A stretch of 32,000 nucleotides of DNA from Candidatus Micrarchaeum sp. Lineage in GTDB: Archaea; Micrarchaeota; Micrarchaeia; Micrarchaeales; Micrarchaeaceae. The notes beneath the pieces were generated by a model that did no database searches, was not told the origin of the DNA, and saw only the letters and a program-made list of their open reading frames with translations. How positions within the stretch are numbered: position 1 is the first letter of the stretch; every line of letters starts with the position of its first letter. Below are positions 1 to 32,000 of the stretch, one piece after another. Position numbers and translations under genes: made by a program. The stretch covers positions 150,001 to 182,000 of the forward strand of contig NZ_CP060530.1 in NCBI RefSeq assembly GCF_016806735.1, given 5' to 3'.

Positions 1-206
1 TTTCTACGGAAGTGATAATGCTGTCTGCATCTTTCATGGCCGTAGTGTTCTTCAACTTCAATGTCAACGGCAGCATAGTTCCCCTTCTATTCACCATATG
101 GTCGATAGCGGCAGCGGAAGTAATAATGGTCATAGTGTTCTACAGATATCTGGCAGGCAGCAAAGCGAGCCTTGACATAAAATCGCTTTCAAAACTAAGG
201 GATTGA
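1..206 (+). CDS. nuoK: NADH-quinone oxidoreductase subunit K, C-terminal part (5' end lies outside the window)
   Basis: The frame is open to the left edge. The sequence is hydrophobic with an ...IAAAEVIMVIVFYRY... tail typical of NuoK/ND4L. The stop codon lies 1 nt before the nuoL start. Confidence 0.7.
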   Translation, partial: STEVIMLSASFMAVVFFNFNVNGSIVPLLFTIWSIAAAEVIMVIVFYRYLAGSKASLDIKSLSKLRD

Positions 207-207
207 A

Positions 208-1974
208 ATGCTTACATTGTTGGTTATATTCCCGCTTCTGGCCGCATCGTTCCTGGCCCTGCTTACCTACGGCAAGGAAAAATACACAGGCCCGATAGTG
301 CTTGCGGGAAGCCTGATAACTTCACTGCTGATAGCATATGCATCATTTAGCTCTTACGGCAAAATCCAAGAGCTCGGCTGGTTCGGCATATCCGGATATA
401 CTTTCCATATAACTACGCAACTGCTCCCGCTTAACATCATACTTGCGATGCTTATCGGAATCATAACCCCTCTGATAATGCTTTATTCAATGGGCTATAT
501 TGACTCAAAGATGGAAAGGCCTAGATTCTTCTTCGAGATGGGCATCTTCGCTTCTGCCATGCTGCTTTTTGCAATATCCGGAAACTTCATAACGATGTTC
601 ATAGCCTGGGAGATGCTGGGAATAACGAGTTATCTGCTCATAGGCTTCTGGTACCACAAGGAGCATGCGCCATATGCTGCAAGAAAATCTATATCGACCA
701 TAATAATAGGGGACTTCTCCATGCTGGCGGCAATGCTTATAATATGGTCGTCCTATCACACGTTCAGCTTTTCCGCAATACTCGCTGCCCCCTCTACGGT
801 GTATCTGCCGATAGCAATGATTCTTGTGCTCGTAGCGTGCTTTACCAAATCTGCCCAGTTCCCGTTTCACGAGTGGCTTGCCGACGCCATGGAAGGCCCG
901 ACTCCGGTTTCTGCTTTTCTCCATTCTTCAACAATGGTAAAAGCCGGGGTATTTCTGGTTCTTGTGCTCTCTCCTCTTTTCTTCAAGGCCGGCCTGTCTG
1001 AACTGATACTTTCAATAGGCATAATATCAGTGATTCTCGGAGCCTCAAACGCCATATCATCACATCACGTAAAAAAAATACTCGCGTATTCTACAATAGA
1101 GGACCTAGGTTTGATGTTCGTAGCCATAGGCCTACATGCGATAATAGCTGCAGTGCTGTTCTTCATAGTGCAGGCGTTTTACAAAGCCGTACTCTTCATG
1201 TCTGCAGGCTCGATAATGAGGGCGAACAATGAAGAGGAGGATATATACAAGCTGTACGGCTCATCAAGCAGGAAGTCGCTTTATGTGCCTATGCTGATAG
1301 GCGTGGTTTCCATAGCTGGCATATTTCCTCTAAGCGGATTCTTCGGAAAAGCAGCCATAGACACTGCGGCTTCTTCGAACATTTTCGCGTACGCAATACT
1401 GGTAATAATAGATTTTGCAACAAGCGCCTACATATTCAGGTGGATGTTCATACACTCGCGCAAGAATTCAAAGGCTCATCAAAGCAATTACGCGCAGATA
1501 CCGCGCAGCATGATATACGCTGGTGCGATAACATCTGCGCTTGTAATACTTGCCGCGGTTATTTTCTTCTACATAAGCGGTTTTCTTTCCTATTACGGGT
1601 ACAGTGCAAGTCTTTCGATAAGCCTGCTGGATTCGATAATCGAAACTGTGGCTGTAGCGTTGGGCATAGCCCTATCTTACAAGCTTTTCATCCTTGCAAA
1701 ACCTACAGGGGAGATAAAAACGCGCTTGTATTACGCCCTTTTCAACAGCGTGCTGGTAAATGCAGCATATGCATACATTGCCAATGCGATAATGTATTTT
1801 GCAGAGGGCATTAACGTGCTGGATGAGCTCATATACGGATTCTTCGCCTCCGGAGGCGAAGGCATGGTGGCCATATCAAATAAGCTAAGACTGATAGTAA
1901 CAGGAGATACAAACAATTATCTGATAGCCTTCGTGGCTGGCATAATACTCATAATATTGCTTTTGCTGGTGTAA
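208..1974 (+). CDS. nuoL: NADH-quinone oxidoreductase subunit L (Mrp/ND5-type antiporter-like subunit)
   Basis: 588-aa polytopic membrane protein. It carries the ND5/NuoL signature WEMLGITSYLLIGFWY and the motif SAQFPFHEWLADAMEGPTPVSAFLHSSTMVKAGV. It sits in K-L-M-N order. Confidence 0.9.
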   Translation: MLTLLVIFPLLAASFLALLTYGKEKYTGPIVLAGSLITSLLIAYASFSSYGKIQELGWFGISGYTFHITTQLLPLNIILAMLIGIITPLIMLYSMGYIDSKMERPRFFFEMGIFASAMLLFAISGNFITMFIAWEMLGITSYLLIGFWYHKEHAPYAARKSISTIIIGDFSMLAAMLIIWSSYHTFSFSAILAAPSTVYLPIAMILVLVACFTKSAQFPFHEWLADAMEGPTPVSAFLHSSTMVKAGVFLVLVLSPLFFKAGLSELILSIGIISVILGASNAISSHHVKKILAYSTIEDLGLMFVAIGLHAIIAAVLFFIVQAFYKAVLFMSAGSIMRANNEEEDIYKLYGSSSRKSLYVPMLIGVVSIAGIFPLSGFFGKAAIDTAASSNIFAYAILVIIDFATSAYIFRWMFIHSRKNSKAHQSNYAQIPRSMIYAGAITSALVILAAVIFFYISGFLSYYGYSASLSISLLDSIIETVAVALGIALSYKLFILAKPTGEIKTRLYYALFNSVLVNAAYAYIANAIMYFAEGINVLDELIYGFFASGGEGMVAISNKLRLIVTGDTNNYLIAFVAGIILIILLLLV

Positions 1975-1976
1975 CC

Positions 1977-3395
1977 GTGCTCCCAATAATTTTCTTGATG
2001 CTTGCCATCCTCGGCATAGGGGGACTTGTGGCAGCCCTGGCTGGAAGCTATTCAAGATCCAAGCGCACGGCAATACTTTTTAGTGCAGTGGCGCTTCTGA
2101 TTGCCTCATATATGGTACTAGAAGCCCTCACTTCGCCAGGGTTTCTAGGGAGTACGGAATCGCTTCCGTACATAGGGCAGTTCGGAATATACCTGTCCTT
2201 TACCATAACGCAATTCGGAGTAGTGCTAGTGCTGCTTGCTTCGATAGTCTCTTTCGCAGCATCGGTCGCAGTTTCAACCAAATTTGAGGACAACAAAAAT
2301 CTTTATCCTCTCATATTGCTTTTTGAATTCTCGGCCATTGGGCTGTTCGTCTCGGCCAACCTGTTCCTTTTCTACATATTCTGGGACGTTGGCGTAGTGG
2401 CATCATACTTCCTGATAAGCGCTTTCGGAAAAGGCGAGAACAAGCACGCGGCAAACACCTTTCTAATATATTCCATATTTGCCAGCGCCGTCCTGCTTTT
2501 TGGCATTATGCTGATATATTTTTACACTCCAGTGCATTCGTTCGACATAAGTTACATAGCGTCTCACAGCTTCGAAATACCTGCAGATATACAGGGTACG
2601 ATATTCACGCTATTTTTTATAGCATTCATGGTAAAAATGCCAATATTCCCGTTTCATTCATGGATTGCAAACGCGTATTCTGAAGCCCCTACGCAGGGGT
2701 CAATGCTCATATCCGGAGTGCTGTCAAAATTCGGGGCCTACGGCATGCTGCTGCTTTTCACTGTTTTCACTTTCTCTTCGGAGTTTGCCAAATATGCATT
2801 TGTGATAGGGGCAATATCTGCGTTCTACGCCGCTTTCGTGGTGATGAGGCAAAAGGACCTCAAAAGGATAACGGCGTATTCCAGCATGCTGGAATCAGGA
2901 ATAATACTGGTTGGCATATCATCGCTCAACGTTTTCGGAATTGCAGGCGCGTTATATCTGATGCTTGCGCACGGCCTCGTGATGGCCTTGATGTTCGCAG
3001 TAATTGGCGGCATAGAAATTTCATACGGCAGCAGGAACATAACGATGCTGAAGGGCATAGTGAGGGATTCGGTAGGATCTGCATATTCCTTCTTGGTCGG
3101 CACCTTCGCATCCACTGGAATACCTTTGACTGCTGGATTCATAGCCGACGTTCTTATATTCATAGGCGCAATAAAAACCTACGGGCTATATGGGGCAATA
3201 CCAATATTCAGCATAATGCTGCTCGGTTTTTACATGTATTACGCGGTAAACAAATCATTCCTTTCTACGAAGGAATCATCACAGAGCATAGCCAAGCTGC
3301 CCAGGCAGATGGCGTTTACATATGCTATTGCAATGGCTGCAATATTCATTTTCGGAATATTCCCGTATCTGATAACTGCACTTTTCGGGATATGA
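1977..3395 (+). CDS. nuoM: NADH-quinone oxidoreductase subunit M (ND4-like)
   Basis: 472 aa with a GTG start 2 nt after the nuoL stop. Motif: FPFHSWIANAYSEAPTQGSMLISGVLSKFGAYGM. Confidence 0.9.
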   Translation: MLPIIFLMLAILGIGGLVAALAGSYSRSKRTAILFSAVALLIASYMVLEALTSPGFLGSTESLPYIGQFGIYLSFTITQFGVVLVLLASIVSFAASVAVSTKFEDNKNLYPLILLFEFSAIGLFVSANLFLFYIFWDVGVVASYFLISAFGKGENKHAANTFLIYSIFASAVLLFGIMLIYFYTPVHSFDISYIASHSFEIPADIQGTIFTLFFIAFMVKMPIFPFHSWIANAYSEAPTQGSMLISGVLSKFGAYGMLLLFTVFTFSSEFAKYAFVIGAISAFYAAFVVMRQKDLKRITAYSSMLESGIILVGISSLNVFGIAGALYLMLAHGLVMALMFAVIGGIEISYGSRNITMLKGIVRDSVGSAYSFLVGTFASTGIPLTAGFIADVLIFIGAIKTYGLYGAIPIFSIMLLGFYMYYAVNKSFLSTKESSQSIAKLPRQMAFTYAIAMAAIFIFGIFPYLITALFGI

Positions 3396-3404
3396 GTGGT
3401 ATAA

Positions 3405-4799
3405 ATGTTTGAAATCTTGAATTTTGCCATACCAATTATCTTCGTAGGGCTTATAGCATCTGGACTCGCCACGGCAATGCACAAAAACAAAAAGCTGTCT
3501 TTCCTGTCCAATACGATAATGCTGCTCCTGGTTCTGGCATTCGGGATATACTATTCCGCATTTTCAATCTCATTCAATGCTGTCTCGCTATACCATGTCT
3601 ATCCGTTTTCATCGTTCCTTCTGGTTCTGTTTTCCCTGGCCCTGCTCACAGTCAATACTGCAGCACTGCATCTCGACGAAAAATACGTAAAATTCGGAAC
3701 GATGCTTCCCCTACTTTCCGTTGGCATACTCTCAGTAGGCATGGCCGCTTCGTTACTTACAATAATAGTTTCAATAGAGCTAATGACAGTTCCGACGATA
3801 TTGCTTATAGCATTCAGCGGAAAGCAGTTTGCAGAGCCTGCGACTAAACTTTTTCTCATGGCCGCGATATCCATAGCAGTGCTTGCGTTTGCCATAACTC
3901 TGGTCTTTCCGTATGATTCTAGCTTGTCGCTCTCGCAGGCAGCATCGGGCAACGTAGGCTCCCAATACTTCTTGGTATTGGCTCTGGTGCTGCTTGTAGC
4001 ATCGCTAGGCACGGAAGCTGCACTATTCCCATTCGATCTTTGGATACCGGACGTTTATCAGGGATCTCCGCACAGCGTAAGTCCGCTTCTGGCAGGAGTA
4101 AACAAGAAAGTGGCGTTCGTAGCCCTGATAGAAATAGCATTCGTGGTATTTTCCGGCCAAAAGGCAGAAATATCCTTGGTATTCGAGGTGCTTGCCATAC
4201 TTACAATGTTCTTCGGCAACCTCGGGGCAATGGTACAGACAAACGTGAAGCGCATGCTGGCATATTCATCCATATCGCAGGCAGGATACATAATGGTCGG
4301 CCTTGCCGCATTTTCGGCCTTCGGTCTAGAAGCGTCTCTTTTCCAGATATTTGCGCATTCGTTCATGATAATAGGCGCTTTTGTTCTGGCTGGCTTTTTA
4401 TCAATGGAAGGGCTCAATACAATAAACGACTATTCTGGCTTATATAAGAGAAGCGGTTTCCTTGCGTTTTCGCTTACTATAATGATGCTGTCAATGGCAG
4501 GCATACCCGGTCTCATCGGCTTCGTCGGCAAGTTTCTGCTGTTCTCCAGCGCAATAAGCTCCGGATTGATTGCCCTGGCCTTTTTGGGAATAATAAACAG
4601 CTTTCTCTCGATATACTACTATGGCAAGCTTATAAGCAACGTCTATTCCAGCAGATCTCACAAGACAATGCACGTGCCAAAGACAATATATCTTCCAATA
4701 TTGGCCACAGTTATAATAATAATCGTTTTCGGCGTATATCCCACGCCCCTGATGTATCTGGCTCATTCGGCTGCAGCATCACTGTTCTCGATTATTTGA
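3405..4799 (+). CDS. nuoN: NADH-quinone oxidoreductase subunit N (ND2-like)
   Basis: 464 aa. Motifs: FPFDLWIPDVYQGSPHSVSPLLAGVNKKVAFVAL and KRMLAYSSISQAGY. It is the last gene of the nuo string. Confidence 0.9.
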   Translation: MFEILNFAIPIIFVGLIASGLATAMHKNKKLSFLSNTIMLLLVLAFGIYYSAFSISFNAVSLYHVYPFSSFLLVLFSLALLTVNTAALHLDEKYVKFGTMLPLLSVGILSVGMAASLLTIIVSIELMTVPTILLIAFSGKQFAEPATKLFLMAAISIAVLAFAITLVFPYDSSLSLSQAASGNVGSQYFLVLALVLLVASLGTEAALFPFDLWIPDVYQGSPHSVSPLLAGVNKKVAFVALIEIAFVVFSGQKAEISLVFEVLAILTMFFGNLGAMVQTNVKRMLAYSSISQAGYIMVGLAAFSAFGLEASLFQIFAHSFMIIGAFVLAGFLSMEGLNTINDYSGLYKRSGFLAFSLTIMMLSMAGIPGLIGFVGKFLLFSSAISSGLIALAFLGIINSFLSIYYYGKLISNVYSSRSHKTMHVPKTIYLPILATVIIIIVFGVYPTPLMYLAHSAAASLFSII

Positions 4800-5898
4800 C
4801 TAGCTTACGCAGGAAAAGGCGCTTAAGCATCAGCGTAGGGCTGTCCATGTCCCCGTACTTAGAAAAGAAGCTCTCAGCTCCAAGGGCCTTGGCAATGCCT
4901 ATGAACCTTTCCATGTGCGCTTCGCTTACCTTTGAATAATAATCGTGAAGCGCAGCATGCATCTTCAAGTCGGCGCCATAGGATCTCCGCCAGTCCTTAT
5001 CATAAAGCGAGAGCTTCCTTCCATCTTTAATGTGGAGGTAAATGCTTCTAGCCGCGACCTTCGCACATGCTATCCCAAATATTATGCCTCCTCCAGTGGT
5101 TGCTTTGGTCTGGCCCGCGGCATCTCCTAACAAAATAACGTTGCCCTCAGCAGTTTTGGCCCTGCTAGAAACTGGTATTATGCTTGCATGGCCCTTAATC
5201 AATTCGGCACCATCTATGGTTCCTTTTACTTCCTCGGTTCCAGTGAAAGAGTCAAATGCCATCATGCTGTGCTTTTTTACCTTGTCCGTTATGCCTATTC
5301 CAAGCTCCGCAACAGAATCGGAATATGGGGCAACCCAGCCGAAAAATCCCTGGGCGTATTTCTTCGAGAAATAAAGGTCAACAATGTTCCTGTTGTTTAT
5401 CTTTGCATTTTTGTATTCTGCCTTGTATGTTAAAACGAAGCTCTTTATCTGCGGGAATGCAAAAGCCCTCGCCACGCTGGATACTGCGCCGTCCGCTCCG
5501 ACTATTACGGTATTGCCGTCGTCAAAATCTCGTATGCGCTCCAAATCTAGCCTGCTGCCGAGTTTTACTTCCACTCCCGCCTTTACAGCGCTCCTGTAAT
5601 TGGCCTCTGCGAGCTTTCCCCTGTCAAGGACATACGCCTGCACATTTTTGGCTATCACGTTGAGCGTCTGCCTGCCGAAATGCAGCCTTGCCCCGCTTAG
5701 CGTATTCACTATGCTGTCCTTATAGTCTATGCCGCTGAGCTCAAGGCCCTTCTTGGACAGTATGCCTGAAGCCTTTTCAGATCCTTCGGAAACATCCTTT
5801 TTTCCGTCATAGACCGTTGTCTCAAGACCGTGGCTTGCCAGCTCTTTGGCCATCACCAAGCCAATTATTCCGGCTCCAACCACAACTACTCTTTTCAA
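4792..5898 (-). CDS. FAD-dependent geranylgeranyl reductase family protein (likely digeranylgeranylglycerophospholipid reductase)
   Basis: 368 aa with an N-terminal Rossmann motif, VVVVGAGIIGLVMAKEL...YDGK. An LLGDAAGQTKATTGGGI motif is typical of archaeal GGR. Its 3' end overlaps the nuoN 3' end by 8 nt (convergent). Confidence 0.8.
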   Translation of the reverse strand: MKRVVVVGAGIIGLVMAKELASHGLETTVYDGKKDVSEGSEKASGILSKKGLELSGIDYKDSIVNTLSGARLHFGRQTLNVIAKNVQAYVLDRGKLAEANYRSAVKAGVEVKLGSRLDLERIRDFDDGNTVIVGADGAVSSVARAFAFPQIKSFVLTYKAEYKNAKINNRNIVDLYFSKKYAQGFFGWVAPYSDSVAELGIGITDKVKKHSMMAFDSFTGTEEVKGTIDGAELIKGHASIIPVSSRAKTAEGNVILLGDAAGQTKATTGGGIIFGIACAKVAARSIYLHIKDGRKLSLYDKDWRRSYGADLKMHAALHDYYSKVSEAHMERFIGIAKALGAESFFSKYGDMDSPTLMLKRLFLRKLVK

Positions 5899-6312
5899 AC
5901 GAAACGCCTCTGCGGTATTTATAGCTTTCTATTTAAACTTATTATTAACTGCGGTGGTTCAACGCCAAACAAGAAAAGCACAAAAAAAAGCGATACGAAG
6001 CCTGCGGGCACCCAAACGGGCAGTCTGGAATCCCCTAAAATATCTATTTATAACATAGTCGTCAGTGCTGACCTTCATGCTGTCGTCGACCTCTACGCCC
6101 TCTCAAAAGAGGTAAAGGCCGTGGATTACGAGCCTGAGCAGTTTCCCGGGGCGATATTCAAGATATCCGAGTCCAGGACCGTCATACTATTCAAGAACGG
6201 CAAGATGATATGCACGGGTGCTAGGACGGAACCTGAGGTCAAGAGCATACTCGAATACGTTGCAAAGGTAATGTCCAAATACGTGATTTCGCTTAATCCG
6301 CCGGAAAAGTGA
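5830..6312 (+). CDS. Single-repeat TATA-box-binding-protein-like protein (one TBP repeat only); start codon uncertain
   Basis: The C-terminal ~90 aa (nt ~6040-6309) are IYNIVVSADL...DYEPEQFPGAIFKI..SRTVILFKNGKMICTGARTEPEVK. This aligns with one archaeal TBP repeat (EYEPEQFPG...LLFSSGKIVCSGAKSE). No second repeat is present on either side. The only in-frame canonical start is GTG 5830, inside the antisense GGR gene. Confidence 0.6.
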   Translation: MACQLFGHHQANYSGSNHNYSFQTKRLCGIYSFLFKLIINCGGSTPNKKSTKKSDTKPAGTQTGSLESPKISIYNIVVSADLHAVVDLYALSKEVKAVDYEPEQFPGAIFKISESRTVILFKNGKMICTGARTEPEVKSILEYVAKVMSKYVISLNPPEK

Positions 6313-6321
6313 ATCTGTACA

Positions 6322-7485
6322 TCACAATTTTGAGACGGATTTAAGCTCCTTGTCAAATTCCCTGAAGAAATGCTCCCAGGAATAGTTTTCAATAACACGT
6401 TTTCTTCCGTTTCTTCCAATCATAGCGGCAAGCTCAGGATCCTTAGATACCTTAAGCATTGCGTTGCACATGGAATGCTCGTCCTCGACCAGATAGCCCG
6501 TCTTGCCGTCTATCACGGTCTCTCTAGGGCCTCCCTGGTTGAGCGCTATGACGGGCTTAGAGCTTGCCATAGCCTCTAGCGGCACAAGCCCGTAGTCCTC
6601 GTTAATTGGCGGATACAGCACTGCCGTGGCTCCCGAATAGGCATCCCTGAACTCGTCCTCGCCCACATTTGCCATTATGGAGATATTCTTACTGCCTTTG
6701 GCCATTTCTGTTATGCGCTTATAGTAATCTTGATAAAATGCATCTTTCGATACTGCACCCATCAGTACGAGCCTATATCCTTTTGCCTTTTTGCTGAATT
6801 CTTCAAATGCTCTTATCGCAAATTCCTGGTTTTTGTTTGGCGAGATACGCGAAGGGTATAGGAAATAATGTTCGTCTCCCCTGTTTCTGTACAGCTTGTA
6901 ATCTATGCCCCCGCCGAGCACTCTGGCGTCATTTCTTCCCAAGTATTTTTCTATTCTTCCCTTGGTGTTCTGGCTGTTGGCAACTATGCGTTCTATTCTA
7001 TTTACTACCTTCCTATCCATGCGCCTTACTGCTTTTATGCCCAGATAATGCACAGGTTTCTGATAAAACTTTTTCATGGACATCCTGAACCTGTACATGT
7101 CATAGGCGTCGCGCAGGGGCGTATGGCAATACCATAGCACGCGCTCGTTCCTGTTCCTTATCCAGTGGCTCGGAGCTATGTGCGCGTTTATCACGTCGTA
7201 ATCCTCGTCCACGTTCATGTTATAAAAGCCGAGGCCGTACTTCAATCCTTGAAAAACCCTCCCGTAGGCGGGAAATCCGGTAGAATTTCCCCCTATGACC
7301 TCAACATCGAGCTTTCCATACTCCGGAAATGTCCCTTCAGGGTCATATTCTGCCGTTATTATCTTGGCACGGTAATGCTGGGCTATCTTCAGAACTACCT
7401 TTTCAGCGCCTCCCTTTAGCGTGAGGTTGGCCTGGGCAATGAGCACCTTCAATCCAATCACTATATAATAAATTCCAGCCATCAA
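6322..7485 (-). CDS. Glycosyltransferase, GT4 (GT-B fold) family
   Basis: 387 aa. The C-terminal motif EDYGLVPLEAMASSKPVIALNQGGPRETVIDGKTGYLV is the E-x7-E sugar-nucleotide region of GT4 enzymes. A TATA-like element lies about 30 nt upstream on the minus strand. Confidence 0.85.
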   Translation of the reverse strand: MMAGIYYIVIGLKVLIAQANLTLKGGAEKVVLKIAQHYRAKIITAEYDPEGTFPEYGKLDVEVIGGNSTGFPAYGRVFQGLKYGLGFYNMNVDEDYDVINAHIAPSHWIRNRNERVLWYCHTPLRDAYDMYRFRMSMKKFYQKPVHYLGIKAVRRMDRKVVNRIERIVANSQNTKGRIEKYLGRNDARVLGGGIDYKLYRNRGDEHYFLYPSRISPNKNQEFAIRAFEEFSKKAKGYRLVLMGAVSKDAFYQDYYKRITEMAKGSKNISIMANVGEDEFRDAYSGATAVLYPPINEDYGLVPLEAMASSKPVIALNQGGPRETVIDGKTGYLVEDEHSMCNAMLKVSKDPELAAMIGRNGRKRVIENYSWEHFFREFDKELKSVSKL

Positions 7486-7563
7486 TTAAATAACGTGCGC
7501 AGCAATAGGGATAAATTAATAAATGTAAAAAACAAAGAGCAAGGAAGCTGAAGGGCTGTTTTT

Positions 7564-8862
7564 ATGGATCTGGGAGAAGGCATCAGGAAGGCAATGGCAA
7601 AGCTATCGCGAGCCACCATAATAGACGCAAAGACGATAAAAGAGTTCAACAAGGAGCTGCAAAAGACCCTGATAAGCAGCGACGTAGACGTCGCTCTAGT
7701 GCTTAAGCTTACGAGCAGCATAGAGCAAAAGGCCCTAAAATCGAATCCGCCTCCCGGGATTACGCCTCACGATTATATAACCGACATAGTATATAACGAG
7801 CTGGTTTCATTCATGGGCAAGACATACGAGCCCGAAATGAAGCCGCGCAGGATATTACTTATGGGTTTGTACGGCTCCGGAAAAACTACCACTGCTGCCA
7901 AGCTGGCAAAATACTATCAAGACAGGGGCTTGAGCGCCGGCTTAATATGCTGCGACGTGACCAGACCGTCAGCCTACGAGCAGCTGGAGACACTCTCATC
8001 CCAGGCCAACGTGACATTTTTCGGGATAAAAGGCGAGAGCAATGCCGCCAAAATAGTCAAGCAGGGTCTTGAGGCCCTCAAGGGCAAGCAGGTAATCATC
8101 TGCGACACAAGCGGCAGGAACTCAATAAACGAGGAACTGATAAAGGAGCTCAAGGATATAAACAAGGAATTCAAGCCTGACGACACTATACTCGTGCTCA
8201 GCGCCGACATAGGACAGGTGGCTGGCCGCCTTGCCAGCGAATTTGGCTCTGCCGTAGGCATAACTGGCCTGATAATAACCAAGATGGACGGTTCAGGAAA
8301 GGGCGGAGGCGCCCTCAGCGCCGCCAATGCCGCCAATGCCAAAGTAATGTTCATAGGGATCGGGGAGAAACTTTCCGAAATAGAGCCATACAATTCTGAA
8401 AGGTTCATAGGCTCCTTGCTCGGCATGCCTGACATAGCCAACCTGCTCGAAAAAGTGCAGAACGCCATATCGGCTGAAAACATAAACCCTGAGGATGTGG
8501 AAGTGCAAAAGCTGAATTTCGAGAGCTTCTACGCACAGCTCAAGGCGCTGAACAGGATGGGCCCGCTCAAAAGCGTTTTCGGAATGCTTGGCGCATCGGA
8601 TATGCCAAAGGACGTTATAGAAAAGGGCGAGGAAAAGCTCGGAAAATACAAGGTAATAATATCTTCAATGACGAAGGAGGAGCGCCTCGACGAGCACATA
8701 CTGCATCAGGACGGTCGCATAAGGAGGATAGCGCTCGGAAGCGGAACATCCGAAAAGGAAGTAAGGGAGCTGCTTTCAGACTTCGCAAAAATGAAGAAAT
8801 CGTTCAACATGTTGAAAAACGACAGGAATATGAAAAGATTTATGTCAAAATTTTCGGGCTGA
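7564..8862 (+). CDS. srp54: Signal recognition particle protein SRP54
   Basis: 432 aa. The NG domain has G1 LMGLYGSGKTTT, the motif ICDTSGR, and ITKMDGSGKGGGALS. The C-terminal M domain is Met-rich. Confidence 0.95.
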   Translation: MDLGEGIRKAMAKLSRATIIDAKTIKEFNKELQKTLISSDVDVALVLKLTSSIEQKALKSNPPPGITPHDYITDIVYNELVSFMGKTYEPEMKPRRILLMGLYGSGKTTTAAKLAKYYQDRGLSAGLICCDVTRPSAYEQLETLSSQANVTFFGIKGESNAAKIVKQGLEALKGKQVIICDTSGRNSINEELIKELKDINKEFKPDDTILVLSADIGQVAGRLASEFGSAVGITGLIITKMDGSGKGGGALSAANAANAKVMFIGIGEKLSEIEPYNSERFIGSLLGMPDIANLLEKVQNAISAENINPEDVEVQKLNFESFYAQLKALNRMGPLKSVFGMLGASDMPKDVIEKGEEKLGKYKVIISSMTKEERLDEHILHQDGRIRRIALGSGTSEKEVRELLSDFAKMKKSFNMLKNDRNMKRFMSKFSG

Positions 8863-8863
8863 T

Positions 8864-8895
8864 AAAAAGCATAAAAAAAAGAAAAAAAGAAAAAG
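8864..8895 (-). terminator. Oligo-T tract (T8, T7, T4 on the minus strand) downstream of the micro-ORF
   Basis: The plus strand reads aaaaagcataaaaaaaagaaaaaaagaaaaag, which is T-rich on the minus strand. Archaeal RNAP terminates at oligo-T. Confidence 0.4.
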
Positions 8896-8912
8896 AGCAA
8901 CGGATAACAACC

Positions 8913-8999
8913 TTATCTCTTTTTCTTCGAAGACTTTGACTTTGGTTTAGACTTCTTTGTGCTTTTCTTTGAAGTCTTCTTTTTTGCTGCCTTTGCCAT
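8913..8999 (-). CDS. Candidate 28-aa lysine/serine-rich micro-protein (MAKAAKKKTSKKSTKKSKPKSKSSKKKR)
   Basis: My own hand translation; the ORF is below the ORF-track cutoff. It has an ATG start and a TAA stop. TATA-like TTTTTTATAG lies about 40-50 nt upstream on the minus strand, and a long oligo-T tract follows immediately downstream on the minus strand (8864-8895). Confidence 0.35.
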   Translation of the reverse strand: MAKAAKKKTSKKSTKKSKPKSKSSKKKR

Positions 9000-9138
9000 T
9001 TATCTCACTTTTAAACCTATGCATACTACAAAAGTAATCTATAAAAAATATACTGAATAAAATAAACTATAAAATGAATTAAATTTTATCTTCATATACA
9101 TTAATTTATCAAAGTAAATTAATTTTATAAGTGTAATA

Positions 9139-10242
9139 ATGGACAAAAAGGAAGCCGTAAGTCAAAGGCTCGAAGAACTTGAAGAAGAACTTTCGAAGAC
9201 AAAGGACAACAAGGCCACCAACAAGCATCTTGCAAAGCTGCGTTCCAAGGTCGCCGAGGCGCGCCGCGACCTGGTAGAAGCGGGAAAACGGCAGCACGGC
9301 AAGGGTTTTTTCATAAAAAAGACCGGGGATTCCACAATATCGCTTCTCGGATTCCCGAGCGCCGGAAAGTCATCCCTGCTTAACATGCTTACAAATTCGA
9401 GGTCAAAAACCGCAGCATACGCGTTTACAACGACAACGATAATACCCGGGACCATGATATACAACGGCGCTCACATACAGGTGCTGGACATGCCTGGCAT
9501 AATAGAAGACGCGCATCTCGGCAAGGGCGGCGGAAAGGCCGTGATAGCGCAGATGCGCGTTTCGGACCTTGTGGTCTTTGTGATAGATGCTACCAACGCC
9601 TGGCAGCTTGACGCACTTATGACGGAACTGAAGGGCCTCAATATACACATAAATGAGCAAAAACCCCGCATTTCGATAATAAAGAAGAATGATGCCAACG
9701 GGATAATGCTGGAAGTAAACAAATCCGGGCTGCTCGAGGATGACATAAAGGCAATTCTCAATGCATTTGGCATATTCAAGGCAATAGTCAAGATATGGGA
9801 CAGGGTAAATGAGGACGATCTTATAGCGATAATATCCGAAAAGGCATATTACATGAGGGGCATAATAGCCCTGAACAAGGTAGACCTGCTGGGGCAGAAC
9901 AAAAACATACAATCGGATATTTCAAAGCGCTACCCAATGCAGGTTTTTCCGATAAGTGCAACTACTGGCCATGGAATAAACGAATTGAAAGTAGGGATAT
10001 ACGAGAATCTTGGTATAATGAGGATATTCCTAAAACCTAAAATAGGTGGAGATTCAGAACCAATTATAATAAGTAAGAATGCCACCGTCGGTGAACTGGC
10101 CGGAAAAATACACACGTCAATAGTTGACGAGCTAAAATGCGCATTTGTTGACGGCCCCAGCGTGAAATTCAGGAACCAGCGCGTAGGGGTAAAGCACGTA
10201 CTGCGTGACAGGGACACTGTTACGTTCATAAAGGAAAGATGA
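9139..10242 (+). CDS. DRG-family (Obg-like) GTPase with C-terminal TGS domain
   Basis: 367 aa. The N-terminal region ...KTKDNKATNKHLAKLRSKVA is the DRG hallmark. G1 is GFPSAGKSSLLN and G3 is DMPGII. The C-terminal TGS-like region is IFLKPK...RDRDTVTF. Confidence 0.9.
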   Translation: MDKKEAVSQRLEELEEELSKTKDNKATNKHLAKLRSKVAEARRDLVEAGKRQHGKGFFIKKTGDSTISLLGFPSAGKSSLLNMLTNSRSKTAAYAFTTTTIIPGTMIYNGAHIQVLDMPGIIEDAHLGKGGGKAVIAQMRVSDLVVFVIDATNAWQLDALMTELKGLNIHINEQKPRISIIKKNDANGIMLEVNKSGLLEDDIKAILNAFGIFKAIVKIWDRVNEDDLIAIISEKAYYMRGIIALNKVDLLGQNKNIQSDISKRYPMQVFPISATTGHGINELKVGIYENLGIMRIFLKPKIGGDSEPIIISKNATVGELAGKIHTSIVDELKCAFVDGPSVKFRNQRVGVKHVLRDRDTVTFIKER

Positions 10243-10286
10243 GCCCAAGTCAGCCCATGGATAAAAATATATGCTTATAATCAGAT

Positions 10287-10745
10287 ATGTCTGCGGAGGT
10301 AAAAATGGCGATAAAATATTGGGAATTCGAAGATGCGCCTTTCAGGGAGAAGGTCAAGAACCCAAAGGTTGCGGACATTGCAAGGATATTCTTCGAAAAC
10401 GAAACCGAGGCGTACAGGTTCGCCGTACTCTTAAGCATGGCAAAGAAGGGCGGGTTAAGGCTCAAGGATGTCCCTGAAGGAATACCGGTCGCCACGGCAA
10501 AGAGATACCTGGATTATGCAGTCCAACTGGGCCTGCTGAAGCACGAAAATTCAATATACGAGCTTACGGACAGGTATTCTAAGCCTTTTAGGAACATAGC
10601 ATCTTACATAAAGGCATGGATGGAGACGCCTTTGGAAGAGGATCTCTCGACAGAGTTTGTTAATGCGAAGCAAGGGAAGCAGGACAAAAGAGGAGGAAGA
10701 AGCCAAAAAGAAAGCGCGGATTCGGGCCCGGCGGGAATTCCATAA
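10287..10745 (+). CDS. Hypothetical small protein, probable winged-helix DNA-binding fold with a basic/low-complexity C-terminal tail
   Basis: 152 aa. The segment ...IPVATAKRYLDYAVQLGLLKHENSIYELTD resembles a wHTH recognition helix plus wing. The last ~8 codons overlap the 3' exon of the opposite-strand tRNA-Arg. No family is recognised with confidence. Confidence 0.5.
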   Translation: MSAEVKMAIKYWEFEDAPFREKVKNPKVADIARIFFENETEAYRFAVLLSMAKKGGLRLKDVPEGIPVATAKRYLDYAVQLGLLKHENSIYELTDRYSKPFRNIASYIKAWMETPLEEDLSTEFVNAKQGKQDKRGGRSQKESADSGPAGIP

Positions 10746-10829
10746 CATTAGCGAACCGCTAAACTTATTTTGAACCCGCGACCATCAGCTTAGAAGGCTG
10801 CTGCTCTGTCCAAGCTGAGCTACGGGCCC
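10723..10829 (-). tRNA. tRNA-Arg (anticodon UCU) with a 32-nt intron (10737-10768) in the T-loop between positions 59/60
   Basis: Hand fold. Acceptor GGGCCCG/CGGGCCC; D-arm GCTC-AGCTTGGACA-GAGC; anticodon arm GCAGC-CTTCTAA-GCTGA; T-stem GCGGG/CCCGC. The T-stem is split by an insert that forms an hBHBh' motif: H = TTCA/TGGA, bulges AAA and ATT, h' = TAA/TTA plus the TTAGCG-GTT-CGCTAA hairpin. The spliced T-loop is TTCAAAT. Confidence 0.85.
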
Positions 10830-11630
10830 TTAAATCCGTCGAATTAGATTGTGCACGCCAATATTAAAGAACCTTTTCGTATTGTCTGCTATCTTAACGG
10901 CACAGCTTTCGAAATCCATGCCTTTGGCTTTGGCAATCAGCATTACCGACTTGTCAATGTCATATACGTGCATGCCTGCTGTTGGAGAATCAGTCTCTGC
11001 CATTATGTTTGATATCGGTATCGGCTCAATGGCTGCCATTCTTTTTGCTGAGTGCATTGGTGGCACTGAGACCATAAATCCCATTTTTGCCACCCTTTCA
11101 GCCTGCTCTGCATTCCCTTCAAAAAAGTGGATATGGGCCTTCTTTATCGCTGATGCGCCGAGAATATCCAAGACGTCGTCCAACGCGTCCCTAGAATGGA
11201 CGCTGGCGGGCTTGTCGAGCTCTATCGCAAGATTCACGAACTTTTTGAAGACTTCTTTTTGCCTTTCCCTATCCTTTTCGCTGTTTGCAAATTTGTAATC
11301 AAGCCCTATCTCTCCTACTGCGGATACGCTCTTTGCATTGGCCCTTACCAAGTTTACGTTGTAATCGATCTCGTTATCAGTCATTTTCAGGGCATTTTCG
11401 GGATGGACGCCCAAAGCCGCGAACACTCCCGAACGCCATCTTTCTCCCATTATTGACATGTTTGACTTGGTGTCTACCCCGTTGACTATCAAGGCCGTGA
11501 CTCCGCGGCTGTTTGCTATGTCCAGCTCCTCATCGCTAAGAAAGTCCGGATGGCAATGTGCATCTATCAACTCCAGCTTCTGCTTGTACTTGAAGTCTTC
11601 ATTTTTAGCGCTAAGCTGCGTTAATGCCAT
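10830..11630 (-). CDS. tatD: TatD-family metal-dependent hydrolase/DNase
   Basis: 266 aa. Motifs: IDAHCHPDF, GEIGLDY, SVHSRDA, HIHFFEG. The stop codon directly abuts the 5' end of tRNA-Arg. Confidence 0.85.
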   Translation of the reverse strand: MALTQLSAKNEDFKYKQKLELIDAHCHPDFLSDEELDIANSRGVTALIVNGVDTKSNMSIMGERWRSGVFAALGVHPENALKMTDNEIDYNVNLVRANAKSVSAVGEIGLDYKFANSEKDRERQKEVFKKFVNLAIELDKPASVHSRDALDDVLDILGASAIKKAHIHFFEGNAEQAERVAKMGFMVSVPPMHSAKRMAAIEPIPISNIMAETDSPTAGMHVYDIDKSVMLIAKAKGMDFESCAVKIADNTKRFFNIGVHNLIRRI

Positions 11631-11705
11631 AAAAATATCCTCAAGTTAAAAACATACTACAAAAGATTATATATTCTTTATTTTAAAATATACTTAAATA
11701 CGGTT

Positions 11706-12707
11706 TTGGTAATGGAATCCCGAATGCCTGATAGAAAGCCTAAATCCAAGGCACGCCACATTAATCAGTCTGTTGCGGAACTTTCGAGGCAGAAGAATTA
11801 CTACAAGTGGAGTAGCATAGTTCTTTTGATCATAGTAATAATCCTCGCATTCTCAATTGCAAATCCGCTCAAGCCTGCGAATGAGCATTTCGGCTCAAGA
11901 CTTACCAACATAGACGTCCCATTCAGCCCTCAATACTTGTCGATAATAAACAATGCCCCTAATTCATATTTCAACACTGCAGCCCTGAAGCTTCTCAACG
12001 GTTCACTAACAGATGAGATAATAGACACGCCCCCTACTTTAAAGTCAAATAATACTTTCGTGGTAAACGGAAAGCCCAGCGTGATATATATAGGCGCAAT
12101 CTCCTGCGTATTCTGCGGAGAGAACAGGTGGGCGATGGCACTTGCCCTGTCGCGCTTTGGCAATTTTTCGAAGCTGTACGAAGGCTACAGCAGCTTCGGC
12201 GACCATGACGTTCCTACTATATATTGGAACAATGACAACTACACAATTCCAGAGGGAGTTGGCTTCGGCAACTACTACAGCAGCAAATATGTAAACTTCA
12301 TATCGGCAGACTATGAATCCCCAATAGTGGACGGATTTGAGGTACAGCCTCTATCCTATTTTGTAAGCCAAGCACCTAATGCCACGTACAAGTCGGCAAT
12401 GTCATTCATGAACTCTACTAACGATTTCCAAGGCACGCCGTTTACCTTCTGGGGAAAAGTTCTTGTTCCAGGGGCTACCGGGATAGTTTTCGGAAATACA
12501 ACCCCTGATACGTCAACCCTTCCACTGACAAACGAAACGCACGCACAGGTATTGTCACAGCTCAAGAACTTCAACGATCAGTTCGCCTGGGGCGAGTACG
12601 CGGCTGCTGACGTATATGTGGCCTACCTGTGCCCATCGCTTAATAATACTCCGCCGGTTTGCCAGTTGCAGGGAATAAAGGATCTTGAGTCTGCCATGGG
12701 TGTTTGA
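11706..12707 (+). CDS. DUF929-family thioredoxin-like protein, N-terminally membrane-anchored and predicted extracytoplasmic
   Basis: 333 aa; TTG at 11706 or ATG at 11712. It has one N-terminal TM helix. The DUF929 hallmark is GKPSVIYIGAISCVFCGENRWAMALALSRFGNFSKL, which contains a CxxC. I count about 9 N-x-S/T sequons. Confidence 0.75.
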   Translation: MVMESRMPDRKPKSKARHINQSVAELSRQKNYYKWSSIVLLIIVIILAFSIANPLKPANEHFGSRLTNIDVPFSPQYLSIINNAPNSYFNTAALKLLNGSLTDEIIDTPPTLKSNNTFVVNGKPSVIYIGAISCVFCGENRWAMALALSRFGNFSKLYEGYSSFGDHDVPTIYWNNDNYTIPEGVGFGNYYSSKYVNFISADYESPIVDGFEVQPLSYFVSQAPNATYKSAMSFMNSTNDFQGTPFTFWGKVLVPGATGIVFGNTTPDTSTLPLTNETHAQVLSQLKNFNDQFAWGEYAAADVYVAYLCPSLNNTPPVCQLQGIKDLESAMGV

Positions 12708-13235
12708 ATGGGTGTTTACGAAACGTTTAGGGCGCTTTACATAAGAAAGCCAAAATACATTGCACTGAACATCGCAGCCTTTTTCATATACTACTTCGTG
12801 ATGAGGGGCATAGTCCTTATCGACAACAAGATAATACTTTTCAACAACAATGCCTCAGAATACCTGTTCTATCTGATAGCAATAACCTCATCGGTTCTCG
12901 TCACATTGGCCATATATTCTGCCTTCAATACGAAAAACAACAGAGCCAAGGTATCTGCGCCGGTCTCCGGGAGCGCAGTGGCTCTGGCCGGAAGTTTCGC
13001 GGTAAGCTGCGGTTGCAGCTTCTCTGCACTTTCGTATCTTGCCGTAATAGGGCTGAGTACAGGCTCGATTATAAGCCTAGACACAACTATAGCGAATTAC
13101 GAGACTCCGCTAATGCTTGCTGCGCTCGTACTAAACCTTGTAATACTTGGGTACTATTCAAGCAAGCTTTCAAAACCCTCATGCGCAATAAGGAAGCCCA
13201 AGAAATCAGGGAATAGTCGAAAACAGGTAAGATGA
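12708..13235 (+). CDS. Hypothetical integral membrane protein (about 4 TM helices) with an intramembrane C-G-C motif
   Basis: 175 aa. Its ATG immediately follows the upstream TGA. The predicted TM3 is GSAVALAGSFAVSCGCSFSALSYLAVIG. The C-terminal tail is basic. Confidence 0.6.
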   Translation: MGVYETFRALYIRKPKYIALNIAAFFIYYFVMRGIVLIDNKIILFNNNASEYLFYLIAITSSVLVTLAIYSAFNTKNNRAKVSAPVSGSAVALAGSFAVSCGCSFSALSYLAVIGLSTGSIISLDTTIANYETPLMLAALVLNLVILGYYSSKLSKPSCAIRKPKKSGNSRKQVR

Positions 13236-13236
13236 A

Positions 13237-14412
13237 ATGGCAGCAAAACGCCAAAATGACAAGAAAAGAAAACGGCAAATACATCAAGCCCATGCAAAAA
13301 ACCCTTCAACATCAAGTGCAGCAGATAAAAATCCAAGAAAAGCCGGCGCTGCAAAAATTGCTAAATCCAAGGTGCAAAAGCGCAGCCTGTCCACAAAAAA
13401 AGTCCAGAAAGCAGGCAAGGTTAAATTGCCGCGCGCAAAAAGAGAAGTCGAGCCTCAGGTGGCGAATTACACTCCGGAGCCTCCAGATTCATACAACCAT
13501 GCAATCATAAAGAACCTGCTCGCACAGCGCAGCGGCGATGAAAGCTTCGTTTCTTCAGAGGCCATAATGTTTTCAAAGCTCATCATGTATTTGAGCATGC
13601 CTGCAAGTGAGCAATACCGGTCAGGATTCAGGCTAGGCAAGCTGTATTACAGCCAAGCCGTAAGCTCAAGGCCCAAATGGTACGAAGATTCAATCCCTGA
13701 GCTCGCGAAGTTTTTCCAGAAGCTAGGCTATGCTGCAAAATACGGGATATCAAGGCATGGCAGTCCTACCATAACTTTAAAATCGAATTCAAGCATTAAG
13801 CTCGGCTTCAACGTTCATTCGTTTGAGGCAGGCATAATATCTGGTTTTCTCAGCAGCGCCAGGAACTCTTATATGGCAATGCACGAAAGCGAGTGTGCAT
13901 GCAATGGCGCGGAAGAATGCGTATTCGAGCCAGGCCAAAAGGACGAATCTATAATAAATAAAAATACGTTGATGAGGAATTTTGCAAAGCATCTCGCCAC
14001 TTCCCACATCAAAAAGAGGGAACACGGGGATTTCTCTTGGATATACAACGCGATTATACTCTCAACAGTAAAGCACGTAAGAGGTCCGATTCCAGAAATG
14101 CGCCTTCTGGGCGAATACGCCAATAAGGAATTCGGTTTCGATGAGTCAAATTCCGGGAACCCTGTGCGCATGATTTCAGAAATAATGCGCTCAGTATCTG
14201 CTTCAAGCAACTCCGAATACGATAAATCTGCGATAAAATTTACCTTCGATCCCCTTAATTCGGATTCACGCTATATGGACTCTCTGGAAAAGTTTGCTTC
14301 AGGCCTGACCAACGGCGCAGCCAAAATATCCATAAATCTCTCAAACACTGGGCTTTCCTATGACCTTGTGATAAGCTTTGGCGCAAAGCTTTTAAAACTG
14401 AAGAATAAATAA
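13237..14412 (+). CDS. V4R-domain-like protein with an ~80-aa lysine-rich N-terminal tail
   Basis: 391 aa. Its ATG lies 1 nt after the upstream stop. The N-terminus is KRQNDKKRKRQ...KSKVQKRSLSTKKVQKAGKVKLPRAKRE. The central region FEAGIISGFLSSARNSYMAMHESECACNGAEECVFEP resembles the V4R (4-vinyl reductase) Cys-x-Cys...Cys-x-F-E signature. Confidence 0.6.
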   Translation: MAAKRQNDKKRKRQIHQAHAKNPSTSSAADKNPRKAGAAKIAKSKVQKRSLSTKKVQKAGKVKLPRAKREVEPQVANYTPEPPDSYNHAIIKNLLAQRSGDESFVSSEAIMFSKLIMYLSMPASEQYRSGFRLGKLYYSQAVSSRPKWYEDSIPELAKFFQKLGYAAKYGISRHGSPTITLKSNSSIKLGFNVHSFEAGIISGFLSSARNSYMAMHESECACNGAEECVFEPGQKDESIINKNTLMRNFAKHLATSHIKKREHGDFSWIYNAIILSTVKHVRGPIPEMRLLGEYANKEFGFDESNSGNPVRMISEIMRSVSASSNSEYDKSAIKFTFDPLNSDSRYMDSLEKFASGLTNGAAKISINLSNTGLSYDLVISFGAKLLKLKNK

Positions 14413-14522
14413 CCTAAAATGCTGGTGTTTCTCTGGGAACTGGCTTAAGGATAGCTTACAACTAAAGCGCCACACCAGAAATTCGACCACAGCAACAACG
14501 AAACTCGACAGCGGAGGTAACA

Positions 14523-15977
14523 ATGACTCTAGAATTCATGGACAAGATAGCCCCGTACATACCTACGATAAAGGGTCCGAAAAAACCCCTGTCGCTAAGG
14601 GAAAAGATGTACTGGACCGCAGGCATAATGACTATCTACTTCATGCTTTACAACGCTTATGCCATAGGTGTCAGCCCCACGGCCGTTTCGCAGCCGGTGT
14701 TGCAGCTCATAAGCATAATATTTGCAGCCAAAATCGGCAGCCTGATAACCGTTGGAATAGGGCCTATAGTGCTTTCCAGCATAATTTTGCAGCTGCTTAA
14801 CGGCTCCGGACTGCTAAAAATGGACATGAACGACACTACGCAGAAATCCAGGTTCCAGGCAATGCAGAAGCTCGCAGCCATGTCGATAGCGGTAATAGAA
14901 TCCGCTGTTTTCGTTATAAGCGGGTATGTGCCTGTTATAAGCTCTGCACAGATAGGTATAGTCATATTGCAACTCGCCATAGGTGCCATAATAATCATAT
15001 TCCTTGACGAGATAATGACAAAATACGGAATAACCTCCGGAATAAACATGTTCATAGCTGGAGGGGTTTCGTTCGCAATAGTCGCAGGAACAATAAAAAT
15101 ACTCATACCGGAAGCAATAGCCGCAATACAGGCTGGAGGCGCTGCGGCTCTTTCCAATGCGATAATGGCGTTCGGCCCTCTGTTCTTCGCGATAATAATA
15201 TTTCTTATAAGCATATACGCGTACGGCATGAAGATAGAACTGCCGCTGAGCTTTGAGCAGCTCAGGGGCGTTGGAGGAAGATTGCCAATACCATTCCTGT
15301 ATGTAAGCGTGCTTCCTGTCATACTTGCCACTGCCCTTGAGGAAAGCTTAAGTGTCTGGTTCAAGCCATTGCTCTACAACGTTGGCGGCTCGCTAGGCAA
15401 CATAGCCAAATTCATAGGGCTTTACCAGAACATAGGCGGCACTGTGACGCTCAACGGAGGGCTTCTGTACCTGATATCCCCTGATTTTCCGCTTCCATAC
15501 GCTGCGCCTTACGGAATAGGAAACTATGCTACTTATTTCACTTATCTGGCTACGCACACCACGCAGCTATTCATGCCATGGGGCGGCTTCGTGCTCGTTC
15601 CTGAATGGATACACATGATAATATACGTGCTGGTATTCGTAGTCCTTTGCGTCATATTCGGAAAGTTCTGGGTAGAAATGACCGGGCAGTCTCCAAAGAA
15701 CATGGCCCAGCAGCTCGGAGATATGGGATGGCAGATACCAGGGTTCAGGCGCGACCCGAGGATAGTCGAGAACGTGCTCAACAAATACATACCGACGATA
15801 ACAGTGCTTGGCAGCATATTCGTTGGATTGCTTGCAGCCGTAGCCAACCTTACCGGAGCCATAGGCACTGGAATAGGGATACTGCTTACAGTTGGAATAA
15901 TATACATGCTGTACCAGCAGCTCGAGCAGGAGAGCCTTTTCGAGACTTATCCGATGCTGGACAAGCTAACCAAATAG
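14523..15977 (+). CDS. secY: Preprotein translocase subunit SecY (Sec61-alpha)
   Basis: 484 aa with 10 predicted TM helices. The N-terminus is typical of archaeal SecY: ...IPTIKGPKKPLSLREKMYWT. A GGAGGT Shine-Dalgarno-like element lies 5 nt upstream of the ATG. Confidence 0.95.
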   Translation: MTLEFMDKIAPYIPTIKGPKKPLSLREKMYWTAGIMTIYFMLYNAYAIGVSPTAVSQPVLQLISIIFAAKIGSLITVGIGPIVLSSIILQLLNGSGLLKMDMNDTTQKSRFQAMQKLAAMSIAVIESAVFVISGYVPVISSAQIGIVILQLAIGAIIIIFLDEIMTKYGITSGINMFIAGGVSFAIVAGTIKILIPEAIAAIQAGGAAALSNAIMAFGPLFFAIIIFLISIYAYGMKIELPLSFEQLRGVGGRLPIPFLYVSVLPVILATALEESLSVWFKPLLYNVGGSLGNIAKFIGLYQNIGGTVTLNGGLLYLISPDFPLPYAAPYGIGNYATYFTYLATHTTQLFMPWGGFVLVPEWIHMIIYVLVFVVLCVIFGKFWVEMTGQSPKNMAQQLGDMGWQIPGFRRDPRIVENVLNKYIPTITVLGSIFVGLLAAVANLTGAIGTGIGILLTVGIIYMLYQQLEQESLFETYPMLDKLTK

Positions 15978-16160
15978 AGTGCATAATAAGGGTAAAAATA
16001 AAGCTTGCCGGATCCTATCCGGCACAAAGGAAAAGACTTTCCGCAAAAGCGGAGAGCTCAAAGCTCTCCTACCCTGCGCTTCTGTGCTCTCTTCAAGCGC
16101 TTGCGCCTTTTCTTTTTCCATTTCCAGCGCATTCGCCCTTTCTTCTTCCATTTTCTAGGG

Positions 16161-17348
16161 ATGCTTCCCAAAATAACACCTTTGAACATTGCCGCTACTA
16201 AGCTGCATCGGCGTATAGTATTTATCCATCATCCTTTAAATAAGTTCTGTATTCATATATACTGTCCTAATAATCTGTACGGTGTTGCAACGCACAAAGG
16301 CATAATCGCATACATAGTAATAATACTCCTTATAATTGCGCTTTGGTATTTCACCATCGGTTTCAGGATTCCCACAAGAATAACGAGCACGTCAACGCTT
16401 TCAAGCACAATAAAGCCAAATACTACTCCAAACGTCACGACAAACAAAACCACTACGGCCTCAACAACAATATACTACCTGAGCAACTGCGCCGATCTCG
16501 GAATATTCAATTCTACTAGCAACACCATAAACACTAACTACTGCCTTTGGCACGGCGGCACCATAGGCATATGGGTTGCTTCCGGAAGCACCAAAAGCAT
16601 AAGCTATTCAATAAAAGGCATAAACAACATAACCTATCTTAACGGCACGTCTTCGTATTCGTGCGTTACGTTCCTTCAGAATATGACGCTTCCGGCTCAG
16701 GTGTACAACGTGACTTTGAAGACGGGAAAGCCAGGAGGCACATGCAGCAACAAGTACGCATTCATAAAGCTCAATACAACCACAACCGCTCCCTCAAATG
16801 TCACGTACCCTGAGGTGTACAACGGCAATTTCAGCACTGGCGAATACAACGGCTGGTATCTTGCCGACACCGGCTTCGGCACCGCGCCGATGAGCATAGC
16901 AAAGGCAGACAGCGAAGGCTGCTATCTTACTGCGCCATGGGCAGGCTACAACGGCAGCTATTTCGCCACGACATTCAACTGCGGGCTTAGCAATGCTCCG
17001 GGCAATCTGACCTCTAGCCCATTCATAGTATCGGAGCCATTCCTCAACTTCAAGATAATAAGCCCAGAAGACGCCAACATCTACGTCGAAATACTGCATG
17101 GCGGGAAGCCTGCGGAAATAGCGCATTACAATACGTTCAACATATCAAAATTTGGGGCAACCGCCCCGTATACGTTCAGGAACGCCAGCATACCCCTGAT
17201 ATCGCTCTCCGGGGACGCCGTCCAGATAAAAGTAGTAGCCCTGAGCCTAAAGCACCACAATTATGTGGCAGTCACGGATTTCCATATGTCATCCCTTCCG
17301 TCACAGACTCCCGGCATACTCATAAACCTGACGACAGTTTCTTCGTGA
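16161..17348 (+). CDS. Membrane-anchored, heavily N-glycosylation-sequon-rich secreted/surface protein (candidate cell-envelope glycoprotein)
   Basis: The ORF is open from TTG 16005. ATG 16161 or TTG 16182 are the more plausible starts. It has a single TM helix (IIAYIVIILLIIALWYFTIGF), then a Thr/Asn-rich linker and a beta-rich ectodomain. I count about 16 N-x-S/T sequons. No family is recognised. Confidence 0.6.
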   Translation: MLPKITPLNIAATKLHRRIVFIHHPLNKFCIHIYCPNNLYGVATHKGIIAYIVIILLIIALWYFTIGFRIPTRITSTSTLSSTIKPNTTPNVTTNKTTTASTTIYYLSNCADLGIFNSTSNTINTNYCLWHGGTIGIWVASGSTKSISYSIKGINNITYLNGTSSYSCVTFLQNMTLPAQVYNVTLKTGKPGGTCSNKYAFIKLNTTTTAPSNVTYPEVYNGNFSTGEYNGWYLADTGFGTAPMSIAKADSEGCYLTAPWAGYNGSYFATTFNCGLSNAPGNLTSSPFIVSEPFLNFKIISPEDANIYVEILHGGKPAEIAHYNTFNISKFGATAPYTFRNASIPLISLSGDAVQIKVVALSLKHHNYVAVTDFHMSSLPSQTPGILINLTTVSS

Positions 17349-17392
17349 CTGCCAAACAATCTTTTTAAATAGCTGCAAGCGGAATTCTAATC

Positions 17393-18484
17393 ATGCAAAG
17401 CGTAAGCGTGCTGCCGCTGCACGGAGGGAGGGCCCCAAAATGGCTGTTTCCTAGGATGGTCAAGCTGTCCAAGCTCATAAGCGAGGTCGTAATACGCGAG
17501 TACGGCGAATCGGAATTCGTATCTAGGCTTTCGAATCCGTACTGGTTCCAGGCTCTTTCCTGCGCCATAGGCTACGACTGGCACAGCAGCGGAACAACCA
17601 CAGTCACGATGGGAGCGCTCAAGGAGGCGCTAAACAACAACTCCGGGGTTTTCATAGCCGGAGGCAAGGGCAAGCAGGGAACATCAACGCCGGAGCAGAT
17701 AATGCAGGGCCTCAAATACTTTTCAATGGAGTCCAAGGCTGACGAATACGTACGCATGAGCAGGATGTCGGCAAAGATAGATTCCGCGCTCGTATACGAC
17801 GACATAGGGATATACCACCATACATTCGTGTTCTCGGATAAGGGCGACTGGTGCGTAGTCCAGCAGGCAATGCAGAACTCGACAGACAATGCAATACGGT
17901 TCCAGATAGATTCCAGAAAAATAGACCATTCCGACATGACCAAGGAAACCAACAGCGCCGTAGGCGCATCAAGCAGCTCCCAGACTCTTGACCTTACCTT
18001 TAATGACAACACCTGCATAAAAAATGACAGCGTTGCTGCAGTCAACGAGGACATAAATGCCATACTAAATTTTAACGCGAAAGTGTACAGGCTGCCGTCG
18101 CGCCACGAAATACTTGAAAATGTTGACCTGTCGAAGCGTGCGCGAGATACTCTGAAATACGCAAATGAGATGCAGCCCGAGGGCTACGAAGAGCTCCTTT
18201 CCATAAAAGGCCTCGGAAGAAAAACCCTAAAATCGCTCGCGCTCATATCCTCGCTGATATACGACAAAGAGGTATCTTACAGGGACCCTGTAATGTATTC
18301 CTATAACGTAGGCGGAAAGGACGGGATACCCTATCCAATAAACCTCAGGGAATACGACGACGTTATAGCAAAGATGTCAGAAATAGTAAGAGCCTCCGAA
18401 ATGAATGATAACGAATCGTCCAAGGCCCTTACCGGACTTTCGACTGACCTGGCAAGGCAGTACCGCCTTGCCGATGCAAAGTAA
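17393..18484 (+). CDS. DUF763-family protein with a C-terminal helix-hairpin-helix motif
   Basis: 363 aa. The N-terminal region LPLHGGRAPKWLFPRMVKL...SNPYWFQALSCAIGYDWHSSGTTT matches the conserved DUF763 block. LLSIKGLGRKTLKSLALIS is HhH-like. Confidence 0.7.
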   Translation: MQSVSVLPLHGGRAPKWLFPRMVKLSKLISEVVIREYGESEFVSRLSNPYWFQALSCAIGYDWHSSGTTTVTMGALKEALNNNSGVFIAGGKGKQGTSTPEQIMQGLKYFSMESKADEYVRMSRMSAKIDSALVYDDIGIYHHTFVFSDKGDWCVVQQAMQNSTDNAIRFQIDSRKIDHSDMTKETNSAVGASSSSQTLDLTFNDNTCIKNDSVAAVNEDINAILNFNAKVYRLPSRHEILENVDLSKRARDTLKYANEMQPEGYEELLSIKGLGRKTLKSLALISSLIYDKEVSYRDPVMYSYNVGGKDGIPYPINLREYDDVIAKMSEIVRASEMNDNESSKALTGLSTDLARQYRLADAK

Positions 18485-18489
18485 TGTGC

Positions 18490-18999
18490 TCAAGCTGCCT
18501 GCTCGTCGTCCTTTTTGCCCAGAAACTTTTTGCCGACTTCGGCGCGCGTATCCATGCTTTTGCTAAGCGAGTCTATCTCCTCCGGCTTCATCACGTGCTC
18601 CAGTATGTATTTCGAGTACGTTACAGATATCTGCGAGAGCTCAAGTATCAGGCTCTGTAGCTCCGCGGTTGTAAATCTCATCTCTTTCTCAGGCCTCAAT
18701 ACTTCTACGCCTGCAGGCGCATAATTGAAGGCCACGCCTATTAGCGGGAAGAAGCTTTCGAACAGAACGGTTACCATTGCGCTGGTGGTGTACAGGTCGT
18801 CCCTCTTTAACGGTTCCTCTATGCTGCCGTAGCAGTAGACAACGCCCTTCTCCTTCATCAGCCTTTCGTTTATCAGGTCTGCCATCAGCGGCTGAAGTTT
18901 CTCCTTCTCCTTGTGCTGCATGTCAAAATAAAGTTTTACGAGAACGCCGCCTTTAGCTATCTTCTCGTCGGTAAGCTTTTCAACCTCTGATTTTCCCAT
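18490..18999 (-). CDS. Hypothetical protein (169 aa), family not recognised
   Basis: A clean ORF in the expected coding frame with an acidic/basic mixed composition. It converges on the DUF763 gene with a 5-nt gap. Confidence 0.5.
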   Translation of the reverse strand: MGKSEVEKLTDEKIAKGGVLVKLYFDMQHKEKEKLQPLMADLINERLMKEKGVVYCYGSIEEPLKRDDLYTTSAMVTVLFESFFPLIGVAFNYAPAGVEVLRPEKEMRFTTAELQSLILELSQISVTYSKYILEHVMKPEEIDSLSKSMDTRAEVGKKFLGKKDDEQAA

Positions 19000-19044
19000 G
19001 TCAATTACCTTCGAATAACCTATTTTATCCTAAAAATTTATAAA

Positions 19045-20316
19045 TCACTTGGAAATGCTCGCTATGGCTTCATCAACCGAAATCTCGGATTCATCGCCCG
19101 TGTCCATATTCCTGAGCTTTACCTTGCCTGCATCTTGCTCCTTTGGCCCTACGACTATGGAATAGGGTATGCCAAGGGACGAAGCGTATGAGAGCTGGTT
19201 GGATATGTTCCTGCTGGCCTGGTTGAGGTCAACTTCCACGCCTGCGCTTCTAAGCTTCATAGCGACATCAAGCGCGTAATTGTAATTCTGCTCCTTTATG
19301 TAAGCCACAAATACCTTGGCATATGTGCGTTTCTTGCTATCCCCGAACTTCATAACGTCAAGCACCCTGTCTATTCCTATGCTGAATCCAACTCCTGGCA
19401 ATTTGCTTTCGCTGAATCTTGACACAAGGTTGTCGTATCTACCTCCAGAGCATATGGAAGTGCTGCCAGCAACGCCTGTGTTGTCGATTGTTTCCATAAC
19501 TATGCCTGTGTAGTAATCTATCCCCCTTACTATCGAAGGATCGACTATGCACTTGCCCTTTATTGCATATTTCTGCAAAAGCTCAAGCGTGCCTGATATC
19601 TCCGCGCACGCATCTTCGCTTCCTGCCATGCCGTTTATGGCTTTGATCCTTTCTTCATTGGTCCCGGAAACGCCTACAAACGCGCTTATCTGGTCTATCG
19701 AATCCTCCTTCAAGCCCATAGCAGCAAGCTCCTTTGATACTCCTTCCCTGCCTATCTTATCGGCTTTGTCCATAATCCTCATTATCTTCTGCGTCTGTTC
19801 CTTCAGGCCTATCCTTTCCATGAAAACGTCAACCGTCTGCCTGCTGTTGAGCCTTATGGTGTAATCAAGCCCGAGCTCGTCCATTGCCTTGCACACCGCA
19901 GCTATTGCTTCGGCATTGGCCTTTATGGCATCGCCTCCCAATATGTCTACGTCGGCCTGTGCGAACTCCCTCAGCCTCATCCTCTGCGGCTCGTCCATGC
20001 GCCAGACTGTGCCTATTGCATATCTCTTGAAAGGCAGCGGCATGCTGTTGTGCATGCTTATGTACCTGGCAAGACCTACCGTATGATCATATCGGAGCCC
20101 GTTGTTCTGGTCCTTGAGCTCGAATATCAGCTTGTTCTCCTCTCCTATGACCTCTTTGGCCTTAAGCACATCAAGGCTTTCCATGTATGGGGTATATATC
20201 GGAAGGAAGCCAAAGCTCCTGTATACCTGCTCAATTTTTTCCATAACTTCGTTTCTGGCTATGGCCTCGTTCGGCATAAGGTCCCTTACTCCCCTAGGGA
20301 ATGGTATTTCTCCCAT
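19045..20316 (-). CDS. hisS: Histidine--tRNA ligase
   Basis: Class II aaRS motifs: PRGVRDLMP, YDHTVGLARY, FKRYAIGTVWRMDEPQRMRLREFAQADVDILG, GGRYDNLV, GFSIGIDRV. The ORF track starts at GTG 20352. ATG 20316 (MGEIPFPRGVRD) is the more likely start. Confidence 0.9.
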   Translation of the reverse strand: MGEIPFPRGVRDLMPNEAIARNEVMEKIEQVYRSFGFLPIYTPYMESLDVLKAKEVIGEENKLIFELKDQNNGLRYDHTVGLARYISMHNSMPLPFKRYAIGTVWRMDEPQRMRLREFAQADVDILGGDAIKANAEAIAAVCKAMDELGLDYTIRLNSRQTVDVFMERIGLKEQTQKIMRIMDKADKIGREGVSKELAAMGLKEDSIDQISAFVGVSGTNEERIKAINGMAGSEDACAEISGTLELLQKYAIKGKCIVDPSIVRGIDYYTGIVMETIDNTGVAGSTSICSGGRYDNLVSRFSESKLPGVGFSIGIDRVLDVMKFGDSKKRTYAKVFVAYIKEQNYNYALDVAMKLRSAGVEVDLNQASRNISNQLSYASSLGIPYSIVVGPKEQDAGKVKLRNMDTGDESEISVDEAIASISK

Positions 20317-20391
20317 AAAACACACTAGCAAGCCAGCTACGCTGCTGGACACTGATATTCAGAAGAAAAAGAATAAAAAGAAGCCCTGCAA

Positions 20392-20730
20392 TCACAGGTT
20401 CTTCTCTATCCACTTCTTTAGCACTTCTTTTGGAACAGCTCCCACGCTTTGAGCCTTTACCTTGCCCTTTTCAATGAGCAACGTAGTAGGTATGCTCATT
20501 ATGCCGTACTTTGCCGCTATGTTCTCGTTTTCGTCAGCGTCTACCTTGACGAATTTTATCTTTCCGTCGTAGTCGTTTGACACTTCGTCCACTATCGGGG
20601 AGTACATCCTGCAAGGGCCGCACCATGTTGCCCATACGTCAACAAGGACGGGCACATTGGATTTAAGCACTTCCTCTTCAAATTCCTTTTCGTTTACATC
20701 CTTAACACTCACTCTATCACCTTTTTTCAT
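20392..20730 (-). CDS. trxA: Thioredoxin
   Basis: 112 aa with the active site WATWCGPC. The length and the ...IPTLLL-like motif (SIPTTLLI) are typical. Confidence 0.9.
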   Translation of the reverse strand: MKKGDRVSVKDVNEKEFEEEVLKSNVPVLVDVWATWCGPCRMYSPIVDEVSNDYDGKIKFVKVDADENENIAAKYGIMSIPTTLLIEKGKVKAQSVGAVPKEVLKKWIEKNL

Positions 20731-20846
20731 ATATATTCTTTTTTATATGTTATTTAAGCTTATCGCAGCATATCCATTATAAAAATAAATAAAAATGGAG
20801 GCTCTGCCGCATATGCGGCACTTCCACTATCCTTCACTGCGTCATA

Positions 20847-20854
20847 TTTTTATA
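20847..20854 (+). promoter_or_regulatory. TATA box (TTTTATAT) about 25 nt upstream of the candidate C/D sRNA and histone leader
   Basis: An AT-rich octamer at the expected -26 distance from position ~20877. The same 12-nt string, TTTTATATGTTA, also occurs at 20741-20752. Confidence 0.45.
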
Positions 20855-20877
20855 TGTTAAATTGCAATAAGTCTGCT

Positions 20878-20930
20878 GTGATGAACAAAGCGCACTGAGC
20901 AATTGCTGTGATGTGGATCTTGAGTGCTGA
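20878..20930 (+). ncRNA. Candidate C/D-box sRNA (2'-O-methylation guide)
   Basis: C box GTGATGA (20878-20884); 10-nt spacer; D' CTGA (20895-20898); 9-nt spacer; C' GTGATGT (20908-20914); 12-nt guide GGATCTTGAGTG; D box CTGA (20927-20930). Total 53 nt, ending 12 nt before the histone ATG. Confidence 0.5.
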
Positions 20931-20942
20931 TTGTGTGGTTGA

Positions 20943-21152
20943 ATGGGCATACCTATTGCTGCTGTGAAAAAACTTGTCATGGGCAAATACGGGATAAAAA
21001 TAGACGATGAAGCTGCCGCGGCAATGGCCAAGATGCTTGACGACAAGGCTTCGGAGATAGCAAAATACGCTGTGGAGCACGCCAAATCGAGCAATAACGG
21101 CAGGGTTACTGCCGAGGACGTGGAGGCGTACGCGCTTGACCCCGGTAATTAG
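20943..21152 (+). CDS. Archaeal histone (HMf/HMt family histone fold)
   Basis: 69 aa. It aligns with HMfB: (L/I)PIAxxxxxxK at the N-terminus and GRVTAEDVEAYA matching GRKTIKAEDIELA. Confidence 0.85.
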   Translation: MGIPIAAVKKLVMGKYGIKIDDEAAAAMAKMLDDKASEIAKYAVEHAKSSNNGRVTAEDVEAYALDPGN

Positions 21153-21698
21153 ATGGCATCAGGCAACATATCGGAAAGCCCGGAACACTCCATAAAGCTC
21201 GAATACGAGCTGGATGGCGTGCAGCTTCAGGCGCTGTGGGAGCCCAAGGGCGACGGCTATACCATACAGACAATATTTGACAAGGATGGCGGAATACTCG
21301 ACCAGAAGCTCATAAATATAAAGGGCCACGACCAGAAGGAGCTCGTTGAGGCCTTCATGGACTCGAATGGAATAGAGCCAAAAGAGAGCGTTTACGAGCC
21401 AATAACGCTTCACAAGGGATGCCCGTCATGCCACCGCAATACCCTCGTAAGGCACGCTTCGACAGAGAAAAAGCCTTCCAAAATACCTATAATGCCGTTG
21501 TATGATTGCAGCTCATGCGGCACAAAAGCATACTATCTGACTGACGGGTATCTGCGAAAGCTGGTTGTTTCAAACAGGGAGCTCTTCGACGGCATGGACA
21601 TGAAGGAATTCGAAACTGACGAGCAAAAGTTTATAAATGAGCTTAAAGCCTATATAATAAGAGTATTCGCTTCCAAGCATATACTAAACGTAAAATAG
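21153..21698 (+). CDS. Hypothetical zinc-ribbon protein (CPSC...x33...CSSC)
   Basis: 181 aa. Its ATG immediately follows the histone TAG stop. The two CxxC pairs are CPSCHRN and CSSCGTK. No family is recognised. Confidence 0.55.
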   Translation: MASGNISESPEHSIKLEYELDGVQLQALWEPKGDGYTIQTIFDKDGGILDQKLINIKGHDQKELVEAFMDSNGIEPKESVYEPITLHKGCPSCHRNTLVRHASTEKKPSKIPIMPLYDCSSCGTKAYYLTDGYLRKLVVSNRELFDGMDMKEFETDEQKFINELKAYIIRVFASKHILNVK

Positions 21699-21707
21699 GT
21701 TTTTGAA

Positions 21708-21956
21708 ATGGTATTACTCTCCGACATGTATGGAAAGCAGATAATAAGCAACGAAGGCAAGAGGATCGGAACCGTCGAGGATCTGATAATAGATTTCGAG
21801 GAGGGCAAGATAGCAAGCATGCTTACGGTGAAGATAGACAGCCTGATAAGAAGCGACCACACCGCACAGCTGCTGAAGAAAAACAGCGTAAGCTATGACA
21901 GAGTAAAGAACGTATCAGAAACAGTCATAGTGGGGGCTTCCGAAGCAAAGCGCTGA
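21708..21956 (+). CDS. PRC-barrel domain protein
   Basis: 82 aa. LSDMYGKQIISNEGKRIGTVEDLIIDFEEGKIASMLV resembles the PRC-barrel consensus (G..V....G..iG.v.D...D...g.i). It starts 9 nt after the preceding gene. Confidence 0.65.
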   Translation: MVLLSDMYGKQIISNEGKRIGTVEDLIIDFEEGKIASMLTVKIDSLIRSDHTAQLLKKNSVSYDRVKNVSETVIVGASEAKR

Positions 21957-21990
21957 CCCTTGGCCGAAAATAAAAATAAAAAGCTGGCCT

Positions 21991-22122
21991 TCAATCGGTT
22001 GAGACTTCTCTCGGTATGCTAGGCCTTTTCTTTATAAGCCTTCTTCCTCCGCAGTAGGGGCATCTTACGAATCCCTCTATCTGCTCTATTTCCCTGTTGC
22101 AGCTCATGCATACATAGCTCAT
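21991..22122 (-). CDS. rpoP: DNA-directed RNA polymerase subunit P (Rpo12/RPABC4)
   Basis: My own translation; 43 aa, below the ORF-track cutoff: MSYVCMSCNREIEQIEGFVRCPYCGGRRLIKKRPSIPREVSTD. The zinc ribbon CxxC...CPYCG and its position downstream of L37Ae are as in the conserved archaeal superoperon. Confidence 0.8.
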   Translation of the reverse strand: MSYVCMSCNREIEQIEGFVRCPYCGGRRLIKKRPSIPREVSTD

Positions 22123-22170
22123 TTTTTGACACCTTTGAACGTAAACATTGCAATACTGTTGGCTTTATTA

Positions 22171-22551
22171 TTATTTATTGCTTTCCTTGGCCGGCTTGCT
22201 GTTGGCCTTGAGCCATTTGACGAAATCGCTGTGGAGCGCCGACTTGCTTGTGTCTATGACTCTTATCTTCATGCTTCCATTATAGTGCTCGTCGTTTAGC
22301 ACCACCACTTCGTCATAGTCCTTCATCTCTGTGTAGTGCACCTCCATCCAGTGTATCTTGCCGTTAAGGTAATCGTCAAGGACGCGCTTGTTCATGGGGA
22401 CCGAAGAAAAGCTGAACAAGAGCCCGTTGCACCAGTACAATGGCATCGTTCCTGATGGGGTTATTCTTTCCCTCATCAAATCGTCCATGCTGACCTTCAC
22501 TACTTCGTGGACCACGAGCTCGTTTATCGGCGAAAAGCTTATCCTTACCAT
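22171..22551 (-). CDS. Hypothetical protein (126 aa) located between L37Ae and RpoP
   Basis: A clean ORF that begins 5 nt downstream of the L37Ae stop. I recognise no family and it is not Brix/Imp4-like by eye. Confidence 0.5.
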   Translation of the reverse strand: MVRISFSPINELVVHEVVKVSMDDLMRERITPSGTMPLYWCNGLLFSFSSVPMNKRVLDDYLNGKIHWMEVHYTEMKDYDEVVVLNDEHYNGSMKIRVIDTSKSALHSDFVKWLKANSKPAKESNK

Positions 22552-22556
22552 TGCGA

Positions 22557-22805
22557 TTATCCCTTGTTGTTCTTCCTTATGGAATCAACCTGCCTTCTGG
22601 CGACCTCGCCTGCGGCAGTTGTCATTGTGTATGCTCCTCCGGCATACGTCGCTCCGCAGTGCCTGCATCTCCATATGCTGGTGCTTATCCTCTTCACGGC
22701 TACGTGGCCGCATTCTTCGCATTTGTATAGTGCTACCTTATCGGCCTTTACCGCTTTCTGCCTCTTCCTTATCCTGGCTCCATACCTTATATTAGGGCTT
22801 GCCAT
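22557..22805 (-). CDS. rpl37ae: 50S ribosomal protein L37Ae (eL43)
   Basis: RYGARIRKR... plus the zinc ribbon CEECGH...x13...CRHCGATYAGGAY. ATG 22805 (MASPNIRYG) is preferred over the track start at 22868, which would overlap rrp42. Confidence 0.9.
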   Translation of the reverse strand: MASPNIRYGARIRKRQKAVKADKVALYKCEECGHVAVKRISTSIWRCRHCGATYAGGAYTMTTAAGEVARRQVDSIRKNNKG

Positions 22806-22809
22806 AAAA

Positions 22810-23553
22810 TCATCTTTTTGCCTTTTCGATGTGCTTTGCGAGCTCCTTGTGCTTCTCGATCGCAGCATCTACGAGTTCTTCAATCTCCTTGAGCGTAAAA
22901 CTTCCTTTCAGCCCTTTCTGCATTGCCCTTACGGTTTTTCCGTCAGTTGCGATAGTGAGCCTTGCATCCATTGCCGATTCTTCAACTCCGCTCGGATCCA
23001 GCACTATTGCATTGCCTATCTTTGCGAAAGTGCACGATGCCACTATGTTGTTCACGTTTATCGGCGTGTTCCTCTCCTTGTAATCCGCTATCCCGTCCTT
23101 GTAGGCTGGCAGCCTGGAATTCGCTATTGCAGCCATGGCCGCAAGCGTACTGGCATCGAAAAGGTTGCCGTCGTAGTTGAGGACGTACACGTCAACGTAA
23201 ACCGTCCATGCCTTGCCTTCTTCCAAAAACAGGTCCTCGAGCTTTATGCAGTTTCCTGCTCTTATGCCCCTGTCGACAACCCTTGCGAGCTCTATGGCTT
23301 CAGGGCTTGGCGGCCCTGCTTCGTACTCCGCTGCAGCCAGCGGCAGCAATTCTGCCGAAACCACTATGTTGCCCTGGTCCGGAGTATCGGAATGCACTTC
23401 GTCTACCACTATTTTGGCTCCGGCAAGCACTCTTGTGTTTCCTACGTCGACCTGTGCAGAACCCTCTGCATGGTCTATGACTCCCGTTTTTATCTCTATA
23501 TTTCTGTAATCCATCGCGCCGCGCTTGTCCTCGCGCTCGCCTTTGGCTACCAT
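22810..23553 (-). CDS. rrp42: Exosome complex component Rrp42 (RNase PH-like, non-catalytic)
   Basis: 247 aa RNase PH fold. Motifs: ...IDHAEGSAQVDVGNTRVLAG... and YDGNLFDASTLAAMAAIANSRLP. It follows rrp41 in the conserved order. Confidence 0.9.
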   Translation of the reverse strand: MVAKGEREDKRGAMDYRNIEIKTGVIDHAEGSAQVDVGNTRVLAGAKIVVDEVHSDTPDQGNIVVSAELLPLAAAEYEAGPPSPEAIELARVVDRGIRAGNCIKLEDLFLEEGKAWTVYVDVYVLNYDGNLFDASTLAAMAAIANSRLPAYKDGIADYKERNTPINVNNIVASCTFAKIGNAIVLDPSGVEESAMDARLTIATDGKTVRAMQKGLKGSFTLKEIEELVDAAIEKHKELAKHIEKAKR

Positions 23554-23599
23554 TTCTCTTATGTAATCGCTTTTTATAATCTCTATTGCACCCGTAAAA

Positions 23600-24325
23600 T
23601 CACCTGTTTTCGTATATGGCCTTCAGGGCATCCCTCTGAGCCTTCGATATGATCTTGCCAGCTTCTACTACCATATTCATGGCCTGCTTCAGCTGGTCCT
23701 TGTCCAAGCCTCCGTCCATCTGCAGCAGCAGCACATCGTTGCTTTTCGGAGATATTGCCATTGGCATGTCTGCATCGGAATAATTGTCTTCTATCATATC
23801 AACATCCAGAACCACGTGTTCGCCTATCCTGCCAGCGCTGACCGCATAGACTAGGTCCCTCATTTTTATGCCTGCGTTGGCCAGCGCAACAGCTGCTGCG
23901 GTTATTCCCGCTGCTCTGGTTCCTCCGTCGCTTTGCAGTATCTCTATGAATATGTCTATCTCGCTTCCTGGGAATTCGTTAAGAAATATGACGTTTTCGA
24001 ACACTTCCTTTGTGACCTTTGATATTTCGGTAGCCCTCCTGTTGGGCCCTGTCCTTCCGTGCTCTCCCAAGCCGGAAAAAGGCGCCATAGAGTACCTGCA
24101 TTTGACTACCGCTTTTGTAGAGTCTGCGGTGTGCCTAGGCATGGCCTCCTTTGGCCCGTATACTGCGGCAAGCACCCTGTTGTTGCCCCACTCGAGGTAG
24201 GCCGAGCCCTGTGCGTTTTTAAGCACATTGGCCTCTATCTTCAGGGGCCTTAGCTCGTCAAAATCTCTTCCGTCGAGCCTTTTGCCATTTACTATAAGCT
24301 CTGGTTTGTTTAACGAAGAAGCCAT
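23600..24325 (-). CDS. rrp41: Exosome complex exonuclease Rrp41 (RNase PH-like, catalytic)
   Basis: 241 aa. Motifs: DGRDFDELRPLKIEANVLKNAQGSAYLEWGNNRVLAAVYGP and DGGTRAAGITAAAVALANAG. Confidence 0.92.
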   Translation of the reverse strand: MASSLNKPELIVNGKRLDGRDFDELRPLKIEANVLKNAQGSAYLEWGNNRVLAAVYGPKEAMPRHTADSTKAVVKCRYSMAPFSGLGEHGRTGPNRRATEISKVTKEVFENVIFLNEFPGSEIDIFIEILQSDGGTRAAGITAAAVALANAGIKMRDLVYAVSAGRIGEHVVLDVDMIEDNYSDADMPMAISPKSNDVLLLQMDGGLDKDQLKQAMNMVVEAGKIISKAQRDALKAIYENR

Positions 24326-24395
24326 GAAATCACTTCAAAATCAAAAATTGCGAAAATCTGCATATTTCTTTTAACGTAATAATATAATAAGCTTT

Positions 24396-25019
24396 TTAGC
24401 GGTTTTCCACTGGTGCTTCTGCTTCAAGCATCGACTTAATCCTTTCGGTCAGCCCGCTAGTGTGGGCTTCGCTTTCAACGGTCTTGATTGCTTTTATTGC
24501 CAGCTCAGTGTTGCCTCCGTTTATCCATATTATGCCGTTCCTGCCTATTATTATCCTGCTTCCCGTGAGCCTGGCTATCTGGTTTGCCATAGTCTCGCTC
24601 TTGCCTATTATGCGCGGTATCCTCACGGGCTTTACGTACAGTGTCTGCCCGAGCGCCAGCTTCCTTGGCCTCTCAAGTATTGCCAGCCTCTTCCTCTCCA
24701 CGCTGGCGACAGTTGCCTCTATTATGTCGTTGGCTTCAAAAATCGGCCCCGAGTCAAACTTGCTAGTTATTATCAATCCCTGGACGAATTCCGTAAGCAC
24801 CACGTTGTAGAGCCCGGGCTTGGTGGGCTTTTCAACTACCCCTATGACATTGTCGCCTATCCTTGGCTTCCACATGCCTTCAAGAGGTATCACGTCCTTC
24901 TTGTCGCTGTCGTAAAAGCCCAGTATGTTGGAATAAGCCTTTCCGTTCTGCAGCATTACGTATTCGTTGCGCCTCGCGTCTTTAGGCAGCTCTTCACCAG
25001 GTGTAACAAACTGTCTCAT
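24396..25019 (-). CDS. rrp4: Exosome RNA-binding cap subunit Rrp4 (S1 + KH domains)
   Basis: 207 aa. It has an S1-like core (PRIGDNVIGVV...) and a KH-like region (IPRIIGKSETMANQIARLTGSRIIIGRNGIIWI). It sits between SBDS and rrp41. Confidence 0.85.
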   Translation of the reverse strand: MRQFVTPGEELPKDARRNEYVMLQNGKAYSNILGFYDSDKKDVIPLEGMWKPRIGDNVIGVVEKPTKPGLYNVVLTEFVQGLIITSKFDSGPIFEANDIIEATVASVERKRLAILERPRKLALGQTLYVKPVRIPRIIGKSETMANQIARLTGSRIIIGRNGIIWINGGNTELAIKAIKTVESEAHTSGLTERIKSMLEAEAPVENR

Positions 25020-25025
25020 TCAAAA

Positions 25026-25709
25026 TCATCCGAGTATCTTTGTCTCTACCCTTCCCTGTGTTGCCTTGTTCAGCTTGTCGTAAAGCTCGTTCTGCATGCC
25101 TGCAGGGAATTCTACGACTGCCTTGAGGGAGCCGTTGCTCATCCATTCCTCTGACTTGAGCCCAAACTGCTTTAGCGTATTATAGCACCTGTTTACCGAA
25201 TCGGCGGGTATGATTACTTCTATTTTTATGTTGGTAAACTTTATCGGAAGCAGCATGCTTATCTTTTTGACTACCGCTTCTACCTGCTCGTTAGCGTTCT
25301 TGAATGGGTCTATGGATACCTTTGCTTCCTTCATGGCGTTTTCGACCCTCAAAGCTGTTGCGGGGGCGTTGGTCCTCGGGTCTATGGAATTCCTCGCTAT
25401 TATGTCTATTATCTGCTTTCTCTTCTCCTCAAGCATCTTTGCCCTTTGCTCTGTAGTTATCGGCAGGTCCCCTTTTTTGAGTATCTGGTCGACCACGGAA
25501 GCCAGATCGGTAGTTCCGAAAACCTTCTTTATCTTCTCATCGCTTTGGCGCTCACCCTTCCTTGCATCCTTGAAAACCTGCTCGGCTTCAAGGACGGAGA
25601 GCGGTTCCTTCCTCTTACCAGTGACATACTCATAAGCCATATCGGCATCTACCAATATCTCGAAGCTGTCCTTGCCATCGGAATATTTTGCCGTTACGGT
25701 CTTGCCCAT
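25026..25709 (-). CDS. SBDS/Sdo1-family ribosome maturation protein
   Basis: 227 aa. The N-terminal region ...AKYSDGKDSFEILVDADMAYEY... is a FYSH-domain hallmark. Its position is conserved between psmA and rrp4. Confidence 0.88.
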   Translation of the reverse strand: MGKTVTAKYSDGKDSFEILVDADMAYEYVTGKRKEPLSVLEAEQVFKDARKGERQSDEKIKKVFGTTDLASVVDQILKKGDLPITTEQRAKMLEEKRKQIIDIIARNSIDPRTNAPATALRVENAMKEAKVSIDPFKNANEQVEAVVKKISMLLPIKFTNIKIEVIIPADSVNRCYNTLKQFGLKSEEWMSNGSLKAVVEFPAGMQNELYDKLNKATQGRVETKILG

Positions 25710-25717
25710 AAAACCAC

Positions 25718-26413
25718 TCAGAGGTATGCGTTTATGTCCTTTATGTCGAATGGCTTGTAGCCTTTCGCCTTGGTTATTGTCGATATATCGACGTTCTCCG
25801 GCGACAGCTTCTTCTCATTTATTTTCTTAAGTATGCTGACGCCAAGGTTTATGGCATCATTCAGCTTCATGCCGTCTTTGTATTCCTTCACCAGTATGTC
25901 TTCCGCAACCTTTTTGCCTATGCCTATCGCATCCGCCCTGTAGCCCGAGAACGAAGCTCCCGGCTCAACTTCAAAAAGCCTGTAATCCGTATCGTAGCCG
26001 CCAATGAGCAGGGATATGGCATAAGGCCTCAGTCCTCCGTACTGCGTTGCCATCTGCATCTCTTCGGATATCTCCCTGGCTATGGTCTCTACGGATTCGG
26101 TCTCGTCATAAACCATCCTGTGTGTCTGTGTTTTGGAGCGCATCATTCCCACGACGTGCAGGCCATCAGAGACGAGCCCGCTGTATGTGGTCCCAACGAA
26201 CGAGTCCACCTTGAATATTTTCTGCACCGTGCTTGGTATTATGAGCGGCTCAACTATGTTCTTATGGGCTATCAGGACAACTCCTTCTTCGGTTACCATG
26301 CCTACAGAAGTTGCACCTTTCCTTACTGCCTCCTTTGCGTATTCCACCTGGAACAGCCTTCCGTCCGGGCTGAACATTACTCCTCTGTCGTAAGCCTGTA
26401 TATTCGGGTACAT
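25718..26413 (-). CDS. psmA: Proteasome subunit alpha
   Basis: 231 aa. The alpha-subunit N-terminal signature is YDRGVMFSPDGRLFQVEYAKEAVRKG. Confidence 0.95.
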   Translation of the reverse strand: MYPNIQAYDRGVMFSPDGRLFQVEYAKEAVRKGATSVGMVTEEGVVLIAHKNIVEPLIIPSTVQKIFKVDSFVGTTYSGLVSDGLHVVGMMRSKTQTHRMVYDETESVETIAREISEEMQMATQYGGLRPYAISLLIGGYDTDYRLFEVEPGASFSGYRADAIGIGKKVAEDILVKEYKDGMKLNDAINLGVSILKKINEKKLSPENVDISTITKAKGYKPFDIKDINAYL

Positions 26414-26472
26414 CTATTCACCAGTCAAATCTTTCTTACTTATTTAGAATCAATGCTTTTTAAACATGTCCT

Positions 26473-26480
26473 AAAAAAAA
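26473..26480 (-). terminator. T8 run on the minus strand between the 167-aa orphan gene and the psmA promoter
   Basis: The plus strand carries A8 at 26473-26480. This is T8 on the minus strand, about 90 nt downstream of the orphan gene stop and upstream of a TATA-like element for psmA. Confidence 0.4.
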
Positions 26481-26572
26481 TTTTATCTGCCTCTGGATAT
26501 ACAAAATTGCAAAAGTCCAAGATGCCAGTTAGCATTATGGAATATAAACCTTTTAACGCTTTGCCGGTGAAG

Positions 26573-27076
26573 TTAATAAGTCTTTATCCCTAGTATTTCC
26601 GCTATGGATTTCTTCAGTTTTTCGTAAGACAGTACCGCAGTGTCATGGAATCCGATCCTTCCATCCCCTATGCTGTTTTTAGTTTCTTCGATGCATGCAT
26701 CGATCATGTCTTTCAATCCTTTTGCTTCGTTCCTGGCTTTTTCTATATCGACCCCGCTCTCTGTTATGTGCTCCCTGCAGATGGCGCCTATCCTTGCCTC
26801 AACGCCAGGTTTTACAAAATCATTATACATTATTTTTTCATTCCCGATAAGCTTTACGGCAAGGCTTTTCGGCACGCCCAGATTCGTAAAAGCGGCATCA
26901 AGACTTTCTATCAAGCTGCTGAAACTGCTCCAAATCCCGGGCACCACTTCTCCTATGAGCCTTTGCCTTTCCTTGTAAGCCAATGCTTCGTCCCTTCGCA
27001 TCATTTTGGTATACGTTTTATTGTTTACACTAATGCTTACGGATTCAAAATCGTTGCTTTTGCTTGTTTCAGGCAT
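26573..27076 (-). CDS. Hypothetical protein (167 aa), family not recognised
   Basis: A clean ORF on the operon strand between the Pop5 region and psmA, with its own AT-rich upstream region. Confidence 0.5.
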   Translation of the reverse strand: MPETSKSNDFESVSISVNNKTYTKMMRRDEALAYKERQRLIGEVVPGIWSSFSSLIESLDAAFTNLGVPKSLAVKLIGNEKIMYNDFVKPGVEARIGAICREHITESGVDIEKARNEAKGLKDMIDACIEETKNSIGDGRIGFHDTAVLSYEKLKKSIAEILGIKTY

Positions 27077-27219
27077 GCGAACGGCCTTCAGATTGTGCCT
27101 TACGGTATTACATTATTGATAATCATTCATATATATAAATAATCCCACAGGCATTTTTTTACCATCCTGGCGCCAATTGCAGGGTTATTTTTAAAAATTG
27201 CAAGCATCAAAAACCGAAT

Positions 27220-27534
27220 ATGCAGAACATTGAATACGAAGAAGCCCTGGCCGTTGCCAAGCAGAACGGAAAGAAGCTCGTCTGGCTGGGATCCGAGCCT
27301 ACTGATTACATACGCAGCCTGCTCGATCTGGAAGAAGAAGTCATAGAAGCTGCCGACCCAATGGAAATGCTAAACGCCCCGAAAGAGGAGCTGCTTAAAT
27401 ACGAGGGCTCTGTGCTTGTGTGCTACCATGGAAACACCTCCGCCTTTGTATCTGAGATGATAAAAGACAAGCACGGGATAGAAACGTTCAATCTCAAGGG
27501 AGGCATAACTTCAATAGTCGGAGAAATCTTTTGA
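27220..27534 (+). CDS. Single-domain rhodanese-like protein
   Basis: 104 aa. The candidate active-site loop is VLVCYHGNTS (C-x-x-G-x-x-S/T), followed by NLKGGI. Its 3' end overlaps the Pop5 3' end by 24 nt (convergent). Confidence 0.6.
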   Translation: MQNIEYEEALAVAKQNGKKLVWLGSEPTDYIRSLLDLEEEVIEAADPMEMLNAPKEELLKYEGSVLVCYHGNTSAFVSEMIKDKHGIETFNLKGGITSIVGEIF

Positions 27535-27843
27535 TGCCTTTCCTTTCATGAGCGCCTTGATGGTGCCTGAGCTTTTGAGCGTGTAGAGCCCTGTCTCTGC
27601 CGCTCCAAGCCTTTTTATCAGGGCTGATGCGAGAAGCATCCTTTCGTATCCTTGCAATTTGCACCTGACAACGAAATGCTTGCTGTCAATTAAAGAAACA
27701 AGCTTCGGCGAAATGTCATAGTATCCCAGCTGGCCGACAAGCAATAAGACCGCTTGCTTGAGCGCGCGGTCTAGCTCTTCCTTATCCATCTTCAATTCCG
27801 AAGTGGTCTCGACCATCATATAGCGTTTCTTATTCCTTATCAT
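27511..27843 (-). CDS. RNase P protein component 2 (Pop5/Rpp14 family)
   Basis: 110 aa. The N-terminal segment RNKKRYMMVE and the overall pattern are typical of archaeal Pop5. It is adjacent to Rpp30 as in other archaea. Confidence 0.75.
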   Translation of the reverse strand: MIRNKKRYMMVETTSELKMDKEELDRALKQAVLLLVGQLGYYDISPKLVSLIDSKHFVVRCKLQGYERMLLASALIKRLGAAETGLYTLKSSGTIKALMKGKASKDFSDY

Positions 27844-27855
27844 TGCAATGCCAAT

Positions 27856-28380
27856 TCACGGTTTTGAAATTATGCTCCTGTTTTCTGCAAGCGCCTTTTT
27901 AGCCTCATTCTTATTCATGCCCAGGGCACCGCATATTGCCATAAGCTGCTGCGGCGCAAGCACTTCGGCCTCGTTCCTTGCAAGCGAAGCAATGCCTATT
28001 GCTATATCCTTCCCGAGCATAATTTCGGTGCAGTCGCGGAACCTGCCCATCAGCAGCGCGCGGTATGTTCCGTAAGCATTTTCTATTGCAGACGCGTCTA
28101 TTATGAATGAGGCTCCATAATCCTTCATATCTTTGACATATTTCTCCATCTCGCCAAGCGTTTCGGGATTCTGGGGTATTATTGCTTTGACCCCGTTCTT
28201 CAGGTAAGGTACAAGGCTTTCGCTCTTGGAAGAATAAACAACTGCTTTTCCGTTGGCCGACCCGGGATCCTTCGCGAAATCGAAATCCTCTCCTTCTATT
28301 ATGACACTGCGGAAACCCAAGCGCTCGAAAAGTCCGCGCGCGTTTGCCATGCTGCTACGCGCCGCGTCGTAATATGCCAA
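27856..28380 (-). CDS. RNase P protein component 3 (Rpp30 family), short form
   Basis: 174 aa. The C-terminal half, YRALLMGRFRDCTEIMLGKDIAIGIASLARNEAEVLAPQQLMAICGALGMNKNEAKKAL, parallels Pyrococcus Rpp30 (...[27 protein letters not shown]...). The gene order also supports the call. Confidence 0.6.
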   Translation of the reverse strand: MAYYDAARSSMANARGLFERLGFRSVIIEGEDFDFAKDPGSANGKAVVYSSKSESLVPYLKNGVKAIIPQNPETLGEMEKYVKDMKDYGASFIIDASAIENAYGTYRALLMGRFRDCTEIMLGKDIAIGIASLARNEAEVLAPQQLMAICGALGMNKNEAKKALAENRSIISKP

Positions 28381-28388
28381 GTAAACAC

Positions 28389-29609
28389 CTAATCATCTTC
28401 CTTCTTTTCAGAATTTCCGTTGAGCCCGAATATGTTCTTTTCAAGGACGGCGCGCGTCTTCTGCGTCGGATAAAGCAGCTTTATGAGTTTCGTGTGGCCC
28501 CTTATCCCCTTGCTCGAATCAAATGACGCTATCAGCCCCTGCATCTCCAGTTCTGATATGTAGTTTCTGTACCACCTTTCGCTTTTCGGCACCCTTTTGA
28601 GCCCTTCTGCTATGGACTTATACCTGTTGTAAACCTCTCCGCTGAAAAGGTAAGTGTCTATGCCGTCGGTAAGCTTCTTGTAAGAGCCCCCGCTCTGCGC
28701 AAGCAGGACTATGGAATAAAGAACCAGCTTCTGGTGCTCCGGAAGCGAAGATATAAGCTCGTAAACTATTTCGCTCTCGGCCATTTTTATTGCCTCTTCC
28801 GCTTCAGCCATGGTTATCTTGTCCCTTCCATGCTCTTCGGCTAGCTCCCCTGATTTCGAAAGTATCTTAAGCGACAGCCTTGCGTCTCCGCCCTCCTTTG
28901 CAGCAGCCGCTGCGATGAAATGCAATATGTCTTCATCAACTACTCCTTTCTTGAAGCCGGTCTCAGCCCTGTCTTTTACTATCTCATAAAGCTCGTCAGA
29001 ATAATAGGACGGGAACACGAGCTCGCTTTCGTATAGGGCCGAGAGGCTTCTGGGATCCAACTCCTCTTTGAAAGAAACCTTGTTGGATATGCCTATCATG
29101 GCCACTCCCCCGGACCTTATCTCGCTGTTTATCCTGGTCATTGTGTATACGAGGTCGTCGAGGTCCTTGACCATGTCTATCTCGTCGAGCACGAGAACCA
29201 GTATCTTGTTGTCTTCTTCTATCCAGCTAGTAAGCTTCCCGTACAAATCTATGATGCCGTATCCTCTTCTTGCGTAATTCGGCATGTGGTCCGCTATGAC
29301 CTTGTTGAGGACCCTAAATCGCGTGTTGTACATCCTGCAGTTTACGTACGAAACCCTGGCCTTGGTGTTCGGTATGTCCTTTATCTCGGATATGACATAT
29401 CTGGCGCATGTTGTTTTGCCGGTTCCAGTTCTTCCGTATACAAAAAGGTTTCTGCCTTTCTCTCCCTCCAATGCCGGCTTTATTGCCTTCTCTATGCTGT
29501 TTATCTCCTTTTCCCTAAGTATAAGCTTCTTGGGGGTGTAGTGCGGCGATAAGACCTCACGCTGAGCAAATATCTTTGATTCGCCTATGATGTCCTTCAA
29601 AGTCTGCAT
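28389..29609 (-). CDS. cdc6: Orc1/Cdc6 replication initiator (AAA+ plus winged helix)
   Basis: 406 aa. Walker A is YGRTGTGKTT and Walker B is VLVLDEIDMV. The C-terminal winged-helix region is ...ISELEMQGLIA.... Confidence 0.92.
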   Translation of the reverse strand: MQTLKDIIGESKIFAQREVLSPHYTPKKLILREKEINSIEKAIKPALEGEKGRNLFVYGRTGTGKTTCARYVISEIKDIPNTKARVSYVNCRMYNTRFRVLNKVIADHMPNYARRGYGIIDLYGKLTSWIEEDNKILVLVLDEIDMVKDLDDLVYTMTRINSEIRSGGVAMIGISNKVSFKEELDPRSLSALYESELVFPSYYSDELYEIVKDRAETGFKKGVVDEDILHFIAAAAAKEGGDARLSLKILSKSGELAEEHGRDKITMAEAEEAIKMAESEIVYELISSLPEHQKLVLYSIVLLAQSGGSYKKLTDGIDTYLFSGEVYNRYKSIAEGLKRVPKSERWYRNYISELEMQGLIASFDSSKGIRGHTKLIKLLYPTQKTRAVLEKNIFGLNGNSEKKEDD

Positions 29610-29653
29610 ATTAAACCCCCTTGCCGCTAGCAGGCTTGCCTATCGCCAAACAT

Positions 29654-29974
29654 CTAACTTATCATGTTCATGTTCTTAAGCTTGCTTATATCCATGAGGC
29701 TGTACCTCCACACTATGTCGCCGCGCTCGTTGGCCTGAACGCTCCACGGCTTTACCAGCACGACATCGTTTTCCTTTATCCAGAACCTCCTTCTGAGCCG
29801 TCCCGGGATTATGCATAGCCTCTGGTTGCCGTCGCTGCAATCTACCAGGAATCTCGTGGATCCCACTATCTTCGAGACCCTTCCTACGACCTCGCCGTTG
29901 TTCGGCATCTTGGTCTGATAAGATACCGGTGCACCCCTCCTACTATCATGAGTCCTTCCTTCGTTTTTTCCCAT
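29654..29974 (-). CDS. eif1a: Translation initiation factor aIF-1A
   Basis: 106 aa with an S1-like OB fold: GEVVGRVSKIVGSTRFLVDCSDGNQRLCIIPGRLRRRFWIKENDVVLVKPW. Confidence 0.92.
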   Translation of the reverse strand: MGKNEGRTHDSRRGAPVSYQTKMPNNGEVVGRVSKIVGSTRFLVDCSDGNQRLCIIPGRLRRRFWIKENDVVLVKPWSVQANERGDIVWRYSLMDISKLKNMNMIS

Positions 29975-29981
29975 CTAACCA

Positions 29982-30413
29982 TCAATAGTTCTTCAATCCG
30001 TACCTTGCGCCGCACGCCTCGCATACGAGCATGAGCATTCCTCTGCCGGCATTTTCAAGGTGCGTATCGGGCTTGTGGCACTCCCTGCAGATGACGTAGG
30101 TCTCAAAATATTTGTGTATCTCCTTGTCCAGCTGCTCCTGGGCGAATTTTCCTGTGAGTACTAGCCTCTGGTCCTCCATGCTAGTCGGCACTCCAAATTC
30201 CCTGCTTAAATATCTTGCGATATCCGAGACGTCCCTCCTTGCCTTGTCGGCAATTATTGCCATGTTTCTTATTATCGTCTTGTTTCCCTGCACCATGGAT
30301 TCCACTGTGGGTATTACGAAATCGGATTTCTCCGCTTCTAGTGTGGGAAGCTTCGAAAAAGCCCTGTCGAGCAATTCCGAGTATTCTTTGTCATTTATTT
30401 CAATCACCAGCAT
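29982..30413 (-). CDS. eif2b: Translation initiation factor aIF-2 subunit beta
   Basis: 143 aa. It has the N-terminal motif YSELLDRAFSKLP and the C-terminal zinc ribbon CRECHKPDT...CEACGA. Confidence 0.9.
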   Translation of the reverse strand: MLVIEINDKEYSELLDRAFSKLPTLEAEKSDFVIPTVESMVQGNKTIIRNMAIIADKARRDVSDIARYLSREFGVPTSMEDQRLVLTGKFAQEQLDKEIHKYFETYVICRECHKPDTHLENAGRGMLMLVCEACGARYGLKNY

Positions 30414-30493
30414 ATTATTCTAGAGAATAAAATATTTAGCATATGCTATTTTGAGCCTTTTCACTCTATCCCATTCTTATCTCCGCAAACCTA

Positions 30494-30500
30494 TTTATAA
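30494..30500 (+). promoter_or_regulatory. TATA box (TTTATAA) for the SRP RNA
   Basis: It lies about 25 nt upstream of the inferred SRP RNA 5' end, in an AT-rich context. Confidence 0.5.
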
Positions 30501-30520
30501 CTCATTATTGAATATAAGCC

Positions 30521-30787
30521 TTGGCGGATAGGCTGGGAAGCTAAGGGTTTCCCGTTCGCAAATCCCTTTCTGGCGGGCCAATGCCGGTTGCGTTATGCAA
30601 GCGGCTTTTGCGCCCAGATGGAAGCGTTGATGCCTTGCCCCAGGTGGTAGCTTGGTGCGTGAACCAGGCCAGGCCGGAAGGAGCAACCTTAAGCACATTC
30701 AGGCTACGCTCCCGGGATACGGGGCTGAGCTGAAGTATGGTCAACGCAACTGCTGCTTGCATGGCAAGGCCGGCTTCCGCCGCTAAG
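30521..30787 (+). ncRNA. Signal recognition particle RNA (7S/SRP RNA)
   Basis: The helix-8 signature CCAGGCCAGGCCGGAAGGAGCAACC (30664-30688) parallels E. coli 4.5S CCAGGUCAGGUCCGGAAGGAAGCAGCC. The 5' GGCGGATAGGCTGG and 3' CCGGCTTCCGCC ends are complementary. The ends are approximate (about +/-5 nt). Confidence 0.85.
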
Positions 30788-30821
30788 ATTTAAAAACAGT
30801 GCAAACGTAAATGAATAGCAT

Positions 30822-30922
30822 GCCGGGGTCGCCTAGAGGTATGCGCAAGCACTCTAAAGGGCGGCAGCCTGCTAAGCTGTTTGGCTGAAAGGCCTTCGTG
30901 GGTTCGATTCCCACCCCCGGCG
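30822..30922 (+). tRNA. tRNA-Ser (anticodon GCU) with a 17-nt intron (30841-30857) in the D-loop between positions 20/21
   Basis: Hand fold. Acceptor GCCGGGG/CCCCGGC; anticodon arm GCAGC-CTGCTAA-GCTGT; long variable arm GGCT-GAAA-GGCC; T-arm GTGGG-TTCGATT-CCCAC. The D-stem GCCT/GGGC encloses an exact hBHBh' motif: H = AGAG/CTCT, bulges GTA and AAA, h' = TGC-GCAA-GCA. Confidence 0.85.
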
Positions 30923-30926
30923 CTCA

Positions 30927-30931
30927 TTTTT
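30927..30931 (+). terminator. T5 run 4 nt downstream of tRNA-Ser
   Basis: The sequence is gctcaTTTTTc immediately after the discriminator base. Confidence 0.4.
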
Positions 30932-30970
30932 CAATGCCATAAAAATTCGGCATCTTCAAAATGCGTGCTT

Positions 30971-31552
30971 TCATGAAAGCATTCCGAGCACATCGCTGGT
31001 TTTTCTTACCAAGCCTATCCTCGGAAATATATTCTTGACTGTCGCATCGTGTTCCTCCCTGCTCATCGCGCCCATGGCGTCCTCGACGAATATCTGGTTG
31101 TAGCCGTTCTGGTATGCCTCTCTTGCAGTAGATTCGACTCCTATGTTCGTCGATATTCCGCACAGCACTATGTTTTTTATTCCCCTGCGCCTGAGCTGCA
31201 GGTCGAGCTCGGTGCCGTGAAAAGCGCCCCAATGCCTCTTTGTTATTATTATGTCTCCTTTCTGCGCATTCATTTCTGGCACGAATTCGTCCCAGTCTGC
31301 AGGCCTTTCGCCTCCCCAATTCGGTGCGCTGTCCACTATCGGATTGAGCATGTCCTTCCCATCTATGGAAGACACGTGCACCAGACACACAGGCGCTTTG
31401 TTCTCCCTGAACTTGGCTGCAAGCATCGCAGCGTTCGCAACAACTTCCGATGCAGCATTCGGTTCGATGTTTCTTCCGCTTGCGGCTATCCCCTTCTGCA
31501 GGTCTATAACTACGAGGGCTGTTTCCTTGAAATTGAATCTTTTCTCCTCCAT
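30971..31552 (-). CDS. Isochorismatase-family cysteine hydrolase
   Basis: 193 aa. The catalytic triad context is ALVVIDLQ (Asp), ITKRHWGAF (Lys) and VLCGISTNIGVEST (Cys). Confidence 0.85.
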   Translation of the reverse strand: MEEKRFNFKETALVVIDLQKGIAASGRNIEPNAASEVVANAAMLAAKFRENKAPVCLVHVSSIDGKDMLNPIVDSAPNWGGERPADWDEFVPEMNAQKGDIIITKRHWGAFHGTELDLQLRRRGIKNIVLCGISTNIGVESTAREAYQNGYNQIFVEDAMGAMSREEHDATVKNIFPRIGLVRKTSDVLGMLS

Positions 31553-31647
31553 GCAATCACAAATATCAAACGCAATTTCTTTTATTTAGCATTTTCCCAA
31601 ATCTGTTCTGTAGTAATATGCACTATTTTCAGGCGGTTTAAAAAAAG

Positions 31648-31722
31648 CGGGCTCGGAGGGATTTGGACCCTCGACTTAGAGGTTAAAAGCCTCCCACTCT
31701 GGCCAAACTGAGTTACGAGCCC
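31648..31722 (-). tRNA. tRNA-Lys (anticodon UUU), intron-less
   Basis: Hand fold: GGGCTCG TA ACTC-AGTTTGGCCA-GAGT G GGAGG-CTTTTAA-CCTCT AAGTC GAGGG-TCCAAAT-CCCTC CGAGCCC G. The T-loop reads TCC rather than TTC. Confidence 0.85.
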
Positions 31723-31811
31723 AAGAAACTAGATTATTTTGCCCTGAAATATATAAAAGCCTTAATACGTTTTATATCAAAACAAATAACAGCAAATAAT
31801 AATATGATTTG

Positions 31812-32000
31812 ATGGAAAAGGCATTGTTGATCGGCGGCTACGGTTTCTTTGGAAGCCATATGTACTCTGCGCTGGCCGAAAAATATTCTGTGGAAGTAAT
31901 GTCAAGATACAAGCATGACACCGGCAACGTTCAAGGCAAGGATTGGATAGAAGGGGACATAACGTCAAGGGCCGACGTCGAAAGGACATTGGAACGGGGC
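31812..32000 (+). CDS. NAD-dependent epimerase/dehydratase (SDR) family protein, N-terminal fragment (runs off the window)
   Basis: My own translation: MEKALLIGGYGFFGSHMYSALAEKYSVEVMSR.... It has a Rossmann GxxGxxG motif. The frame is open to the right edge. Confidence 0.6.
   Translation, partial: MEKALLIGGYGFFGSHMYSALAEKYSVEVMSRYKHDTGNVQGKDWIEGDITSRADVERTLERG

Follow-up and report, generated by a model that had tools for sequence, protein, structure and literature searches.

TBP is the textbook pseudo-symmetric protein, assumed to have descended from a single-domain homodimer, and to our knowledge a working single-repeat TBP in the role of general factor has yet to be reported. Canonical archaeal TBPs, such as those of S. 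acidocaldarius (1MP9) and Pyrococcus woesei (1PCZ/1AIS), are ~185 amino acids long, and each of their repeats carries the DNA-kinking Phe pair, minor-groove residues, and the stirrup that contacts TFB. Stand-alone TBP domains do exist: the monopartite TBP-domain proteins of Thermococcales, of ~95 amino acids with one TBP-type domain, form a separate cluster with weak local similarity to TBP and coexist with the canonical protein (Brindefalk et al. 2013, NAR 41:2832). Halobacterial TbpA likewise has one TBP domain and groups with true TBP repeats; it is a non-essential paralogue, sporadic in its occurrence, and closely resembles full-length TBPs from its own species. Our literature search for single-repeat TBPs in Micrarchaeota or DPANN archaea returned nothing relevant. 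Near-cognate initiation is known from AUU in bacterial infC and from ACG or CUG in eukaryotic and viral mRNAs. Reviews give AUG, GUG, and UUG as archaeal start codons and do not recognise ACG, and a literature search for ACG starts in archaea also returned nothing relevant.

Here we describe a gene of Ca. Micrarchaeum harzensis A_DKE located in a 32-kb window, meaning the whole stretch of DNA that was analysed. The open reading frames of this window include one on the plus strand at 5830..6312, which a sequence-only reading of the DNA had described as encoding half a TBP. Gene order was kept among the orthologous loci as reductase(-)/TBP(+)/GT4(-)/SRP54(+), and the gene reported on the other strand just past the stop is indeed there, though its distance had been given as 10 nt (Table 1). 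Gene callers have reported the same locus as 160, 108, 102, 101, or 95 amino acids, PGAP enters it as "hypothetical protein", and it is missing from some annotations; the published annotation of A_DKE has no TBP gene, its numbering jumping from the reductase to the glycosyltransferase (supplementary table). Because current pipelines accept only ATG, GTG, and TTG as starts, the gene is missed or mis-started, leaving published Micrarchaeum annotations without what appears to be their TBP. We consider it probable, if well short of certain, that this Micrarchaeum uses the gene's product as its working TBP, which has one repeat, builds its saddle as a homodimer, and is translated from an ACG codon.

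Table 1. Features of the single-repeat TBP locus and its neighbours (window positions)
Feature	Position	Strand	Remarks
Geranylgeranyl-reductase-like flavoprotein	4792..5898	minus	TTG start at 5898; divergent neighbour; in conserved synteny
TATA-like box 1, TATTTATA then GCTTTC	5916..5923	unassigned	conserved in orthologous loci
TATA-like box 2, TATTTAAA	5930..5937	unassigned	region common to divergent reductase gene
Shine-Dalgarno (SD)-like motif GGTGGT	5953..5958	plus	variant of GGUGAU, one G-U pair; 3 nt before ACG
Proposed non-canonical start codon ACG	5962..5964	plus	from comparison with orthologous loci
Revised coding sequence (proposed)	5962..6312	plus	116 codons + TGA; single-repeat TBP
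Basic low-complexity N-terminal tail PNKKSTKKSDTKPAGTQTGSLESP	5965..6036	plus	last part TGSL(E/D)xP conserved
A8 homopolymer in tail	5982..5989	plus	A9 in one contig, L001
Single TBP repeat (S1-H1-S2-S3-S4-S5-H2)	6037..6297	plus	Pfam PF00352 E 4e-20
Stirrup E57-P58-E59-Q60 (TFB-contact motif) and Phe61, first DNA-kinking Phe	6130..6144	plus	invariant
I75-L76-F77-KNGKM-I83-C84-T85	6184..6216	plus	second kinking Phe F77 (6190-6192) and minor-groove residues; invariant columns
Stop codon TGA	6310-6312		closes TBP ORF
GT4 glycosyltransferase	6322..7485	minus	convergent neighbour; ends at 6322, 9 nt from TBP stop; in conserved synteny
SRP54	7564-8862	plus	next after GT4 glycosyltransferase

Profile searches agreed with the earlier claim that the ORF holds only one repeat. 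PF00352 matched once, with ORF residues 71-151 aligned to profile positions 2-85 of 85 (71.9 bits, cut-off 22.9), and when the whole 32-kb window was searched in six frames with a family-specific HMM and with a general TBP-repeat HMM, exactly one repeat was recovered. A second repeat was absent from the ORF, from the six frames of the window, and from 22 orthologous loci in these HMM searches. We rejected a hidden second repeat that correction of a frameshift might bring back, a possibility raised by the sequence-only reading: none was recoverable in any frame of the window or of all the related loci, and the gap of ~140 nt between the reductase start and the TBP domain is too short to hold a lost first repeat. 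The Lys/Thr-rich stretch that had been noted upstream in place of a repeat is real and represents a basic N-terminal tail, with comparable Lys-rich tails in orthologues. The window protein does not have the two tandem repeats in one chain that form the canonical TBP saddle, and, unlike canonical archaeal TBPs, it has the basic tail and the proposed ACG start and falls below threshold with the NCBIfam TBP models (at most 79 bits against cut-offs of 181-347).

The repeat that is present is TBP-like throughout, as its letters alone had suggested. Its best PDB match in phmmer was the S. acidocaldarius TBP (1mp9, E 5.5e-35), to which it is 38-40% identical, rising to ~50% for the repeats of canonical Micrarchaeota TBPs, and it shares the fold and the motifs NIVxS, YEPEQFPG, and FxxGK..CTG with canonical archaeal TBPs. 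An AF2 model of the domain from a deeper, domain-only alignment reached a pLDDT of 82.8 (a monomer built on a shallow alignment scored poorly, with a pLDDT of 59), and in Foldseek all 44 of the 44 matches with E <= 1e-3 were TBPs, each half-covered, with TM scores of 0.73-0.81 query-normalised and ~0.42 target-normalised, as expected for half a saddle. The segment DYEPEQFPG is invariant and matches the core of the C-terminal stirrup of Pyrococcus TBP (EYEPEQFPG) identically, and the EPEQ stirrup with Phe61 was invariant in 22/22 and 112/112 aligned orthologues. F77 was likewise invariant, so both DNA-intercalating Phe positions whose conservation had been in question are kept in the aligned orthologues. 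More broadly, N31, V33, F61, I75, F77, I83, and T85 are invariant or nearly so and align with their counterparts in solved TBPs. We take I75, F77, I83, and T85 to correspond to L114, F116, V122, and T124 of yeast TBP (1YTB), and we assume for all these residues the kinking and minor-groove roles seen in yeast TBP-DNA structures.

Relatives of similar length, for which a survey had been suggested, proved abundant. We found 362 homologues in Micrarchaeota, including Ca. Mancarchaeum, nearly all of them 80-175 amino acids long and 60-77% identical, and more than 300 were orthologues of 80-175 amino acids in Micrarchaeota. An alignment of 22 sequences held 35 invariant columns. In a neighbour-joining tree built on 88 columns, the single repeats grouped with the two repeats of Micrarchaeota-type TBPs in one clade (179/200 bootstraps), to the exclusion of the N and C repeats of other archaeal TBPs. 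Judging from codon comparisons, the family is under strong purifying selection: in the comparison with the nearest species (L002), 38 codons of the domain are unchanged, 43 differ synonymously, and 6 alter the amino acid. A pseudogene, or the leftover of a truncated two-repeat TBP gene, would fit the absence of a canonical start codon, the hypothetical-protein label, and the annotations in which the gene is uncalled, but that ratio of synonymous to amino-acid changes, the invariant functional residues, the conserved synteny, the hundreds of intact orthologues that share the architecture, and the lack of any second-repeat trace in any frame make it next to impossible. The suggestion of a TBP remnant is contradicted by the orthologue conservation and synteny.

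A pointer to how one repeat might work comes from four proteins of a sister Micrarchaeota lineage (P0241-P0244), which surfaced in a profile search with the sister-clade alignment, where two-repeat proteins swamped the results. These are two-repeat TBPs of 195-196 amino acids. Their halves share 82-88% identity with one another and 77-80% with the single-repeat proteins of the sister clade, and the N-tail motif AKR is kept in each half. They derive from recent tandem fusion of a single-repeat gene and show that near-identical halves can work together. They have the same repeat type as the window protein, and each half, including the N-tail, resembles a whole single-repeat protein, but the copies are fused in one 195-aa chain. 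Either they are the outcome of the transition represented by the window protein, or they mirror it. Within the window's own core clade, no fused tandem turned up. The sequence-only reading had offered a homodimerising single-repeat TBP-like factor as one of three possibilities, and this is the best supported of them because the family has many members, purifying selection on it is strong, every DNA- and TFB-contact residue is kept, and two near-identical copies have been fused into a TBP of normal length in the sister lineage. A TBP fold with another function, also offered, has no positive support.

We infer homodimerisation, TATA binding, and a general-factor role from these comparisons, and suggest that the gene operates as follows. 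A short mRNA would be made from the TATA boxes at 5916-5937, and its ACG, placed by the SD sequence GGUGGU 3 nt upstream, would be translated into a product of 116 amino acids, expected to begin MPNKKSTKK and consisting of a Met supplied by the initiator tRNA, a Lys-rich disordered tail of ~25 residues, and one TBP repeat. Two identical chains would then join through strand S1 and helix H2 to form the ten-stranded saddle of canonical TBP, each contributing the kinking pair F61/F77, the groove residues N31, V33, I75, I83, and T85, and one EPEQ stirrup. At 116 amino acids and one repeat, the protein could form a saddle only as an exactly symmetric dimer. Since such a dimer would be perfectly two-fold symmetric, promoter direction would have to come wholly from TFB reading the BRE element, and in archaea direction is already set in this way. 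The weak ACG start probably holds the protein level low or tunable.

This gene is presumably the sole TBP of the genome, and two alternatives bear on that point. Split genes are common in DPANN archaea, and the window protein could be half of a heterodimer with a second, more divergent single-repeat protein encoded elsewhere. Two arCOG01764 (TBP) proteins are listed for Ca. Mancarchaeum Mia14 (Golyshina et al. 2017, Supplementary Data 4), of which only one is the single-repeat protein, present as a single chromosomal copy; the second is not a second copy of P0012, is unmentioned in the text of that paper, and was absent among the best 120 matches listed in each of three protein searches. Such a split TBP nevertheless seems unlikely to us: a scan with the general repeat HMM, run with no filters at E < 10, found no second TBP-like ORF, whether across the 32 kb of the window or in the sequence flanking 22 other core loci, and, a weaker point, no assembly had two TBP-type loci among the best 80 genome loci. 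The repeat is also equally close to the N and to the C repeat of TBPs with solved structures (61.9 and 60.5 bits against the two repeats of 1mp9), not specialised as one half, and the near-identical halves of P0241-P0244 work together.

The Mia14 count of two is also consistent with an accessory paralogue, in which a normal two-repeat TBP is encoded elsewhere and the half-TBP is a regulatory or unrelated nucleic-acid-binding protein like TbpA or the Thermococcales monopartite proteins. The coexistence of monopartite TBP-domain proteins with canonical TBPs is documented, and canonical TBPs occur in other Micrarchaeota orders, for example Anstonellales. The window protein, with ~88 of its 116 amino acids in the domain, resembles the Thermococcales proteins in being a stand-alone single domain. 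Those half-TBPs are strongly diverged, however, whereas the Micrarchaeum family is TBP-like at all functional positions, keeps all DNA- and TFB-contact residues, and clusters with canonical repeats, to which it is about half identical; and unlike the sporadic TbpA, it forms an orthologue group that is deep, spans the order, and keeps its synteny. Among the best 120 canonical Micrarchaeota TBPs, none lay, as judged from longest-contig values, on the large contigs bearing single-repeat genes, and no canonical TBP stood beside the single-repeat gene in the window or the related loci examined. Canonical TBPs carried the labels Anstonellales, Micrarchaeota, and Micrarchaeia, and single-repeat proteins carried Micrarchaeaceae, Mancarchaeum, and Micrarchaeum, which suggests replacement rather than coexistence of the canonical TBP. 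We therefore regard an accessory role as quite unlikely.

With the one-repeat homodimer as the preferred reading, the family would be a natural single-repeat TBP and a living model of the origin of the two-repeat protein, with the fusion step captured by the sister proteins and with a host, A_DKE, that is available in stable co-culture with a closed genome. Directional transcription by a symmetric TBP, polarity conferred by TFB alone, and what duplication added could now be tested. More tentatively, and with rather less than even confidence, we suggest that Micrarchaeales as a whole are without a two-repeat TBP and transcribe all their genes with a symmetric homodimer of a 90-residue half-TBP whose synthesis is throttled by the conserved ACG, and that neighbouring lineages rebuilt two-repeat TBPs by tandem duplication of such a gene. 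On that view, living, culturable organisms are replaying the TBP duplication that predates the archaeal-eukaryotic split.

The start of the gene had been recognised as a problem from the sequence alone, and we found the same: between the promoter and the domain there is no in-frame ATG, GTG, or TTG, the only such codon upstream of the domain being GTG 5830 within the divergent reductase gene, and the next canonical in-frame start, GTG 6121, lies within the domain. An ACG start answers this problem and was not among the earlier proposals. We propose that translation begins at the conserved ACG behind the SD-like motif, with Met presumably as the first residue. GGTGAT, GGTGGT, or GTGAT stands exactly 3 nt ahead of the homologous ACG in L002, L007-L010, L086-L088, L168, and L169 (labels of orthologous loci), and an SD-like motif at this spacing was found in at least 13 loci. 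The same spacing occurs at ATG genes of the window (GTGAT-ttc-ATG at 24325 and GTGGT-ttt-ATG at 25709). The full arrangement of SD motif, 3 nt, ACG, GCN/CCN, and AAR is shared by the window, L002, L006-L010, L015, L027, L086-L088, L168, and L169, and ATG or TTG takes the place of ACG in L013, L014, L019, L031, L091, L166, and L172. An in-frame stop immediately precedes the ACG in four species (L007, L008, L086, L088), and no canonical in-frame start precedes the domain in the window, L002, L008, L015, L027, or L086; a nearby in-frame canonical codon makes L007, L009, L010, L167, L170, and L171 ambiguous. The start-position codon was ACG in 16/16 loci, against a 26% share of ACG among Thr codons, and all four codons are in use at two invariant internal Thr positions. 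Several features looked for in a near-cognate start are present here: ATG or TTG at the position in relatives, nucleotide conservation, and an initiation signal at functional spacing. As in the known cases, the codon is conserved, one base off AUG, and in a favourable context; unlike them, the proposed start is SD-driven and belongs to the gene for a general transcription factor in an archaeon. A conserved ACG start would widen the known archaeal initiation repertoire.

Other starts were considered and rejected. In-frame ATA and ATT codons at the domain edge have no SD motif before them, and the TGSL(E/D)xP segment upstream of them is conserved through synonymous change: compared with L002, the residue is kept in 5/7 codons of TGSLxxP and all codons are different. 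It is also conceivable that translation starts at GTG 5954 and enters the TBP frame by slippage at the A8 run, or that a homopolymer sequencing error hides such a frame, since the A9 of L001 joins the frame of GTG 5954 to that of the TBP domain. That sole supporting sequence is a contig of just 546 nt whose 5' end is chimeric, whereas the run is A8 in both the window and L006, and the 160-aa reading, which implies A8, appears on several long contigs including a closed chromosome. In L002-L005 the start frame reads ATG GTG GTT and then TAA at once, ahead of any A run, other species without an A run still have the SD motif, 3 nt, and ACG, and GTG 5954 itself lies within the SD motif. Any start other than the ACG is, on these grounds, very improbable.

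Upstream of the proposed ACG, the TATA element followed by GCTTTC was also found in L002, L007, L008, L168, L170, and L171. If box 1 drives the TBP gene, the mRNA would have a predicted leader of ~10-16 nt that includes the SD motif. TATA-like box 2 may be the promoter of the minus-strand reductase gene, an assignment that we make provisionally. If box 2 is used for TBP, the mRNA would be nearly leaderless, and what looks like an SD motif might then belong to its initiator region.

The open reading frame at 5830..6312 on the plus strand was borne out, and the sequence-only reading, which had described half a TBP with no canonical start near the domain, was right in every detail that could be checked. 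Pfam gave a single PF00352 match (E 4e-20, profile positions 2-85 of 85, ORF residues 71-151), and unfiltered HMMs, both family-specific and for TBP repeats in general, found no second repeat in the six frames of the 32-kb window. NCBIfam models of whole TBPs scored only 51-79 bits where the cut-offs are 181-347, which fits a protein that is half a TBP. Two repeats per chain define the TBP family, and since the window protein has one, we do not count it as an ordinary member.

Single-repeat orthologues are plentiful: a protein search returned 362 homologues from Micrarchaeota MAGs and Ca. Mancarchaeum acidiphilum, nearly all of 80-175 aa with one PF00352 match each and 60-77% identity. Invariant columns numbered 35 among 22 representatives and 23 among 112 sequences, and the gene order reductase(-)/TBP(+)/GT4(-)/SRP54(+) was found again in distant family members. 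Across the domain, the window and L002, the locus from the nearest other species, share 38 identical codons and differ by 43 synonymous and 6 amino-acid changes. This codon pattern and the family-wide conservation rule out a pseudogene and, together with synteny, refute the suggestion that the gene is the remnant of a truncated TBP. In TGSL(E/D)xP, the seven residues immediately 5' of the domain, five are retained relative to L002 with all seven codons different, which places the translation start upstream of 6016.

Annotation of the gene varies. A member of the protein's 90%-identity cluster is WP_203134785.1, "hypothetical protein [Candidatus Micrarchaeum sp.]", and other pipelines call the product of the same locus as 160, 108, 102, 101 or 95 aa. 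The published gene table of Ca. Micrarchaeum harzensis A_DKE matches the window in order and lengths (NuoN, reductase, GT4, SRP54, DRG GTPase, TatD, SecY, HisS); there Micr_00169 (reductase) directly precedes Micr_00170 (glycosyltransferase), leaving the TBP gene uncalled, and about the first 620 genes include no PF00352 or arCOG01764 entry (PMC8975820). The 36-kb contig L006 (JAVYSI010000001.1), which matches the window with 98% identity at the TBP locus, is filed under a Methanothrix sp. MAG but almost certainly comes from Micrarchaeum and was binned wrongly; MEM3883410.1 and MEM0154222.1 also name Methanothrix sp.

When orthologous loci were aligned on the TBP domain, the DNA upstream of it showed a fixed layout: a TATA-like element, an SD-like GGTGAT, GGTGGT or GTGAT, 3 nt, the start position, GCN, CCN or TCN, and Lys codons. 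The start position is held by ATG, TTG or ACG, and the same SD layout occurs at ATG genes of the window (see table). As the earlier reading had noted, the sole in-frame ATG, GTG or TTG upstream of the window's domain is GTG 5830, inside the divergent reductase gene 4792..5898 (-); the next canonical codon in frame, GTG 6121, is already within the domain. A canonical in-frame start ahead of the domain is absent from the window, L002, L008, L015, L027 and L086, and in L007, L008, L086 and L088 the 3-nt spacer is an in-frame stop (TAA or TGA), making an earlier start in that frame impossible there. An in-frame ATG lies downstream of the ACG in L007, L009 and L010, while L167, L170 and L171 are ambiguous, with an in-frame TTG, ATG or GTG inside or abutting the SD.

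Start codons of the single-repeat TBP genes, and SD layouts and RNA features of the window
Feature	Loci or position	Strand
ATG at start position	L013, L019, L091, L166 (Mancarchaeum type), L172	
TTG at start position	L014, L031	
ACG at start position	window (5962-5964; SD 5953-5958), L002-L006, L007-L010, L015, L027, L086-L088, L168, L169	
GTGAT-ttc-ATG	24325	
GTGGT-ttt-ATG	25709	
GGAGGT-aaca-ATG	14523	
Weak tRNA match	10771-10829	-
Archaeal SRP RNA	30521-30783	+
tRNA-Lys(UUU)	31647-31722	-

The codon at the start position was ACG in 16 of 16 loci, where ACG makes up 26% of Thr codons, whereas the first invariant internal Thr of the same gene and loci used all four codons (ACA 6, ACG 5, ACT 3, ACC 3), as did the second (ACC 6, ACA 6, ACG 2, ACT 2). 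The chance of uniform ACG is < 1e-7 even counting only about 12 independent lineages, so the third base is under selection, as would be expected if codon positions 1 and 3 need to pair with the initiator anticodon. From these comparisons we conclude that the gene probably starts at ACG 5962, giving a predicted product of 116 residues. Reviews list archaeal initiation at AUG, GUG and UUG only, and the literature searched contained no description of an archaeal ACG start.

The leader would be either about 10-16 nt or nearly absent, depending on the TATA box used. The 63-nt intergenic region 5899-5961 must carry two divergent promoters and contains TATA-like boxes at 5916-5923 and 5930-5937, which the reductase and TBP genes may use crosswise; this arrangement would be notable if the TBP binding them is itself symmetric. 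Within the TBP tail, an A8 run (5982-5989) corresponds to A9 at 135-143 of L001, a 546-nt metagenome contig that is chimeric, since its first ~50 nt resemble the glycosyltransferase region in reverse complement. The 133-aa protein call P0002 is a misleading product of this A9 run. Elsewhere in the window, the weak tRNA match (Rfam RF00005, 33 bits, 59 nt) adjoins the TatD gene, was not found by ARAGORN and may represent a tRNA of truncated or unusual form, and the SRP RNA scored just above its gathering score (97.2 against 96.5 bits), its 263 nt against a 317-position model suggesting a reduced form.

The domain modelled by AlphaFold on the 112-sequence alignment (pLDDT 82.8) matched only TBPs in the PDB (44 of 44 Foldseek matches at E <= 1e-3), with TM-scores of 0.73-0.81 by query against about 0.42 by target, indicating half a saddle. 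Its closest solved relative is Sulfolobus acidocaldarius TBP 1mp9 (E 5.5e-35), whose first and second repeats fit equally well (61.9 and 60.5 bits). Numbering the ACG as residue 1, N31, V33, F61, I75, F77, I83 and T85, which we take to be the equivalents of yeast TBP N69, V71, F99, L114, F116, V122 and T124 in the 1YTB complex, are all invariant or nearly so. The stirrup E57-P58-E59-Q60 is invariant and the same as the C-terminal stirrup with which Pyrococcus TBP contacts TFB. Most likely, the product is a TBP that forms a symmetric homodimer and has its translation start at ACG.

A split TBP, with a second half in the same genome completing a heterodimer, seems rather improbable, and so does a canonical two-repeat TBP beside the single-repeat protein. 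Both would accord with the listing of two arCOG01764 (TBP) members in Ca. Mancarchaeum Mia14, against one in most other DPANN genomes (Golyshina et al. 2017, Suppl. Data 4; PMC5498576); the Mia14 single-repeat protein, P0012, has one copy on the chromosome. However, we detected no second TBP-like ORF in the window or the related loci scanned, and the 80 best genome matches included no assembly that carried two such loci; the equally good match to N and C repeats and the invariant functional residues likewise argue against both rivals, though none of these points is proof.

A one-genome-per-species scan and a metagenome scan, followed by HMM repeat counts per locus, yielded three groups: the core single-repeat family; other single-repeat sequences sharing 45-52% identity with the window protein and belonging to other Micrarchaeota or to one MAG each named Iainarchaeum and "Nanobdellati"; and ordinary two-repeat TBPs of further Micrarchaeota bearing such names as Anstonellales. 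In a neighbour-joining tree (140 repeats, 88 columns, simple distances), in which the direction of change at deeper nodes is tentative, the core family was monophyletic in 200/200 bootstraps and grouped with a sister clade, ten of the second group's sequences, in 144/200. Micrarchaeota-type repeats (single, N and C) formed one clade apart from other archaeal N and C repeats in 179/200, and N and C repeats were 48-72% identical within Micrarchaeota-type lineages against 36-52% elsewhere.

Four two-repeat metagenome proteins of 195-196 aa (P0241-P0244) have halves that share 82-88% identity with each other and 77-80% with L019, a sister-clade protein with one repeat. The N-tail motif persists in both halves, as MAKR...FKIEN in the first and AKR...FKIEN in the second, which together with their near-identity points to recent tandem duplication and fusion of a single-repeat gene. 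These proteins are in effect covalent homodimers and show that a pair of near-identical repeats of this type can form a viable TBP; no other evidence speaks as strongly for the proposal that the unfused proteins homodimerise.

Monopartite TBP-domain proteins of Thermococcales are very diverged and occur beside canonical TBPs, and halobacterial TbpA is cited in the same paper as a non-essential paralogue (Brindefalk et al. 2013); we found no mention of single-repeat TBPs in Micrarchaeota in the literature searched. Unlike these proteins, the family of the window protein is TBP-like at all functional positions, forms an order-wide orthologue group with fixed synteny, has fused-tandem relatives and appears to use an ACG start. 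Among other architectures, P0289 (272 aa) has three TBP repeats, the first and second near-identical, P0288 (376 aa) contains a eukaryote-like TBP core twice, and P0307 (702 aa) has four stretches matching TBP; all three belong to the TBP family with more than two repeats and may be either genuine proteins of this kind or errors of assembly. The 'Nanobdellati'/Iainarchaeum-like single-repeat TBPs L020 and P0399 carry long Ala/Lys-rich, histone-tail-like N-terminal extensions, that of L020 with AAKKKAVKKKP units in tandem.

What the first reader, a model, noticed from the sequence alone, without database searches (positions are those of the whole stretch)
30822..30922. tRNA-Ser(GCU) with a 17-nt D-loop intron (20/21) capped by a GNRA tetraloop
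Seen directly: the region between the D-stem strands GCCT and GGGC is 26 nt, too long for a D-loop.

It folds exactly as hBHBh':
- H = AGAG/CTCT.
- 5' bulge GTA.
- h' = TGC/GCA closed by GCAA.
- 3' bulge AAA.

Removing 30841-30857 leaves a D-loop AGAGGTA that retains G18 and G19.

Together with tRNA-Arg, two of the three tRNA genes in 32 kb carry introns at non-canonical positions, and neither is at 37/38. That density suggests the genome as a whole is rich in such introns. The 17-nt intron is close to the minimal size that can still form a BHB.
Basis: partly seen in the sequence, partly recalled or inferred. Interest (0 to 1): 0.6.

Follow-up and report, generated by a model that had tools for sequence, protein, structure and literature searches.

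The report
D-loop intron in Micrarchaeum tRNA-Ser
This is a real serine tRNA gene of a tiny acid-mine archaeon, interrupted in its D-loop by a 17-base intron that is almost certainly cut out by the cell's splicing enzyme; it is a clean but ordinary example of a known kind, and the well-studied relative ARMAN-2 has an intron of the same size at the same spot.

Summary
Confirmed, with one slip: 24 nt, not 26, lie between the D-stem strands. The gene (30822-30922, +) is the only tRNA-Ser(GCU) found in a genome matching Ca. Micrarchaeum harzensis. Its 17-nt insert (30841-30857) forms a strict hBHBh' at 20/21: the minimum-energy fold, matched by 29 of 100,000 shuffles. Of 54 orthologs, 26 are intronless and nearly all read like the predicted spliced product; 28 carry a 14-35-nt insert at the same site, with compensatory changes in the central helix. 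The genome encodes an epsilon2 splicing endonuclease with intact catalytic residues, and RtcB. My census gives 19 of 44 tRNA genes interrupted, 11 at non-canonical sites, which supports the 'intron-rich genome' guess. The GNRA loop is not conserved and 17 nt is not minimal (14-15 nt in relatives). Position 20/21 is published, and ARMAN-2 carries a 17-nt intron here too. RNA contigs could not show splicing, so splicing is inferred. First readers of this scan noted the same intron in two other genomes. Mildly interesting: presence switches at least 5 times (best estimate 9) across the order. Ordinary; low interest.

The parts
30822..30840 (+). 5' exon of tRNA-Ser(GCU), positions 1-20 (acceptor 5' strand, D-stem 5' strand, D-loop A14 G15 A16 G18 G19 U20)
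   Evidence: sequence; identical to the 5' part of intronless orthologs L015 and L025
30841..30857 (+). 17-nt intron at position 20/21
   Evidence: best of 593 deletion products against a profile of 23 intronless orthologs; best BHB-compatible deletion by ARAGORN score; absent in 26 of 54 orthologs
30835..30838 (+). BHB central helix H, exon strand AGAG (pairs with 30852-30855)
   Evidence: 15 of 15 intron-bearing rows paired at all four pairs, with a compensatory A-U/U-A change; a C-G version in G033
30839..30841 (+). 5' bulge GTA; inferred cut between 30840 and 30841
   Evidence: MFE fold; cut site inferred from the known EndA rule
30842..30851 (+). inner helix h' (TGC/GCA) closed by a GCAA tetraloop
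   Evidence: MFE fold; first h' pair kept in four different pair types; loop sequence not conserved
30852..30855 (+). BHB central helix H, intron strand CTCT
30856..30858 (+). 3' bulge AAA; inferred cut between 30857 and 30858 (30858 = A21)
   Evidence: MFE fold; cut site inferred from the EndA rule
30858..30922 (+). 3' exon: A21, D-stem 3' strand, anticodon arm (GCU), long variable arm, T-arm, acceptor 3' strand, discriminator G73; CCA not encoded
   Evidence: ARAGORN on the spliced product; Rfam RF00005
30789..30796 (+). TATA-like box TTTAAAAA, 26-33 nt upstream of the tRNA; probable own promoter (inferred)
   Evidence: sequence; not tested
30521..30783 (+). archaeal SRP (7S) RNA gene directly upstream; context, not part of the intron
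   Evidence: Rfam RF01857, 97.2 bits; SRP helix-8 motif upstream of this tRNA in 30 of 30 loci

Best explanation
A functional, single-copy tRNA-Ser(GCU) gene with a protein-spliced archaeal BHB intron at the non-canonical D-loop position 20/21. Shown: the precursor's best fold extends the D-stem into a strict hBHBh'; removal gives the tRNA that intronless relatives encode directly; the genome encodes an epsilon2-type splicing endonuclease with intact catalytic residues and an RtcB ligase. Inferred: the gene is transcribed from its own TATA-like box or together with the upstream SRP RNA; the endonuclease homodimer cuts after 30840 and after 30857; RtcB joins the exons; end trimming and CCA addition finish the tRNA. 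Splicing should be essential, because G18 is locked in the BHB helix (blocking the D-loop/T-loop elbow) and no second gene for AGY codons was found. The intron has no evident role beyond keeping itself excisable: only the bases that make H, the bulges and the first h' pair are constrained.
For: Fold and chance tests. Boundary tests. Intronless orthologs differ from the predicted mature tRNA at only 2 (L015) and 5 (L025) of 84 positions, none in the D-arm. Across 20 orthologs all 495 cells of the 26 pairs are standard pairs, 8 pairs change on both sides, 0 of 500 shuffles reach this, and slid controls drop to 42-56% paired. Exon position 16 and its intron partner co-vary as A-U, U-A and C-G. 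EndA at C1:40419-41585 is 390 aa, E 1e-166 to ARMAN-2 EndA 4FZ2, with Y236, H251, K282 and the ASL lysine K161 conserved. RtcB at C1:369800-371104. No intronless second copy in the genome. The ARMAN-2 enzyme cuts strict and relaxed BHB introns in vitro (PMC3239211).
Against: Splicing of this particular precursor has not been observed; the published ARMAN-2 assays used a 37/38 and a 59/60 intron, not a D-loop one. The profile margin over the next deletion is small (83.1 vs 82.4 bits), and 30841-30857 and 30842-30858 give the same product, so the exact cut sites rest on the BHB rule.
Confidence: 0.96

Rival explanations
1. The insert is never removed; the tRNA works with a D-arm extended by an extra hairpin.
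For: Rfam still scores the unspliced gene at 42.1 bits by skipping the insert. The precursor folds stably with all other arms intact.
Against: The insert keeps exact BHB geometry in orthologs whose inserts vary from 14 to 35 nt, which a structural extension would not need. G18 is sequestered in helix H. Half of the relatives lack the insert precisely.
Confidence: 0.02
2. The intron is real but is cut in another register, for example the 19-nt removal 30840-30858 through a relaxed hBH motif.
For: A second register with four central pairs exists (ARAGORN 115.7 vs 120.3).
Against: It lacks h', leaves a 5-nt D-loop without U20 and A21, and matches none of the 26 intronless orthologs, all of which have a 7-nt D-loop.
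Confidence: 0.015
3. The gene is a pseudogene, or the insert is an assembly artefact or the scar of a mobile element.
For: None found here; integration at tRNA genes has been discussed as an origin of such introns (PMC3239211).
Against: Identical 101-nt gene in four other species-level genomes; compensated stems; the only AGY decoder found in the genome; intron at the same site in 54 of 301 genomes of the phylum, reversed-pattern control 0.
Confidence: 0.005

Closest known systems
Non-canonical BHB introns of Ca. Micrarchaeum acidiphilum ARMAN-2 tRNA genes, cut by the epsilon2 EndA (Fujishima et al. 2011, PMC3239211; Hirata et al. 2012, PMC3488258)
   Same: Same family of organisms, same enzyme type, similar burden (56% of genes interrupted in ARMAN-2, 43% here). 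Genome G023, whose EndA is identical to 4FZ2 over residues 11-387 and is therefore ARMAN-2, has a 17-nt intron at 20/21 of tRNA-Ser(GCU) closed by GAAA (L009).
   Different: Intron sequence differs (H is AGTG/CACT and h' GGC/GCC in ARMAN-2). I could not read that paper's Supplementary Table S2, so I cannot confirm that this gene is listed there. The main text shows only 37/38, 53/54 and 59/60 examples.
Archaeal tRNA introns at position 20/21 (review PMC4090602)
   Same: 20/21 is the first non-canonical position the review lists; length 17 nt lies inside the usual 12-25-nt medians (range 11-129 nt).
   Different: The review names Crenarchaeota and Nanoarchaeota as the rich sources; this case is in Micrarchaeota.
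D-loop introns tested in vitro: Methanopyrus kandleri pre-tRNA-Glu(UUC) 20b/21 and Aeropyrum pernix pre-tRNA-Thr (PMC5829648, PMC3241643)
   Same: D-loop location, removal by an archaeal EndA.
   Different: The M. kandleri intron is a relaxed HBh' handled by an (alpha-beta)2 enzyme; this one is a strict hBHBh' in an epsilon2 organism.

Membership tests
Archaeal BHB tRNA intron (EndA-spliced) | 4-bp central helix flanked by two 3-nt bulges on opposite strands at the exon-intron junctions | tested here: met
   MFE; 29 of 100,000 shuffles; covariation
Archaeal BHB tRNA intron (EndA-spliced) | Strict form: outer helix h and inner helix h' both present | tested here: met
   h = 4 bp, h' = 3 bp
Archaeal BHB tRNA intron (EndA-spliced) | Cutting after the second base of each bulge restores a canonical tRNA | tested here: met
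   ARAGORN tRNA-Ser(GCT); top of 593 products; D-arm identical to intronless orthologs
Archaeal BHB tRNA intron (EndA-spliced) | Host encodes a splicing endonuclease and a 3'-phosphate ligase | tested here: met
   EndA; RtcB
Archaeal BHB tRNA intron (EndA-spliced) | Spliced product present in cellular RNA | tested here: inconclusive
   Only assembled contigs were available, and they cannot resolve a 19-nt 5' exon
Archaeal BHB tRNA intron (EndA-spliced) | Cleavage by the cognate EndA in vitro | not testable with these tools
   bench assay needed
epsilon2 EndA (ARMAN-1/-2 type) | About 390-aa three-unit polypeptide with catalytic Y236/H251/K282 and ASL K161 | tested here: met
   full-length match to 4FZ2, E 9.7e-167, all four residues conserved in the alignment
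tRNA-Ser (class II) | GCU anticodon, long variable arm, G73 discriminator | tested here: met
Guide-RNA-bearing tRNA introns (box C/D, as in tRNA-Trp) | C and D boxes and a guide sequence inside the intron | tested here: not met
   17 nt with no C or D box; interior not conserved among orthologs

The most novel reading that the evidence does not exclude
The 20/21 intron of tRNA-Ser(GCU) is an old intron of the order that has been lost precisely several times (once inside the genus: G007 is intronless yet nested with full support among intron-bearing species), while its interior drifts freely between 14 and about 39 nt. The orthologous set would then be a natural series for testing how archaeal tRNA introns are lost and how small a D-loop BHB substrate can be. 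I found no paper describing this per-gene pattern in Micrarchaeota, but the held library is partial.
Probability: 0.5. Interest if true: 0.3.

Novelty: new member of a known kind. Interest (0 to 1): 0.12.

Why it matters
Practically, standard finders drop this gene or call it tRNA-Pyl, which could produce a false claim of pyrrolysine use or of a missing AGY decoder in Micrarchaeota. Scientifically it adds one well-supported example to a described phenomenon. The only added value is comparative: one site occupied in about half of the relatives, with exon-intron compensation and repeated presence/absence switches in genomes that nearly all carry the same long-type endonuclease. Enzyme type therefore permits such introns but does not decide where they persist.

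Tried and rejected
RNA evidence: four RNA-labelled runs were laid on 30450-31050. All were assembled contigs. No joint skipping 30841-30857 appeared; X1 and X3 hold the unspliced form, but X1 has contigs up to 135 kb and may contain DNA, and contigs cannot show a 19-nt 5' exon. This is no evidence either way. One search used a mis-registered structure string and is void; one search is the correct run. ARAGORN without scores accepts hundreds of deletions and cannot fix boundaries. G006 was first suspected to be ARMAN-2 and rejected; G023 is. No second copy of the intron sequence in the genome, so no sign of recent intron transposition. The sigma-70 promoter scan does not apply to archaea and was uninformative. 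Marck and Grosjean 2003 and the supplements of Fujishima 2011 were not held. Searches for tRNA-Pro(GGG) and tRNA-Arg(CCG) found nothing.

Full report
Observation. The gene lies at 30822-30922 on the + strand, 38 nt downstream of an archaeal SRP RNA gene (Rfam RF01857, 30521-30783). All tRNA arms are present, with anticodon GCU, a long variable arm and discriminator G; CCA is not encoded. Between the D-stem strands lie 24 nt, not the 26 stated. They fold as described: H AGAG/CTCT, bulges GTA and AAA, h' TGC/GCA closed by GCAA, and the D-stem as outer helix. This is the MFE and centroid structure of the precursor (z -3.03). Only 29 of 100,000 shuffles of the insert give as strict a motif. ARAGORN misses the unspliced gene or calls it tRNA-Pyl, and calls tRNA-Ser(GCT) once 30841-30857 is removed.

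Boundaries. Among BHB-compatible deletions, 30841-30857 scores best (120.3 vs 115.7). Against a profile of 23 intronless orthologs it is first of 593 products (83.1 bits; next 82.4; unspliced 72.5). Deleting 30842-30858 gives the same product, and the rule that EndA cuts after the second bulge base (established knowledge) selects 30841-30857. The 7-nt D-loop numbers as A14 G15 A16 G18 G19 U20 A21, so the position is 20/21. Rfam's tRNA model gives the unspliced gene 42.1 bits, and only by skipping the insert. Intronless orthologs that differ from the predicted product at 2 and 5 positions score 55.1 and 60.5.

Organism and machinery. The genome is one contig of 989,838 bp with 45.8% G+C, the figures published for Ca. 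Micrarchaeum harzensis (PMC8975820). It encodes one 390-aa endonuclease that matches ARMAN-2 epsilon2 EndA (4FZ2) over its full length, E 9.7e-167. The triad Y236/H251/K282 and the ASL lysine K161 that PMC3488258 shows to be required are conserved. RtcB is present. No intronless copy of this tRNA exists in the genome.

Relatives. The gene was found in 54 of 60 genomes of the order. Twenty-eight carry an insert after exon base 19 (14-35 nt) and 26 have a plain 7-nt D-loop. In a 20-row alignment every predicted pair is kept (495 of 495 cells), eight pairs change on both sides, no shuffle reaches these values and slid registers fall to 42-56%. The structure was derived from the window sequence and rows are related, so the shuffle figure is not a probability; the informative part is the exon-intron pair at position 16, which is A-U, U-A or C-G in different genomes, and the first h' pair, which takes four pair types. 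The inner loop is GNRA in several short introns but TAAA, ATAT, ATAA or longer in others, so it is not required. A strict pattern finds the intron in 54 of 301 genomes of the phylum, mostly in two families, with 0 hits for the reversed control; this is a lower bound. On an EndA tree of 50 genomes the label needs 9 changes (8-10 in bootstraps, at least 5 forced by well-supported branches; shuffled mean 17). The tree is single-gene and unrooted, so gain and loss cannot be separated in general; G007, intronless and nested among intron-bearing congeners, is most simply a precise loss. Most of the 60 genomes have a near-full-length EndA homolog whether or not they carry this intron.

Genome census. 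Combining Rfam, ARAGORN and BHB-guided deletion, I count 44 tRNA genes, 19 interrupted. Eight have only a 37/38 intron (Trp, Gly-CCC, Ser-UGA, Tyr, Met, Thr-CGU, Thr-UGU, Leu-GAG). Eleven have a non-canonical one: D-loop in Ser-GCU, Leu-UAA and Gln-CUG; 30/31 in Ser-CGA; T-loop in Arg-UCU, Arg-CCU, Arg-UCG, Cys, Ala-GGC, Leu-CAA and Ser-GGA (which also has 37/38). Lengths run from 13 to 67 nt. Two of these loci (Ser-GGA, Cys) came from earlier scan notes and were checked here.

Mechanism. Shown: fold, boundaries, conservation, presence of the enzymes. Inferred: transcription from the TATA-like box at 30789-30796 or read-through from SRP; two cuts by the epsilon2 homodimer; ligation by RtcB; end maturation and CCA addition. 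Because G18 sits in helix H, the unspliced form should not make the tRNA elbow, so splicing is probably essential. Not shown: splicing in vivo; the RNA contigs were uninformative.

Comparison with what is known. Position 20/21 is a listed non-canonical site, and 17 nt is a typical length (PMC4090602). Fujishima et al. 2011 reported that 56% of ARMAN-2 tRNA genes are interrupted and that its enzyme cuts strict and relaxed motifs (PMC3239211). Genome G023 has an EndA identical to the crystallised ARMAN-2 enzyme, and its tRNA-Ser(GCU) carries a 17-nt, GAAA-capped intron at the same site. The ortholog was therefore in the genome analysed in 2011, though I could not read the table that would list it. 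First readers of this scan flagged the same intron in two other genomes.

Verdict. Real, correctly interpreted, and ordinary for the lineage: a new member of a known kind, possibly already catalogued through its ARMAN-2 ortholog. Interest 0.12.

Noticed in passing
window 30521-30783 (+) and loci L002-L031: The SRP RNA gene lies directly upstream of tRNA-Ser(GCU) in all 30 loci checked (helix-8 motif about 125-280 nt upstream; 820 nt in L024). A 7S RNA/tRNA-Ser link is known from Methanothermus fervidus (Haas 1990, cited in PMC3035299). The SRP RNA is short (263 nt) and lacks about 40 model positions in one helix.
   Followed up: partly
window 10723-10829 (-): tRNA-Arg(UCU) with a 32-nt T-loop intron at 59/60 (window 10737-10768) forming a strict BHB (4/4/3 pairs); ARAGORN 122.9 after removal.
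   Followed up: yes
G000 whole genome: No tRNA-Pro(GGG) or tRNA-Arg(CCG) found by four search methods. ARMAN-2 has a Pro(GGG) with two T-loop introns, so a multiply interrupted gene may have been missed, or CCY codons are read by Pro(UGG).
   Followed up: partly
G000:C1:77707-77781 (+): tRNA-Ile(UAU) is intronless here, whereas the ARMAN-2 gene has a 25-nt 37/38 intron (PMC3239211): another presence/absence switch.
   Followed up: no
G000:C1:39804-39877 and 40419-41585: The EndA gene lies about 540 nt from tRNA-Lys(CUU) and 2 nt downstream of a 253-aa ORF that looks like a diphthine synthase-type methyltransferase (by eye, not scanned).
   Followed up: no
window 27856-30413 (-): Cluster aIF-2beta (29982-30413), aIF-1A (29654-29974), Cdc6/Orc1 (28389-29609), divergent from the SRP/tRNA pair; a replication origin may lie near cdc6 (not tested). 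Window 208-4799 holds three NADH dehydrogenase/Mrp membrane subunits.
   Followed up: no
L027 (G021):1454-1568 and several hits: Some orthologous introns end in CACG rather than CACT, putting an A-G mismatch at the first pair of H: relaxed versions of the same intron.
   Followed up: no
G000:C1:780550-781530 and about 860777-876460: Near-identical repeated blocks (about 1 kb apart at 780-781 kb; about 14.3 kb apart at 861-876 kb) turned up during tRNA searches.
   Followed up: no
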